From an archaeon (lineage in GTDB: Archaea; Asgardarchaeota; Thorarchaeia; Thorarchaeales; Thorarchaeaceae), in assembly GCA_024276825.1 (NCBI GenBank), contig JAJRWI010000007.1:1-64000 (forward strand): DNA of 64,000 nucleotides, in the 5' to 3' direction. How positions within the stretch are numbered: position 1 is the stretch's first letter; every line of letters begins with the position of its first letter. The translations under genes and the position numbers were made by a program. The notes below the pieces were generated by a model that was given only the letters and a program-made list of their open reading frames with translations, was not told the origin of the DNA and searched no databases. Below, one piece after another: positions 1 through 64,000 of the stretch.

Positions 1-1198
1 AAGTCGTTGGATGTGCATCAGTCGGTGTCCATGTGATGGAGTTGCCTGTGCCTCCCTCAGGATATGAGATGTCAGCAGGACTGTCAAGCACTGGAGGTGT
101 GCCATCTGAAACAGTAACCCACACCAAGTCTTTAGCAGTGTTTTCACCGACATCAGTCACTACAATTGTGTAGTTGTAGGTTCCCAAGCCAAGTCCATCG
201 ATGTTTATGGTTATGGGGTTTCCGGAAGTCCAACTACCCGATGCAACAAGAGTCCCATTTCTGTATATCTCGTAAGTCGTTGGATTTGCATCGGTTGGTG
301 TCCATGTGATGGAGTTGCCAGTGGCACCCTCATCATAGGCAACATCAGCAGGACTGTCAAGCACTGGCGCAATCACGTCTGATACAGTGACCCACACAAG
401 GTCTGTGGCTACGTTATTACCAACATCAGACACTACAATAGTGTAGTTGTAAACACCAACACCAAGTCCATCCACATTGATAGTTATTGGATTCCCTGAG
501 GTCCAGCTGCCCGAGTCAACAAGAGTCCCATTTCTGTAGATCTCGTAAGTCGTTGGATGTGCGTCAGTCGGTGTCCATGTGATGGAGTTGCCAGTGGCAC
601 CCTCATTGTAGGCAACATCAGCAGGACTATCGACTACTGGGGCAGTCCCGTCCGATACAGTGACCCACACAAGGTCTGTGGCTATATTATTGCCAACATC
701 AGTCACTGCAATGGTATAGTTGTAGGTTCCTAGACCGAGCCCATCCACATTGATAGTTATTGGATTCCCTGAGGTCCAGCTGCCCGAGTCAACAAGAGTC
801 CCATTTCTATAGATCTCGTAAGTCGTTGGATGTGCATCAGTCGGTGTCCATGTGATGGAGTTGCCAGTTGCACCCTCATCGTATGCTACATCTGCAGGAC
901 TGTCCACAGTTGGAGCTGTTCCATCGTAGACTGTCGCCCAGACAAGGTCTTTTGCAGTATTGCCAGCAACATCGCTCACAACAATTGTATAGTTATAGGT
1001 GCCAAGACTCAGTCCATCTATATTGATTGTGATTGGAACACCTGATGACCAACTTCCAGAGTTAACAACGGTTCCGTTCCTATAAACATCATAGGTTGAC
1101 GGGTTTGTGTCTGTTGCTGTCCAAGAAATTGTGTTACCAGTTGATCCCTCAGCAATATTCTGGTCTGCAGGACTATCTATTGTTGGAGGGGTTGTGTC
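1..1198 (-). repeat. Intragenic tandem repeat, 273-bp period, 4 full units plus a partial fifth
   Basis: aagtcgttgga recurs at 1, 274, 547 and 820; units start on the minus strand at 1198, 925, 652, 379 and 106; about 125 bp at 470-600 and 743-873 differ by only 2 nt. Confidence 0.95.
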
Positions 1199-1669
1199 TG
1201 GTGTAACAACTGAAACAGCAATATCAAGACTGGCTCCATCCAGATTTACATCGGCCGTCCAGAATCTTATTGTATAGGATCCTGCAGATTGTGGAGTAAT
1301 AGTGTATGTCACTGTCATTGCTCCTGCAGCAGGATTGGTGTCATAGGTCCCATCATCATCAATTACTGCTGTATCACCAGAGGGCGAAAATGTAAATTGA
1401 CCATTATCGGCCCAGGTATTGTAAGCTTTTATCGCTGTACTTCCAGTGGCCTCTCCACTTGATACATCAATAACCAGAGCAAAGGGCACTCCCACTGTGG
1501 CACTCACAGTACCAGTGGCATTTGAGGAGATTGAAATTCCGCTTCCGGTATGACAACCACCACACTCACTGGTATAGGTAGGATATGCCAGGGTTGAGTA
1601 TGCTCCTGCGATAATGAATAGACCAAGGCCCACTATTAGAGTTAGAGCAAGTTTCTCCTTCCTTTTCAT
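1..1669 (-). CDS. Secreted/surface protein (runs off the left edge): signal peptide, CxxCH motif, beta-rich domain, then tandem 91-aa Ig-like repeats
   Basis: Absent from the ORF track because no stop lies in the window. Hand translation from ATG at 1669: MKRKEKLALTLIVGLGLFIIAGAYSTLAYPTYTSECGGCHTGSG..., followed by repeats of D.T.P..DSPAD..Y.EG.TGNSITWTPTD.HPTTYEIYRNGTLV.SGSWTSGNPITIN.DGLG.G.YNYTIVV.D..N.A.DLVWVTV. Confidence 0.88.
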   Translation of the reverse strand, partial: MKRKEKLALTLIVGLGLFIIAGAYSTLAYPTYTSECGGCHTGSGISISSNATGTVSATVGVPFALVIDVSSGEATGSTAIKAYNTWADNGQFTFSPSGDTAVIDDDGTYDTNPAAGAMTVTYTITPQSAGSYTIRFWTADVNLDGASLDIAVSVVTPDTTPPTIDSPADQNIAEGSTGNTISWTATDTNPSTYDVYRNGTVVNSGSWSSGVPITINIDGLSLGTYNYTIVVSDVAGNTAKDLVWATVYDGTAPTVDSPADVAYDEGATGNSITWTPTDAHPTTYEIYRNGTLVDSGSWTSGNPITINVDGLGLGTYNYTIAVTDVGNNIATDLVWVTVSDGTAPVVDSPADVAYNEGATGNSITWTPTDAHPTTYEIYRNGTLVDSGSWTSGNPITINVDGLGVGVYNYTIVVSDVGNNVATDLVWVTVSDVIAPVLDSPADVAYDEGATGNSITWTPTDANPTTYEIYRNGTLVASGSWTSGNPITINIDGLGLGTYNYTIVVTDVGENTAKDLVWVTVSDGTPPVLDSPADISYPEGGTGNSITWTPTDAHPTT

Positions 1670-2076
1670 TATCTAATCACCGAACTCATTTTGCCTTCAA
1701 TTTGTAATTGTTTAATGGCATGCGGTCGCACAAAAAATGACCTAATAAGTATAGTGCCAAAATATGACGAATTTCGTCATGAAAACGATTTTTTTGTTAT
1801 AATTCTTAACATTGAAATATTGCTTTTTATTGATTTACATACTTTTGATAAATTATTAAACATAAATGCGAATTTAAATTTCAATTATTGACATATATTG
1901 ATATTTCAAAGTTATTCTCAAGTTAATTTGACAGATGGCTCTTGGCATTTCTAGAGATCTGTTCAATGAGAATGTAATCAAGAAACAGCAGGATAAGAGC
2001 AAGTCATCAATCAAATTGGTTTTACAACAATGTTTTTATTAACACGAATTGCGATTCTATCTGTCTAGACAGACAG

Positions 2077-2646
2077 GTGTTTTCTGTGGTCGAGTTCCCA
2101 GCTATTGTGATTAAGACGCGGTCATTACTGACTCTGAGAGGATACAAGGTAGACGAGGTTCTAGAGTATGAGGACAGATATGTGATGCACCCAGAGAAAG
2201 AGACTGAAAAGGGTGTTCACAGAATGGTTGTGTGGGTCCTCAAGGAGCCTAAGGTTGTGGGTGTTGCCATAGTCAGAGATATCGTCAATGAGATGGAAGA
2301 AGTAGAGGCTCAGGGGGGAATGCTTGTTGGCGGGTCTCGATTCACACCAGCCTCAAAGAAGCATGCTCGTGACACACGGATTGAATTAATTGAGGGCGGC
2401 TATGCATCATTCGATCTCTTTGAGCATGAACTGGTTCCCAAGCATGTCATTGCGGACGAGTCAGAGGTGCAACTGATTCTAGATCATTATGGCATAAAAC
2501 GAACACAACTACCAAGAATTCTCAGGGATGATCCTGCTGCGAAAGTTCTTGGAGCAAAGCCGGGTCAAGTCTTACGAATTGAGAGGGACAGCCATACTGC
2601 AGGCAAGACATACTACTACCGCCTTGTTGTTGATGGACACCGCTAG
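2077..2646 (+). CDS. rpo5: DNA-directed RNA polymerase subunit Rpo5/RpoH with an extra N-terminal Rpb5 jaw-like domain
   Basis: C-terminal HELVPKH...LPRI...DPAAK.LGAKPGQVLRIER.S.TAG...YYRLVV is the RpoH signature; the N-terminal ~110 aa carry RGY, VGV and TPAS as in eukaryotic Rpb5. Confidence 0.92.
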   Translation: MFSVVEFPAIVIKTRSLLTLRGYKVDEVLEYEDRYVMHPEKETEKGVHRMVVWVLKEPKVVGVAIVRDIVNEMEEVEAQGGMLVGGSRFTPASKKHARDTRIELIEGGYASFDLFEHELVPKHVIADESEVQLILDHYGIKRTQLPRILRDDPAAKVLGAKPGQVLRIERDSHTAGKTYYYRLVVDGHR

Positions 2647-3422
2647 AGAACAATTATGCCAAAGTAGACTGCAAACATGAACATTATGAATGTTGATATG
2701 AATGGTACCGTTATGTTATCAGTTCCTTTTGGACTAAACAGTTCAACTATTGTTGCAGTCAATGATCCTACGAGTACTATCATAAAAATTGTGAACCATT
2801 GAATCTCACCAGCAATTACTAAGAGCCCAAAGTTAACAACACCAAAGAACCAGAATGCTAACAAAGCACCTAGGAACCCAAAGAGGAATAGAGCAAATGT
2901 GCCATGCAGGCTTCTTATTGATCCAAAGATTTTACGTGTGTGATTAGACCCATATTTCATTCCTATTGGTGCAGACATACCATCGCCAAGCATCATAATC
3001 TGTATACCTGCCGCTGCAACAAAGTACCAGGATTCATGTCCTGTAAATGTGAAAAGTCCAGTGAGTATTGTTATTGAGACCGCATACCAAAACGGACCTC
3101 GTACACTTCCGTGCTCAAGGTCTTCAGGCCGAGCCATTGCCTCAAAAAACTTGCTGAATCGCTCCCGTCCTGCTAGACCAAGCATGATCACAAAGGTCAA
3201 TGCGACCAGAGTGGCCACCCAGGGATGAGAGTAGTAGGGAACAGACCAGATTGCAAAGCCAGCAAAGAGATGAATTATTTTTCTTGTGAAGTCAGGGCTC
3301 ATATTCATCTTTCGCCTAACGATATCACCCAATGAGAGGACGATCACAGCATACATGACAGCAATAAAGTACACAATGGCATCCCAGAGGTCTATTAAGA
3401 GCACAACTTGCATCAGACACAC
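2643..3422 (-). CDS. Polyprenol (phytol/dolichol) kinase family membrane protein
   Basis: RKIIH, GDGMSAPIGMKYG, RSLHG and ELFSPKGTDNITVP motifs; multiple TM helices. Confidence 0.8.
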   Translation of the reverse strand: MCLMQVVLLIDLWDAIVYFIAVMYAVIVLSLGDIVRRKMNMSPDFTRKIIHLFAGFAIWSVPYYSHPWVATLVALTFVIMLGLAGRERFSKFFEAMARPEDLEHGSVRGPFWYAVSITILTGLFTFTGHESWYFVAAAGIQIMMLGDGMSAPIGMKYGSNHTRKIFGSIRSLHGTFALFLFGFLGALLAFWFFGVVNFGLLVIAGEIQWFTIFMIVLVGSLTATIVELFSPKGTDNITVPFISTFIMFMFAVYFGIIVL

Positions 3423-3466
3423 ACCACGTGCAGCTGATGAAAATCCAACACAATAATCTATCGGAA

Positions 3467-4282
3467 TTAAATATTATCCATGGGCTCTATTGTCTTCAGA
3501 CCAGTTGCTTCCTCTAAGCTTGCTATTGCGGATTCCACAAGGTCGTGCAACTCAGAATCATTCTCACCACGTGCAGACACCCAGACCTTGAGCACATTGG
3601 AAGTCCCATAGGTTGCAGGCATTGACTTGATATAGACTCCCTTGTGCTTCTTCATCACAGGGTCAATATGAGGTGCGAACATCGTCTCATCCCTTATTGG
3701 GAAATATACGACCTTTTCAACATAAGATGATGAAACATTCTCTTTGATCCAGGGAATGACAGAGTTTTCAAAAATGAACTTTAATTCACTTGGCACTCCG
3801 GGAAGACAAAAGATAATAGCCTTACCAATTGACAGTTTTACGCCAGGTGCCCCACCAACTCGATTGTCGAGAGGTAAAGCACCTTCTGGAATAATGGCCA
3901 TTTTTCTTCGGCTATCAGTTATTTCAGGGCTTTCAACAATCCCCCTTTCAAAGAGAATTTGATATTGCCTTTTCACTATTGCCAGTGCTTCAGGGTTCTC
4001 GCACATTGGAAGCTCAAATCTCTGAGCAATAGCAGCAAGTGTCATATCATCATGAGTTGGTCCGAGACCCCCAGATGTCAGGATCAGATCACAGGTTTCA
4101 AGGAGAAAGTCAAGGCCCCTGCCAATCTCACCAATGTCATCGCGAACACATGCAAGTCGTACATTTTTCACTCCAAGTGCCACAAGTCTGAGTTCCATCC
4201 AATTGGCGTTTGTGTCAACTACAAGACCATCAAGAACCTCATTTCCAATTGTCAGAATTCCCGCAGTCAATATTTCAGTCAT
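3467..4282 (-). CDS. CinA-like (MoCF_biosynth-domain) protein
   Basis: IGNEVLDG.VVDTN, SGGLGPTHDDMT, GGAPG and LPGVPSE motifs; start placed at the ATG at 4282, just past the upstream stop. Confidence 0.85.
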   Translation of the reverse strand: MTEILTAGILTIGNEVLDGLVVDTNANWMELRLVALGVKNVRLACVRDDIGEIGRGLDFLLETCDLILTSGGLGPTHDDMTLAAIAQRFELPMCENPEALAIVKRQYQILFERGIVESPEITDSRRKMAIIPEGALPLDNRVGGAPGVKLSIGKAIIFCLPGVPSELKFIFENSVIPWIKENVSSSYVEKVVYFPIRDETMFAPHIDPVMKKHKGVYIKSMPATYGTSNVLKVWVSARGENDSELHDLVESAIASLEEATGLKTIEPMDNI

Positions 4283-4283
4283 G

Positions 4284-4937
4284 TCAATCACCATTCCAAA
4301 TAAGCTCTCGTTGCAGATTTTCACTGATGTCTTTCAAGATTTGTAGCCTCTCTCGTGCCATTTTGCGAGCAAGTTCAGTATGCATACTGTTGGCGATTTG
4401 AGTGGCTAATGGAATGAACTCATGTAAGTCCTTTGCAAATGCCCTTAAATTCCGGCCAGGCCTTATCTTGAGACCATTTATCAGATAGTGAATGAATCCA
4501 GTCACTCCAAGTTTAACCAGCTTATCTGCTTCCCAGACAATCTGGGCTTCAATTGGTTGAAGGGGCTGTTTCAAAGTGAGACCAACATGCATTTCTATCA
4601 CCTCACAAATCCTATCAATCAAGTCATGGGCCATTCCTTTGGATTCAAGAATGGCCCGAGCCATTTTGGCTCCTTCCACTCCATGTTTGTTCTTTCCACC
4701 AAGGCCAGGTTTTGCAACATCGTGAAGCCAAGCACCCATTGTCACAATGAATTTGTCTGCACCTTCCGCTTCTGCAATCGATCTGGATATTCGTACAACT
4801 TCTCTAACATGATCAAACCTATAATCGTAGAGTGGAGGAATGCTGTCAGTCTGTGCACTTGACCATTCAGTCCTTGCTGTTTCTTGTGTTGCATCTCGAA
4901 TGACTTTGATAATTTCGTCCTCAATGCCAGCGTCCAT
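4284..4937 (-). CDS. HD-domain phosphohydrolase
   Basis: DHVREV...WLHDVAK...H...EADKL. Confidence 0.85.
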   Translation of the reverse strand: MDAGIEDEIIKVIRDATQETARTEWSSAQTDSIPPLYDYRFDHVREVVRISRSIAEAEGADKFIVTMGAWLHDVAKPGLGGKNKHGVEGAKMARAILESKGMAHDLIDRICEVIEMHVGLTLKQPLQPIEAQIVWEADKLVKLGVTGFIHYLINGLKIRPGRNLRAFAKDLHEFIPLATQIANSMHTELARKMARERLQILKDISENLQRELIWNGD

Positions 4938-5044
4938 TGATTGAACTCACCTTCTTGAAACCTTTACACCTTCATAGACATTTGTGAAGTGATATCAGAA
5001 TTGAACAGGCTGGATGACTTCAATGTTTCTAAGTACTGATATAA

Positions 5045-5800
5045 TCAAGTTCCAATTTTCTTATACAACCGAAGAGTGTTTTCCAAAACTATCTCTGCAA
5101 GTTCATCAACATTGCGTCCGAGAATCTCTGCCACTGCTTTAAGTGCAGTCCAGACATTAGTAGGTGCGTTCTCTTCACCACGTATCGGTGCTAAGACTGG
5201 ACTATCAGTTTCAACAAGCAAGTGCTCGATATCAACAGCTCGTACCAACTTCTGTTTCTGGGGAGACCGTACAACTGAAGATGGAATTGAGAAATAATAG
5301 CCATAGTCTCTTGATGCAACTCTAGCAATACTACTCTTTCCATCAAACGCATGCATATGCACATTGTCTGCAGAGGTGTTTCTTAGAATTTCTATTGCTC
5401 TTTTGCCAGCAGAACGTGAGTGGACTTGGATTGGCAGGGAGAGCTCGTGGGCAAGAGCAATTAGCTCACGAAAGGCCAGTTCTTGCTTATCTCTTTCTTT
5501 ATGGTCTCTAACAAGATAATGATCAATCCCAATTTCACCAATTGCAATAATGTCTGAACTGAGATCTCTTATCCTTTCAATAGCTGTTTCAAATCGGTCA
5601 TACTCCAAAGCATCGAGTCCAAGACTTGTGAACACATTAGCATGTTTAGTAGAAATATCGAGATTTGCATTATATTCTTCGGGCAGTATTGCTGATGAGA
5701 TTATCGCCACATTTTGCTTTTCAGCATTCTTCACTATCTGGTCCAATCTATTTTCTTTAAGGAAAAATGTAAGGTGACAATGAGTGTCAATTATTCGCAT
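5045..5800 (-). CDS. tatD: TatD family deoxyribonuclease
   Basis: IDTHCH, IGEIGID, VHSR, HMH and LVETDSP motifs; start placed at MRIIDTH. Confidence 0.88.
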   Translation of the reverse strand: MRIIDTHCHLTFFLKENRLDQIVKNAEKQNVAIISSAILPEEYNANLDISTKHANVFTSLGLDALEYDRFETAIERIRDLSSDIIAIGEIGIDHYLVRDHKERDKQELAFRELIALAHELSLPIQVHSRSAGKRAIEILRNTSADNVHMHAFDGKSSIARVASRDYGYYFSIPSSVVRSPQKQKLVRAVDIEHLLVETDSPVLAPIRGEENAPTNVWTALKAVAEILGRNVDELAEIVLENTLRLYKKIGT

Positions 5801-6061
5801 TATTGCATTCCTCAAACTCATCAATTAGATGAGTGAAGCTGATGCAAATTGCTTGGTCATTCATCATATAAGTCCTTCAGCTTGTTGAATCAGCGGATTT
5901 GGTAAATTGCCTAGTCATTCATTATCTTGAGTAAAAAATCAACAACTCAGTTTTTTGATTGTTCAGAAAATGAAGAAACCTTAGTCAATGCCGTCATGAA
6001 AACAATGATAGCAAATGCCATTTATAAGACACATGGGCACATGCCAGTATGGTAGAATGCA

Positions 6062-7300
6062 ATGAGAGTCATGGTGATTTTAGGAACACGCCCCGAGTTC
6101 ATTAAGACCTGGTCCACTCTGAAGGCTCTTGATAATCATAGTGAGATAGAGTCGATAGTTGTTCATACAGGACAACATTATGATTTTGAGATGTCTCAGG
6201 TGTTCTTTGAGGAGTTATCAATTAGAGAGCCAGACTACTTCCTTGAAGTGGGTTCACATGATCTGACAGAGCAGACCATTAAGATAATGGGCAGGAGCAA
6301 AAAGGTGATTGAAGAAGTAAAGCCAGACCTTCTTTTGGTACAGGGGGACACCAATAGTACAATGGCCACCGCTCTGACTTCAGTTCAATGCAGAGTGCCC
6401 GTGGGGCACATTGAGGCAGGGTGCCGTTCATATGACTTGTCCATGCCAGAAGAACTTAATCGAATTGTGATTGATTCTATTTCAGCCATTCATTTTGCAC
6501 CTAGCGAAGTGTCGTATCATAACTTGCTACGCGAGGGTCATAATCCCAACAGAGTGTTTCTCGTTGGAAATACCGCAAAGGATGCTCTTGATGAGGGGAT
6601 TAGATTAATTGGAAACTCGCCTTTAAAGAATGAACAGTTTGCTATCGTCACAATTCATAGAGCAGGAAACGTAGACAATCGTTCGCGTTTACTCGAAATA
6701 CTTCAAGGATTGAAATCAATCCAAATGAGGTGCATATTTCCAATTCATCCCCGTACAAAGAAGCGCATCAATGAGTTTGAGTTCATGGATATTATTAATG
6801 GTTCAAATATTGAACTCGTGAACCCCATGGGATACTTGAGCTTCTTGAGATTAATGCAAGACTCACAATTAGTCATAACCGACAGTGGAGGAGTTCAGGA
6901 GGAGGCTGCTCTTTTGGGAAAGCCCACTCTGACCGTTAGAAACAATACTGAATGGCCCGAAACCATTTGGAGGGGATATAATATTCTGGTAAGCGCAGAC
7001 GCCAATGAGATCAAATCAAGGGCCAAAGAAGTTCTATCAAGAGACTTGAGAGAGCCTGACAAGTTATATCAGTCTGGTGCTGGCCAGAGAATAGTGGACA
7101 TTATTTTATCAATGCACAGAAAAAATGCCCTAGGATTCAAGCAATTGGATATGATTCAAACTGGCTATCCACAACTTGCACTTTCAACGGATCAGAAAAA
7201 CGGTGCAATGTTTGGATTCACTAAAAATGGCAGTTTCACAACATCGGAAATGAAATATATCGTTTTATTGAAATATCGTAAACTTAAGATGGAAGAATGA
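6062..7300 (+). CDS. wecB: UDP-N-acetylglucosamine 2-epimerase (non-hydrolysing)
   Basis: GTRPE, HTGQHYD, QGDT, HIEAG.RS, PEE.NR and DSGGVQEEA motifs. Confidence 0.92.
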   Translation: MRVMVILGTRPEFIKTWSTLKALDNHSEIESIVVHTGQHYDFEMSQVFFEELSIREPDYFLEVGSHDLTEQTIKIMGRSKKVIEEVKPDLLLVQGDTNSTMATALTSVQCRVPVGHIEAGCRSYDLSMPEELNRIVIDSISAIHFAPSEVSYHNLLREGHNPNRVFLVGNTAKDALDEGIRLIGNSPLKNEQFAIVTIHRAGNVDNRSRLLEILQGLKSIQMRCIFPIHPRTKKRINEFEFMDIINGSNIELVNPMGYLSFLRLMQDSQLVITDSGGVQEEAALLGKPTLTVRNNTEWPETIWRGYNILVSADANEIKSRAKEVLSRDLREPDKLYQSGAGQRIVDIILSMHRKNALGFKQLDMIQTGYPQLALSTDQKNGAMFGFTKNGSFTTSEMKYIVLLKYRKLKMEE

Positions 7301-7327
7301 ACCTGATGTGATTTGCAAATCTGCAAC

Positions 7328-8152
7328 TCATCTTTTGGCAAGACTCTCTATGAGGTGATAGTAGTCTTCTAGCGTTGTGATCTTGAAACTTGTAACAATC
7401 TCGCCAGTATCAGTCAGTACCTTTCCAGGAGATTCAGCACATGTAGTTTGAAGAAATTCCAGAGCAGTCTTGCTTAGCACATCCTTGGAAGTAAGTCCTT
7501 TCAAATCAAGGTACCATTCGTATTTTTGAAGGATTTCCGGCATCTGAGTGTGTGGAATCTTGTCGTCGGTTGTTCTGTCAACTATGGTAAGTTCCAGTTG
7601 GTTCTGCTCTGCAAAGGCAATTGCTTCATCAAGACAATCCTTTGCTCCTTTTGTAATCCTGATAAACAATGCAGTATTGGGTCTTCGCACCCCAGGAGGT
7701 GCAGGTTTGAAAATGGGACTAATAGGGGTCCCATAGTATTCGCCCCATTGAGCGATGTCCTTTGTGGAGCAGATTCTCTTGGTGGCCAACCTGGCTTGCC
7801 AGGGTAGTTTCTTTTTATCACGAATCTCTGCACCATGAAATTGTAGAATAATAGGAGTAAACGGTGCAAAAAGACGGATTGTAGGTAGCAATTCATATAC
7901 TTGTCTGATCAAGATCACATTTGGTCTAAATGTCAAAATCGTCTTGATTATCTCAAAAAGATATCGAGCCACTCCGCCCTTAACACATTTGTAATCCCAG
8001 AATTCTTCGGAACAATTGTGCTTATGGAAAGCTTCACGAATGATTACTTTGCAGCGCCAGCCCTTTGATTCCATATATCGTGCAAGAGTTGCACTACTGC
8101 ATGTGATGTCCCAGATTTGAAGCAGTCGTTTTTGTTTCAATGCAGGTGCCAA
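7328..8152 (-). CDS. Putative GT-B fold glycosyltransferase-like protein (divergent, short)
   Basis: FHGAEIR and IPHTQMPEILQKYEWYLD...SKTALE resemble GT4 elements; lies within the glycan cluster. Confidence 0.55.
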   Translation of the reverse strand: MAPALKQKRLLQIWDITCSSATLARYMESKGWRCKVIIREAFHKHNCSEEFWDYKCVKGGVARYLFEIIKTILTFRPNVILIRQVYELLPTIRLFAPFTPIILQFHGAEIRDKKKLPWQARLATKRICSTKDIAQWGEYYGTPISPIFKPAPPGVRRPNTALFIRITKGAKDCLDEAIAFAEQNQLELTIVDRTTDDKIPHTQMPEILQKYEWYLDLKGLTSKDVLSKTALEFLQTTCAESPGKVLTDTGEIVTSFKITTLEDYYHLIESLAKR

Positions 8153-8355
8153 CCCGAGTCAGTTATTTCTAGAAGCACTTGATTAGTGTTCTGATAACTG
8201 GCCTTATTTCATTTCGAGAAGAATAGCAGATTTGAGCAATTAAAAGTTCTGCCATGCCATGGTCCAGTTCCTTGAAACGATATTGAATTTCATTGATTAG
8301 TATGGCCTCTAGGGGCTCATTCCAAATGATAATGTTAATAATTCAGAGGGATTGA

Positions 8356-9363
8356 GTGAGGATGATGAGCGCATTGAAGATTTTACATATTTCGCATGCG
8401 GGGCTACCTGATGTTCGTGTGGAAAAAACTGCATTGACAATGAAGAAGCGAGGACATCATGTGGTCTTTCTGGGAGGCCAGCCAATCAATGGTCAACATC
8501 TGAATGTTTTCGATGAAACATATTACTTGCCATTAGGCAATTCTCTGCAAATTGTTTTTGATCCGCGTGTGAAAAGACGCTGGATTAAGAAAATTCGTGA
8601 GATAAATCCAGATTTTGTACATGCTCATAACTGTATTGTTGCACATTTTTTGATTGACGAGGATTTTCCTGTGATCTTTAATGATCATGAATTGATGAGT
8701 AAACAGACCTCCAAGTTTGAGATCCGTTCAATGACAAGACGGATGGCTGTCAAACCTCTAGTCAGGTCTTTTGCCAAATGGGAACATGAACTTGCAGAAC
8801 GATTTCCTGTCATCACTGTTCATCCAAATATGACAAAGGAATATCAAGGAATTACTAGATATGTAGCGACCGTTCCGAATGTTCCTACATATTCACAAGT
8901 TGAGGGTCTTGAGGAGAAACCCGAGAGACATGGGAATGTATATGTGGGCGGCGATTTTAGCCTGCCAAAGTTCATCCCCTACAGAAACTTGGAAGGTCTA
9001 AAAGAGTTGATTGATTTTGATATAATAACAGGGATTCCTCATCGGGAGATGCTACAACGCCTGATGAAATACGAAGTAGGTCTCACTGCTTGGCGCCCAC
9101 ACCCCTTTCATAAATACACAGATCCAAATCGAAACTATGAGTACTTCCATGGTGGTCTCCCGGTCCTTACAAACCACATAATCAAAACTGCCCTTTTTAT
9201 TGACTTGCCGTATGTTTTTGCATTCAATAAATATTCTGAGATACCGCAGATAATTGCAGATATGAAGAATGTTGATCACTCTTCAATTCGAAGATTTGCA
9301 CTGAACAATTTTATCTGGGAGAAACACGAAAATAAGATTGTAGATGCATACAATAAGATATGA
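8356..9363 (+). CDS. Glycosyltransferase family 4
   Basis: DVRVEK.A..M.K.GH.V, VHAHN, DHE and PNRNYEYFHGGLPV motifs. Confidence 0.75.
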   Translation: MRMMSALKILHISHAGLPDVRVEKTALTMKKRGHHVVFLGGQPINGQHLNVFDETYYLPLGNSLQIVFDPRVKRRWIKKIREINPDFVHAHNCIVAHFLIDEDFPVIFNDHELMSKQTSKFEIRSMTRRMAVKPLVRSFAKWEHELAERFPVITVHPNMTKEYQGITRYVATVPNVPTYSQVEGLEEKPERHGNVYVGGDFSLPKFIPYRNLEGLKELIDFDIITGIPHREMLQRLMKYEVGLTAWRPHPFHKYTDPNRNYEYFHGGLPVLTNHIIKTALFIDLPYVFAFNKYSEIPQIIADMKNVDHSSIRRFALNNFIWEKHENKIVDAYNKI

Positions 9364-9604
9364 GTCATTCTGTACTTCATAATAGAAAGGAAACTTGCCA
9401 TTCCATTTATGGAAGCCAATTAGCTCTATTGACCCAAGGTTGACATTATTCCAATTCGGATCTAAGCACATTTGATATTGGGAAACAAGAAATGAGTCAT
9501 AGGAAATAATTCGCTTACAATATGTACTTTTACAGTTCAATTGCATCATCAAAGTAACATCTGGTTTCGAATTATAATTGGATGAACTTTCATCCGTCCG
9601 AATT

Positions 9605-11281
9605 TTATAACATTCGAGTTATTCCTTTCATTCTAGCTTTTCTCTCAATTAGACCAATTATCCTAAAGAGACCCATGCCATCAACAAGCTTGCTACCCCT
9701 TTCGGACATGGTTGTTCTAAGTGAAGGGCGTTCTATCAGCTTTTCAATTACACTTACAAGGCGATTCATAGTGTCATCTTTTGAGAATAACCCCAGATTG
9801 ATCACACCATCTCGTGAGGTTATGTGTCTATGTCTCATCTCTCGCTGGTTTTGACAAATAACAATACAAGGGGTCCCGCAGGCAGCTGCCTCGAACACGG
9901 TTCTCCCGCCAGATGTTATCGCAATGTCAGCCTCGTGCAAATGTTTTGCCATATTTGTTGAACCATCAATCAACTCTGCATTATCAAGTTGAGAGTCAAG
10001 TTTCTTTATTTTTGCCCTACTATGTTTATAGCCAGGACCAATGATTATTCTGAATTGTATATCTGGAAACTGCTTTGGTAAAACATTCATACAGTGGTGG
10101 GCTATATTGTTTGGATCGCTACCGCCAAAAGTAGCAGTAATCAGTTCCACTTTCTCCTTGATAATATGGCGTTCTAAAAAGAGAAATTCTTCTCTCAGGA
10201 TTGCATAGGCAGCACCACCATAATGAGATGGATCAATGGAGAAATCATCATACAGGGCATTGAATACGAGATCTGCAAAAAACCTTCCCGGACCGAGATC
10301 CTCAAAATTCACAACAAGACGAGTATGATTGGACAGTTCTCTCATATATTCTTCAGATGTGTCAAGAATGTCATTAACGACTATGGAAGGGCTTTCTCTC
10401 AAAATGATAGATAACGGATCATCAGTCAAGTAATACTTGAATCCAACTGTTGCAATTCTATCCTTGAGGTTTTGATCATAGTCCGAGCATACTAAGACAA
10501 TATCGTTGTAGTATAATCGATTTGCCAAAGTCATCGCTCGATAATAATGACCAAAACCCAATTCAGCATTTGCCTTGAAATGAAATAGAATCTTTACGTT
10601 TCTTAGAATGATATCGCTGAGTCTTAACTCCCAAAAGTTGTTAATGTCGATGGACTCCCTATCACTCATCACATATAATTTGACATTACTGCCAATAGTT
10701 GTTTCATCCGTAATCACTTCAGGTCGTGTGACAAAAATTGCCCCATTTTCTTTAAACCGGGGTTTCATGTATTGTCTATTAAGGCGCTCATTTTGAAGTG
10801 GCTTGGCAAATCCTGTTTCATCAAGTTCCCATCCAAGACTCCGGTCTTCTTGAACTGAGATCACTGTGTCTGCATTACTCTCAAAGAACAATTGAACTGC
10901 TTCATCAATGTGATTTGATGTCCGTAGCGGAGAGGTGGGTTCTAGAATGACCAAGGTTGTAATGTCCCATCCATTCTTCCCGCACCATTGAACAAAGTGG
11001 TTCATTACAGCTGCAAGAGAGGTCTTATCATCGGATAATTCAGCGGGTCTGATGAAAGGAATCTCTGCGCCAGCTTGTTCAGCCACTCTTGCTATGAGTT
11101 GGGAGTCGGTAGAAACGACCACCCTGTCAATCATCTTTGCCCTTTTTGCTGCTTCTATTGTGTGTACAATCAGAGGTCTGAACCCAATTTCTCTCAGATT
11201 CTTAAGAGGGACACCTTTGGAGCCACCTCTTGCGGGAATTATTGCAATAACACCACTGGGACATGATTGAGAAGCGTTCAT
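9605..11281 (-). CDS. Fusion: acylneuraminate cytidylyltransferase (NeuA/PseF-like) plus PseG/SpsG-like GT-B domain
   Basis: N-terminal IPARGGSKGVPLKN, RPAELSDD, PTSPLR, ENGAI, SIDI; C-terminal GFGHYYR, FGGSD, SGGRTVFEAA.CG.P. Confidence 0.88.
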   Translation of the reverse strand: MNASQSCPSGVIAIIPARGGSKGVPLKNLREIGFRPLIVHTIEAAKRAKMIDRVVVSTDSQLIARVAEQAGAEIPFIRPAELSDDKTSLAAVMNHFVQWCGKNGWDITTLVILEPTSPLRTSNHIDEAVQLFFESNADTVISVQEDRSLGWELDETGFAKPLQNERLNRQYMKPRFKENGAIFVTRPEVITDETTIGSNVKLYVMSDRESIDINNFWELRLSDIILRNVKILFHFKANAELGFGHYYRAMTLANRLYYNDIVLVCSDYDQNLKDRIATVGFKYYLTDDPLSIILRESPSIVVNDILDTSEEYMRELSNHTRLVVNFEDLGPGRFFADLVFNALYDDFSIDPSHYGGAAYAILREEFLFLERHIIKEKVELITATFGGSDPNNIAHHCMNVLPKQFPDIQFRIIIGPGYKHSRAKIKKLDSQLDNAELIDGSTNMAKHLHEADIAITSGGRTVFEAAACGTPCIVICQNQREMRHRHITSRDGVINLGLFSKDDTMNRLVSVIEKLIERPSLRTTMSERGSKLVDGMGLFRIIGLIERKARMKGITRML

Positions 11282-11549
11282 ATCAAGGGCCTCTAGCTAA
11301 TTCATAGTATTTGAAGATTAGCGCCAATAATGGCATCTGAGTCATAAACGCCGCGATTAAGTGTGATGACCGCATAGAGGGAATATTACTAAAAACTGTA
11401 AGCTCGTCAAAAACGATTCAAGCCAGAATCTTAGTAGAAATGAAAGAGTTCATTATGATTTGAAAGATGAACTATGCCTTCCCTTACACTTAAATAATTG
11501 ACGTGGAAATTCGCAAGTACAGTCCGACTCATTCCGAGTCCATTCATTC

Positions 11550-12728
11550 ATGGATGGCATTAATATGACTTGGTCATTCACCTTGGTAAGTGGCGCATTG
11601 AAAAACGTCGGCGACTTCTTAATAGTCAAAAAAGCAACTGAAGCTGTAGAGCGCTTTCTTCAACCCGATTCTTATATCACATTAAAGCGAACTGAGGATT
11701 TTGGTCCACATATTGACAAGATAAACGAAACAAATGCAATAATCATTTGTGGCGGCCCAGGGTATAAAAAATGGTTTTATCCAGCAGTCTATCCATTTCT
11801 CAAATACCTGGCCAAAATTCGGATTCCAATTATTCCTTTTGCATTAGGTTGGTCGGGATTGCCAAGATATCTGCCGGATCGATTTGTGTTCGCTCAGGAG
11901 TCAAAATCAGTAATTCACCACATCCATAAGAGAACCCCCTATTCAAGTGTGCGAGATGAGATCACACGAGAGATACTGATTCGTCATGGAGTACAAAATG
12001 TGATTAATACAGGATGTCCCACACTGTTCGATATTGATAAAATGAGAGGCAATGCTTCATTCAGAATTCCAGCAGAGATAACTTCCTTTGGAGTCAGTAT
12101 GGCACAGAACCCCGCACTGCATACACAGAATGTCAATCTTCTAAAGCAATTGAAAGGTTGCTTTCCAAAAGCTCGTCGTGTAGCATTCTTCCATCGCGGA
12201 GTGGGTGCTGATGAGTATACTACGCCTCAAGAAGGAAGACAATTGCAGCTCTTGGCAAAACGAGTTTCTGCTCTTGATTACGAAATAGTTGATCTTGCTT
12301 ATGATGCAGGGCGGTTGAGTATATACAATGAGATGGATTTCCATGTAGGTTATAGAGTACACGCTCACGCTTATTGCATCAGTCAAAGGATTCCTTCATT
12401 CTTGTTGTGGGAGGATGGACGAGGACAGGGTATGTCTTCTAATCTTGGATTGCCAGGTGTCCCTGCATTTAAGACAAGACTTATTGATCATCCACCCTGG
12501 CCCTCTCGCATCCAGAGATATGTGATGAAGGGTGTTTCTAAAATTGCCCCACTGAATGAACAACCAATTAATCATCATGCAGTTAAGGAAGTATTGAAAC
12601 TCATCAATGATGAAACAGACAACGGATTTCTAATGTTTAGCGCTGTTCCTCAACGGCTTAAGGAACTTTATTCGAATCTACAGTTCTTTTTCATACATAT
12701 CAAAGAATTCCTAATTGAATCTGAATGA
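11550..12728 (+). CDS. Polysaccharide pyruvyl transferase family protein
   Basis: NVGD, GGPG, SVRD, TGCP and GYRVHA motifs. Confidence 0.8.
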   Translation: MDGINMTWSFTLVSGALKNVGDFLIVKKATEAVERFLQPDSYITLKRTEDFGPHIDKINETNAIIICGGPGYKKWFYPAVYPFLKYLAKIRIPIIPFALGWSGLPRYLPDRFVFAQESKSVIHHIHKRTPYSSVRDEITREILIRHGVQNVINTGCPTLFDIDKMRGNASFRIPAEITSFGVSMAQNPALHTQNVNLLKQLKGCFPKARRVAFFHRGVGADEYTTPQEGRQLQLLAKRVSALDYEIVDLAYDAGRLSIYNEMDFHVGYRVHAHAYCISQRIPSFLLWEDGRGQGMSSNLGLPGVPAFKTRLIDHPPWPSRIQRYVMKGVSKIAPLNEQPINHHAVKEVLKLINDETDNGFLMFSAVPQRLKELYSNLQFFFIHIKEFLIESE

Positions 12729-12775
12729 AGGCGTTAATGATATCTCATCTAATCTATCCAGGGCATTTCGCAATT

Positions 12776-13846
12776 CTATATTATATCGTTCCATTCAATA
12801 AGATAGCCTGCTTTGATTGGACGCTTGGCTTTGAAACCAATTATTTTGTCCAAAAACATTGGATGAATTCCAGTTCCTGGTCTGAGCAAAATGAGATTCT
12901 CTTCGGTGAGTTCCTCTCCATCTTCGATATCTCTTGCTGCGGCTATTGATCTTCGGGCATTCATTCTTGCTGGCATTTCAACCTCAATGGGTTTCTTGAT
13001 ACGTTCGCCCAGAGCCTTTCGAGCCAAACGAACATTGTTAACAAGTATTCGCAATAGATGTTCATCAACAGAATGAAAATGATCATTGCCTTTGCGTGTG
13101 CGGTCAGTTGTGAAATGCTTCTCAATGACCGTGGCGCCCAAAGCAGCAGCAACAGTTGGTATTGTTACCGAGTCGTCGGGGATAACATGATCTGACCAGC
13201 CCACCTCGTATTTAGGAAATATCGCTCGCAGGAATTGGATCATTCTTAGATTCGAGTGTTCAGGGGGAGTAGGATAGGCTAGAATACAATGCAGCAGTAC
13301 AATGTCCGAGTTACCCTCGGACTCGATTATTCTAGTCGCTTCTTCAATCTCTCCAATAGTAGAAGCACCTGTTGATAGAAGTATGGGAACCCCTGTTCTT
13401 GCCACTTTCCTCAAAAGTGGAAAGTTAGTAATGTCGGCGGATGCTATTTTAAAGGCAGGAACACCCAATTCAACAAGAAGATCAACACTGTCTAAATCGA
13501 AAGGTGTTGACATGAAAATTATTCCAACTTCCTTGCACATTCGAGCAAGTTCGCGAGTTTCGGCATGGTAGAACTTGTTGGAACGCTTGAAGAACTCGTA
13601 TTGGGTTTCTTCAGGATTGTCATCATCCCAATATTTTGGAGAATGTACTGCGACTATCTTACTTGCCTTATATGTCTGAAACTTGACAGCATCCGCACCT
13701 GCCCGCTTTGCTGCTTCAATCAGCTCTCTAGCATAATCCATGTCATTATCATAGTTGACGCCGATCTCTGCAATGACAAATGGATCCTCATCCAATCCAA
13801 TCTTTTTTCCCGCGATTCCAACAGGCATGCTTCTCATCCCGTTCAT
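12776..13846 (-). CDS. neuB: Nonulosonic acid (N-acetylneuraminate-type) synthase with C-terminal SAF/antifreeze-like domain
   Basis: IAEIGVN, AVKFQ, STPFD, KIASAD, LSTG, LHC...YP, WSDH, IEKHFT, RRSI and RPGTGI motifs. Confidence 0.92.
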   Translation of the reverse strand: MNGMRSMPVGIAGKKIGLDEDPFVIAEIGVNYDNDMDYARELIEAAKRAGADAVKFQTYKASKIVAVHSPKYWDDDNPEETQYEFFKRSNKFYHAETRELARMCKEVGIIFMSTPFDLDSVDLLVELGVPAFKIASADITNFPLLRKVARTGVPILLSTGASTIGEIEEATRIIESEGNSDIVLLHCILAYPTPPEHSNLRMIQFLRAIFPKYEVGWSDHVIPDDSVTIPTVAAALGATVIEKHFTTDRTRKGNDHFHSVDEHLLRILVNNVRLARKALGERIKKPIEVEMPARMNARRSIAAARDIEDGEELTEENLILLRPGTGIHPMFLDKIIGFKAKRPIKAGYLIEWNDII

Positions 13847-13929
13847 TAAAGAGTCCTATAGATAAGACCTACATTCAAGGCCCATTCAAATTGATATAAA
13901 ACTCCCGATTAGCCAGGCACTGTCTGACT

Positions 13930-15339
13930 CTAATTTGACATTTCATTCACCTTATCACAAATGAATGAAACAATATTCTGAATTCCATTAGGCTTGAAGA
14001 AAAAGTTCACATCAAATTCTTCCGCGAGCGTGCCTCTTCTGATCATTTTGACCAGGTCTTCAGGAGTCGAAACAACATGAACAACTTTCATCTCGATTAA
14101 TGGTTCAAAATATTCAATTCCAGGGGCATTTATCAAAAATGTGGAAAGACCGAATGACAAGCCCTCAAAGAGGGCTGTAGAGAATATTCCAACTTGAACC
14201 TTTGATTCCTTGAAAAGTTCGTAAAGATCCCTCTCAGTCCCTACAACTTCGATATTTGATTCTACAAGCCAAGGATAGAGTTTCTTCCAACGATCAGTTT
14301 CTAAGGGATGCAATTTGTATACCACTTTGAAATCGTTGGACAGAAGTCTGCTCAATTGAACTGCAAACTTGGAGATGAGCACCCCACTTCGTTCTTGTGA
14401 GATAAAGAGAATCTCGCGTTCATTTCTGCTACCGGCGCCAGAAGCTCTTTTGGATTCAAGATATGGAAATCCAGCACTAACAACATGTGATTTCGGAATG
14501 GGATAATTTACACTCTTTTTCCAATATTCACCAAAGGTCAAAATGAAGTCGGGAAATGTTGTTTTAGTCACACCATCAGGAAAGACATAGCCCGGATGAT
14601 ATGGACTTATTACGCCATGCTGAAGTTCAATAGTAGCGATTCCCAAGGTCTTTGCTGCGTCGATAAGGGCCTCTTTTCCATACGAACATATGAGAACTAG
14701 CACTTTTGGCTTGATCCATCTGAGCAATAATTTGTAAAGAATTGTAAAGGCCCGCCATCTATGAATGTTCTTTATCACCCTGTTCTTGAGCTTGACCCTG
14801 TAATCAAATCTCTTGTATATTGCGTCTTCGATTGTTTCAAGAAGCGAAATATCGCGTTTGGTGTATTCCACTTTTCCCACTCCCAAACGCATTAGAATGC
14901 TACCAAAGACTTTGATGAAATCAAAATATTTGAGTGATTGTGTGCGAGGAGGCTCTTTGTGCTTTCGCATCAAGTCATATTCAATGCACACAGAAGAACA
15001 ATGAAGTTTCTCTATAATAGGATCAACATAGATATCGCTCCAAAATCCATTAGGCATACGTATTCTTCGTGAGCTGCCGACAAAAAGAACATCTTTAGGT
15101 CTTGAGAGATATGGGTTTTTTCGGATATCAATTAGAGCTCGAATATAGAACTTGAGTTTCCCGCCCATCTGTCGAGAAGAACTCCGCTCTTTTCCTGATG
15201 ATTGCCTTTCAAAGAGAGATAGAAAGATCTGGGCTCGAATCCGTTCCCAAAACCGCACACCCGAGATTGTCTTGTTAAAAAGGTTGAGCTCTTGTTCCAT
15301 TTGAAGGAATTCTTTGAAGATAATCTTGACACCTTTCAT
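13930..15339 (-). CDS. Putative nonulosonate/capsule-type glycosyltransferase
   Basis: ELQHG, FPD.ILTFG.YW, KLHP.E and STALFEGL motifs of CMP-sugar/CDP-glycerol transferase-like GT-B proteins; adjacent to neuB. Confidence 0.65.
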   Translation of the reverse strand: MKGVKIIFKEFLQMEQELNLFNKTISGVRFWERIRAQIFLSLFERQSSGKERSSSRQMGGKLKFYIRALIDIRKNPYLSRPKDVLFVGSSRRIRMPNGFWSDIYVDPIIEKLHCSSVCIEYDLMRKHKEPPRTQSLKYFDFIKVFGSILMRLGVGKVEYTKRDISLLETIEDAIYKRFDYRVKLKNRVIKNIHRWRAFTILYKLLLRWIKPKVLVLICSYGKEALIDAAKTLGIATIELQHGVISPYHPGYVFPDGVTKTTFPDFILTFGEYWKKSVNYPIPKSHVVSAGFPYLESKRASGAGSRNEREILFISQERSGVLISKFAVQLSRLLSNDFKVVYKLHPLETDRWKKLYPWLVESNIEVVGTERDLYELFKESKVQVGIFSTALFEGLSFGLSTFLINAPGIEYFEPLIEMKVVHVVSTPEDLVKMIRRGTLAEEFDVNFFFKPNGIQNIVSFICDKVNEMSN

Positions 15340-15536
15340 GGGGTTCTCCTCGGTCTTCCTGATGTTATTGTCTATTGCTTATGCGTCATTGGGGGTCCTA
15401 ATAATATGTTTGCCATATAGAAAAGTATGATTGTCTTGCATTTCTTCAGTTAACAGTTGGATGTGGAATTTCTCATGATTTTATGGGACCAGTGCTTTGT
15501 AGCAATCCGCGATAAAGTTAAAACAAACTGTTAGGG

Positions 15537-16604
15537 GTGTTCATGAAGAACCTTCTGGAGCGCAGGGACTTGCCAAAATCCAAGTGGATAATGAAGCAGT
15601 ATTGGAGAATGGGTCAAACTAGAGCCCTGTTAAGCCTAGCAATGGGCATGTTCACACTTGGAAAGTTGTACATAGACTATGTTCCAGGACTTTCAGAGTT
15701 TGGTGTTAGAGGTGCTCTGCTCCTGGGTGCAGGTCTCTTTCTGTTTTTCATGGGGCTTGGATGGTTATATGATGAGAAGGGCAAAATGTGGAGTCAGCAG
15801 GTACTTGTTGCTAGAGAGAGAGACCCCTTTCAATACGTTCCAAATTATAGAACTATTGCACTTGATTATCCATTCCTTTATGCCATCGTTAAGACATTCA
15901 GAAATATTTTTACAAAGTTGGACCTTCCACAGGATCGGCTAGCCGCATACGAAGCCTATCTTGCCGATTACTTCTCCAGACGAACTACACGCCATTCCAT
16001 TTTCAACGCGATGCCAAAGGCCAAGTCATTCTTACGGGAATATCCATTTGAGTCAATATCTGAGGGGACGAAAAAGGCAACAATTTCATCCCGATTAAAG
16101 AAGAGCTTTGAAACACACAAACTCAGACTGGCGTGGGTACAGGCGCTGACCGGAATGGCTCAAGATGCATTGGTTGTTGGAGCTTTATACATTACGGTGT
16201 TTATTCCTGCCACTCAGACAGATGACACTCTTCGTGTATTATATGGGTTTGTCCTGATTTCAATACCACTATATTTGGTTCTAGCTATAGCGGGATGGAT
16301 ATATGATAAACGGTTGAAGGTATGGCAGGCTGACATGACTGTTAAAATCGAGAGAAATCCATTCTCTTATGTGCCCGAGCCCAGATTTCATATCTTGGTC
16401 TATCCATTTCTATTTCCAGTCATTTTCACCCTTGAGGGCATTCTTAAGGCACGGGGAATTAGTAATCATAAGATCGAGCGGTGTATTGAATATCTGAGAG
16501 AGTATGCTAATTTGTCAGTAACTCGAGATGAAGATATGAAACGAGCGCGTATACTCAGAAAAGAGTTAGGTGCCATTTTTTCAACAAAGAAAACAGAGGG
16601 ATGA
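15537..16604 (+). CDS. Hypothetical membrane protein with two copies of a ~170-aa domain
   Basis: GW.YD...W...ER.PF.YVP occurs twice; TM segments present. Confidence 0.75.
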   Translation: MFMKNLLERRDLPKSKWIMKQYWRMGQTRALLSLAMGMFTLGKLYIDYVPGLSEFGVRGALLLGAGLFLFFMGLGWLYDEKGKMWSQQVLVARERDPFQYVPNYRTIALDYPFLYAIVKTFRNIFTKLDLPQDRLAAYEAYLADYFSRRTTRHSIFNAMPKAKSFLREYPFESISEGTKKATISSRLKKSFETHKLRLAWVQALTGMAQDALVVGALYITVFIPATQTDDTLRVLYGFVLISIPLYLVLAIAGWIYDKRLKVWQADMTVKIERNPFSYVPEPRFHILVYPFLFPVIFTLEGILKARGISNHKIERCIEYLREYANLSVTRDEDMKRARILRKELGAIFSTKKTEG

Positions 16605-17116
16605 ATATGGGATTTCGAAAATGGCTAATGAAACAACAATGGCGGATTGTTCAAATTCGAGGCATATGGAGTCTAATGAATGCCGTTCTCCTTTTGGCTT
16701 ATGCATATTATGCAGTATTCCCGATATTCGCAGACATGGAGATGGTAGGTCCGTTCGCTTTTGCATTTATTCTCTTGATTATGTTTCTATTCATCGGGTA
16801 TCTTTATGATAGGGTCTTTGTCATGTGGGCGCCATCACAGGAAGTCAGTATGGAAAGGAATCCATTTCAATATGTACCAGGACCAAAGGATCAAATTTTC
16901 TGGCTTCCGATGTATTCGACAATTCTTGATTCGGTTGAGATGATTGCGAAAGAGCTTGAAGCTGATACAACTGCTATAAGAGATGCTAAGGAATACTTCG
17001 CTCAGATTCAGAATTTATCCCCACTCAGAAAAGAAGATTTGAGTGAAGCAATTAGGCTTCGTGATGAGTTCATCAAGAAACATCCTTTCGAGAAGTCAAA
17101 GGCAAACAAATCATAG
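16601..17116 (+). CDS. Hypothetical membrane protein, single-domain paralog of the upstream gene
   Basis: KWLMKQ.WR and GYLYD...W...ERNPFQYVP; 4-nt ATGA overlap with the upstream gene. Confidence 0.75.
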   Translation: MNMGFRKWLMKQQWRIVQIRGIWSLMNAVLLLAYAYYAVFPIFADMEMVGPFAFAFILLIMFLFIGYLYDRVFVMWAPSQEVSMERNPFQYVPGPKDQIFWLPMYSTILDSVEMIAKELEADTTAIRDAKEYFAQIQNLSPLRKEDLSEAIRLRDEFIKKHPFEKSKANKS

Positions 17117-17234
17117 TGAAAGTGTCGATGAATCTATCTGATTGTCTGGTTAAAATTTCAAATGCAACATGTTGGCATGCGCACCTTATAAAGAGTTAAA
17201 ACTAATCTGTATCCGAATTTACTGGGTTATTACA

Positions 17235-18536
17235 ATGAAACAAAAAAAACTCGTGGTTGTTGGTCTCGGCTATGTAGGGCTTCCTGTAGCAGTGAAATTC
17301 GCTGAAGCAGGTTTTGATGTCGTTGGAATTGATATCATCCCTGAGAAAGTCGAGATGATCAATAAGGGAGAGAGTCCAATTAAGGGTAAAGAACCAAAAC
17401 TCGATGAACTCCTGAAATCTGTTGTATCATCAGGAACTCTAAAGGCTACAACCTCATACGAGCCAATACGCGAGGCTGATTATGTTCTCATTGTTGTACA
17501 GACTCCATTTAATATGCTAAGCAAGGAACCTTATTATCAGGCCCTACGATCAGCTGTGAGAAGTGTCGGTCAAAACCTGAAAAGAGGAGCCCTGGTCATC
17601 ATCGAGTCTACTGTTGCCCCAGGAACAATGAACAAGATAGTGATACCAATTCTTGAGGCAGAATCTGGTCTAAAGGCTGGAAAAGAATTCCTGCTAGCAA
17701 CAGCACCTGAGCGAGTCATGCCGGGCAAACTTCTATGGAATCTTGTAAATCTTGATCGTGTTGTAGGGGGCATCAATGAGGAGAGCACGCAAGCCGCTAT
17801 TGAACTTTACAAACATATTGTCAAAGGCGAATTATATCCAACTGATGCTTTGACTGCAGAAATTGTAAAAACAACTGAGAATGCGTATCGTGATGTTCAG
17901 ATTGCCTTTGCAAATGAGATAGCGCTTTTATGTGAAAATGTTGGTGCTGATGTTTATCAAGTGAGAGAGCTTGTTAACAAATCGCCATATCGAAACATGC
18001 ATCTGCCCGGAGCTGGAGTTGGCGGGCATTGCTTACCCAAAGACAGTTGGCTTCTTGCATTCGGCGCAAGGGGTGCTAATTCTCCTCGATTGATTGCCCT
18101 AGCAAGAGAGATCAATGACTCTATGCCAAGGCATTTGAGTGACCTCTGTGTGGAGGCGTTGAAAGAGGCAGGAGTTGGAATATATGGGGCAAAAGTCACC
18201 GTTCTTGGAATTGCATATCTTGAGAATTCTGATGATACTCGAAATTCACCAGCCTTCACACTAATCAAAGCATTGGAGGTCTATGGGGCACATCCTATTG
18301 TTCATGATCCATTCGTAGAAGAAGCAAACGGGATTGTGATTGAAAAGTCGCTTGATAATGCCATTCGTGATTCTGATTGCGTAGTTCTGGTGACCGCACA
18401 TGACGACTATCATAACGTTGATCTTGATCATCTCAAAAAGCTGATGCGGACCCCTGTCATCGTTGATGGAAGAAAGGTCTTTGACAAGAAAGAGTGCTAT
18501 GCAAAGGGCTTTGTGTTTCGAGGCATAGGTCGTTGA
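17235..18536 (+). CDS. wecC: UDP-N-acetylhexosamine 6-dehydrogenase (WecC/WbpA family)
   Basis: GLGYVGLP, VQTP, ESTVAPGT, PERV.PG, K..EN.YR.VQIA.ANE, GGHCLPKD and DTRNSP motifs; start placed at MKQKK. Confidence 0.88.
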   Translation: MKQKKLVVVGLGYVGLPVAVKFAEAGFDVVGIDIIPEKVEMINKGESPIKGKEPKLDELLKSVVSSGTLKATTSYEPIREADYVLIVVQTPFNMLSKEPYYQALRSAVRSVGQNLKRGALVIIESTVAPGTMNKIVIPILEAESGLKAGKEFLLATAPERVMPGKLLWNLVNLDRVVGGINEESTQAAIELYKHIVKGELYPTDALTAEIVKTTENAYRDVQIAFANEIALLCENVGADVYQVRELVNKSPYRNMHLPGAGVGGHCLPKDSWLLAFGARGANSPRLIALAREINDSMPRHLSDLCVEALKEAGVGIYGAKVTVLGIAYLENSDDTRNSPAFTLIKALEVYGAHPIVHDPFVEEANGIVIEKSLDNAIRDSDCVVLVTAHDDYHNVDLDHLKKLMRTPVIVDGRKVFDKKECYAKGFVFRGIGR

Positions 18537-18622
18537 AACATGTTTCTGCCAAGTGTTGTCGTGCAATCATACTAATTTGGAGAGAAACACAAGTCTTTTC
18601 TCCAAGTGGGTAACAATTACTG

Positions 18623-19474
18623 ATGGTGATACAAGTGACGAGGATGCCTGTCGTTGCGGGCAGCTTTTACGAGGGAGATCATGAACTCTTAATGAAACGC
18701 CTGAAGAACTGTTTTCTCGGAGAGCTTGGGCCAGGTCAATTGCCAGAGGGTGCACCAGGAAGCAGTCGAAAATTGAAAGCAATCATCTCACCTCATGCAG
18801 GGTATATATATTCTGGAATGACCGCTGCCAATAATTATTTTCGACTCTTTCAAGATGGTCGTCCAGACCATATTGTAATTATTGGACCAAATCATACTGG
18901 ATACGGAAACAGTATTGCTATTTGCGAGGAGGATTGGCAGACCCCATTAGGGGTTGTAAGATACGACAGATTGCTTGGCGGCGAGCTCATCGAGGGAAAT
19001 GAGTATATCACTTCAGACTGTATAGCTCATAGTAGTGAACATTCAATTGAAGTCCAGCTGCCATTCCTGCAGTATATATTTGGCGAAGATGTATCATTCG
19101 TGCCAATGTGTATAAGAGAGCATAGATATGAAACTCTTGAGTCGATTGGGAAGACTCTTGTTCAACTTGCTAAAGAAATGGACATCCTCATTATTGCAAG
19201 TTCTGATTTCACGCATTTCGAACCTGCAGATGCTGCGAGAATGAAGGACCAGCAGGCAATTGAGTATCTGCAATTTCTAAATCCCAAAGGATTCCTCGAG
19301 TATGTGTTGAAACATCGAGTCAGTATTTGCGGAGTGGCCCCGATTACAATAGCAACTGTCTTTGCCAAAGAACTTGGTGCAACTGAGTTTAACATTATCA
19401 AGTACACTAACTCTGGTGACATCACTGGTGATCGTAGCAGTGTGGTTGCATACGTTTCAGCTGAATTCATCTAA
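18623..19474 (+). CDS. MEMO1 family protein (AmmeMemoRadiSam protein B)
   Basis: PVVAGSFY, PHAGYIYSG, GPNH, EHSIEVQLPF, SSDFTH and CG motifs. Confidence 0.92.
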   Translation: MVIQVTRMPVVAGSFYEGDHELLMKRLKNCFLGELGPGQLPEGAPGSSRKLKAIISPHAGYIYSGMTAANNYFRLFQDGRPDHIVIIGPNHTGYGNSIAICEEDWQTPLGVVRYDRLLGGELIEGNEYITSDCIAHSSEHSIEVQLPFLQYIFGEDVSFVPMCIREHRYETLESIGKTLVQLAKEMDILIIASSDFTHFEPADAARMKDQQAIEYLQFLNPKGFLEYVLKHRVSICGVAPITIATVFAKELGATEFNIIKYTNSGDITGDRSSVVAYVSAEFI

Positions 19475-19489
19475 ACCTGTGAGTGATAA

Positions 19490-20767
19490 TTACAGTGTTT
19501 CAGGCGTGTTTGAATGACTCAGTGGCGATTCATCATCCTTCAATAGTTTTGGAATATAACTCGGCAGACCTATGGCACCTACTATTGCCCCTGCAAAGGA
19601 TGCAGCTGCTGCGACAATTAATCCCTCGGTGCTCGTGTTATACATATCATAAAGAACACCTCCGAGCAAAGGTGAAACGACATAGGCACCATTACTGATT
19701 GCTCCAAACATGCCCATGATTGATCCATAATGCTCCTTGTCGGTCAGATCTGCAATCAATGCTTGGATAGTTGGGCCCCTCATGGAAATAGCAATTGCAA
19801 GAACACTGCCTGCAACAATGAAGTCCACAGTATCGCCAGAAACAAGGAAGAACAACAATGAAATCGTTCCCACAACTGATCCAGCAACTATCAACCACTT
19901 TCGACCAGAAGTATCAGAGATCTTTCCAAAGGCCACATTTCCAACTATCATGACAAGTCCGAGCACACCAAAGAAGATACCAATCTCTATGGGTGTGATG
20001 CCAAATCGTTCAACTGCATCTAATACAAATGCCACTTCTAGTATGCCCATTGCGAACATGTTTGCAAACATTGCAATGCCAAGAGCAGAATATGCCTTTG
20101 TATTATTTGAGATGACCTTACGGACAGATATCTTTGGTCTATCCCCATAAGCTGCAGTTCGGTGTTTAGGCTCGGAGACCAGTACAAGGATTGCCATAAA
20201 GGTCCCGAGAGTTATGACAGCTGCGACTATGAAGGGGAGCCGAATACCCAAGAATTGAGCTAGGACACCTCCAATTGTTGGACCTATTATAAAACCAACC
20301 ATGTTTCCCATACTGAGATAGCCCATTGCAGTGCCTCTGTTCTCAGGAACTGTCATATCAGATACAAATGCATTAGCCGCAGGAAAGAAACCAGCAGAAA
20401 CAGCACCTTCGAGAGCACGCGCTAGGATCATGACAATGATATTTGATGCAAACGCATAGACCACATTTGCAAAGGCAAAGCCTATCATGGACCCCAATAG
20501 AACTGGGCGTCTTCCAACTTTGTCAGAGAGACCTCCAAAAGGGCCCGCAAGTAGAATTCGAGTTATGGCGAATGAGGCTGCAAGGACTCCAAGTTCAGTA
20601 CCACCCACACCAAGCGCAACGATGTAATAGGGAAAGATAGGAGTCACTATTCCAAAGCCAATTTGCAGAATGCTCAGAGAAAAGGCCAACATCCAGACCT
20701 GATGCATACCCTCTTGCCGGTCTATTTCAGCAATATCATTATTTGGAGAGTATGTTTCAGTCTGCAT
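19490..20767 (-). CDS. MFS transporter (DHA1/TetA-like)
   Basis: GGLSDKVGRRP motif A, ARALEG, GPTIGG and GKISDTSGRK; about 12 TM helices. Confidence 0.88.
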   Translation of the reverse strand: MQTETYSPNNDIAEIDRQEGMHQVWMLAFSLSILQIGFGIVTPIFPYYIVALGVGGTELGVLAASFAITRILLAGPFGGLSDKVGRRPVLLGSMIGFAFANVVYAFASNIIVMILARALEGAVSAGFFPAANAFVSDMTVPENRGTAMGYLSMGNMVGFIIGPTIGGVLAQFLGIRLPFIVAAVITLGTFMAILVLVSEPKHRTAAYGDRPKISVRKVISNNTKAYSALGIAMFANMFAMGILEVAFVLDAVERFGITPIEIGIFFGVLGLVMIVGNVAFGKISDTSGRKWLIVAGSVVGTISLLFFLVSGDTVDFIVAGSVLAIAISMRGPTIQALIADLTDKEHYGSIMGMFGAISNGAYVVSPLLGGVLYDMYNTSTEGLIVAAAASFAGAIVGAIGLPSYIPKLLKDDESPLSHSNTPETL

Positions 20768-20825
20768 GAAAAACCCTCGAAAACAAGATTTGAGTGGTCT
20801 TTTTAGGCATTGCTGACGGGGTAAT

Positions 20826-21341
20826 TTATTTTTCAATTATCACTTTGCTGACACCATCTATCTCAGTCAGGATCTCAATTACAGATCCAGGGAGTGGGTC
20901 CTCCGTAATGACTTTCAGACAGGGCTCCTTGTAAATTGCAACATCTTCTGCCACAACCTGTCGTATGGTTATTCCATGTCCTGCAATGGTCGCAGTGACT
21001 CGAGAGAGAATCCCAGGGGTTTCTGGTGACTCCACAAAGATTGTGACAACGCCATATCCGAAGATCTTGCTGACTTTCTCCAACGAACTGCCTGCAGGTC
21101 GGAGTAGTCTAAAGAACTCATAGAGATCTGGATGTTCCCAGATAACTTCGGTTGTAGCACGAACCGTCCTGCGGTCAACTTTTGGTGACAACGAGTCGCC
21201 AATGGACTTGAGTGGAATTCTTATGTTGCCACACTTTACTATGCCAGGACCCTCTATATGAAACCCATGGCGAATCAAGGTTTCAGCAATCTTAAGACGT
21301 TGTGGAGAGTCTTTGAAACACTCCACAATTTGCTTCCACAT
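20826..21341 (-). CDS. ACT-domain protein, predicted regulator of amino-acid metabolism (COG2150-like)
   Basis: MW..I...F...P, VDRRTV and a C-terminal PGILSRV...IA..GITIRQ ACT motif. Confidence 0.75.
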   Translation of the reverse strand: MWKQIVECFKDSPQRLKIAETLIRHGFHIEGPGIVKCGNIRIPLKSIGDSLSPKVDRRTVRATTEVIWEHPDLYEFFRLLRPAGSSLEKVSKIFGYGVVTIFVESPETPGILSRVTATIAGHGITIRQVVAEDVAIYKEPCLKVITEDPLPGSVIEILTEIDGVSKVIIEK

Positions 21342-21437
21342 CGCATACTACTCCTTTCAGTCCCTTTTATATCATCATGCCGCATATTATTTCTTTGGCT
21401 TTGCTGAATGAATGCAACAAGTTGGAGATGTGACCAT

Positions 21438-21743
21438 ATGGGAGAATCATACAAGGTGATAGCAGAGGTGTTTGAGATCAGATCTGAGCCTGGCAAGCAG
21501 CCATGTTCTCTATACTCAATAGGTGATAAGTTCGACCTTTCGGATATGGAAGACAGAGCAAAACTCTGCCACTGGGCATTTCATTCAATGTTGCCATTCT
21601 GGTCAGTATTGCGGTTTGGTGGCACTCTACCTTGGGAACCAGATCCCGATGTGGCCTATGTGGCATGTCCAGACCCGAACAACGTGGTTGTTTTTAAGCT
21701 CTCACGAACTCGGGAACAAGAAGAGAAGGCGAAAGATGAATGA
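21438..21743 (+). CDS. TIGR04076 family protein
   Basis: C..Y..GDKF, C.WAF..M.P, L.FGG.LPW and ACPDP motifs. Confidence 0.8.
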   Translation: MGESYKVIAEVFEIRSEPGKQPCSLYSIGDKFDLSDMEDRAKLCHWAFHSMLPFWSVLRFGGTLPWEPDPDVAYVACPDPNNVVVFKLSRTREQEEKAKDE

Positions 21744-21794
21744 TTGCCCGTAGAGCTCTGCGGAGATGATGCAATCTCAATTGAAGTGATCTGG

Positions 21795-23846
21795 ATGAGT
21801 GATAATGTACAGAGAATTTTGGCCAAGCTAGAAGTGTATCCTGTTCATAAACTCAGTTTCAACATTCTTTGTTCTTGCCTCAAGTCTTTGCAAGAATCAC
21901 TCAATATTAATGATCTCAACGAGTTCACATCTACTGACATACCAATTCTCACAGGACTCTCAAGACTTAATGATATTGATTTCCACATCATATCTAATGA
22001 GATGAAGAGGTCGATTCCTATCAAGCAATGTCAGAATCAAGTACAGAAGTTGCTCTCGCAGGAGGATCGGAAACGCTTTGCTGCTTTCTTCACCAGATCA
22101 AAAGGCACAAGTTTCATGGCACAAGTAGTAGCGAAGTACATCGAAACAGAGAAGAGAAGTCAGGTCATAATCGCCGATCCATTTTTGGGGTCTGGACAAA
22201 CACTTACAGAGGCAGTGGGGTACATTGGCATAAATCGAATCAAGAGTGTATGGGGAATTGAGCCAGTTTCACTGTCTGCTCTAGTGGCATATGCTGCACT
22301 GATGAAGCAGTTTGATGGCAGAGGAAGTGCTGTCAACATAAATGTGGGAGATGCATTCGAGATACTGAGCAGTAATGGAAGTTCAAGAGTTGGCTATTCA
22401 GCAGATGTCATCCTTACCAATCCTCCCTTTACTAGAGGGCAATATCTCGACAGGGATTACCGCAGGTTCCTACTATCAACGGTGAGGAGTCTGGGCTATG
22501 GCAAATACCTTGCGCGTCGTGATACGAGTCTACAGATCCTGTCAATGTTTCTTGCAGATCATATTCTAGGGGACAAGGGGCTTCTTGTTTCTGTCCTTCC
22601 AGCATCCACATTCTACACGCTCTCTGGTCGTGGACTGAAGAAAATGCTTGGACAAGAATATTGCATTCATTCAATAGTTGGGACAGACTCACAAACATCA
22701 TTCTCTGAAGACAGCGGCTTCAAAGAAGTCATTCTGATTGCGACCAAGGGGCATACTGGGAAGAATAAAACATTATTCGCAAATCTTAACGAGAACACCA
22801 AATTCCTTGTCAACGAGCTATTTGATGTTCAAAGCAGGTCACTCCATCAAAGAGTTGACCTCAACAACATTTCGAGATTCTTTTACAATAACTGGATTGT
22901 CTTCTTGAATGACTCAGGACTGGTCAACATAATCAATGATTTATTCATTCAGGGACTAGAATCGGGCACACTCGGCTATTGGAGTGAGATCTTGAATCGC
23001 GGCAGCATAATCAGAGGAGTGGAGATGTATGGCCCAGAGTTCTTTTTCATCCCAAACAAGTTCTGGTCCATTAGTGGAGCGACCAAGAAGTATATAGAAA
23101 TATTCAATCCTGCTGAAAGAGTCAAACTTGCAATTGATAGAAGATATCTAGTGCGAGCATTGCGAAAACCCAGTCTTTATGCAATGACCATGACTGCAAA
23201 AGTGGAGTCGTTCATGCTTTCATTGCCGGAAGTGTCAATGGCACGATTTCCTTCGGATATTCAACAGTATATCAAATGGGGAGTCAGATCAGGAACTGCG
23301 AGCCCTGCAATAGTAAACTATGGAGAGTATTGGTACAGTCATGTCCATCGGCAGATGATGACAAAGCAACCTTTTGGTCAGCTGTTCTTCCCAGACAAGG
23401 TGGACATCAAGTTCAAGAGGAGAGGAGTGTTTGCGAACTTCACACAAGACAACATTGCTGCATCTAAAAATTTCTATATAGTAAAAAATCAATATATTGA
23501 TCAGACAAGATTGTTGTTGGCATGGTTCAATAGCACATTCTTCTTGGCCAGTCTTCTCGTGCTTGGAAGAAATATATCAAGAACATGGACACGCTTGTTA
23601 ATCAATGACTATATGGAACTGCCAGTGATCAATGTGAAGTCGATTGCCGCTGAGAAAATGAGGGATATCATCGATTGTATTGATACTATGGTATCTGCTG
23701 AACTCTCACCTTTTTGGGAGCAGATCGATAGTGAATATCGTACAAACATGGACATTGCAATTGCAAAGGCGATTGGAGTGAGGGATCCAAGGAGCCTTGT
23801 CAAGCGATTATATGGAGGATTAAGAAGGTGGAGAGAGAACAACTAG
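21795..23846 (+). CDS. N6-adenine DNA methyltransferase (gamma class, Eco57I/TaqI-like) with C-terminal target-recognition region
   Basis: AFFT, motif I DPFLGSG, motif IV LTNPPF, and C-terminal LLAWFNS..F. Confidence 0.82.
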   Translation: MSDNVQRILAKLEVYPVHKLSFNILCSCLKSLQESLNINDLNEFTSTDIPILTGLSRLNDIDFHIISNEMKRSIPIKQCQNQVQKLLSQEDRKRFAAFFTRSKGTSFMAQVVAKYIETEKRSQVIIADPFLGSGQTLTEAVGYIGINRIKSVWGIEPVSLSALVAYAALMKQFDGRGSAVNINVGDAFEILSSNGSSRVGYSADVILTNPPFTRGQYLDRDYRRFLLSTVRSLGYGKYLARRDTSLQILSMFLADHILGDKGLLVSVLPASTFYTLSGRGLKKMLGQEYCIHSIVGTDSQTSFSEDSGFKEVILIATKGHTGKNKTLFANLNENTKFLVNELFDVQSRSLHQRVDLNNISRFFYNNWIVFLNDSGLVNIINDLFIQGLESGTLGYWSEILNRGSIIRGVEMYGPEFFFIPNKFWSISGATKKYIEIFNPAERVKLAIDRRYLVRALRKPSLYAMTMTAKVESFMLSLPEVSMARFPSDIQQYIKWGVRSGTASPAIVNYGEYWYSHVHRQMMTKQPFGQLFFPDKVDIKFKRRGVFANFTQDNIAASKNFYIVKNQYIDQTRLLLAWFNSTFFLASLLVLGRNISRTWTRLLINDYMELPVINVKSIAAEKMRDIIDCIDTMVSAELSPFWEQIDSEYRTNMDIAIAKAIGVRDPRSLVKRLYGGLRRWRENN

Positions 23847-24415
23847 TGGAGGAGTTTCTCCATTAGAACTTCATCAATATAGTCGTGGGGCATTTTGAAG
23901 TGCTTCTTTCTGATTCCCACAAAGCGATAGCCCATTGACTCGTAAAGTCGTCTTGCAATCATATTGTCTTCGAATGTGGACAGGATTATTTTCTCATAGT
24001 CCATTTCACGTGCGAATTCTTCTGCACATTGCATAAGAGCCCGACCAACACCAATGCATCTGAAGTCTTTCATCACAACAATTCCGAGACGGGCAACATG
24101 CTTTGATGCCATCCATTCTTCAGGCTGCAATGATAGATGTCCGACATATTCGCCATCAATCATAGCCTTGAGAATCACTTCACGGCGAAAATGGGTCTGT
24201 TGAATCCATCGAGTCCAGTCATCCACATTTGAATTGGGCTTCAAGACTGGAAGCCAACGACGTTCTCCGACTACAGAGTTGAATCCGTTGTAAAGAACCT
24301 CTGCATCATTGACAGTGGCGCGTCTGATTATGACTGTTCGACCATCTTTTGTGGAATATTCCCATTCTCTCATCAACTCAGCGCTCCAATTCTGGACATT
24401 ACTTGAGAACTTCAA
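23843..24415 (-). CDS. GNAT family N-acetyltransferase
   Basis: FRCIGVGRALM, N..A.RLYES.GY and DEVLM; true start may be ATG 24373. Confidence 0.85.
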   Translation of the reverse strand: MKFSSNVQNWSAELMREWEYSTKDGRTVIIRRATVNDAEVLYNGFNSVVGERRWLPVLKPNSNVDDWTRWIQQTHFRREVILKAMIDGEYVGHLSLQPEEWMASKHVARLGIVVMKDFRCIGVGRALMQCAEEFAREMDYEKIILSTFEDNMIARRLYESMGYRFVGIRKKHFKMPHDYIDEVLMEKLLH

Positions 24416-25235
24416 CTCTTTTCAATGGGCTGACATCAATCCTCTCGCCTGGTCGAGGTAGGGAACAAGCATAAACGCTATCAAGTTGGATGTATGCACT
24501 GTTATCATCAATAATCCTGAAAGTGCCTTTGACTTGAAACACTTGAGGCTCCATGGTGACAAGAAGTACCGCAACATGTTGTCCATCCTTCAGTGAATAT
24601 CCCCTTCGTTTCTCCTCTCCCCTGTTGACCACTAGGGCATTCGGTGCTGCTGATACCATCCCCATACAGGGCATTGCAACAGGATATCCATCATCATCTA
24701 TGAATGCGAGGACCTTGACAGCAGCCATCATGTCAAACCGCTTTCTCACATTGAGTGGCAAGTTGCCTTCTTCGGTTGGAGAGACCCTGACTTTTGATCT
24801 GGCCCTCTTGGCCTTCAAATATGAAGAAAGGATTGGGAGCTTGCAGATTCTCAAGTTATTACTGGCCCAGACTGCATCGGCCACACCAGCTGCTCGTGCA
24901 TTGGTATACTGACTATATCTAAAGAGGGGAGTCATCGCCATAAACTCATAATACTCGTCATTACGGTGGAACGACTCAAAGTCTGCCTTGATCAACCAAT
25001 TGTCAAGGTCTAGGGTCATAACGAGAATTGACATCTTTATGTTTCCAGCTTCAAGATTCTTGCGAGTCTTGTAGGTCATGAAGTCTCCATACACAAGCCT
25101 GTCCTTCTCATAGACATCCCAAGACATCACCAATGCCACATTGGGCTCATCATTACTATCCTTGGTGACCATGAATTTGGGATTCTCAAAAACCTTCAGG
25201 GCTCTGGCCAGATCTTCTATTATCACATTAGCCAC
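24399..25235 (-). CDS. Tandem pyridoxamine-5'-phosphate-oxidase-like (FMN-binding split barrel) protein
   Basis: Two related halves: KFMVTKDSNDEPNVA...KTRKNL and KVLAFIDDDGYPVA...FQVKGT...YACSLP.PG.RI. Confidence 0.65.
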   Translation of the reverse strand: MANVIIEDLARALKVFENPKFMVTKDSNDEPNVALVMSWDVYEKDRLVYGDFMTYKTRKNLEAGNIKMSILVMTLDLDNWLIKADFESFHRNDEYYEFMAMTPLFRYSQYTNARAAGVADAVWASNNLRICKLPILSSYLKAKRARSKVRVSPTEEGNLPLNVRKRFDMMAAVKVLAFIDDDGYPVAMPCMGMVSAAPNALVVNRGEEKRRGYSLKDGQHVAVLLVTMEPQVFQVKGTFRIIDDNSAYIQLDSVYACSLPRPGERIDVSPLKRVEVLK

Positions 25236-26202
25236 ATTTAGTCACCTCCATTTTTGGTGAGGACTGCTCATTATCATCTCTCTGAGTCATCCCGGACCAG
25301 TGAACATTCTTTACTCCAGCATCTCGTGCAATCAGTGATAGGTGTTCCATCACTTCCCTTGATATCAATGGAGCATCCTTCAGGAGGTAGGTGGTATCAA
25401 AGAGAGTATACTTGTCGATGCACATATTGTTGAATGCAAGGAGGTCATAACGTTCAACATTGGGCAGACTGCTGACTATGAACTCTGCAATAGCACGAAT
25501 ATTATCAATGTTATCAGTATGATCAGGAATGATTGGTGTTCGTATCCACATCGGTATGCCAGATTCAGCAATCACCTTGGCATTCTCTAGAATTCGCTCA
25601 TTAGGAACTCCAGTATGCTTCTCATGCAAGGCGGAGTCCATGATCTTCAAGTCATAAAGTACCAAGTCAAAATGTGGAAGGGCTCTTCGAAGGACTAACT
25701 CGCTATAATATCCACAAGTGTCGAGTGCTACATGAATCCCTAGTTTCTTCAGACCCTCAGCCACTTCTATTACAAAATCTGGCTGATATAGAGGCTCACC
25801 ACCTGACAGCGTTACTCCGCCATTAGAGGTCTCGAAGAAGATGGCGTCTCGTGCCAGCTCCTCAACCAAGTCCTCTGCAGCCCATTCTTGACCCATGAGT
25901 TCCATTGCCGTTGTAGGACAGACCTCGACGCAAGTGCCACACACTTTGCATCTGATGCGATCAACCTTCATTCCATCCTTTGTGAGTTCCAATGCATTCT
26001 CGGGACAAGACCTCACACATGCTTGGTCGCCGATGCAACGAGTACTGTGCCAGATTATGATTGGGTCCGCATTGATAGTTTCAATGTTATGGCACCAGAC
26101 GCATCTTAGGGGACAACCTTTTAGGAAAGCGGTCGTTCGGATCCCCGGACCGTCCTCTGTTGAGCATCGTTGGATATTCGTAATCAGGCCTTTTGCTGTC
26201 AT
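25228..26202 (-). CDS. Glycyl-radical enzyme activating enzyme (radical SAM with ferredoxin-like insert)
   Basis: DGPGIRT..FLKGCPLRCVWCHN, insert CIGDQACVRSC/CKVCGTCVEVC, GGVTLSGGEP. Confidence 0.95.
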   Translation of the reverse strand: MTAKGLITNIQRCSTEDGPGIRTTAFLKGCPLRCVWCHNIETINADPIIIWHSTRCIGDQACVRSCPENALELTKDGMKVDRIRCKVCGTCVEVCPTTAMELMGQEWAAEDLVEELARDAIFFETSNGGVTLSGGEPLYQPDFVIEVAEGLKKLGIHVALDTCGYYSELVLRRALPHFDLVLYDLKIMDSALHEKHTGVPNERILENAKVIAESGIPMWIRTPIIPDHTDNIDNIRAIAEFIVSSLPNVERYDLLAFNNMCIDKYTLFDTTYLLKDAPLISREVMEHLSLIARDAGVKNVHWSGMTQRDDNEQSSPKMEVTKCG

Positions 26203-28667
26203 TAGAGTTTATGCTCCGTTCTAGCGATTATCTCCTCTTGAAGTTCTCTTCCAATTTGAGTGAAGAAGGCATTATAGCCAGTGACTCTGACCAAGAGGTT
26301 GGAATATGAGTCGGGGTCTTTCTGCGCAGCACGGAGGGTCTTGGCATCGATTATGTTGATCTGAAGAGCAGTTCCACCAGCTTCGCCATAGGCCCTCAAT
26401 AGTGCTGCTAATTTAGCGATATGCTCAGGGGTCTTGACCATTGATGGACTGAGGGTTATAGTATGTGATGCACCATTGGGCACCGTTTCAAGGCCGAGTT
26501 TACCAACCGATCGAATGGAAGCCGTGGGCCCCTTCATATCCATTCCTTGCACAGCACCAACACCGCCTGAGAGGTATTCTCCACGTCGTCGGCCATCAGG
26601 TGTTGCCGCTGTAAGAGGTGCAAGAGGGATGAAGTAGTTCCAGCTCAGGTATCCTGCACGATAACGCCTGCCAGTGTAGGGGTTCTTGTGCTTGAAGGTT
26701 TCAGTTGCCCAGAACATGGAAAGGTGTCTTGTGACCTCATCTGCATAATCATCGTCATTGCCAAACTTGGGAGCCTTATTTCTGAGCATCTGACGGATCT
26801 CCTCATAGCCCTCATAGTTGGCCTTGATTGCATTCAGTAGTTCTTCCATTGTGATCTTCTTATCTTCATAGACCAACTTCTTGACTGCAGTGACCGAGTC
26901 TGCGAGAGTAGCTATCCCCATGCCTTCAAGAGTGATGAAGTTCCAGTCTGTTCCGCCCTCATTAACATCCTTGCCACGCTCAGCACAACCATCCATCAGC
27001 GCACTGAGATATGGGGTCGGCTGGTATTTAGCCCTCAGCGTATCAGCCTTGTTTCCACAGTCTACAAGGAGTTTGATCAGTGCCTTGAGTTGCTCTTCAA
27101 CAGCATTCAGGAACTGCCCGTAGTTCTCGAATTGAAGTGGGTCACCAGTCTTCGGCCCTATCTGTTCGCCGGTCTGCATGTCTTTACCATTATTGAGAGC
27201 AAGCTCGACTGCCTTGGCGAGATTGATGTTTACATCCACAGTCCCTGACCTATCGTTCCCTTGCATGGTGTTCTCCAGACAACCCACAATTCCATAGTTC
27301 CATGCCTGCTCTCTGGGAATGCCTTCCCAGACGAGACCCTCAATACTGTTCTCATCAAAATTCATCAGGAAGGGAGACCCTTGTGCCTTTGAGAGGACCT
27401 CTGCAACCCTGATGAGAAAGTCTTGTGGGGTGTTCTTATGGAGTCGAATGTTAGGCTTGGGCTCAAGTAGGTTCATCTCCTCAATCACCTCTAGAGCAAG
27501 CCATGTCAGATCATTGGTGAGGTCTTCGCCATTGGGTCCGCAACCACTGAGGGTCATCAGTTGCCCGAAGCTTGAATTAATACCTTGGTTTATCCCAAGT
27601 CGGCCCTGATAATCGTAAGCATAATTGTGTTTGATCCAATAACATTGAAGAAGCTCCTTCGCCTGCTCGCGAGTCAATTCACCTTTGTCGATACTACGCT
27701 TATAATAAGGATACATGTACTGGTCCCATCGACCATGAGAGAGCCCTGCTCCAGGATATGACTCTGCAGCCATGACCAGCATATGGGTCATCCAGAGTGA
27801 TTGGAGTGCCTCCCAGAAGGTTTCTGCCGGTTCCCATGGAACTTTTCGACAGATTCGGGCAATTTCAAGGAGTTCACTCTTCCTCTTCGAGTTGCTCTCT
27901 GATTCGGCGAGTTCCTCAGCTTTAGCGGCATATCTGAGGCTGAGGTCTCTTGCAGTCCTTAGACTGAGAATTAATGCATCAATGAATTCACGATGCTCCT
28001 TGGAAGTCTTGCGCCTCTTAATCTCCTCATATTCTTCAACAATACCTCGCATGCCCATTCTCAAGACCTTTGCATAGTTGGGAATCAGATGGCCAGGTGC
28101 AGCTGAAGCAGTTCCAACGCCAAGTCTTGCAAGACGGGCGGCCTCCTTGAACCACTTTTTCATCTCTTTGTTCCGGGCCTTTGCCTCATTCTTGTTAAGA
28201 GACCTTGAGAGTGCAGTATTGAAATGAAAACCAACAATGAGCTCACCATCTAGAATCTCAGTGGGCATGTAATGAACCATTGCCTCATAAAAGAAGATAG
28301 CACGTCGCATCGCCAGGTCATGTTCCCAGTAGTCCTCTGGAAGATCAACCTTCACTGCCATTGCTCTTAGCGAACCCTGAATTGATGTCATGAATTGATA
28401 TATCGCAGGCTCATTTGCCCAGTCATGAAGCGCATAGACATCATCCCATTCTGTACCTGTTGTGAATGCAAATGGCTCGTTCGTGATAGTCCGCTTGTCG
28501 AATGAATAGAACTGATCACGAAGTTTCTTCACACGCTCAGGCAATTTTTCAGATGGCGACCAGATCTGAACAGTTTGATCGTCAGTACCTTCAACGGTCA
28601 CATTGAACACTTCCAAGGGGAGTATTACATTGGAAAACAGGCTTTTAGGTGTAATTGTAAAGACCAA
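26202..28667 (-). CDS. Glycyl radical enzyme (non-PFL; substrate unknown)
   Basis: GR.DQY, single-Cys loop GCLEN, PKFGNDD, ATPDGR and Gly loop LLVRVTGY; start may be GTG 28601. Confidence 0.92.
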   Translation of the reverse strand: MVFTITPKSLFSNVILPLEVFNVTVEGTDDQTVQIWSPSEKLPERVKKLRDQFYSFDKRTITNEPFAFTTGTEWDDVYALHDWANEPAIYQFMTSIQGSLRAMAVKVDLPEDYWEHDLAMRRAIFFYEAMVHYMPTEILDGELIVGFHFNTALSRSLNKNEAKARNKEMKKWFKEAARLARLGVGTASAAPGHLIPNYAKVLRMGMRGIVEEYEEIKRRKTSKEHREFIDALILSLRTARDLSLRYAAKAEELAESESNSKRKSELLEIARICRKVPWEPAETFWEALQSLWMTHMLVMAAESYPGAGLSHGRWDQYMYPYYKRSIDKGELTREQAKELLQCYWIKHNYAYDYQGRLGINQGINSSFGQLMTLSGCGPNGEDLTNDLTWLALEVIEEMNLLEPKPNIRLHKNTPQDFLIRVAEVLSKAQGSPFLMNFDENSIEGLVWEGIPREQAWNYGIVGCLENTMQGNDRSGTVDVNINLAKAVELALNNGKDMQTGEQIGPKTGDPLQFENYGQFLNAVEEQLKALIKLLVDCGNKADTLRAKYQPTPYLSALMDGCAERGKDVNEGGTDWNFITLEGMGIATLADSVTAVKKLVYEDKKITMEELLNAIKANYEGYEEIRQMLRNKAPKFGNDDDYADEVTRHLSMFWATETFKHKNPYTGRRYRAGYLSWNYFIPLAPLTAATPDGRRRGEYLSGGVGAVQGMDMKGPTASIRSVGKLGLETVPNGASHTITLSPSMVKTPEHIAKLAALLRAYGEAGGTALQINIIDAKTLRAAQKDPDSYSNLLVRVTGYNAFFTQIGRELQEEIIARTEHKL

Positions 28668-28902
28668 CGTGGGCAGAAATCGGAACTGTGGATTTGATCA
28701 TTGGTGTGATGTTCGAAACGTGGGTACTTGCATGTGCGTATTATACTCGTTCATTCAGCAATTTTCGGAAATGCATTTACAATAATTATCAACCAGATAA
28801 TAGTTCGTACATCTGTGGTATAGACAATATCTTTAAAAAAGAGGCAAGACCTCTGGGCGTGCAACACACTGCCTTGAATAAGGGTTGCAGGATGATTGCA
28901 GA

Positions 28903-30486
28903 ATGAGAAAGACCAGTATTATGACCCTTCTAATAGTATCGCTTGTGTTTGCAGGGGCACTATTCATGGTCCCCAGTGCAACAGTCACTAATGAGGCTGC
29001 ATCTTCAGCTAATATTGAGACCTTTGCATTTGCAGGCTTTGATTCTGAAAATATCACAGTAGTTCTTCTCACACCTGCTAACGAGTCTGAGATTGCTGGC
29101 ACTGTTGATTTGACGTTTAACATCACTTCTGTCAATGGCCCACTAAATCTCACCCTGTTTGTTGATGATGATATTCACCCGGATTACAATAACACGGAGA
29201 TATCACTTGCAGTCAATGCCACAACTACTGTGAACATCACTGTTGACACAACAGTGCTACCAGAGGGGTTATTGAATTTCACATTTCTATTTGAGGACAA
29301 CACCACTGGAATTGTTGACAAGGAAACCTATCATCTGAGATTTCTTGTCAATAACCATGGTGCCCCATCCATAAAAATGATCTCGCCAAGTGAGGGAGAA
29401 ACAATAATTGGTCTTGCTGACATTCTGCTTAATATAACATCTGACTATCCCGAAGTGTACATGAACCTCACAGTTGATGGAGAACTTGACCCTGACTTCA
29501 ATATGACATTAGTTCCTGCCACGCTTGCAAATCATACATTAAACTGCAGTCGTTATGACAATGGTCATCATGTGATAAAGATCACCATCTGGACTGAAGA
29601 GGGCCTTCAGGCAAGTGTTGAACGCGAGGTCATATTTCTCGATTATGTGAGATTCGCTATTACTGGCATGGCATCTTATGCCAGAGTTTCAGGAAATCAG
29701 ACCTTCGATATCAAAGTGTTCACCCCTTATGATACCGTCACGCTAACTGCATATGTTGATGATGTCTTGGCACCTGATGTGGTGAATATCACGCTTCATG
29801 AGGGGCAGGACTCGTTCATCATGGACACTACATATTACTCAGAGGGTGAACACAATTTCACATTCATTGCATATGACGCGTTTGGGCACAAATGGGAAAC
29901 CACGATGATATTTGTAGTAGATAACTATGGAGTCCCAGAAGTTCACTTTGTCGCACCTACTGAGGATATTGTTGTTGGCATTGCAGAATTCACAATTCAG
30001 ATCGACTCTAATTGGGAAAATGTCACAATTACGGTTCTTGTTGATGGTGAGGAAATTCCTGAGCTGACAAACATCACAGTCAACACCGGCGAGTATACAT
30101 TCACTATTGATACATCTCAATATTCAAAATGGCAGCATGAAGTGACTGTGAAAGTAGAAACTTTAGAGGGCGAAACTGCAGAAACTTCAGAGATGTTCGG
30201 GTTTGCCAACTTCAGGCTTGAGGAGATAGCGAGTATAATAGTAATCTTGGGGGTAGCATTTGTAATCCCAATACGCAGAAAAATAGCGGGTTATCCCATC
30301 AAGTCAATATTGATTGTTGATGTGATATTTATCCTTGTTACCGCAGGTGTCTTTCTTACACTGGGAGTCACATCATATTCATTGATGGTCTGGCACATTA
30401 ATCTTGCAAGCATCTGGGCACTTGGTTCTGCACTGATATTCACCAACTGGGTGCTGCCATTGTTTGAGAAGGTTGAGGAAGAGTAA
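28903..30486 (+). CDS. Secreted, C-terminally membrane-anchored protein with repeated Ig-like domains
   Basis: Signal peptide, four to five ~95-aa beta-sandwich repeats (L.VD...DT..Y..G.H), many N-x-S/T sequons, 3 C-terminal TM helices. Confidence 0.8.
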   Translation: MRKTSIMTLLIVSLVFAGALFMVPSATVTNEAASSANIETFAFAGFDSENITVVLLTPANESEIAGTVDLTFNITSVNGPLNLTLFVDDDIHPDYNNTEISLAVNATTTVNITVDTTVLPEGLLNFTFLFEDNTTGIVDKETYHLRFLVNNHGAPSIKMISPSEGETIIGLADILLNITSDYPEVYMNLTVDGELDPDFNMTLVPATLANHTLNCSRYDNGHHVIKITIWTEEGLQASVEREVIFLDYVRFAITGMASYARVSGNQTFDIKVFTPYDTVTLTAYVDDVLAPDVVNITLHEGQDSFIMDTTYYSEGEHNFTFIAYDAFGHKWETTMIFVVDNYGVPEVHFVAPTEDIVVGIAEFTIQIDSNWENVTITVLVDGEEIPELTNITVNTGEYTFTIDTSQYSKWQHEVTVKVETLEGETAETSEMFGFANFRLEEIASIIVILGVAFVIPIRRKIAGYPIKSILIVDVIFILVTAGVFLTLGVTSYSLMVWHINLASIWALGSALIFTNWVLPLFEKVEEE

Positions 30487-30489
30487 GTC

Positions 30490-31338
30490 TCATAGCACAC
30501 GCATAACTGGGATGTCCTTTTCTGGGGACACATCCCAGTCAGCCATTTTTCCAATCATGTCCAGTTGGCTACTCTGAACTATGCTGAAAACACTATTACA
30601 ATGCCATCTTGAAGCAGCCTTTGCAGTCTTGATAATGATTGCATCAATAAACTCTATTCCGTGCTTGGTTACATCAGCTGCGAATTGTGCGGTCTTATTC
30701 AGTCTGTTGATCACTACGCCCACACCGAGTAATTTAGAGCCGTAATAGTATTCCAGTAATCTCCCCTTTTTGTTTTGCATCTTCAGTTCTGCAATCAGAT
30801 CTGTGATTGCTCCAGGGTATGAATAGTTTGAGAATCTCATTTTTCGGGGAATCTTGTCAGCCACAGAGTGCTCAACTACTGAGACATTATTGAAGCGGAC
30901 CTTTGGTAGTTTTGAGATTGGGACTTCTATCCTTGATAGGCTTCCTTTTGCAAAGTATTTGTTAGTCATCCAGTAGTTATAGTCTTCAGGTGTCGTGATA
31001 TGAAAGATCTGTCCAGCATCTTGTGACACCATTATCTTCTCTGCTGCTTTCACCAGCTTGGGTCCTACAACATCACGAGATTCACGAGCATCAATATGGT
31101 GGTCCATGATTATTCCAGTCTTTCCGAGTTGAAGGTTGTTCTCCATACGAAAAATAATCTCGCCAATTACCATTTCCTTGGACTCGGCAACAAGCCAACC
31201 ATTCCTGCTGATAAGGGGATTTCTATGAATCGCTTTAACTTGTTCCACATTGACAATGTCTTCCATTGAATGCGAACTCTGGTATACCTCCAAGAGATCC
31301 TTGCAGTCCTTCATCACACCTCTTCTTATCAAGACCAT
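30490..31338 (-). CDS. GNAT-fold protein (divergent)
   Basis: IRR....D..DL, WLVAE...VIGEI and VGPKLVKAAE pattern. Confidence 0.55.
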   Translation of the reverse strand: MVLIRRGVMKDCKDLLEVYQSSHSMEDIVNVEQVKAIHRNPLISRNGWLVAESKEMVIGEIIFRMENNLQLGKTGIIMDHHIDARESRDVVGPKLVKAAEKIMVSQDAGQIFHITTPEDYNYWMTNKYFAKGSLSRIEVPISKLPKVRFNNVSVVEHSVADKIPRKMRFSNYSYPGAITDLIAELKMQNKKGRLLEYYYGSKLLGVGVVINRLNKTAQFAADVTKHGIEFIDAIIIKTAKAASRWHCNSVFSIVQSSQLDMIGKMADWDVSPEKDIPVMRVL

Positions 31339-31487
31339 GATTCACTCACCATCGACTACAGAGAATGCTTACAACCTACGATAAAATAAGAGCTAGTATG
31401 ACACTTGTGCAAAGTTCAATTCATTCGGAAAAATATGATAAGGAGCCAATTGCTAACCATTTGACAATATAATTATGTTAAGCTCAG

Positions 31488-32051
31488 GTGGGAATGATGA
31501 GTCGTGCTATTAGGATGCTTATTCTAATCATCCTACTATTATTTGGCATCTTTGAACTAGTCTATGGATTTCTTGGGGTCAGTATCTATGGAATATTTGG
31601 TGTGATTCCTGAGTCAGGATTACCAGCAATATTACCGCTTATAGTGGGAGTATTTCTCTGTCTGGTATCAGTCTATCTGCTCAGTTCAATGCTTATCAAA
31701 GAAGGTAGAATGAAGAGAATTGTGGGTGTCGCGAGCTCATACGAAAAAATAACTATTGCAGAGATCAGTGAACTATCTGGGGTTAAGACCTCAAATGTGA
31801 AACCATTGTTGTTTGAGGCAATTGCAGAAGGTCTTCTACATGGTGTGATTAAAGAGAACACATTCATTCGAAAGGAGGCTGAGGCCGAGGTCATAATTGA
31901 GCGGGAGGTAATGGTGACCCGTAAGGCTCCAGAAAAATGCTACAAGTGCGGCGCCTCATTGAATCCGCAGGAGGTTGAATGGGTAGGGCCCGATCAGTTC
32001 AGATGTGCTCATTGTGGTGCAGTAATGACAGTCGAAACTGAGAGAATCTGA
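31488..32051 (+). CDS. Membrane protein with PCI-like winged helix and C-terminal Zn ribbon
   Basis: Two TM helices; YEKITIAEISEL.GV....VK.LL.EAIAEGLLHGVI; CYKC...CAHC. Confidence 0.7.
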   Translation: MGMMSRAIRMLILIILLLFGIFELVYGFLGVSIYGIFGVIPESGLPAILPLIVGVFLCLVSVYLLSSMLIKEGRMKRIVGVASSYEKITIAEISELSGVKTSNVKPLLFEAIAEGLLHGVIKENTFIRKEAEAEVIIEREVMVTRKAPEKCYKCGASLNPQEVEWVGPDQFRCAHCGAVMTVETERI

Positions 32052-32124
32052 GCTGAGAAGTGGGAATCATTATAATCTCGCCCTGTTGACCCATATTAAT
32101 GCAAATAGTTGTTTGACCTAGGCA

Positions 32125-32646
32125 ATGAGTTTACACTTCATAAGCCTTTTATTTGTCGGACGTCCGCAGGCGCACATGCAAGCACCTCCGACTGACCAAT
32201 TACACTCGAAGCTCATTCCTATGCTTCAAGAGATACAGGAACGTCTGGGGTACATCGCTCCTGAAGCTGTTGAGTGGCTTGCAAAAGAGCTAAAACTCAG
32301 TGAGCAGGAGATTTACGGTGTAGCCACATTTTACAACTTTTTCAGGCTCAATCCACCTGGACGTCATGAAATCAGAGTATGCCTTGGGACTGCATGCCAT
32401 GTGCAGGGGAATGAGAAGCTCCTAGACACTATTTGTGAACGTCTTGGCATCCAGCCAGGGGAAACCACCCCTGATGGCAGATATAGCCTTGAACGTGTTG
32501 CATGTGTTGGTGCATGTGCACTTGCACCTGCAATTGTGATTGATGATGAAGTTCACGGAAGAATGACACAAAGGGCGCTCCAAAGACTCTTGGACAAAAT
32601 AGACCGAGAGGATGAAGAGGCCATGAAAAAGAGGGGTGAAAAGTAA
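32125..32646 (+). CDS. NuoE/HydC-like [2Fe-2S] subunit
   Basis: LIPMLQEIQ, GVATFY, CLGTAC and CVGAC.LAP; start may be ATG 32176. Confidence 0.9.
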   Translation: MSLHFISLLFVGRPQAHMQAPPTDQLHSKLIPMLQEIQERLGYIAPEAVEWLAKELKLSEQEIYGVATFYNFFRLNPPGRHEIRVCLGTACHVQGNEKLLDTICERLGIQPGETTPDGRYSLERVACVGACALAPAIVIDDEVHGRMTQRALQRLLDKIDREDEEAMKKRGEK

Positions 32647-34484
32647 TGGCCGATGAAAAGATTGAACTCTTGGTCTGTCTTGGGACAGGCTGTGAGTCTG
32701 CAAAGTCAGATGTTCTTTTTGCAAAATTGTCCGACGAGATCAAGAAGCACAAGTTAGAGAACAAAGCAGCGGTCAAGAGAATCGGATGTCACGGTCTATG
32801 CCAGCAGGGACCAGTGATTGCGGTTGAGCCCGAGGGACTGTTTTATTGTCAGGTCAAAGAGTCAGACATTGAAGAGATCATACAATCGCATCTCATCAAG
32901 GGTAAACCTGTAGAACGACTATTCTACGAACATGATGATGGGACGAGAATTCCTCATTATAGGGACATTCCATTCTATGCAAAGCAAACGCGAGTTGTGC
33001 TCAAGAATTCAGGTCATATTGATCCTAGCAAGATTGATGATTACATTGCAGTTGGAGGGTACAAGGGTCTTGAGCGTGCTCTGAAGGAGATGAGCCCAGA
33101 AGAAGTCATTGAGGAGGTCTACAACTCCGGACTGCGAGGAAGAGGCGGTGCAGGTTTCCCAACAGGATTAAAATGGAAATTCGCCCGTTCATCGCCAGGA
33201 GATGTCAAATATGCGATATGTAATGCCGATGAGGGAGATCCCGGGGCATTCATGGACGGTTCAATCCTTGTTGCAGATCCCCATTCCGTTCTGGAGGGGC
33301 TTTCAATTGCTGCATATGCCATTGGTGCCCGTGAGGCATTCATTTATGTCAGACATGAGTATCCATCTGCAGTTGCTTCATTGAAGAAGGCCTTAAAGCA
33401 GTCATACGAGAGAGGATTCCTCGGGGAGAACATTCTTGGTACCGGTTTTAATCTTGATATTCGAATGATGGAAGGTGCTGGTGCATTCGTTTGTGGTGAG
33501 GAAACCGCACTGATGGCATCAATAGAGGGTAAGAGGGGAATGCCGAGACCGAGACCACCCTTTCCAACAGAGGCAGGTCTCTGGGGCAAGCCAACAGTGA
33601 TCAATAATGTGAAGTCTTTGGCCGCAGTCGCGATCATTCTAAGAGAGGGCTGGGAATGGTTCAAATCAATTGGTACCGAGGGAAGTCCTGGGACTGCTAT
33701 CTTCTCATTGACTGGAAAGGTCAAGAACACAGGACTAGTTGAAGTCCCCATGGGAGCCACACTGCGACACATCATCTTCGATGTCGGGGGTGGTGTGGGT
33801 ACTGGCAGGGAGTTCAAGGCAGTTCAGACTGGAGGACCCGCAGGAGGTTGTCTACCAAAGGAGAAATTGGACCTACCAGTTGACTTTGACTCGCTTCGAG
33901 AAGCTGGCGCAATCATGGGTTCTGGTGGAATGATAGTAATGGACGAAACCACCTGCATGGTCGATGTTGCCCGATACTTCCTGTCATTCACGCAGCAGGA
34001 GTCATGCGGGAAGTGTACCCCCTGCAGAATGGGCACACTTGAGATGCTAAAGATTCTCGACAAAATAAGAGAGGGCCGTGGCGAAGAGGGTGATATTGAG
34101 AAGCTTCTCGAGTTATGTGATACTGTTGTCAAGGGGTCTCTCTGCGGACTTGGTCAGAACGCACCCAACCCAGTTTTGACAACTATCAAATACTTCAGGG
34201 AAGAGTATGAAGCGCATATTCGCGACAAGACATGTCCTGCCATGGTCTGTCGTGATCTTGTGAAATATGTGATTGATCCTGACTTGTGCATTGGGTGTGG
34301 TGCTTGCAGCAGAATTTGCCCAACAGGGGCTGCACAGGGTGAGAAGAAGCAGGCACATCATATTGAGCAGGACATGTGCATAAAGTGTGGAGCATGCCTT
34401 GAGGTCTGTCCTCCAAAGGCCAGTGCTGTTCTAAAGATACCCATCAGCAAGACACTTGCTGATATTAAAGGAGGTGCTCAATAA
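32646..34484 (+). CDS. NuoF/HydB-like FMN/NADH-binding subunit with N-terminal thioredoxin-like [2Fe-2S] and C-terminal 2x[4Fe-4S] domains
   Basis: GLRGRGGAGFPTG, NADEGDPGAFMD, CGEETAL, SCGKCTPCR, CIGCGACSRIC and CIKCGACLEVC. Confidence 0.95.
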   Translation: MADEKIELLVCLGTGCESAKSDVLFAKLSDEIKKHKLENKAAVKRIGCHGLCQQGPVIAVEPEGLFYCQVKESDIEEIIQSHLIKGKPVERLFYEHDDGTRIPHYRDIPFYAKQTRVVLKNSGHIDPSKIDDYIAVGGYKGLERALKEMSPEEVIEEVYNSGLRGRGGAGFPTGLKWKFARSSPGDVKYAICNADEGDPGAFMDGSILVADPHSVLEGLSIAAYAIGAREAFIYVRHEYPSAVASLKKALKQSYERGFLGENILGTGFNLDIRMMEGAGAFVCGEETALMASIEGKRGMPRPRPPFPTEAGLWGKPTVINNVKSLAAVAIILREGWEWFKSIGTEGSPGTAIFSLTGKVKNTGLVEVPMGATLRHIIFDVGGGVGTGREFKAVQTGGPAGGCLPKEKLDLPVDFDSLREAGAIMGSGGMIVMDETTCMVDVARYFLSFTQQESCGKCTPCRMGTLEMLKILDKIREGRGEEGDIEKLLELCDTVVKGSLCGLGQNAPNPVLTTIKYFREEYEAHIRDKTCPAMVCRDLVKYVIDPDLCIGCGACSRICPTGAAQGEKKQAHHIEQDMCIKCGACLEVCPPKASAVLKIPISKTLADIKGGAQ

Positions 34485-36730
34485 TGGCAGTCATCAAGAT
34501 TGACAATCAGAACATTGAGTTTGAACCAACAATAGAGAAGACTATCCTTGATGTTGCAAGAGAGGCCGGAATCTATATTCCCACACTCTGCGACCATGAC
34601 GAACTCGAGCCCTATGGTGGCTGCCGAATGTGCTTGGTGGATGTAGAGGGTATGAGGGGCTATGTGCCTGCATGTACTACAACAGCCAAAGATGGTATGG
34701 TGGTAAAGACAAGCACTGATGAACTCAACTCGTTAAAGAGAAGGATACTACAGCTCCTAATGATTGAACACCCAGTAGGTTGCATACTTTGTGATGAGAG
34801 AGAGCAGTGTGACAAGTTCAGACCTCAGGCTCAGAAGGCAGGTCGCGTCAGTGGATGCTATACATGTCCAAATAGAAATCATTGTGAGCTTGAAGAAGTT
34901 GTGAATTTTATTGGCATGAAAACATTGCCCTACGATCCAGAATACAGAGATATCCCAGTGGAGCGAGAAGACCCGTTCTTTGATCGCGACTATAACTTAT
35001 GCATTCTATGTGCAAGGTGTGTACGTGTATGTGATGATGTCAGAGGTACAGCCGCTATAACAATCGCAAAACGCGGTCATGAGTCCAGAATTGACACAGC
35101 ATTTGGGACCTCACATGTGGAGTCAGGATGTTGGTTCTGTGGTGCTTGTGTTGATGTCTGCCCGACAGGGTCATTATCAGCCCGGAAAACAAAGTGGATT
35201 GGTATCCCAGAAGAAACTGTTGAGACCACCTGTGTTCTCTGCGGAACTGGATGTCAGGTCAATATTGGTGTCAAGTATAACAAGATCATGTGGTCTGAAC
35301 CCGGTAATAAGGACAGTCCGCCAAATCATCATCATATGTGCGTTCTTGGAAGATTCTGTATTCCAACCCTTGTGAACACTCCAAGAAGAACCAAGAACCC
35401 AATGATAACAAAGGATAGCATTTTGGTGCCAGCCAGTTGGGATGAAGCAATTAATGAGGCTGCCAGACTTCTGAAGGATACCCCCTCTGAGAAGATAGGC
35501 TTTATTGCAAGTCCTCAAATGACTACCGAGGCGGCATACCTGCTTCAAAAAATAGCGAGGGAAGGTGCTAATACCTCAGCTATTGACTTCATGGGTTCGG
35601 ACTTTGCAGCGTTGATTCTGGGTAATCTTGCTGATGGACATGACAAGATTCAGACGCTTGACAAGTTGGACGAGGTTGATTGGATACTCTCAATTGGTGG
35701 CGACTTTGTTGTCACACATCAGGTAGTTGCCAAGAGTGTGTACAAGCAAGTAAGGAGAAATGTCCCTCTAATTCATGTGGGGCCAATCGGCGAGAATCTC
35801 AGGAGATGGGCCTCATACCATATCAATGTGCCCATCAAGAAGATTGAGAATGCCATTTCTAAGCTTGCCCAAAAGAGCATGAGCATCCCGTCTATAACCA
35901 AAGAGCAAGCTGAAAGAATTGCATCAATTATCAGCTCTGGCAGGGGTGCAATAATAGTTGGTTCCAGGATAATGGAAACAAAGAACCCTGACAAATGCTT
36001 GAGTGCACTACTGGAGATAATTGGTAGGGAAGGGGTTGTATATCCACTTCTTCCGCTCGGCAATGAGTTAGGCCTGATCAAAGCTGGTGCGAGAGCAGAC
36101 ATTCTGCCTGGTCCTGCTGTGAATTCAGAGAAAGGGCTCACTCTTGGAGAACTCAGAGATAAAGCATCTAAAGGGCAAATCGAACTGCTCTATATCACTG
36201 ATGGGTCTGTGTCACTCACGGGCTTTGAGAAGGTGGAGAATATCATCTATCAGGCACCATATGCATCAGAGTGGACTGACAGAGCCACTGTGCTCTTGCC
36301 ATCTGCAAGTTTTGCAGAAGAGGACGGGACATTTGTCAACCATGAGATGCGGGAGCTTAGATTGAAGAGAATCGTAGATCCACCATATCACGCCAGACAG
36401 GACTGGGAGATTCTTCAGAATATTGCAAGGAGCATTGGCCTTAGCAAATCAGATTACAAAAGTCCAGAAGATATTTGGAACGAACTTGAAAAGCAAAAGG
36501 CGGGTCTCAAGAAAGACATCTACAAACGCAAATCATGGACTCCCGCAAGGAAGGATGAAACCCGATGGAATCCCAAGTATCGCGGGGTGGCGATTGCAGA
36601 AGTTGTTAAGGACTTGAAGGTCCTCATTGATTCCTTACCAAGCAGAGAGGTTATTGAGAAGCGGGAATCACTTGATGAACTGCTGGAACGGCTTCAGAGA
36701 AAGATTCCTTCAAAGGAGGTGTTAGAATGA
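34484..36730 (+). CDS. NuoG/FdhA-like Fe-S protein with a degenerate molybdopterin-oxidoreductase body
   Basis: IPTLC..GCRMC..C, HxxxCxxC, CILCARCVRVC, CWFCGACVDVC, CVLCGTGC; no CARxC/U Mo/W ligand, no H-cluster motifs, no C-terminal MGD-binding domain. Confidence 0.85.
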   Translation: MAVIKIDNQNIEFEPTIEKTILDVAREAGIYIPTLCDHDELEPYGGCRMCLVDVEGMRGYVPACTTTAKDGMVVKTSTDELNSLKRRILQLLMIEHPVGCILCDEREQCDKFRPQAQKAGRVSGCYTCPNRNHCELEEVVNFIGMKTLPYDPEYRDIPVEREDPFFDRDYNLCILCARCVRVCDDVRGTAAITIAKRGHESRIDTAFGTSHVESGCWFCGACVDVCPTGSLSARKTKWIGIPEETVETTCVLCGTGCQVNIGVKYNKIMWSEPGNKDSPPNHHHMCVLGRFCIPTLVNTPRRTKNPMITKDSILVPASWDEAINEAARLLKDTPSEKIGFIASPQMTTEAAYLLQKIAREGANTSAIDFMGSDFAALILGNLADGHDKIQTLDKLDEVDWILSIGGDFVVTHQVVAKSVYKQVRRNVPLIHVGPIGENLRRWASYHINVPIKKIENAISKLAQKSMSIPSITKEQAERIASIISSGRGAIIVGSRIMETKNPDKCLSALLEIIGREGVVYPLLPLGNELGLIKAGARADILPGPAVNSEKGLTLGELRDKASKGQIELLYITDGSVSLTGFEKVENIIYQAPYASEWTDRATVLLPSASFAEEDGTFVNHEMRELRLKRIVDPPYHARQDWEILQNIARSIGLSKSDYKSPEDIWNELEKQKAGLKKDIYKRKSWTPARKDETRWNPKYRGVAIAEVVKDLKVLIDSLPSREVIEKRESLDELLERLQRKIPSKEVLE

Positions 36731-37599
36731 GCAAGATCATAGAGAAGGAAGAGGTAGCACCCAACATTCACCGAGTTGTATTTGATGCTCCGAAGATTGC
36801 CCGAAAGGTCAAGCCAGGACAGTTCGTCATTGTTATTCCTGATGAGTTCGGAGAAAGAACACCATTCACAGTTGCAGACTGGGATTCGGAGAGAGGAACA
36901 ATCACAATATTCTTTCTTGAAGTTGGGGTTTCAACAATGAAGCTCGCCAAAATGGGCCCAGGGGATTGTGTTCACACTCTGGTGGGACCACTGGGTAAGC
37001 CAACAAAGATTGAGAAGTTCGGGACTGTTGTTCTTGGTGGAGGCTGCTATGGGCTTGGTGCCATCTATCCCTTGGCTAGGGCTTTCAAGGAAGCAGGCAA
37101 CAAGGTAATTGTAGTCACTGAGGGTAGAACCAGATATGTCCTCTTCAATCTCAAAAGACTTCAAGAAGTAGCTGATGAGATGATCATTACCACATCAGAT
37201 GGATCTCTGGGAATAAAGGGTCATGCTCATGATGCTGTCCGAATGCTTGTTGAACGTGGTGAAAAGATTGACCATGTGCATTTTGTGGGATGCACATACA
37301 TGATGATGACCGGTTCGAAGACTACCAAGGAGTTAAACATTCCAATAGTAGTCAGCCTTGCCGCCCTAATGGTGGATGGTACAGGAATGTGCGGTTGTTG
37401 TCGGGTCATTGTTGGCGGAGAAACTAAGTTTGCATGCGTCGATGGACCCGATTTTGATGGGCATCTGGTCGACTGGGAGATTGTGGCAGCGCGTGCTGGA
37501 GCTTATGTGCCAGAGGAGAACCTAGCGTATCAATTTTATAAGATGCGAGAAGATGACACCTCGCATGCCAAGTGCGAATGTCAGGAGGAGGTGCAGTGA
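36727..37599 (+). CDS. NfnA/SudB-like FAD/[2Fe-2S] subunit
   Basis: PGQFVI...GERTPFT, GPLGKP, TSDGS.G and MVDGTGMCGCCRV...FACVDGP.FD. Confidence 0.92.
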   Translation: MSKIIEKEEVAPNIHRVVFDAPKIARKVKPGQFVIVIPDEFGERTPFTVADWDSERGTITIFFLEVGVSTMKLAKMGPGDCVHTLVGPLGKPTKIEKFGTVVLGGGCYGLGAIYPLARAFKEAGNKVIVVTEGRTRYVLFNLKRLQEVADEMIITTSDGSLGIKGHAHDAVRMLVERGEKIDHVHFVGCTYMMMTGSKTTKELNIPIVVSLAALMVDGTGMCGCCRVIVGGETKFACVDGPDFDGHLVDWEIVAARAGAYVPEENLAYQFYKMREDDTSHAKCECQEEVQ

Positions 37600-39051
<1,452 letters not shown>

Positions 39052-39054
39052 CTA

Positions 39055-40764
39055 TCAGATTCTATAAACATCTTTGACCTCCCTCACCACCAGATCAACA
39101 AGTGCATTCTCAGACGGCACAGGGATTACTAAGGCACCCACAGCCTTCAAGTCTCTGTGCGTCTTTGGTTCTCTCTTTTCTGAAGATCCAATATGAAAAA
39201 GGAAGAACCTATGACCTCGTGATACAAGGTCCCTTACTACTTTTACCAGATTACTCCAATTGACAATCTCAGCATCCGTCATCATAAGAACTATGACACT
39301 AGAGCCAGCGTCATTGCATAGTTGTCTGATTTCCTTGATTGGGGCGATGGTCCCAGACCCTTGATATGAGAGGAGAACTTTTTCTACGTTCATGCGTTCT
39401 CTTGTCCAGGTGCAATGTCGGACACCGCTGGAGAAGTTGATAGCTGCAAACCTTCGACCGCTACGTTCTGCAAAATCAAGCGCGGCAAATGCTGAAATTA
39501 GAGCCAGATGATAGATGCCCTTCATCTGTCCGCCTTGGTGACTAAAAGACATCGAACCGCTGGAATCAATGACTATCAGCATGTCAGGGATGTTCTTGGA
39601 GGGCTTGTCACCATAGGATGATACCTTCAACCATTTTCGTGTGGACATGTTTGGCACGAGAATGGGAAACGCCTGTAGAGATTGAACAAGGTCGAGTTCC
39701 TCAATTGGGTCACCAAGCCTCCATGGTTCAGGAGCGAGTGGCACAGATCCAGTAAGAACCCTCTCTCGTATTTCGAACCGTATTGCTGTTCTCGCCTTGG
39801 CCCTATACCAAAAGTGAATCCATTTGTCATGAACATTGCCAAACCCGGCAAGTAGAAATACTGCCTCAATGTCATTTAGATTTCCACCCCTTGACTCCAC
39901 CTCAATCGCCAGCCGTTCCATCTCGGAGTCGGCGTCGTCAATATGTTCACTCCTCGTGCATTGTCGGGCCTTGTCCCCATTTCGATCCTCAATCGGCGAT
40001 CCCATTATTGCATCCACATCCAATGGAACAAAGATTGTTCTTTCACCAGTACCGTCAGTGGCTGTGCAGAGCTCCTCCCCCTTTTCCATGGTTTCAGGTA
40101 GCCAGTCCTTCAAAATCTTGGCAATCTCGCTTGTTGCACGGGGCCATTTCGTTTCATTGTTCATGTATTTTCGAGCTGTTTCAATTACTCTCTCAGCAGT
40201 CAAATAGGTCTCCTGATCGACATGGGAAAGATGGGGGATGGGAAAACCCCACATGGCCCTATAGCAAGAAACAATCAGCTTCCATAAGCGGCTGTGTTCA
40301 GTTGAGCGAGCGGCCGAGTCATGAATGGAGAGTCCAATTCGCTCATGCGTAAGACTTGGAAACCTCTTGAGAAGATGTGAGTCTACGACCAGATCAGCGA
40401 ACAGGTTGCAGACAAACATTGCATGTTCATCGTCGATATGCTTTCTTGCAGATGCAAACATCATTCCGCTGGTCACCCCATCATAGGGGCATAGCAAATA
40501 ATGCTGAATCTCATGATGAGTTATGGACCTGATGAACCTGAATTTTGCGTTCGAATTAATGTGAAGAGGGACCCCAACAAGATTCAGATGAACAGTCCAG
40601 TCGTTGGAATCGATATAGAAATAGCTAGAGGATGATGGGTCGAATTCAAACTTGGGTGAGGGCAAAGGGGGATGATAGAAGTCTGCCAAAGCCTGAGAGT
40701 ATGCCCGGTCAGCAAGCTCCATAAGATGGTTAATCTCTGCTTGATCTAGCTGTGTAAGAGTCAA
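39055..40764 (-). CDS. vWA-domain protein with N-terminal HExxH metallopeptidase-like domain
   Basis: HHEIQHY (HEIQH at 40501-40515), NLFADLVVD; C-terminal MIDAS DSSGSM, GSGT, MTD. Confidence 0.82.
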   Translation of the reverse strand: MTLTQLDQAEINHLMELADRAYSQALADFYHPPLPSPKFEFDPSSSSYFYIDSNDWTVHLNLVGVPLHINSNAKFRFIRSITHHEIQHYLLCPYDGVTSGMMFASARKHIDDEHAMFVCNLFADLVVDSHLLKRFPSLTHERIGLSIHDSAARSTEHSRLWKLIVSCYRAMWGFPIPHLSHVDQETYLTAERVIETARKYMNNETKWPRATSEIAKILKDWLPETMEKGEELCTATDGTGERTIFVPLDVDAIMGSPIEDRNGDKARQCTRSEHIDDADSEMERLAIEVESRGGNLNDIEAVFLLAGFGNVHDKWIHFWYRAKARTAIRFEIRERVLTGSVPLAPEPWRLGDPIEELDLVQSLQAFPILVPNMSTRKWLKVSSYGDKPSKNIPDMLIVIDSSGSMSFSHQGGQMKGIYHLALISAFAALDFAERSGRRFAAINFSSGVRHCTWTRERMNVEKVLLSYQGSGTIAPIKEIRQLCNDAGSSVIVLMMTDAEIVNWSNLVKVVRDLVSRGHRFFLFHIGSSEKREPKTHRDLKAVGALVIPVPSENALVDLVVREVKDVYRI

Positions 40765-40776
40765 TACAGTTCCATC

Positions 40777-42483
40777 CTAGGATTTTATGAATGATTCAAC
40801 CTCTTTACGGACAATGACTGCCGAACTCCCACCTGAGACCTCGATGAAGACAGCAGAATCAGGAGAGTCGCCAGTAACATAGATAACAAGAGTGAGATCC
40901 TCTGTTCGAATCACTTTTCTCTTTGGTGGTTCAAGGGTTTCCTTTAGTATTGCAGTCATCTTTGGAAAGTGGATGCTTATGTTAGACCACAGATCAGTCC
41001 ATTGCTCAAAGCTCACAGTGAATCGTGAGAGTGTGAGTCTGTGAAGTTCTTCTGACACCCTTCGCAGAAGCATACTTCGGTTTGGAAAGTCGGTTTCACG
41101 GAGAAGAGTTTCTTGGACTTTTGTGAGAGCTGCGACATCTTTCTTGCTAATGCTCCTCTCAATCTCCTTGACCATTCTTACATAGTGTTTCTTGTTTAGC
41201 TCCTTAGCGAATGCAATATAATCAAGGCTTACTAGAAGGTCGCTCTTTGCCATCTCTTTGATTTCTGCAACATCCTCAGCAGTTGCATCACCATGCTCAA
41301 GTCTATGGATAAGGTCTAGCACCGGCCTTCTTTGAGCGAAACGAGCAGTGGCCATCTTTACAAGATGTGTAGTATATTCATACTTATCGCCATAAAATGG
41401 GCGACCCTCAATCTCATCAGATATATATTCAATTCTATGCCAAAAGACCAGCGGTGCAAGCGACTGTATTATCTCAATACTGACCTCTGTTGCTCCCAAT
41501 AACCAAGCCACAGCTTTAGAATAGCGATTCAGGTCCTTTGCCGCTCTTACACTGAGAGGTGTCAATACCTTATTACAAATGCTCTTTTTTGTGTTAAAAT
41601 GGCAACCGTCACATAGACCATTCTGAGGAGTGAGCGTTCTTGACTGACTCTTGTCCGTTCTAATGCATGCCCCAAACTCTCTAATCAGTGACCTCAGGTA
41701 TTCGGAAGCCTCGTCTGAAACAGGAACTTTGTCAGCAAGATTCCAAATAGTCAAGACTTCCTCTTCGTTGAGGATTGCTGGGACCTGCCATAGTTCATCA
41801 TATCCGAACAATCGTTCATCACGGGTTGAGAGAATTAGCTGTAGATCTGTGACCGTTGGCATAGTAATAGGCACCGCAATGCCAAACCTATCGAGGAAGG
41901 GTGGTGCCATCTCAAATGTTCCAGCATCAGTCGGATTAAGAGTTGCATAGAGGCAGTATTCCTCACATCGCATGACTTCATCATAATACTTTAACTCACC
42001 CTCTGCAAGCATTGAGAGAAGGATGTTCTGAGCATGAGGAGTGAGCCTGTTCACTTCATCAATGATCTTCCAGAAATCCTTGACAAAGGCCCTCCAAACT
42101 ACTTCTTCAATGCCATCTTTCATTAGGGGACCAGGTCTTAGTGTGGCGACCATCTTCTCTTCAGTTAGCTGTGGGTGGCCTCGAAGAATCCCCGCCTCGA
42201 TGTCATGAATCCTCTTTCCAGTCATCATACGACCCAGAAGCTTGACTAGTGTTGTCTTGCCACCACCGTGGCCGCCCACAAGCAGCATGGCAGATCTCGG
42301 GACCAGTGCATTGATCACACAGGCCCCAGCAATCAGGGGGATTCTTTTAGATTTCACCTTGCCATTGGTGCCTGTGAATTTGATTGTGAGATTTCTTGAA
42401 TGTACAAAGAGCCCACGACTCTCGACAGTGGCAATTACTCGAAGTACTTTCTGTCTCAATTCTTCATTCTGAGTGACTTGCAT
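40777..42483 (-). CDS. MoxR-family AAA+ ATPase
   Basis: Walker A GGHGGGKT, IDEVNRL...QNILL..LAEG and ATLNP...GTFEM.PPFLDRF; Cys-rich insert CIR..CDGC..C. Confidence 0.88.
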   Translation of the reverse strand: MQVTQNEELRQKVLRVIATVESRGLFVHSRNLTIKFTGTNGKVKSKRIPLIAGACVINALVPRSAMLLVGGHGGGKTTLVKLLGRMMTGKRIHDIEAGILRGHPQLTEEKMVATLRPGPLMKDGIEEVVWRAFVKDFWKIIDEVNRLTPHAQNILLSMLAEGELKYYDEVMRCEEYCLYATLNPTDAGTFEMAPPFLDRFGIAVPITMPTVTDLQLILSTRDERLFGYDELWQVPAILNEEEVLTIWNLADKVPVSDEASEYLRSLIREFGACIRTDKSQSRTLTPQNGLCDGCHFNTKKSICNKVLTPLSVRAAKDLNRYSKAVAWLLGATEVSIEIIQSLAPLVFWHRIEYISDEIEGRPFYGDKYEYTTHLVKMATARFAQRRPVLDLIHRLEHGDATAEDVAEIKEMAKSDLLVSLDYIAFAKELNKKHYVRMVKEIERSISKKDVAALTKVQETLLRETDFPNRSMLLRRVSEELHRLTLSRFTVSFEQWTDLWSNISIHFPKMTAILKETLEPPKRKVIRTEDLTLVIYVTGDSPDSAVFIEVSGGSSAVIVRKEVESFIKS

Positions 42484-42661
42484 GTCAGATAATCCCTAGA
42501 ATTTATCACTATTGAACTTTCACACTTTGCCGTTTAAAGATACGCTAATACGGACTTGATACCACGGTTATTAGTCAGCTACTGCTTAATAACGGGTGAT
42601 ATTGGCGCGATTCTCACACACTTGCCGAATGAATAATATAGACTGACGAGTTTGTTTCGTA

Positions 42662-43735
42662 ATGGAGGAATCAGAGTTATATTCAGAAATGGTGGAGCTA
42701 ATAGACTCGGACGAGTTCAAGAAAGAGAAGATAAGTCAGTATTCCATCAACATTGAGGCAGAGAACTTTCTTTCTACACTTGAGAGGTATGCAAGTGTTA
42801 AGAGCCATCTTGAAGAGATTGGACTATCGTTTAATGGCAGGGTGCTCATTATTGGCACTTCAGGCACAGATTTTCGAGCATTCGCGACCAAGATTGCAAA
42901 AGACAGGCAATACAAGATTGCAACGCTGAGGATGAATCAGATACTTGGTAATGTTGACAGGCAACTTGAAGGGATCAGACTACTGTTTGAGATGGCAAGA
43001 AGAAATGCACCTTGCATCCTTAGTCTTGAACAGGTCGATGTCATTGCTCCCAGCAAATCATCATCTGGAGCACTATTAATGCAAGAACTCAATAGTATAA
43101 CATGGAGCGAAAATGAGATAGTAACAATTGCCACAACCACTCAACCAGATAATATTGATAGAGATCTCTTGGAGTTATTCGGAAGTATCATAGTGGTTGA
43201 AGGAACCACTCTTGATGACCGCGTGCGTGTATTTGAATCTGTCTTAAGGAATAGAGAACATATGCCAGTGACAACCCTGGCTGAGCTGACTAGGGGTTGG
43301 AGCTTTATAGAAGTCATTCATCTTGCAATTAATATATTGATCAAAACATCTGATGATGAACAAAGGCAAACGAGAGAGGCAATTGAACGCCTGATTGAGG
43401 AGTCAAGAGTCATTCCAATTAGCAGAGCAGGTCTCATTGCATCAATCACCGAAAGAATCAGAGGGCAAGTAGTGGGTAGGTCAAAGCACATTGATGTTGA
43501 GTATCCTGAAGAGTTCGTAGAACAGCTGTATCTTGAGGCAGTTGCAGACGATTACTCGAGTACTCAGAGAGTCATTGATACTTTGAACTCAAACATGCCA
43601 CTCTCAGAGGAAGACTTGAGATTCTTAACACGGTATCCATTCATTTTGGCTGGGACATCTGAAGAAAGAACGATGAATCTGATTAAGGCTAAGAGGACAA
43701 TCGATAGACTCCGAAGAATAATGGGAAGAAAATAG
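42662..43735 (+). CDS. Classic-clade (CDC48/Vps4/PAN-like) AAA-domain protein with degenerate catalytic motifs
   Basis: VLIIGTSGTDFR (Walker A lacks GK), LFEMARRNAPCILSLEQVD (Walker B altered), IATTTQPDNIDRDLLELF (Arg fingers absent), R..VF and T.GWS..EV. Confidence 0.7.
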   Translation: MEESELYSEMVELIDSDEFKKEKISQYSINIEAENFLSTLERYASVKSHLEEIGLSFNGRVLIIGTSGTDFRAFATKIAKDRQYKIATLRMNQILGNVDRQLEGIRLLFEMARRNAPCILSLEQVDVIAPSKSSSGALLMQELNSITWSENEIVTIATTTQPDNIDRDLLELFGSIIVVEGTTLDDRVRVFESVLRNREHMPVTTLAELTRGWSFIEVIHLAINILIKTSDDEQRQTREAIERLIEESRVIPISRAGLIASITERIRGQVVGRSKHIDVEYPEEFVEQLYLEAVADDYSSTQRVIDTLNSNMPLSEEDLRFLTRYPFILAGTSEERTMNLIKAKRTIDRLRRIMGRK

Positions 43736-43749
43736 AGGGAATGTGAATA

Positions 43750-46700
43750 TTGAGTGAGAGTAGGGTGTTCATAGAGTCTGTTCGACTGCACAATTTTCTC
43801 TCATTTTATGATGAGACCGTCGAGCTCGATAGGGGTCTCACCGTGATAGTTGGGCATAACGGCTCAGGCAAGACCTCAATATTCCAAGGCATCAAATTTG
43901 CAATGGGATCCAATCAGCGAGATGAGCGATATCCCAAATGGAGCGATTTTGTAAGGAATGGCGCATCAATGGCAGAAGTTGAGGTCGTCTTGAACATTAA
44001 TGGAACAAAACGAAGAATACTTCGGAAAATTGACAGAAGGGGGCATCCACAGCCATATATTGATGGGAAGCGTGTGAAGGCCGCATATCTTCAGGAGTTT
44101 GTTTCATCATTGAAGTTTGATGTGAACAATAGTCTAGTATTCATGCCACAGGAGAAGATTAACTCGCTTCGCGATATGAACCCCATAACTGTCAGAAAAC
44201 TCATTGAGGAAGGAACTGGACTTGATGCTCTCAGGGAGAGAATTCTTGCTCAAGAAGTCAATGTTGACCTGAATAGAACCAGACTTCAACAGACTCTGGA
44301 AGAATCACATATAGTAGAAAAAGAACTTGAATACATTCGAGAGAAAGTAGAGCGGCTGAAGAAAAAGAGAGAATTGCAGAAAAGAGAGAATGTGCTTGAA
44401 ACAGAAGCAAAATGGGCCCTGTTTATTGATCGGACAGATAGGGTTGAAGAAACCAGAGAGAAGATTGAGGAACAGGAGCAGGGGCTATTAGAGATCTTTG
44501 AGAGATCCAAAGGCCTTCAGAGTGAGATTAAACAAAGAGAAGAAACAATCTCAGAGATTCAAGAGAAAATAGATAGTCTGAGAAAAGAACAGATGGACAT
44601 CCAATTGAAGATCAATAGAAAGGAAAATGAGATAGAAAGCAAGAGAAGTGAAGACAGACGGAATCTAGAGGAACTGAAAAAGCTTCAGGGATTGTTAAAG
44701 AAGAACGAAAGAACACTCAAAGATAGAAAAAAACGACTTGTTCAAATTGCTAAGAGAAGAGAGAAGCTCAAACTTAGGGCTGAAACTTTGAAGGAGTCAA
44801 TTGAAAAATACGAGAGGGACCTTGAAGGCGTAGAGGCTGCACTGGACAGATTTGCAGAATGGACCCAGAAGAGAAATGAGATGCAAGGTAAACTAAATGC
44901 AGTACTGTATGATAAAAAGAACAAGGAGTTTAAACTACGAAGCCTGAAAGAAAAGCTTCTGATCGAACAGGCAGAACTGGAAGATATCGAGCGGAGCTGG
45001 CAGGGAATCTGGTCATCCCTTGAAGATCTTGACGAACGAGAACTCAATCGAAGAATGGGAGCGATTGAGAGAGAGATCGAGTCATTAAATGAACAGAGAA
45101 TCAGTATGCTAAGCAGGCTATCTGATATCAAGAAGCAAATCAGTACAATAAAAGCTCAACTCGCTGAGAAGGACAATCGAATTCCTGAGGCCGTTCGATC
45201 ACTCAAAAGAGCCATTGATGAACATCAATTAGAGAGTGTCTATGGTCCCATCTCAGATCTTTTGGGAGGAGTGAGGGAGTTTGCAGAACTGCTTGAATGG
45301 GTGTTTCCAGATAATTCGATATTCTCATTCATCGTGACTGATAAAGCAGATGGCATTCTAGTTCAGAAACTGCGTGATGGAATCGGTGCTCCATCACCAA
45401 TTGTCATAGTCAAAGGCAATGCCACTGCGGAGCCCATTAAGTTGCCAAAAGACCCATCTATAATCGGACCATTATGGGACCTCTTGGAACTTGACTCACA
45501 TCTGGCAGAGGTATTAAAAGCGGCATATGGAGAGTTCATTGTTGTAAAGACAAATCAAGCCGCCAAGCGAATTGCATCAAGAATTGGGATGAATGTGGTT
45601 TCTTTAAAGGGAGCAGTCATAATTCAGAGAGAAGCTTCTCTAATCAGTCTGCCAGTCATTGAACCCAGCGGGATATTGGTCACTGCCCCCTTGCAGACAA
45701 GACTAAAAGCGCTTCAGAGAGAAGAGGTCAGGGTCAATAAGCAAATCACCGAGATAATGAGAAAAACGGAGGAGTTGAGAGAAGAGGGCGAGCAAGTCAG
45801 AAACACACTCAGTCAGATCCGTTCTAGGACTGAGGTCTGGGAGAAGAGAAGGGTATTGTCTGGAAGCATAACAACACTACAAGAACGCATTGCAGTTCTT
45901 AATGATGAACTTGTAGAAATCGATAAGCAACATGGTGAGTATGAGCGAGGTCTCAGAAGGCTTGACGAATCACAGCCCCCAGAGAGAGAGAAACTTGTGA
46001 GCAGACAAAGGGCATTAAACTTCAAACTCCGTGAGCTTGCCAAGGAGCAGCTAGGTATCGAACATAGTTTCGACTCATTATTTGACGAGGAAGATGATAT
46101 TGAAAATAAGATTAAGCAGCTTAAAGAAGACAATGAGATGTTATCAGAGCAGATTATTGAAATCCGTGAGAGCATTGATAATTCAGAGTCAGCTATATCT
46201 GATATAATGCAAGAGATTGAAATGTTACAACAATCATTCGATAATACCAATATCGAGATAATTAGATTAAAGGAAGAACTGGTGGAGAATGAGGAGGAGT
46301 TGTCAGAACTACGTGAAAGACTGGTGGAGTTGAATGTTGCAATCCGCACACATAAGACCGATGTGGCCCATCTAAGAAGACAACTCACGATTCTTGAAGA
46401 CGAACTTGAACGGCTCAGTTCAGAACTCAAAGAGAAGACTCGGCCAGAGAGTACAAGGCCTTTGGATCAGGTTCAGGAAGAACTTGTGGAAGTAAAAATA
46501 CTATTGAAAAGTTATGAAGATGTTTCTGAATCAGTGGCTCACAAGCAAGAGAAACTGACAGAGCGGCTGAACAGACTTGTGGAGAAATCGGCAGAACTCC
46601 AAAGGGAGCTGGAAGAGGCAGAACTTGCTGTTAAGAATATCAAGGAGCAATATCATAACGAAATGGGCGAAATGTTGGCTGACATTCAGAATAAGATTAA

Positions 46701-47118
46701 TGCAATCCTCGAACGAATTGACTTCCCAGGAACTGTCAGACTTGTACTTAAAAACATGGGCAACGAGTATGGTGTTGAGATCAAGTCAAACATCAAAGAC
46801 ACAGAGTATAAAGACATCAATGCCTGTTCAGGTGGGGAGAGGTCACTCTTGTCCCTTGGATTAATCCTCGCACTTCAAGAGTTCAATGCTGCCCCCACAT
46901 ACGCCTTTGATGAGATTGATGTCTTTCTTGATGCCACCAATACCGAGAACGTCGCATCGCTCCTTCATAATGCTTCTCTTGCAAGTCAGTTTATCGTGTT
47001 TACACCTGCAAGAAGTACTATCTTTCTTAGATATGCAGACAAGTTACTGGGAGTTGCGCAAGGGAGAAACAGATCATCAGTAATAATTGAGGGACCAAGG
47101 TGTGGGAGGAATGACTAA
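43750..47118 (+). CDS. SMC-family ATPase, SMC5/6-like
   Basis: LHNFLS, VGHNGSGKTS, Q-loop FMPQEKI, long coiled coils, hinge VYGPISDL..FIVTD..D, SGGERS, FDEIDVFLD and QFIVFTP. Confidence 0.92.
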   Translation: MSESRVFIESVRLHNFLSFYDETVELDRGLTVIVGHNGSGKTSIFQGIKFAMGSNQRDERYPKWSDFVRNGASMAEVEVVLNINGTKRRILRKIDRRGHPQPYIDGKRVKAAYLQEFVSSLKFDVNNSLVFMPQEKINSLRDMNPITVRKLIEEGTGLDALRERILAQEVNVDLNRTRLQQTLEESHIVEKELEYIREKVERLKKKRELQKRENVLETEAKWALFIDRTDRVEETREKIEEQEQGLLEIFERSKGLQSEIKQREETISEIQEKIDSLRKEQMDIQLKINRKENEIESKRSEDRRNLEELKKLQGLLKKNERTLKDRKKRLVQIAKRREKLKLRAETLKESIEKYERDLEGVEAALDRFAEWTQKRNEMQGKLNAVLYDKKNKEFKLRSLKEKLLIEQAELEDIERSWQGIWSSLEDLDERELNRRMGAIEREIESLNEQRISMLSRLSDIKKQISTIKAQLAEKDNRIPEAVRSLKRAIDEHQLESVYGPISDLLGGVREFAELLEWVFPDNSIFSFIVTDKADGILVQKLRDGIGAPSPIVIVKGNATAEPIKLPKDPSIIGPLWDLLELDSHLAEVLKAAYGEFIVVKTNQAAKRIASRIGMNVVSLKGAVIIQREASLISLPVIEPSGILVTAPLQTRLKALQREEVRVNKQITEIMRKTEELREEGEQVRNTLSQIRSRTEVWEKRRVLSGSITTLQERIAVLNDELVEIDKQHGEYERGLRRLDESQPPEREKLVSRQRALNFKLRELAKEQLGIEHSFDSLFDEEDDIENKIKQLKEDNEMLSEQIIEIRESIDNSESAISDIMQEIEMLQQSFDNTNIEIIRLKEELVENEEELSELRERLVELNVAIRTHKTDVAHLRRQLTILEDELERLSSELKEKTRPESTRPLDQVQEELVEVKILLKSYEDVSESVAHKQEKLTERLNRLVEKSAELQRELEEAELAVKNIKEQYHNEMGEMLADIQNKINAILERIDFPGTVRLVLKNMGNEYGVEIKSNIKDTEYKDINACSGGERSLLSLGLILALQEFNAAPTYAFDEIDVFLDATNTENVASLLHNASLASQFIVFTPARSTIFLRYADKLLGVAQGRNRSSVIIEGPRCGRND

Positions 47119-47752
47119 AGCAGTGATGCAAGATATTGCCAAAAGAGTCTTCGCGCTATCAAAGCAAGTTCAGCAGGGGGAATTGGATCCTCTAGATGTG
47201 CCACTTACAGAAGAATATCAGACTCTATGTCGTTTAATTGCAGATGTCAGCGACCGGCTGGATATTGATGAGATGCTAAATGCATTGCTTAATCAAAAGG
47301 TCATAAGGATACAGGAGTTAGCAAGAGTACTTGCAACACCTGACATCTATGTTGAATATCTCAGATCAATCCCTGTCAGAAGGCTGGCCAATTTGATGTC
47401 TTACAAGAGACCATTGGTCATTGCAAGACTAGATCTTGATAGTATGACGGCATCACTCACAAGAGTAATGGCAATTATAGATTCAATCTCTGCAGATCCT
47501 CCCGAAGAGATAGTCCCCGAAATTTCAGAAGTGCCTCCTGATTTCAAGATTGACTCTGAGAGTGCCCTTTTCATTGACGAGATGAGGGAGTTTGAAGAAA
47601 CCATTCCAAGGGGAGTGAGAGTGCCATTAAACACCATCATTTTTTCGGAGGATGAGGAGGTTCATCTGAGACGATTTCTGTTTGTGATACTCCTGATAAG
47701 TAGAGGAGATCTGGTGTACTACAAAGAAACACAAGAAATCATGCGAGAATGA
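47111..47752 (+). CDS. Kleisin (ScpA/Nse4-like)
   Basis: GELDPLDVPL resembles the ScpA N-terminus; C-terminal RFLFVILLISRGDL resembles the kleisin winged helix; ATG at 47111 follows GGAGG and overlaps the SMC stop. Confidence 0.72.
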   Translation: MTKAVMQDIAKRVFALSKQVQQGELDPLDVPLTEEYQTLCRLIADVSDRLDIDEMLNALLNQKVIRIQELARVLATPDIYVEYLRSIPVRRLANLMSYKRPLVIARLDLDSMTASLTRVMAIIDSISADPPEEIVPEISEVPPDFKIDSESALFIDEMREFEETIPRGVRVPLNTIIFSEDEEVHLRRFLFVILLISRGDLVYYKETQEIMRE

Positions 47753-47764
47753 GGAGATAAAGAC

Positions 47765-48277
47765 TTGAACGAGTTCACCATATTGATGAAACTTCTCACA
47801 AGAACGGGCGACCCCATTGGGTCATCAATGGAGGACATGCTGGAAGCATTGGATGTGCCCGAGGACGTGGGACCCCAGTATGTATATTCTCTATTGAAGG
47901 GCCTACATCTTAAGCTCAAGGAGATAGGGCTCACAATTCAATTTAATCCATTAAGTCAGGTTTACTATATCGACACTGTTACTAGCTTCGAAGCAATTCC
48001 TGACGAGTCGGGTCTGGCTGATAGATTGGCAGCAACGTTGTTGATTATCATCACATTGGCCTTTCAAGAGGGGGGGTGGGTTTCATTGGGAAGAATCAAG
48101 GAGTTTAGAAGAAAGAGTTTGGCTGGAATTCGTGCTGATATTAGAGATCTTGAGAGTCTGGGCTATGTTGAGTTTGACAGGATTAATGAGCAGGTCAGGC
48201 CTGGGACAAGGATCCCATTTGAAATAGACTATGAAGAGTTCTTTAGAAGGCTCTCAGATTTCAAAGAAGATTCATGA
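47765..48277 (+). CDS. KITE protein (tandem winged helix; Nse3/MAGE- or ScpB-like)
   Basis: LHLKLKEIGLTI...YYI followed by TLLIIITLAFQEGGWVS..RIKEF and LESLGYVE; directly after the kleisin. Confidence 0.65.
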   Translation: MNEFTILMKLLTRTGDPIGSSMEDMLEALDVPEDVGPQYVYSLLKGLHLKLKEIGLTIQFNPLSQVYYIDTVTSFEAIPDESGLADRLAATLLIIITLAFQEGGWVSLGRIKEFRRKSLAGIRADIRDLESLGYVEFDRINEQVRPGTRIPFEIDYEEFFRRLSDFKEDS

Positions 48278-48332
48278 AACAATGATAAATTTGTCATGCT
48301 TTTCATTCCTCTGTCAATAGTTTTATCAACCC

Positions 48333-48719
48333 ATGTCATCCTTCAGAAATCGAACAGATATGTCACACCGCAGAGCACTTAGATTCTCAAAGACAACCTG
48401 CCCCTACTGTGGGGGACGAGAGGTTGCTCGCGATGACCTAAAAGGTGACCTTATCTGTACAACGTGCGGTGAAGTTGTTTCGCGAAGAGAAACCCGTGCG
48501 GTTGGAAAATTCGATGTTGCCCAGACTCTGAAGAGAAATGGTAAGATGGACTTTAGAACCTTAAGAGAAGCAACTGGTGCTTCCGATGACAAGTTGTTTG
48601 CAGTCCTACAGAGCATGATTCAGATGGGGCTGTTACAGGAGATTGGAGGCGTTTACTCTCTCACTAAGAGGGGGCAACGTTGGTATCGTCAGCGATTAGG
48701 TCAAGAATGGGGATATTGA
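48333..48719 (+). CDS. TFIIB-type Zn-ribbon plus winged-helix protein
   Basis: CPYCGG..V.RD...GDLICTTCGEV; C-terminal L..M...GLL....YSLTKRG. Confidence 0.75.
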   Translation: MSSFRNRTDMSHRRALRFSKTTCPYCGGREVARDDLKGDLICTTCGEVVSRRETRAVGKFDVAQTLKRNGKMDFRTLREATGASDDKLFAVLQSMIQMGLLQEIGGVYSLTKRGQRWYRQRLGQEWGY

Positions 48720-48842
48720 GATGCAAATGATGCATCTCGAGCTAAACAGTGGATACTGCTAATGCCGCCATAACCATTGATTGTTTTTGCCTCATTTTCC
48801 GCTAACTATTACTTTATTAAAAAAGAAATGCATTTTAAATTG

Positions 48843-48959
48843 GAGTCCGACTTGGGAGCTAACACATATCTCCCCTCCAGTCATTTGAGACATCCTCAAT
48901 GACAGGGAATAACCACGCGAATTTACCTACTTTCTTCATTTTACTCCCAAGTTGGGCTC
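48843..48959. repeat. Imperfect 16-bp inverted repeat enclosing a nested hairpin
   Basis: gagtccgacttgggag (48843-48858) pairs with ctcccaagttgggctc (48944-48959), 14 Watson-Crick plus 2 G-U on the + strand; inner gtcatttgag-acatc-ctcaatgac. Confidence 0.75.
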
Positions 48960-49030
48960 AACCTTTCATATTTTCTCTCGTCATTCAAAGATCAGGCATC
49001 AATGATATTTGTGATTGGTGATTACGATAA

Positions 49031-49056
49031 GAAAAGAGGGGGCTCACGTTGAGCCC
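49031..49056 (-). terminator. Putative hairpin/U-tract terminator of the metalloprotease gene
   Basis: gggctca-cgt-tgagccc stem followed on the minus strand by cctcttttctt, about 20 nt after the stop at 49076. Confidence 0.5.
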
Positions 49057-49075
49057 ATATTTTGAATTTTTTAGC

Positions 49076-51964
49076 CTATAGAACGTATGACCATATATAA
49101 TGTACGACCGATTCAGCAGCATCGGGAAAAATCTCGATGCAGATGACATCGGTTTCGGCAGTAATTGTTACATTGAACCAGTAATCAGTTGGTGAATAGG
49201 AGAAGTCTACCCAAGAAGATCCAGTCCAAACATGGCCAAAGACCGATTCTGTAGTATTGAAGAACAGAGAGTAGTTCTGACCAATGACCACTGTCGAGTT
49301 GATGAATACACTAACACCATGTGTTATTGTGTATGGAAGACTGACTCCAAAATACTCGGTTGTGTCAATCGTGTGCCATAGTGGGTTACTAGGACTATCG
49401 CCAGAGATCGGTTGATGACTAAGAGAGATGTTTCCTGTACCATCTCCAATGTAGACCACACGAATGATATATTGCTGTTCTGGGTTGTATTCAGGTTCAC
49501 CTTCAATAGGAATCTCGAGATATCTGGGCCATTCATTAAGCAAATACACCCCCTGAGTAGTCAATAGAGGGGTTGGATTTCCCGGGTGATATAACTCCAT
49601 GAACCAGTCTGCAGAGCCTATATAGTCAGAGCCCACATTCATTTCAAACAGATATCTGTGGGTGTTATCGACTGTGCAGTTGTAATAATGCGAGTCACTA
49701 TCCCATTCATTACTGTCCAATGGCTTCACTTCATCCACATTAATCTCTTCGGGAGTTTCGAAAGAAGTGCCATTCTTTGGAGTATAAGTGAGGGTCACTG
49801 TACCACGACAATATGTATAGGGATTTCCTTGAGTAAAGACAAGTGTATAGTCGCCTACCAACCAAATGGGGTCCCACATTATTTCTGGGAAGTCGTCACA
49901 TGTTTCTGATATTTGGGTGACTATTGATCCATTATGAATTAGAGTGAAATTGATCCACCCACCTGGATAACTCTCAGTCATATTGAAGGCTATGCAAGGC
50001 GTTGAGAGTGTGTCAGAATAGTTCAGCCTGAACCAGTAGCTCCATGGAAAATCAAAAGGATCTGTAATGTTATTGAATAAGGGCGGAAACTGTATCTCTT
50101 CAGGCTCGTTCTCATTGAGAACCTTGGGATTTGTCTGAGAAGGTATCTCAAGGGGTGTGATAGTCATGTTGATCTTTTCAGTACCATTCGCCTTGACGAG
50201 AGTCTTAATTATCAAGATGTAGTCAAGTTTCTTGTCGTGATTTTTAGGATTAACAGGCCAAGGTGAAACAGTATCAATAATTGAGAAGGGAGTATTGAAA
50301 GCCTGCTTTCTCGAGCCGTCTTTGTATACATAAACAATCGTGATCTTCCAATGATTTCCAGGTTTCACTCCAAAATTTATGGAGAAGGGTTTTGTTCCGT
50401 TTATCTTGACCTTTTCAAGACCACTGCCCTCTGGCACCACACCAATCGAGTCACTGACCGTGTTGTTTGTATACGTGAGGTTGGCATGCGCTGTGCGTTC
50501 AGGTACACCGTTGTTTGTGATTGCGTCAGTCAAGAGCCAAGCATAGTAGTCTGCAATTATGCGTTCCCAAGACATCTCAAGAACCTTGGCAATGGCATCA
50601 CGGGGATCAACATCTTTTGAGTTGTTTGCAAAGTTGTCTATGGAACTATTGAATATTTTCAATATGTTTTCAAGACCATAGCGTTCTCTGAGAAACTTGC
50701 TGAAGAGGTATGATCCGATATAATCATCATAGTAGCCGCCCCAACCTTTGAAGAGCGATCGGTTGATGTCTTTGTAATGTGTGTACCAGTTGTGATCCTC
50801 AACCCGTTTGAACTCGTCCTGAATCTCCTTGTTCGTCAGATTGAAGTTGGCCTTTGTAGACTCAATGCCCCAGTAGGTGGCCTGACCCTCAATCCAGAAC
50901 TTATTCTTTGTTGGACAGTGATCAGCATAGTCAGAGCCTTGCTTAAAGGTCTGATATTGAAACAAATGCATAAGTTCGTGTTCGCAGACATACTTTAGAT
51001 CTATGTCTGACTTCATCTTTCCAAGGTCAATCCAGATGATACCTTTATGGGATGCAGCACCAACAGTTTCACTGGTGTCACCTTTCTTGATGATTATTGC
51101 AAACTTGTTGTTTTTCCAGGTCTTGGGCCCCATCTTGAAGCCGTTCTTCAGGTAGAAGTTAAGTGAATATTTGATATGCTTTGTAACATTCTTCACAACA
51201 TCAGCAGAGACTCCACTTCCCTTGATTATCTTGAAGGTCTCGTTACTATGAAGAGCAGTCTTATCAATAATGCCCTCATCAATTACATCTTGGTTAAGAC
51301 CGTTCTGAATCTCAATGATATATCCAGAGTCGGTGTAAACAGGATAGATGTTCGGCATGCTGGGAGTTGGAACTGAATTCATCCACTCATTCGAACTGTC
51401 AGAGTCATTTCCAAACAACGATATCGAACCAGTATTGCAAGCGATCCCATCATCATTCTCTGACCAATCACTATATATTACCTGAGAATTGCCTTCAGAA
51501 TATCTCATAAAATCGATGACATTTCCTGTTGAGTCAAAGAGACCTATCTCATCTCCCTCTGGATCAAGCAAGTTCTCGGATAGTCCAAGATGCAATGCAA
51601 CAGTCCCGTCAGATGCATTAGTATCATCAGTCCCAGTTCCAGAATATATTGCGATATAGACTTCAGCCCGTAGGCCCGAAACAGTAGGAATCTTGATCAG
51701 ACCCTCGCCATCGAAGGTGGTAAAGTACCAATTTTCAATGGTGTCACTCCGAAATGAAACAGGAATATAGATTTCAAAGAACTCGGTCGAGTCAGATTCA
51801 TTACAATATATCTCACTAATCCAGACAGTACCCTTCACCTTAGAGGGAGAATCAGAGGGGAAGGGAGTAGGGGAAGGATTGTAACCAACCATCATAAAGA
51901 CTGCAGTAGTGCCAGCAATCAGAATGATAGCAATAATAAGCAAGGAGAGTTTTTTTGATGGCAC
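49076..51964 (-). CDS. Large secreted/membrane-anchored zinc metalloprotease: lamin-tail-like domain, gluzincin domain, beta-sandwich repeats
   Basis: N-terminal hydrophobic anchor, VWISEIY...EFFEIY...GDEIGLFD..G.VID (LTD-like), HELMHLFQY...WIEGQATY. Confidence 0.78.
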   Translation of the reverse strand: MPSKKLSLLIIAIILIAGTTAVFMMVGYNPSPTPFPSDSPSKVKGTVWISEIYCNESDSTEFFEIYIPVSFRSDTIENWYFTTFDGEGLIKIPTVSGLRAEVYIAIYSGTGTDDTNASDGTVALHLGLSENLLDPEGDEIGLFDSTGNVIDFMRYSEGNSQVIYSDWSENDDGIACNTGSISLFGNDSDSSNEWMNSVPTPSMPNIYPVYTDSGYIIEIQNGLNQDVIDEGIIDKTALHSNETFKIIKGSGVSADVVKNVTKHIKYSLNFYLKNGFKMGPKTWKNNKFAIIIKKGDTSETVGAASHKGIIWIDLGKMKSDIDLKYVCEHELMHLFQYQTFKQGSDYADHCPTKNKFWIEGQATYWGIESTKANFNLTNKEIQDEFKRVEDHNWYTHYKDINRSLFKGWGGYYDDYIGSYLFSKFLRERYGLENILKIFNSSIDNFANNSKDVDPRDAIAKVLEMSWERIIADYYAWLLTDAITNNGVPERTAHANLTYTNNTVSDSIGVVPEGSGLEKVKINGTKPFSINFGVKPGNHWKITIVYVYKDGSRKQAFNTPFSIIDTVSPWPVNPKNHDKKLDYILIIKTLVKANGTEKINMTITPLEIPSQTNPKVLNENEPEEIQFPPLFNNITDPFDFPWSYWFRLNYSDTLSTPCIAFNMTESYPGGWINFTLIHNGSIVTQISETCDDFPEIMWDPIWLVGDYTLVFTQGNPYTYCRGTVTLTYTPKNGTSFETPEEINVDEVKPLDSNEWDSDSHYYNCTVDNTHRYLFEMNVGSDYIGSADWFMELYHPGNPTPLLTTQGVYLLNEWPRYLEIPIEGEPEYNPEQQYIIRVVYIGDGTGNISLSHQPISGDSPSNPLWHTIDTTEYFGVSLPYTITHGVSVFINSTVVIGQNYSLFFNTTESVFGHVWTGSSWVDFSYSPTDYWFNVTITAETDVICIEIFPDAAESVVHYIWSYVL

Positions 51965-52053
51965 GGATATTCACTTCAAATATAATCAATAATCTGCACG
52001 CAATGATTCGAGTATTTATCAGTTGTCTAGATATAGAATATCAATAAAAATGC

Positions 52054-52087
52054 AAAAAAAGAAGGATAGAGGTGGCAAATGCCACCT
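52054..52087 (-). terminator. Putative terminator of hppA
   Basis: aggtggc-aaat-gccacct hairpin followed on the minus strand by a T-run, just after the stop at 52097. Confidence 0.55.
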
Positions 52088-52096
52088 TTTGAGTTA

Positions 52097-54472
52097 TTAG
52101 ATTGACACTTCAACCTGTTCTGTTGATGTGCCAAAGTCAGCTGGCTTTGTGCTCTTTCTGATTGACCAGACAAGCATCAGGAACAGGACCAATATTGCAA
52201 CTATCAGGGCAATGTTGACCTCCAATGACATTCCGAACTTGAACTGCACAATCAGTGGCACAAGTATCAGGCTGATCAGGTTCACAACCTTGATCATTGG
52301 GTTCAGAGCAGGTCCTGCAGTGTCCTTGAGTGGATCACCCACAGTATCACCAACAACACCGCACTTATGTCGCTCAGAGCCCTTGCCCCGATTGTTTTCT
52401 GGATCACTAGGCTCGTCCTCTATTGACTTCTTTGCATTGTCCCACGCACCACCTGCATTGGACATGAATACTGCAAGAAGTTGGCCAGAAACAATGATTC
52501 CACCTAGGAATCCACCCAATGCGGCCTCTTGAAACAGAAGTCCCACTAACAGAGGCATAGCAATCGCGAGTGTTGCTAGAGATATAAGTTCCTTCTGTGC
52601 TGCTGCAGTTGATATCGCTACTGCCCGTCCATAATCTGGGGGCACAGTGCCTTCAAGCACACCAGGAATCTTGAACTGTCTTCGTACTTCCATGACCATC
52701 TCTCCAGCAGCACGTGTGACTGCCTTAATGTTGAATGCTGAGAATAGCCAGGGTAGTGCTGCACCTAATAGGACTCCAGAAAAGACGAGTGGATTGTCAA
52801 GGCGTATGCCTTCTGACAGACCTGCAACGACAACATAGCTGTCGAATAGACTGACTGCTGCAATGACAGCAGAAGCAATAGCAACACCCTTGGTGATTGC
52901 CTTGGTTGTGTTGCCTACTGCATCAAGTTCAGCCATAGTCTTCATGGCCTCTTCATCAAAATCGCCAGGTGAGAGTTCACCAATGCCAGCAGCATTATCG
53001 CTGATTGGACCATAAGAGTCCATTGCAACATTGTTACCAGTGTGTGAAAGCATTCCAATACCAATGAGTGCAATCCCGTATAGCACCCAGAGATAGCTAT
53101 CACCACTGTGAACTGCGGCAACAAACCATGGGGCCATAGCAGCCGCCACAGAGGGCAGGAATATGACCCATGCAATACCAAATGTTGCCACAATGACAAC
53201 AAGTGCTGCCACTGTTGATTCGAATCCAGCAACAAGGCCAGACAAGATGAAAGTCGCATGACCTGTATCGGCAGATTTCACAATCTCTTTCACAGGAGGC
53301 TTCTTCAATGAGGTAAAGTAGCTTGTGATAGGATTGAATGAAACCGCAAGCAATACGCCAACTGCAATCAGAATTCCGAATCGCAGGTCTCCCACATAGA
53401 ACCATGACAATAGCATGGAGAGGGTAATGGTGAAAGCGCTTGATGCCTCATAAGATAGAAACATGGCCTTTTCAGCATATACTTCTCTTTTCTTCAGTAT
53501 TCTTGGCCAGACAGGTACCATTATCGTCCCAATAATTGACGAGATAACACCAACTGCTCTGATAAAGAGTGGAAATACAACAACCGCAAGTAGTCCACCA
53601 GGCAGCAGGGTTATGGGATGTTCAAGATAGAGGACAATTGCAAGAATCAATGCAGACACGATTGTGACTTCATATGATTCGAAAATGTCGGCAGCCATTC
53701 CAGCACAATCACCAACATTGTCACCCACAAGGTCAGCAATGACAGCTGCATTACGTGGGTCATCTTCTGGAAGTCCGTGCTCCACTTTGCCAACAAGATC
53801 GGCCCCGACATCGGCAGCCTTTGTATAGATACCGCCACCGACTCTCATGAATAGTGCCAGTAGAGTTCCACCAAGGCCAAAGCCGAGTAATGCATCAGGA
53901 GCTGCGATACCATAAATGATGAAGATCACAGTTCCGCCCATGAGGCCAAGTCCATCAGTCAGCATACCAGTGAAAGTGCCACCGCGGTATGATATTGTCA
54001 ATGCTCGGTTATACCTGTCATCACCCTCACGTGTGGCCTGTGCAACTCTGATGTTGGACTCAACTGCAATTCGCATGCCGAGCTGACCAACAGCAAGAGA
54101 AAAGCTTGCACCAAGAATGAAGGCCAATGAACGACCGATGCCAACAAGTACCCTGCCTTGCTCGAGATTTCCAGCAAACAGTACAGCAGTACCACGTTCA
54201 GGCTCGGTCACATAAATGGTGAAGAATAGAAGGAACGAGAGGACGACAAGGATAGGTACAATTGTCTTTAACTGTTTATTCAGATAAGACAGTGCACCTT
54301 CCCTGATTCCATTCCAGACCTTCTGCATTTGCTCAGTCCCTTTGGGTTGTTCAAGAACACCCTTCCTGAGCCACCAAGCATATACGAGACTGACAATAGC
54401 CGCGACAATCACTATTATGATCATCACTTGCTCAATGAGCGTCATGCCCAAGAATGTCTCGAATAGTTGCAT
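52097..54472 (-). CDS. hppA: Membrane-bound H+-translocating pyrophosphatase, K+-independent type
   Basis: GGGIYTKAADVGADLVGKVE, EDDPRN, GDNVGD, GPISDNAAG, GNTTKA (Lys form) and GDTVGDPLKDTAGP. Confidence 0.95.
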   Translation of the reverse strand: MQLFETFLGMTLIEQVMIIIVIVAAIVSLVYAWWLRKGVLEQPKGTEQMQKVWNGIREGALSYLNKQLKTIVPILVVLSFLLFFTIYVTEPERGTAVLFAGNLEQGRVLVGIGRSLAFILGASFSLAVGQLGMRIAVESNIRVAQATREGDDRYNRALTISYRGGTFTGMLTDGLGLMGGTVIFIIYGIAAPDALLGFGLGGTLLALFMRVGGGIYTKAADVGADLVGKVEHGLPEDDPRNAAVIADLVGDNVGDCAGMAADIFESYEVTIVSALILAIVLYLEHPITLLPGGLLAVVVFPLFIRAVGVISSIIGTIMVPVWPRILKKREVYAEKAMFLSYEASSAFTITLSMLLSWFYVGDLRFGILIAVGVLLAVSFNPITSYFTSLKKPPVKEIVKSADTGHATFILSGLVAGFESTVAALVVIVATFGIAWVIFLPSVAAAMAPWFVAAVHSGDSYLWVLYGIALIGIGMLSHTGNNVAMDSYGPISDNAAGIGELSPGDFDEEAMKTMAELDAVGNTTKAITKGVAIASAVIAAVSLFDSYVVVAGLSEGIRLDNPLVFSGVLLGAALPWLFSAFNIKAVTRAAGEMVMEVRRQFKIPGVLEGTVPPDYGRAVAISTAAAQKELISLATLAIAMPLLVGLLFQEAALGGFLGGIIVSGQLLAVFMSNAGGAWDNAKKSIEDEPSDPENNRGKGSERHKCGVVGDTVGDPLKDTAGPALNPMIKVVNLISLILVPLIVQFKFGMSLEVNIALIVAILVLFLMLVWSIRKSTKPADFGTSTEQVEVSI

Positions 54473-54922
54473 AATCGTATCACCCTGTATTGAGTCTAGG
54501 TATGTCTGTGGTGAACCTAGAATTCAGTGCTTTCTGGAGTCTGGGCAAAAATTATCACTCTTAAGGCTTGCCCATTGTCAAATATTAGATAAAAGATAAT
54601 AATTTCAGTGGTCATTGCACATGACAATGCAGAGAGTCAATTTTGCTGATTTAAGAAGCATTACTGATATTTATGAGCTGAGTCTGCTTTTAGATATGTA
54701 AATTAGTCTACGGTATTTCCCATCATGAAAGAATGGTCTTTTTCAATTCGAATTTCTAAACATGGTAATATTCAAAGACTTGGAGCAGTATATGCACACA
54801 TCCACGTAATACATTAACACGGCAGATAATTGAATGGTTTACGGACAAAGGCAGAGTGCGCCTCTGATAGTGATAATAATTGTAGTTGATATTGTGAATA
54901 TATTGCTTGCAAGTCATATAAG

Positions 54923-55000
54923 TGGTGGACCGGGCGAGATTCGAACTCGCGACCTTCTGGATGCAAGCCAGACGATCTAACCGGACTGATCTACCGGCCC
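54923..55000 (-). tRNA. tRNA-Ala(UGC), intron-less, CCA encoded
   Basis: Reverse complement GGGCCGGTAGATCAGTCCGGTTAGATCGTCTGGCTTGCATCCAGAAGGTCGCGAGTTCGAATCTCGCCCGGTCCACCA: anticodon arm TCTGG-CTTGCAT-CCAGA, G3:U70 alanine identity pair, TTCGAA T-loop. Confidence 0.95.
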
Positions 55001-55028
55001 ACGATGCGGGACTGATAATTTTGACCTT

Positions 55029-55637
55029 TTAGCCCTTACGCTTTCTGACTTTCTCTCGGGCAATATCAATCCAAAATGGAGCACCCCTCAGTCTTGAGAC
55101 CTCTTCTTCTGACAGCTCCTCATATTGTACAATTGAGAAGTCATCGGGCACAATGCCACTCACTCCAGCAGGGTCCTCAATTATTAGGGTGAAAGTACGA
55201 ATGCCCTCAATAGCCTTGTCGAGTTCTTCCATTAGATGCTCGCCATGGTCCTTCTGTGCTTCAGTTTCTGCAAAGTCTGTGGCCATCTTTAGCACAGGTT
55301 TTATTCGATGAAGAACACCTTCTACATTTGAGATGTAACCCTCTGCAGAGGGACCAGGCTCAATGTCGATCCCAAACTCAGGAATCCTGATGGTTCCAGA
55401 ACTGGAGCGAATCACACGAATATGAAGCTTGGAAGGTTCATCAACAACAAGGGTCCATCTGCTTGGCCTCCTCATTTCAGTTGAGAAGATATCATTATGT
55501 CTGAAATGACATTTGGGACACTCCATGATGAAGAACGCAAGCTCGTTGAAGAAAGGAACGGAATACAACATTGATGTCACTTTAAGATCACTGCCATCAC
55601 ACATTGGGCATCTAATTGTGGGAGGCTCTTCTTGCAT
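55029..55637 (-). CDS. ZPR1-type zinc finger protein
   Basis: CPMC...VPFF.E....CPKC.FR..D, VIRSSSGTIRIPE.G..IEPGP..EGYISNVEGVL and IIEDPAG.S. Confidence 0.92.
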   Translation of the reverse strand: MQEEPPTIRCPMCDGSDLKVTSMLYSVPFFNELAFFIMECPKCHFRHNDIFSTEMRRPSRWTLVVDEPSKLHIRVIRSSSGTIRIPEFGIDIEPGPSAEGYISNVEGVLHRIKPVLKMATDFAETEAQKDHGEHLMEELDKAIEGIRTFTLIIEDPAGVSGIVPDDFSIVQYEELSEEEVSRLRGAPFWIDIAREKVRKRKG

Positions 55638-55766
55638 GAGTCATCCAAAGAATTAATGCATATTACCTTATCCAAATGATTCAGGGAACTGTTTATCACA
55701 CGTTTGTTTAAGAGAGGCTTGGTAAAAGATAGACAAGTAAAAACCAAACCATGAGGATATGGCCCC

Positions 55767-56963
55767 ATGAATGTGAAGAGCCTTTACATCATCAAGAGAG
55801 AAACGGGGGTCTGCGTGTATCATAAAGACTTTGGAGAGAAGCTGTTTGACCCCCACCTTCTATCATCATTTATAGTTGCCATAACCACTTTCTTTGACAA
55901 AGTCACAGGATCGGTCTATTCAAAAGCGAGAGCATTTGAGGGCACAGATTACAAACTTATAGTCGAATTTGGAAATTGGACAGTAGGGGTACTATCGGTC
56001 TCGCACGAGTCGGCTGATGACAGGGCCCGATTAAAGAGGATCATTGAGAGATTTGAGGACCAGTTCAATCTGCTCCGTTGGGTCGACATGGACCTTGCAA
56101 TTTATACACGGTTCGAGCAGGCAGTGATTGACGAGTTTATCAGAGACCAGATTCATCCAGAAACCATCATTCATGTGCGAAGGGACTGGGAATATTACAC
56201 AAAAAATCCGGATTTGATCTCGTTCCTGAGAATGGTTCCACTCAAATGCACGGTCAAAGATGCTGCTGATTTTCTTGAGATGCCCGTGGAACTAATTATG
56301 AATCTAGTTGCTGAAGCGGTATGGGAGAATGCGGTGACCATCGTACAACCTGTAAGGCCAGATGACATCTATCAGGCAACCTCGCTTGTCACCGGCAGTG
56401 TTGAACTTGATGTTTCAGATGAAACTGCTGAGGCCTTAACGCAGTTAGATGGCGAAACTCCCCTGTCAATTGCAGCTGAGAGAGTCCGCACAAAGGACCT
56501 TAGAAAGTTCCTTGAAGAGATCGCACTCTTAGCAAGAAGAAGGGCCATTGAGCAGATATCTCCAGCACAATCAATAGTAGTTCTGTATTCATTTGCACTT
56601 CAAATACTTCTCAATAAATGTGCAGACATCTTTGGCTTTAGAATCGCTAGAAAGATGTTTTATGAGGCAAGAGAACCTGTTGTGGTAGAACACTCTTGGA
56701 TAGTCTTTGTTAGTCTTGAAGAAGGGGTTGATGTTGAGATAAAGCCATCATTGACCTCGGCCACAATGAGCGGAAAAATCGCACCAGAAGTTTTGGGTGA
56801 CGGGTTTATCAATTTATGTGGAGAGATTGTTAGAAGGATAAGAGAGATAATAGGAGCGAGTCCGACAAGAAGGCTGATTTATCATGCCAAAGATGAGTTG
56901 GAAGACCACTTTCCAACAAGGGCTTACAGGGTAGAATGGGAACGACTATTAATAGGGAATTGA
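55767..56963 (+). CDS. Longin-domain protein followed by winged-helix-like modules (NPRL2/NPRL3-like architecture)
   Basis: SLYII...G.CVYHK.F....DPHLLSSFIVAI..F (longin-type N-terminus); TVKDAA..LEMP.E....L; LDGETPL. Confidence 0.62.
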   Translation: MNVKSLYIIKRETGVCVYHKDFGEKLFDPHLLSSFIVAITTFFDKVTGSVYSKARAFEGTDYKLIVEFGNWTVGVLSVSHESADDRARLKRIIERFEDQFNLLRWVDMDLAIYTRFEQAVIDEFIRDQIHPETIIHVRRDWEYYTKNPDLISFLRMVPLKCTVKDAADFLEMPVELIMNLVAEAVWENAVTIVQPVRPDDIYQATSLVTGSVELDVSDETAEALTQLDGETPLSIAAERVRTKDLRKFLEEIALLARRRAIEQISPAQSIVVLYSFALQILLNKCADIFGFRIARKMFYEAREPVVVEHSWIVFVSLEEGVDVEIKPSLTSATMSGKIAPEVLGDGFINLCGEIVRRIREIIGASPTRRLIYHAKDELEDHFPTRAYRVEWERLLIGN

Positions 56964-56975
56964 TATGGAGAGAGG

Positions 56976-57749
56976 ATGATGAATAGCAGATCCTGCAATA
57001 AATTCTTCACATACCTCATATCAATTCCAGCCATTGCCGCAGTGTGGGTTATTGTCATAGTGCTGAATGTCCCAGCATTCATCACTGCATTTCTCACAAC
57101 CTTTTCCATCATCATTCCTCTTGCAGCCTCATTGTATGGAATGACCCTTTTTGGAAGGGGAGGCTTTGTTCGAGAGGACAGGTTTCAGATGATGTACCTG
57201 TTGCTAACAATAGCAATGATGATCTTTGCAGTTGGTGAGGTTGCAATCATCCCAGTCGAGTTCATCCCAAACGGTGAGAGGTTCGTCTTTCTCGTTGGTG
57301 TTGTTCACATCACTGCATTCCTGCCCTTGGCCTTGGGAATCCTGAGATATGTTCAACGAGTGATGAAGACTCTGGGGCATCCACCCAAAGAGGTGGTCTG
57401 GACCACAATCATCATTATCCCCATGCTAATCACGGTGTTTGTCATAATTATGACCAGACAGCTTGACCTGGTTGAGTCAATCCTTGATGTAACAGTCGGT
57501 CTTGTATTGGCAATCGGGTTTGGAATCCTGTCATTGGGACTACTTGTTCTGGTCTATATATTCAGAAGGGGGCTTCTTGTTGCACCCATATCACTCTTGT
57601 ATATGGCATCAGCCCTGTTCTTTGTTCGAGCTCTCATATGGATTGGGTGGGCAATTAGTCTTAGCAATCCATTAAGCAGGCTAATCGCTATTATGGGATA
57701 CCTGTTTCTGGGGGTCAGCTTTCAGATTGCAAACTGCATGCAAAACTGA
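56976..57749 (+). CDS. Hypothetical polytopic (~7 TM) membrane protein
   Basis: About seven hydrophobic segments; co-oriented 12 nt after the longin gene. Confidence 0.7.
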   Translation: MMNSRSCNKFFTYLISIPAIAAVWVIVIVLNVPAFITAFLTTFSIIIPLAASLYGMTLFGRGGFVREDRFQMMYLLLTIAMMIFAVGEVAIIPVEFIPNGERFVFLVGVVHITAFLPLALGILRYVQRVMKTLGHPPKEVVWTTIIIIPMLITVFVIIMTRQLDLVESILDVTVGLVLAIGFGILSLGLLVLVYIFRRGLLVAPISLLYMASALFFVRALIWIGWAISLSNPLSRLIAIMGYLFLGVSFQIANCMQN

Positions 57750-57754
57750 AAGGT

Positions 57755-59776
57755 TCAATCCAAGGCCAGGCCCTCTCCACGAAGTCTTTGTTTAATCTTT
57801 TCACGGACTTCTTCAGGGACATTTGGATTATTCAACATTCGTTTTAGGGTTTCAGGGTCAGGAAGATGCGAGATGCCCATTGCCGTTCCCATGCCCATTG
57901 GGCCATGAGATGCAGGACTTGGTTCTTCAACAACCTCCTCCACACTTGCTGCGATTTCTTCATCGATCTCTTCCACACCCTGATGGGCATAATAGGTATC
58001 GTAGAGGGACTTGAAGATGCCACCGAGTGCCAATAATTCCTCATGAGTGCCCTGCTCAACAAGCTCACCGTGATCGAAGACGAAGATTCGAGATGCATTG
58101 GCAATTGTTGTGAGTCTGTGAGCAATAACAACAGTAGTCCTTCCTGCAAACAACTTGGCTTGTGCGTCTTGGACCAATGACTCGCTATATGCATCAAGTC
58201 GACTGGTGGCCTCATCTAGTATCAGGATTCTGGGATTTGCCAGCATTGTTCGTGCAATGGTAATCATCTGTCGCTGCCCTGCAGAGAGGTTTTTGCCACT
58301 CTCAAAGATCTTAGTGTCATAACCATCTGCAAGGACCTCAATGAACTCATTCGCTCCAATCTGTTTGCAGAGTTCAATTATCTCTTCATGCGTGGCATCG
58401 GGCCGACCATATCGGATATTCTCGATAATTGTGTCATCGAAGAGATATGGTTCCTGAGGAATCAAGGAGATTGCATCATGCAACGACTTGAGAGTTACAT
58501 TCCTGATATCTTGGTCACCAATGAGAATGCGTCCTTCTTGTGGGTCGTAAAATCTGTTGATTAAAGCTGCAAGAGTTGTCTTACCAGCTCCGGTATGACC
58601 AACTACAGCGACAGTTTCGCCGGGCTTGATGTGAAAGCTCACGCCCTTTAACACTGGAGTGTCTTCTACATAGGAAAATGTGACATTCTCAAAGGTGATC
58701 CCATCAGCATCAGGTTTCAGCGGGACAGACTCGGGACCGTCAGCAATTGCTGGCTTGGCTTCAAGTACATCAGAGATCCTGTCCATGGCTGCTAGAGATG
58801 ACTGGACCTGAGAGGACATCATTGCCAGAGAAATTAAAGGCCACATGAATCGATTTACCATTGTGATTCCTAGAAAGACCTCACCAATCGTTAATAGGGG
58901 CTGTGTCCCTACGGCCATGCTACCGCCAACGAATAGCAGAGCGGCCAACCCAAATTGGCCAAATGACCTGATAAGCGGTTGAAGAGCACTCATCAAAATC
59001 ATGAACTTGAACCCATAGCGATAGGCCTTGTTGTTCAGTTCAAGCATGTTCTTTGCTAGTTCATCTTCGCGATTGAAGGCCTTAGCAACATGTATTCCAC
59101 TTAAGTTCTCAGCTATTTGTCCAGACACCGCACCATATGCCCTCTGAGAGGCTAGCATGATTCTCTGTCCAACAGTCCCGAATAGCACAGCTATGAGAAT
59201 AACGCCAGGAACTACCACTAAAGAAGTCAATGCGATTATTGGAGCGACCAACCAGAGGACCACAAATGAGGAAACTAGTAGCAGAATTTGACTTGAGATG
59301 TCAATTATGACTTGAATGCCAATCGACAGAGAATCAGTGTCAGAAGTCACTCTAGAAGTCACATTTCCGCTCTGTTCATTTTTATGATATGAGAGATCAG
59401 CAGAAACTAGATGGGAGTACACATCCGTCTGTATTCTTCTTACAAAACCCGCTTGCGCCCCAGATAATATCCAGGTGTAAATGCCCCGAAAAATCCAGTT
59501 TGCCACCTTCAATATCAGGTATAGCGTTACTATGATAATCAGGGTCTGTAGAGTTGTGTCGGAACTGACAAGGACATCAATTCCCCTCATTAGTAGCAAT
59601 GGGTCAATAGTGGCCACTAATGTTGCTAGAATTGAGAACAAGGCACCAATTACAACAACGCGCCTGAATTCGCCCAGATATTGGAACATGCGCTTCAATA
59701 GAACCCTCATTGGTCTACTAGTCTTAGGACGCTTTCTTGCAAGGGCCATTGGACCTCCATGACGGTGCATTGCCAT
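57755..59776 (-). CDS. ABC exporter, fused TMD-NBD (half carrying the consensus Walker B and H-loop)
   Basis: GHTGAGKT, LSAGQRQ, ILDEATS and IAHRL. Confidence 0.92.
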   Translation of the reverse strand: MAMHRHGGPMALARKRPKTSRPMRVLLKRMFQYLGEFRRVVVIGALFSILATLVATIDPLLLMRGIDVLVSSDTTLQTLIIIVTLYLILKVANWIFRGIYTWILSGAQAGFVRRIQTDVYSHLVSADLSYHKNEQSGNVTSRVTSDTDSLSIGIQVIIDISSQILLLVSSFVVLWLVAPIIALTSLVVVPGVILIAVLFGTVGQRIMLASQRAYGAVSGQIAENLSGIHVAKAFNREDELAKNMLELNNKAYRYGFKFMILMSALQPLIRSFGQFGLAALLFVGGSMAVGTQPLLTIGEVFLGITMVNRFMWPLISLAMMSSQVQSSLAAMDRISDVLEAKPAIADGPESVPLKPDADGITFENVTFSYVEDTPVLKGVSFHIKPGETVAVVGHTGAGKTTLAALINRFYDPQEGRILIGDQDIRNVTLKSLHDAISLIPQEPYLFDDTIIENIRYGRPDATHEEIIELCKQIGANEFIEVLADGYDTKIFESGKNLSAGQRQMITIARTMLANPRILILDEATSRLDAYSESLVQDAQAKLFAGRTTVVIAHRLTTIANASRIFVFDHGELVEQGTHEELLALGGIFKSLYDTYYAHQGVEEIDEEIAASVEEVVEEPSPASHGPMGMGTAMGISHLPDPETLKRMLNNPNVPEEVREKIKQRLRGEGLALD

Positions 59777-61737
59777 TATTGCGCACCTCCTGTAAATGCA
59801 ACAGAGGCAAGAATTCGCTCTGCTCCTGGCAGGCGTTCAAAGATTCTTCTGTAATGCTCAGAAGTCCTAAGGAGATCCTCGTGGCTCCCTGCTGCAATTA
59901 GCCTTCCCTTGTCGAGTATCACAATAAAGTCAGATTCGATCAGAGTACGAAGCCTTTGCGTCACAGTAATGCTAGTCCGCTCCTTCATCACTTCATCAAG
60001 GGCTTTTCTCATCAGAAACTCGGTATGAGCATCAACAGCACTTACAGAGTCATCAAGAAGTAGAATCTTCGGATCTTGAATCAGGGCTCTGGCAATGGCA
60101 AGACGCTGTCGTTGACCCCCGCTGAGTGTCATTCCCCGTTCGCCAATCATCGTGTCATAGCCATTGGGAAGCTTGACAATAAACTCATGCGCTTGAGCCC
60201 TCTTGGCAGCCTCGATAACCTCCTCATCTGTAGCGTTGGGTCTTCCAAATGATATATTCTCGCGTATGGTCATTCTGAAGAGAAAGATGTCCTGCTCGAC
60301 AAGGCCCACATTGTCACGAACCACCTTGGTGGGGACCTCTCGAAGATCAACACCACCAACTGATACTGTTCCTTCGGTAGGATCATACAACCTGAGTAAG
60401 AGCTTTAATAGGGTGCTCTTTCCCCCACCTGGCCCTCCTATTACTGCCACTCTTGAACCACCAGGGATTGTGAGTGAAAAGTCCTTCAATGCATAATGGG
60501 AACGACTTTCATTATTACGGCCATAAACAAAGCTGACATTATCGAACACAATGTCACCAGACCAGTCTACCTCTGGGGTTGCTTCAGGTTCAACAAGAGG
60601 ATCCTGATAGTTCAGGATGTTCACTATTCTTTGCGCATTGACATAGCCGCCTCGTAACATCAACAGCATTCGGGGAATCATATAATTGATTCCGGCGACT
60701 GATAATAGAAGAGTCAGTACCTGTATCAATGCGCCTCTGGACATAAGGCCATTCAGTGCTGCAAATGACCCATAGAGAAATGCCACTGTTGTCATTCCAA
60801 TTAGGACAAGTGCTGGAATATAGAATGCAGCCAATCGTCCCTCACGAGCCACTACATTCTCATAATTCTCAGCGATTCTTTGAAACTTTCTCTCTTCTGT
60901 ATCCTCCCTTCCGAATGCCCTGACAACTTCAATACCTTGAAAGACGCTCTGTGAGATAGAGGTTAGATACTCCATTGTTTCAGACCTCCTTCTTCTGACA
61001 GGCTCAATCTGGTTAGCGTAGCGATAAGCAAAATAGAGATAGAATGGAGAGCCTACCAGCATTATCAGGGTGAACATCGGGACAGGATATGAGAAAGACA
61101 TTAGGGTTGATGACAGCCCCGCAGTCAAGTCTACAATGGCAAAAGACACCCCTGACATTGTAATTGATGAGATGAGATGAAGGATTGCCACAAAGGCAGT
61201 ACCGTTCAATGTAAAGAATCCGACTAAGGTCTCAGTCCTGTCTATGAAGGCAAGCAATATGCCAGTCAGAGCAAAGGACGCTAGGCCATTGATGAGATTG
61301 CGTAAGGCAGGGTTCATTGAGAACCTGATCCAACTAATGTCCTGCATTGCCACAGAGAGCATTCTCTTGCTGTCAATCTCATCATGGAATGTCATGCTGA
61401 ACTCTTGCAGTTTCTCAAAGAACTCCTGTCGAGCATCACGTTCCCAAGCGAGTGTGACATAGGCCCAAACATAACCCACTCCAAAATACATGACCATGTA
61501 GATTAATGTGAGAATAACGATAGTGATCACGAATGACATGAAGGTGGGAGTGATTGCCATAGAGGCCTCAAGTTCATCAATGGCATCACCAAGTATCATA
61601 AGTGGGACTACCATTAATATGGCGGATACTACTGTTAGAACTGTTGCAAAGGTGATTGCTACTGGATGCTTAAGCAGACCTCCAAACATGTAATGAAAGG
61701 CAGACCTGCGTTGAGTATTATCATTCCGTGCCATCAT
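59776..61737 (-). CDS. ABC exporter, fused TMD-NBD (half carrying the degenerate Walker B and H-loop)
   Basis: GGPGGGKST, LSGGQRQ, LLDDSVS (Asp for Glu) and TQRL (Gln for His), as in TM287/288-type heterodimers. Confidence 0.92.
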   Translation of the reverse strand: MMARNDNTQRRSAFHYMFGGLLKHPVAITFATVLTVVSAILMVVPLMILGDAIDELEASMAITPTFMSFVITIVILTLIYMVMYFGVGYVWAYVTLAWERDARQEFFEKLQEFSMTFHDEIDSKRMLSVAMQDISWIRFSMNPALRNLINGLASFALTGILLAFIDRTETLVGFFTLNGTAFVAILHLISSITMSGVSFAIVDLTAGLSSTLMSFSYPVPMFTLIMLVGSPFYLYFAYRYANQIEPVRRRRSETMEYLTSISQSVFQGIEVVRAFGREDTEERKFQRIAENYENVVAREGRLAAFYIPALVLIGMTTVAFLYGSFAALNGLMSRGALIQVLTLLLSVAGINYMIPRMLLMLRGGYVNAQRIVNILNYQDPLVEPEATPEVDWSGDIVFDNVSFVYGRNNESRSHYALKDFSLTIPGGSRVAVIGGPGGGKSTLLKLLLRLYDPTEGTVSVGGVDLREVPTKVVRDNVGLVEQDIFLFRMTIRENISFGRPNATDEEVIEAAKRAQAHEFIVKLPNGYDTMIGERGMTLSGGQRQRLAIARALIQDPKILLLDDSVSAVDAHTEFLMRKALDEVMKERTSITVTQRLRTLIESDFIVILDKGRLIAAGSHEDLLRTSEHYRRIFERLPGAERILASVAFTGGAQ

Positions 61738-62282
61738 TGTTCCTCCCCAATGAGTTCACGAAGCTCTGTCAGAGCATCAAGAAGGAGGTCAATCTTGCGA
61801 ATCACTCTCTTCCTTGATGCCTTCTTAAGATTATCAGCCCCCGCACGAATTTCCTCAATTGTGTTCGAGATGCCGTTAATCTGAAACTCGAGTCGCTCAA
61901 TGGGGTCGAATAAATGAAACCAGATCATTCGCCCAATTTGGGCCCGTGGTCTGAACTGCTTTTGCTTCATCATTATGTCCAGCTGCTTTCGTCCAGACTC
62001 TGTCAGCCGATACACCTTGCTTCGACCCTCAATTTGGATAGTTTCGATGATGCCCTCGTCCTCAAGGTTTCTGAGAAGGGGATATATTGAGCCTGGACTG
62101 GGCTTCCATTTGCCCCGTGTGTGTTCCTCAAATATCTGCATGATTTGAGAACCAGTCAGGTCCCTATCACGCATGATGCGTATTATCAGAAACTTCAGCA
62201 GGCCCCGTGGTATGGAGTGCATCATTCTGGGGTCCAAACAATCGGACAGGTCGTGAGGAGATCCTTTCAAGTAATTCACCAC
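61734..62282 (-). CDS. PadR family transcriptional regulator
   Basis: LKFLII, G.QIM, W.PSPGSIYPLL..LE.EG.I, KVYRLTESG; true start may be TTG 62270 or ATG 62226. Confidence 0.9.
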   Translation of the reverse strand: MVNYLKGSPHDLSDCLDPRMMHSIPRGLLKFLIIRIMRDRDLTGSQIMQIFEEHTRGKWKPSPGSIYPLLRNLEDEGIIETIQIEGRSKVYRLTESGRKQLDIMMKQKQFRPRAQIGRMIWFHLFDPIERLEFQINGISNTIEEIRAGADNLKKASRKRVIRKIDLLLDALTELRELIGEEQ

Positions 62283-62356
62283 AATATATCGAATGCGATA
62301 TTAGCGCCAACTGAGTCAGGATATAAATATATCGAATGTGATATTGAATGCGATAA
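62283..62356. promoter_or_regulatory. Repeated palindromic operator, probable PadR autoregulatory sites
   Basis: aatatatcgaatgcgatatt (62283-62302) and aatatatcgaatgtgatatt (62326-62345), core ATATCG-AATG-CGATAT; third degenerate copy at 62341-62356. Confidence 0.7.
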
Positions 62357-62425
62357 TATCACAAGGATAAGTTTGATAAGGTATTGCCCCAGAACAACAG
62401 CAATTAGAGTTGCAGGTGGAACAAA

Positions 62426-64000
62426 TTGGGAGAGAAGGCAAAGGTAAAAGAAACAGTAAGACTCTACTCAAAAGTCTGGAAGCTCCCCACGTTCAGAGGC
62501 ATACTTGCTCGAATTGCAATGTCTGTGATAGTAGCTTCGTTTCTAATGGGGACCATGAGAAGTGCTACAAGTGGCTCACCAGTCCTTAACACTCTAGCAA
62601 GCTATCTTGTCATCCTTGCTCTACCTGCAACCATTGGAACTGCATTGCTCTATCTGATTGTGAGGGAGAAGAACTCACCATTAGACATTAGACGAACAAG
62701 CGGAGTGATGCAATATGCGCTCTTCATTTGGCTATCACTGGGTAGCGTAGGTGCATTGATTGATTTCATTTTAATGAGCGACATTTTTGAGATGCGACTC
62801 ATGCTAGTAGGAATGATTGCATTCTTCATATTCGCATCCTTCTTGGTCACTGGACTTAGCGACCGCAATGTCATCAGGAATTTCATTGCGGCTGCCATGC
62901 CAGGATCAATATGGCTGGTGTCTGCTTTAATCGTCCAGAGTACATCATTACTGCCAGACTTCCCGCAATTTTGGTGGCTGTATGTCATTATCTGTACTCC
63001 AATAGCTGCTTATTCTGTCCACCACATATTCAAATCTGTTAGTGCGCCGTTTGACAGAGACCTTGGAATCAATGGTCCTGCATTACTGCGAGCATTTGGA
63101 CACGAATATCTTTGCGATAATCCATTGCCCTTTGAACAGCTGATGAGTCAAATCGCAAGCATTCAGGATGTCCCGTTGGATATCATCATCCTGCGTAATA
63201 ATGAGGAATTGGTGGCAGTTGCCATAAATCTGCTGATACATCCTGGACCATTTAGGAATATTGGTAGTAGCGGCCTCCCATCAGAAATTATAAAGTATGT
63301 GAGGGATCATTACAATATACCGACGTTTGTGTTTCATGGCACTTGTACGCATCACCAGAATCTGACTTCAAAAGAGGATTTTGAGAGTGTGTTTGAGGAA
63401 CTCGACAGATTAATCAAAAGCACTGAAACCAGCAATAGTGCGTCGGGACCATTCTGGATGCCCAACAGCAAGTTCAAGGCTTGGACTCTTTTCGTAGGGG
63501 CAAATGCCCTTGTCATCACAACAAGCGCCCCAGAATATACTGACGATATTGCCCTTGATGTGGCCATACAGGCCGCCGAAAAAGTGCGATATGAAGTGCC
63601 CAAGATTGAGGGTGTGACAATTGCGGATGCCCATAATTGCATCAATGACAATGCAGTTTCTGTGATGCCTGATGATCCTGAGGCCCAAGAATACATAGAT
63701 TGCGTGGTTGATGCTGTGAGGGAATCAAGCGGAAGGCCTGCGGGGCAAATACATGCTGGAATTCATCAAGAAACTGAAACTGGTATTACCATAAAGGAAG
63801 GAATCGGTCCGGGCGGCATCACAGCCATGGTTCTAAGGAATAACAATAGAACTACTGTATGGATATCAATCGATGGCAACAATATGGAACCAGGGATGAG
63901 AGAGGAGATTCAGAATGCCCTGATTCAGAGGGGCTTTGATGCAGCGGAGGTCACTACAACAGACACACACATTGTAAATGCAATATCACTATCCAGCAAG
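62426..64000 (+). CDS. DUF2070 (COG3356) family membrane protein, runs off the right edge
   Basis: Absent from the ORF track. Hand translation from TTG 62426 (after AGGTGG): MGEKAKVKETVRLYSKVWKLP..., TM region, HPGPFRNIGSS, FHG..TH..N, DAHN, GIGPGGI, IDGNNM, TTDTH.VN. Confidence 0.85.
   Translation, partial: MGEKAKVKETVRLYSKVWKLPTFRGILARIAMSVIVASFLMGTMRSATSGSPVLNTLASYLVILALPATIGTALLYLIVREKNSPLDIRRTSGVMQYALFIWLSLGSVGALIDFILMSDIFEMRLMLVGMIAFFIFASFLVTGLSDRNVIRNFIAAAMPGSIWLVSALIVQSTSLLPDFPQFWWLYVIICTPIAAYSVHHIFKSVSAPFDRDLGINGPALLRAFGHEYLCDNPLPFEQLMSQIASIQDVPLDIIILRNNEELVAVAINLLIHPGPFRNIGSSGLPSEIIKYVRDHYNIPTFVFHGTCTHHQNLTSKEDFESVFEELDRLIKSTETSNSASGPFWMPNSKFKAWTLFVGANALVITTSAPEYTDDIALDVAIQAAEKVRYEVPKIEGVTIADAHNCINDNAVSVMPDDPEAQEYIDCVVDAVRESSGRPAGQIHAGIHQETETGITIKEGIGPGGITAMVLRNNNRTTVWISIDGNNMEPGMREEIQNALIQRGFDAAEVTTTDTHIVNAISLSSK

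Follow-up and report, generated by a model that had tools for sequence, protein, structure and literature searches.

The MoxR/zincin-VWA gene pair is linked to the operon of a second SMC complex in at least four families of Asgard archaea. The seven-ORF block analyzed here comes from a Thorarchaeota (Asgard) genome, within a window of 64,000 nucleotides, and is best explained as the Thorarchaeial copy of this second Asgard SMC complex, composed of an SMC2 homodimer, a kleisin and a KITE subunit. By analogy with other MoxR-VWA pairs, we lean towards MoxR and its partner being an ATP-driven remodeller of the SMC2 complex. If true, the archaea most closely related to eukaryotes may have an undescribed machine that works on SMC rings.

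Gene content of the block

The ORF listing (Table 1) gives the seven ORFs and their strands as the initial annotation had them and agrees with the divergent spacer and with the gaps of 14, -8, 12 and 55 nt within the rightward run, the value of -8 assuming that the kleisin gene starts from the ATG; 12 nt separate the MoxR and VWA genes. The block has a stable chromosomal position, next to metabolic genes of NfnAB-like and hydrogenase-like type. The spacer between MoxR and the leading gene of the rightward run, a degenerate AAA gene (pAAA), contains a conserved promoter-like segment at 42604-42640: a GGCGCG box, followed by the BRE/TATA-like CCGAAG/TGAATAATATA, which precedes the pAAA start codon by about 22 nt. 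The pattern GGCGCG-N(~16)-CCGAAGATGTAATAT is common to the MoxR-pAAA spacers in a MAFFT alignment of eight Thorarchaeaceae loci, and we infer from the sequence that this segment is a promoter.

Table 1. Features of the block, numbered from the first nucleotide of the window.
Feature	Position	Strand	Length
zincin-VWA gene	39055-40764	-	569 aa
MoxR gene	40777-42483	-	568 aa
divergent spacer	42484-42661	.	178 bp between divergent starts
pAAA gene	42662-43735	+	357 aa
SMC2 gene	43750-47118	+	1122 aa
putative kleisin gene	47111-47752	+	213 aa from ATG at 47111
putative kleisin gene, alternative start	47087-47752	+	221 aa from TTG at 47087
putative KITE gene	47765-48277	+	170 aa
zinc-ribbon gene	48333-48719	+	128 aa

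The assignments initially made for the MoxR, HExxH-vWA and pseudo-AAA proteins were borne out. MoxR matches Pfam AAA_5 (47.9 bits), AAA_3 (27.6 bits, cut-off 27) and AAA_lid_2 (25.3 bits) and carries a long C-terminal extension. In 18 orthologues both Walker motifs (A, GGHGGGKTT; B, IIDEVNR) are intact, and these proteins also share a Cys cluster, C..CxxCH..C, which lies at residues 272-303, after the AAA_5 core and before the lid matched by Pfam. The protein is predicted to be an active MoxR-class AAA+ ATPase. No other gene of the block is so well conserved: identity is 66-72% between Thorarchaeaceae genera and 47-50% when the sister family f2 and families of other classes are compared.

The zincin-VWA protein, the predicted adaptor partner of MoxR, has a weak match to Pfam VWA_2 and, at residues 84-88, the HExxH motif HEIQH. 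In its full-length AlphaFold2 model (mean pLDDT 86, pTM 0.79) residues 389-569 adopt a VWA fold similar to VIA (Z 18.0), to the NorD VWA of the NorQ-NorD complex (Z 16.6) and to the Rea1/MDN1 MIDAS (Z 14-15), and the MIDAS residues D400, S402, S404, T472 and D497 are invariant among 49 homologues. In the model of the N-domain (pLDDT 86.7) residues 9-153 resemble zincin metallopeptidases (3e11, Z 7.3; ZMPSTE24, Z 6.6; selecase, Z 6.3); Foldseek gave probabilities of 0.95-0.99 for this domain but E of 0.4-1 for selecase. Asgard copies outside families f17 and f20 all retain H84-E85-x-x-H88, and the catalytic Glu is strictly kept in every Asgard copy accompanying an SMC2 operon; bacterial homologues read HGxxH, the catalytic Glu being lost and both His kept.

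The pAAA protein matches PF00004 at 43 bits, and its profile finds Cdc48/p97 chains in PDB with E 1e-45. Together with the dead Walker motifs (Walker A, GTSGTDFR, has no Lys; Walker B reads LSLEQVD), these matches confirm a degenerate Cdc48-type AAA domain. The dead motifs are found in Thorarchaeota, and part of the AAA core is missing from the protein of family f7. The most conserved stretch comprises the C-terminal 80 residues or so, a helical domain, and because this is the conserved part, pAAA is most likely a non-catalytic subunit or adaptor of the SMC2 complex. It heads the SMC operon in all eight Asgard families examined: about 50 Asgard genomes (f1, f2, f8, f9, f16, f19 and f24) have it 4-5 kb upstream of KITE and in the orientation of KITE, and in f7 it was seen at the loci compared.

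SMC2, the divergent second SMC paralogue, matches SMC_N (135 bits over residues 7-1108) and SMC_hinge (28.9 bits). Over its whole length it also matches TIGR02169, at 309 bits (cut-off 729), against 911 bits for the canonical SMC on contig C52 of this genome. A canonical SMC-ScpA-ScpB operon is also present in the source genome, on another contig. The description of SMC2 as SMC5/6-like rests on published phylogeny, because plain similarity places SMC2 nearer to archaeal Smc (Pyrococcus Smc heads are the nearest PDB sequences, E 2.5e-29) than to Smc5/Smc6 (E ~1e-13).

Neither the putative kleisin nor the putative KITE has a match in Pfam or NCBIfam; the two labels draw on the place of the genes in the operon, protein size, weak leads and published work. 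The putative kleisin gene comes directly after the SMC2 gene in every lineage. Its product conserves the C-terminal motif F..VL.L.S.G.L.YD in an alignment of 15 sequences and evolves fast (38% identity within one genus). ScpA C-terminal winged-helix chains are among the best PDB matches of its profile, with E of only 0.1-0.6, and the nearest named clusters in the ESM Atlas carry Nse4_C (0.92, 18% of members; 0.83, 76%). Taken together, position, size, these leads and the literature make it a probable kleisin. The next gene, conserved after that of the kleisin in f1, f2, f7, f8, f9, f16, f19 and f24, encodes a putative KITE (tandem winged-helix) subunit, as suggested by its context and by van Hooff et al.; its best PDB sequence matches are wHTH regulators (E 0.0025 or worse), hhalign aligned it collinearly with three canonical ScpB sequences at 1% probability, and the ESM Atlas gave MAGE at only 0.78. 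The product of the last gene matches Zn_Ribbon_TF (TFIIB-type) at 31 bits (cut-off 29), and its residues 62-119, weakly matching HemN_C and HVO_A0261_N, are winged-helix-like. This gene is found only in Thorarchaeaceae (62-83% identity across genera) and the sister family f2 (48%), and was not seen downstream of KITE in f7, f8, Loki and f24.

Linkage of the MoxR-VWA pair to the SMC2 operon

All 33 Thorarchaeaceae genomes with VWA and KITE on one contig have the pair adjoining the SMC2 operon in the divergent layout, at a VWA-KITE distance of 7-15 kb and without counter-example; in further genomes of the family the contig ends after an adjacent VWA, MoxR and pAAA. Nearly all genomes of this family have the block, in single copy (VWA in 52/59), and f2 keeps the divergent layout despite an inserted gene of 1164 aa. 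Families f7 (3 genomes, 2 genera) and f8, listed only as belonging to the same phylum and taken here as families of other Asgard classes, have one co-directional operon, MoxR>VWA>pAAA>SMC2, which continues with kleisin>KITE wherever the contig extends. Its flanks are unrelated to those in the window, it has 4-bp overlaps at VWA/pAAA and pAAA/SMC2, and it is predicted to be translationally coupled. On one contig of 4.3 kb (G105:C104) the genes run kleisin>KITE>MoxR>VWA. Chance adjacency, which had been left open from the window, is largely excluded, because comparative genomics shows conserved linkage.

Elsewhere the two modules are found apart. In Lokiarchaeia (f9) KITE is present in 52/54 genomes and VWA in 41/54, both modules on one contig in none, and the neighbours of most Loki pairs are GatC, HAD hydrolase, AhpC and PAC2 genes. 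An f24 genome assembled as one contig has 473 kb between the pair and the operon. In f24 genus g48 and at seven Loki-type loci the pair is convergent to canonical SMC-ScpB genes. There was no VWA match in 12 of the 52 KITE-positive Loki genomes, some of them 99-100% complete, nor, at E <= 1e-30, in f19 (KITE 6/6) and f16, where the SMC2 operon is present. Methanosarcinales, Methanocellales, Nanoarchaeota and bacteria have homologues of the pair and no SMC2 operon that could be recognised. The whole block is absent from four of the five genomes of the Thorarchaeaceae genus g4 and is therefore dispensable. The neighbourhood check across Asgard families thus gives the initial annotation's proposal partial support: the two runs behave as a single conserved neighbourhood in Thorarchaeaceae, f2, f7 and f8, but their coupling is not obligate, given the unlinked modules of Lokiarchaeia and f24 and the lack of a VWA match in f19, f16 and the 12 Loki genomes.

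The adjacency outlasts class-level divergence (SMC2 25-27%, kleisin at most 20% identity) with flanks wholly replaced, and genes of the f7 and f8 operon overlap by 4 bp; this argues against the pair being a general chaperone or remodeller with another client, inherited as a neighbour by descent without functional meaning, a reading that we consider unlikely. It would account for the unlinked modules of Loki and f24, the housekeeping neighbours of most Loki copies, the genomes where the pair was not found, and the homologous pairs outside Asgard. Moreover, the divergent and co-directional layouts are one local inversion apart and do not count as independent origins of the adjacency, and synteny within Thorarchaeaceae often extends to the NfnAB-like genes on the VWA side, so conservation in this family alone proves little. 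Descent alone sits poorly, however, with the pair standing separately beside the canonical SMC operon in g48 and a Loki subgroup.

Proposed machine and known systems

If MoxR-VWA remodels the SMC2 complex, the VWA MIDAS would, as in other MoxR-VWA machines, bind an acidic residue, either in a subunit of the complex or in pAAA; ATP spent by the MoxR hexamer would serve to assemble, load, release or dismantle the complex, and the zincin domain may cut a subunit. Gene content, conserved motifs, folds and conserved linkage are observed here; both the physical contacts and the direction of the reaction are surmised from that analogy. The known machines of this kind are CbbQ-CbbO, NorQ-NorD, RavA-ViaA and Rea1/Midasin. 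The pair described here resembles them in having an intact MoxR beside a VWA with a complete MIDAS, and differs from them in the N-terminal zincin-like HExxH domain of the VWA protein and in its presumed client, an SMC complex, which is unreported for MoxR pairs in the literature searched. In eukaryotes SMC-kleisin rings are loaded, opened or cleaved by the Nse5/6 loader (Smc5/6), Wapl and separase (cohesin) and the Cdc48/p97 segregase. The likeness to these regulators is functional only, and by analogy only the pair may load, unload or open the SMC ring or cleave the kleisin; pAAA derives from a Cdc48-type AAA domain but is one degenerate domain, not a Cdc48 hexamer.

Wadjet (JetABCD) and Lamassu likewise combine SMC, kleisin and KITE with an extra enzymatic component, and SMC2 weakly matches the PADLOC models mad3 (135 bits), LmuB (70 bits) and JetC (41 bits). 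SMC2-kleisin-KITE could in this manner sense plasmid or viral DNA, with MoxR-VWA and its zincin domain as effector or switch. The fast evolution of the kleisin, the dispensability of the block in g4 and a weak PADLOC match of pAAA to IetA (31 bits), the ATPase of an ATPase-protease defence pair, point the same way, and eukaryotic Smc5/6 restricts extrachromosomal DNA. We nevertheless regard a defence system as quite improbable: the SMC matches are generic, covering head and coiled coil, and the seven proteins include no nuclease or other PADLOC effector, neither the Toprim nuclease (JetD) nor an LmuA-type effector. The Thorarchaeaceae block is vertical, near-universal and fixed in position beside metabolic genes, neither patchy nor in an island, and the operon is near-universal in Loki.

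Least probable of all, in our judgement, is that MoxR-VWA acts only once, in biogenesis (folding or assembly of SMC2 or pAAA, or metal insertion), and not on the DNA-engaged ring, with a structural HExxH: NorQ-NorD, CoxD-CoxE and the Mg-chelatase BchI-BchD are maturation factors, NorD is among the closest VWA structures, and the bacterial HGxxH homologues mean that some members of the family can retain the site without being catalytic, but Glu is strictly kept in the copies accompanying the SMC2 operon and we know of no need for a metal-insertion step in SMC complexes, although the present data do not separate a chaperone from a remodeller.

The remodeller that we favour would act on a core that is already published as the 'SMC5/6-related' operon of TACK and Asgard archaea (van Hooff et al., 2025 preprint; bioRxiv 10.1101/2024.01.07.573240), so the novelty initially claimed is confined to the pAAA and MoxR-VWA accessories, which were not found described in the literature searched. 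Van Hooff et al. and their supplements make no mention of AAA, MoxR or von Willebrand, and no paper in that literature brings together, in the sense meant here, MoxR and SMC with kleisin or vWA. Their operon, like the one in the window, encodes a second SMC paralogue with its own kleisin and KITE, in genomes that also have a canonical SMC-ScpA-ScpB operon; they describe it as three genes only, whereas here pAAA leads the operon and MoxR-VWA is linked to it.

Gene content of the block and its SMC core

The seven ORFs annotated initially, their strands, the 178-bp spacer between the two divergent runs and the gaps of 14, -8, 12 and 55 nt in the rightward run were all reproduced exactly in the ORF listing (Table). 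The genes of the leftward run, MoxR and zincin-VWA, are separated by 12 nt. Judged by its named relatives, the window belongs to Thorarchaeota, an Asgard lineage.

Table. Features of the block (window positions) and of compared loci (L, fetched locus; G and C, genome and contig; f, family)
Feature	Location	Strand	Remarks
Zincin-VWA protein	39055-40764	-	569 aa; weak VWA_2 match and HExxH motif HEIQH
MoxR-class AAA+	40777-42483	-	568 aa; AAA_5, AAA_3, AAA_lid_2 (Pfam/NCBIfam)
pAAA	42662-43735	+	357 aa; PF00004
SMC2	43750-47118	+	1122 aa; SMC_N, SMC_hinge
Putative kleisin	47111-47752	+	213 aa from ATG; ORF opens at TTG 47087; no Pfam/NCBIfam family match
Putative KITE	47765-48277	+	170 aa; no Pfam/NCBIfam family match
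TFIIB-type zinc ribbon protein	48333-48719	+	128 aa; final gene of the rightward run
Conserved block in the divergent spacer	42604-42640		GGCGCG box, ~16 nt, then CCGAAG(A)TG(T)AATAT
NfnB-like gene, first ORF	37600-38406		268 aa; stop codon at 38404-38406
NfnB-like gene, second ORF	38425-39051		208 aa
Gene inserted between MoxR and VWA (f2)	L021:12396-15890 (G025)	opposite	1164 aa; DUF7743 domain
Genes preceding MoxR>VWA (f20, f17)	L115:11470-12921, L118:5911-7248, L119:12777-14099	same as the pair	440-483 aa; no family match
Third SMC-like gene (f24)	G215:C1:569146-573531, G104:C6, G170:C6, G238:C86		~1480-1495 aa
MoxR>VWA pair by canonical SMC-ScpB	L108 (G215:C1:1712182-1720181), L055, L053, L056, L059, L062, L088, L090	convergent
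Five-gene run, Nanoarchaeota MAG	L097:6706-14425	co-directional

SMC2 matches SMC_N with 135 bits over residues 7-1108 and SMC_hinge with 28.9 bits (cut-off 22.5), which corresponds to a split head, a long coiled coil and a hinge. Its match to TIGR02169 is end-to-end and reaches 303-309 bits, far below the 911 bits of the canonical SMC, which precedes ScpA and ScpB on contig C52 of the source genome; SMC2 is thus a second paralogue with kleisin-like and KITE-like genes of its own. Many TACK and Asgard archaea are known to have two complete SMC-kleisin-kite operons, one of which was placed by phylogeny in an SMC5/6-related clade (van Hooff et al., bioRxiv 10.1101/2024.01.07.573240). Hence the core of what had been proposed as a new system is already published, while pAAA and the MoxR/zincin-VWA pair appear to be two conserved, undescribed accessories of this known operon type.

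The label "SMC5/6-like" is in line with the published trees, but by plain similarity SMC2 is nearer to Pyrococcus Smc: the Smc heads of this organism were the top phmmer matches in PDB (E 2.5e-29), with Smc5 and Smc6 at about E 1e-13. As the similarity tests do not reproduce the SMC5/6-related placement, we use "SMC5/6-related" as the label of the literature and not as a result of our own. The hinge glycine motif G-x6-G-x3-GG, missing in 23 of 23 SMC2 proteins and present in the canonical SMC of the source genome, does not discriminate as an Smc5/6 hallmark, since two other canonical Asgard SMCs also lack it when searched with this pattern. A Pfam scan of the seven block proteins found no domain corresponding to the Nse2 SUMO ligase, the Nse1 RING or Nse5/6.

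The putative kleisin and KITE are identified mainly by position. The former directly follows the SMC gene at every locus compared; its 15 members have no meaningful Pfam match, the best matches of its profile in PDB are ScpA C-terminal domains, but they are faint (E 0.1-0.6), and ESM Atlas gave an Nse4_C lead. The place of the putative KITE after the kleisin is kept in eight families. This protein has no Pfam match, and no ScpB, Nse1/3 or MukE sequence in PDB was matched by it; its profile found only wHTH regulators among PDB sequences (E 0.0025 or worse), hhalign against three ScpB sequences returned a probability of 1%, and ESM Atlas pointed to MAGE with just 0.78. The KITE profile search yielded close Thorarchaeota-type matches only and none in TACK archaea. 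Genomes of the Asgard family f24 harbor a third SMC-like gene on top of the second SMC operon and the canonical SMC (the latter found in genus g48, none found in genus g55).

The conserved block in the divergent spacer is common to several Thorarchaeaceae genera and stops about 22 nt 5' of the pAAA start codon. Its sequence resembles a BRE/TATA promoter preceded by an operator, and a candidate regulator is the small zinc-ribbon/wHTH protein encoded by the last gene of the operon.

The degenerate AAA protein

The pAAA protein has an AAA fold (PF00004, 43 bits), and the match of its profile to the D1 and D2 domains of Cdc48/p97 (E 1e-45) indicates descent from the classic AAA clade. The proposal that it is inactive agrees with its motifs: Walker A reads GTSGTDFR and Walker B LSLEQVD in the window, so that the Walker A Lys and the Walker B Asp-Glu are missing, and these residues are likewise gone in Thorarchaeaceae, the sister family f2, the Asgard families f7, f8 and f24, and Lokiarchaeia (f9). 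In two further Asgard families, f19 and f16, Walker A GxxGxGKT is retained and the Walker B Glu is not at the canonical place (DN and ED). The f7 proteins have lost a large portion of the AAA core, with the gene split in one genome; the conserved part of pAAA is its helical C-terminal domain, about 80 residues long. Given the degenerate Walker motifs, pAAA is most likely an AAA-derived scaffold rather than an enzyme of this class.

The gene is found 4-5 kb upstream of KITE on the same strand in about 50 genomes (f1, that is Thorarchaeaceae, f2, f8, f9, f16, f19 and f24). This spacing reflects the gene order pAAA>SMC2>kleisin>KITE, which is also seen in the f7 loci. A homologue search with the C-terminal domain returned only pAAA itself along with a single close relative and did not reach TACK archaea. 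Neither the study by van Hooff et al. nor its seven supplementary files mention an AAA gene in the context of the second SMC operon. Even if the link to MoxR were spurious, pAAA would still add a universal fourth gene to the published three-gene operon.

Only f19 and f16, which gave no VWA match, have an intact Walker A, an observation that prompted the idea that MoxR replaces the lost pAAA ATPase. This idea was weakened by the non-canonical Walker B Glu of the same families and by the fact that only two lineages are involved.

The MoxR ATPase and the zincin-VWA protein

MoxR matches AAA_5 (47.9 bits), AAA_3 (27.6 bits, cut-off 27) and AAA_lid_2, and its Walker A (GGHGGGKTT) and Walker B (DE(V)NR) are intact and kept in 18 orthologues. 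A conserved Cys cluster, C..CxxCH..C, at residues 272-303 falls between the AAA_5 core and the lid matched by Pfam and may be a small zinc-binding insert.

The full-length model of zincin-VWA is confident (pLDDT 86). Fold searches with it returned the VWA domain only, and the N-terminal domain was folded separately. The modeled C-terminal part adopts a VWA fold (Z 18.0, with an rmsd of 2.4 across 162 residues) resembling NorD of NorQ-NorD (Z 16.6) and the MIDAS domains of Rea1/MDN1 (Z 14-15). The MIDAS is complete (DxSxS, T, D), with D400, S402, S404, T472 and D497 invariant in 49 homologues. The N-terminal domain, folded alone (pLDDT 86.7), gave zincin matches over residues 9-153: the predicted zincin 3e11 (Z 7.3), ZMPSTE24 (Z 6.6), selecase (Z 6.3), jannalysin and abylysin (Z 6.1-6.2), followed by HtpX, BepA and M1 aminopeptidases. 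These matches form a consistent zincin series and are individually modest (every Z below 8; Foldseek E 0.4-1, probability 0.95-0.99). In the model the HExxH motif (H84-E85-x-x-H88) lies within the helix 71-90, and the conserved D95 and D124 are candidate third metal ligands.

The HExxH motif is strictly retained in the Asgard copies that accompany the SMC2 operon; it is lost in the Asgard families f17 and f20, and bacterial homologues have HGxxH in its place. At the f20 and f17 loci without HExxH, a gene lacking any family match precedes MoxR>VWA on the same strand; its product may be a different client or a third subunit.

Conservation of the gene neighborhood and its possible function

The distribution of the block was surveyed in 40 relatives and then in 250 genomes across the phylum with proteins or profiles of the kleisin, pAAA, KITE and VWA as queries, and about 30 fetched loci and 80 named loci anchored on VWA were annotated with family HMMs. 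VWA and KITE are on one contig in 33 Thorarchaeaceae genomes, always 7-15 kb apart and in the divergent layout. Fourteen more genomes have them on separate contigs, many still with VWA, MoxR and pAAA together. These 14, out of 47 genomes with both markers, have the block split over contigs, frequently between MoxR and pAAA or within the SMC gene, which may mean that the locus is difficult to assemble. The whole block is missing in four of five genomes of the Thorarchaeaceae genus g4. In f2 the divergent layout is retained despite the gene inserted between MoxR and VWA. In f7 (three genomes of two genera) and f8, which are listed just as "same phylum", a single co-directional operon has the order MoxR>VWA>pAAA>SMC2>kleisin>KITE, with 4-bp overlaps at VWA/pAAA and pAAA/SMC2 and no flanking genes in common with the window. 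The short contig G105:C104 has the order kleisin>KITE>MoxR>VWA, and its VWA frame decays from about codon 200 onward.

Synteny in Thorarchaeaceae also includes NfnAB-like neighbors. The NfnB-like gene of the window is split into two ORFs by a stop codon; in 12 related Thorarchaeaceae loci the homologue is one uninterrupted ORF of 477-508 aa.

Linkage of the kind proposed for one module is seen in f1, f2, f7 and f8, the latter two with six of the seven genes, and is absent from other families. In Lokiarchaeia and f24 both modules are common and never on one contig; in a one-contig f24 genome MoxR-VWA and the SMC2 operon are 473 kb apart. The VWA match is absent in 12 of 52 KITE-positive Lokiarchaeia genomes, and f19 and f16 have the SMC2 operon with no VWA match found. 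The unlinked families, together with the genomes having one module only, show that any coupling is facultative. In the f24 genus g48 and at seven Loki-type loci, the MoxR>VWA pair lies not by the SMC2 operon, but convergent to canonical SMC-ScpB.

The divergent and the co-directional layouts are one local inversion apart and so do not represent independent origins of the adjacency. Selection on co-expression is suggested by three observations: adjacency persists between classes whose SMC2 proteins share 25-27% identity and whose kleisins share 20% or less, with the flanks fully replaced, the genes are fused in a translationally coupled operon, and the pair has a second association, with the canonical SMC operon. 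We conclude that MoxR/zincin-VWA is probably functionally coupled to the SMC2 operon. Complex prediction for the full zincin-VWA with pAAA and with the acidic kleisin linker (residues 104-172) gave 0.00 in both runs, a score that counts neither way. A full-text literature search found nothing relevant joining MoxR with SMC, kleisin, vWA or Asgard.

Less probably, the block could be an SMC-based defence system of the Wadjet or Lamassu kind. A PADLOC scan of all seven proteins returned only SMC-head and coiled-coil matches of a generic type plus a weak match to IetA, with neither a JetD Toprim nuclease nor an LmuA-type effector found. The lack of any nuclease or PADLOC effector among them, the near-universal presence and vertical inheritance of the block, and its fixed metabolic neighborhood weaken this explanation.

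In the characterized MoxR-VWA systems (CbbQO, NorQD, RavA-ViaA, Rea1) the MIDAS engages an acidic client residue, with the force coming from the AAA+ ring. By analogy, and with the client deduced from gene neighborhood, MoxR-VWA would be an ATP-driven remodeller of the SMC2 complex, a role that we slightly favor. Once zincin-VWA had docked on pAAA or on one of the subunits of this complex, MoxR would drive its assembly, loading, release or disassembly; the conserved Glu of HExxH leaves room for a proteolytic step. A more specific version seems rather improbable to us: MoxR and zincin-VWA would be a dedicated ATP-driven release machine for the SMC ring, docking by the MIDAS and opening or cutting the kleisin (or pAAA), and would in archaea play a part comparable to that of Wapl/separase or of Cdc48-type extraction, with pAAA as the remnant of an earlier ATP-driven loader. 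If this were true, regulated loading and release of SMC, by machinery not resembling that of eukaryotes, would already be present in the Asgard lineage.

Loaders, releasers and a kleisin protease have a central place in the chromosome biology of eukaryotes, whose closest known relatives are the Asgard archaea. The conserved genetic link of an Smc5/6-related complex with a dead Cdc48-type AAA protein and a MoxR-VWA-zincin pair provides concrete candidate regulators, all of them small soluble proteins amenable to expression and testing, and the six-gene operons of other Asgard classes offer a compact, naturally co-expressed set for reconstitution. The finding should be of interest to research on both SMC complexes and eukaryogenesis.

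A run of five co-directional genes was also observed in a Nanoarchaeota MAG. It comprises a 521-aa classic AAA protein with intact Walker A and B, a MoxR-like ATPase, a homologue of HExxH-VWA, a coiled-coil protein of 695 aa that gave no SMC head match, and a wHTH protein of the TrmB type; the run may be distantly analogous to the Asgard arrangement.
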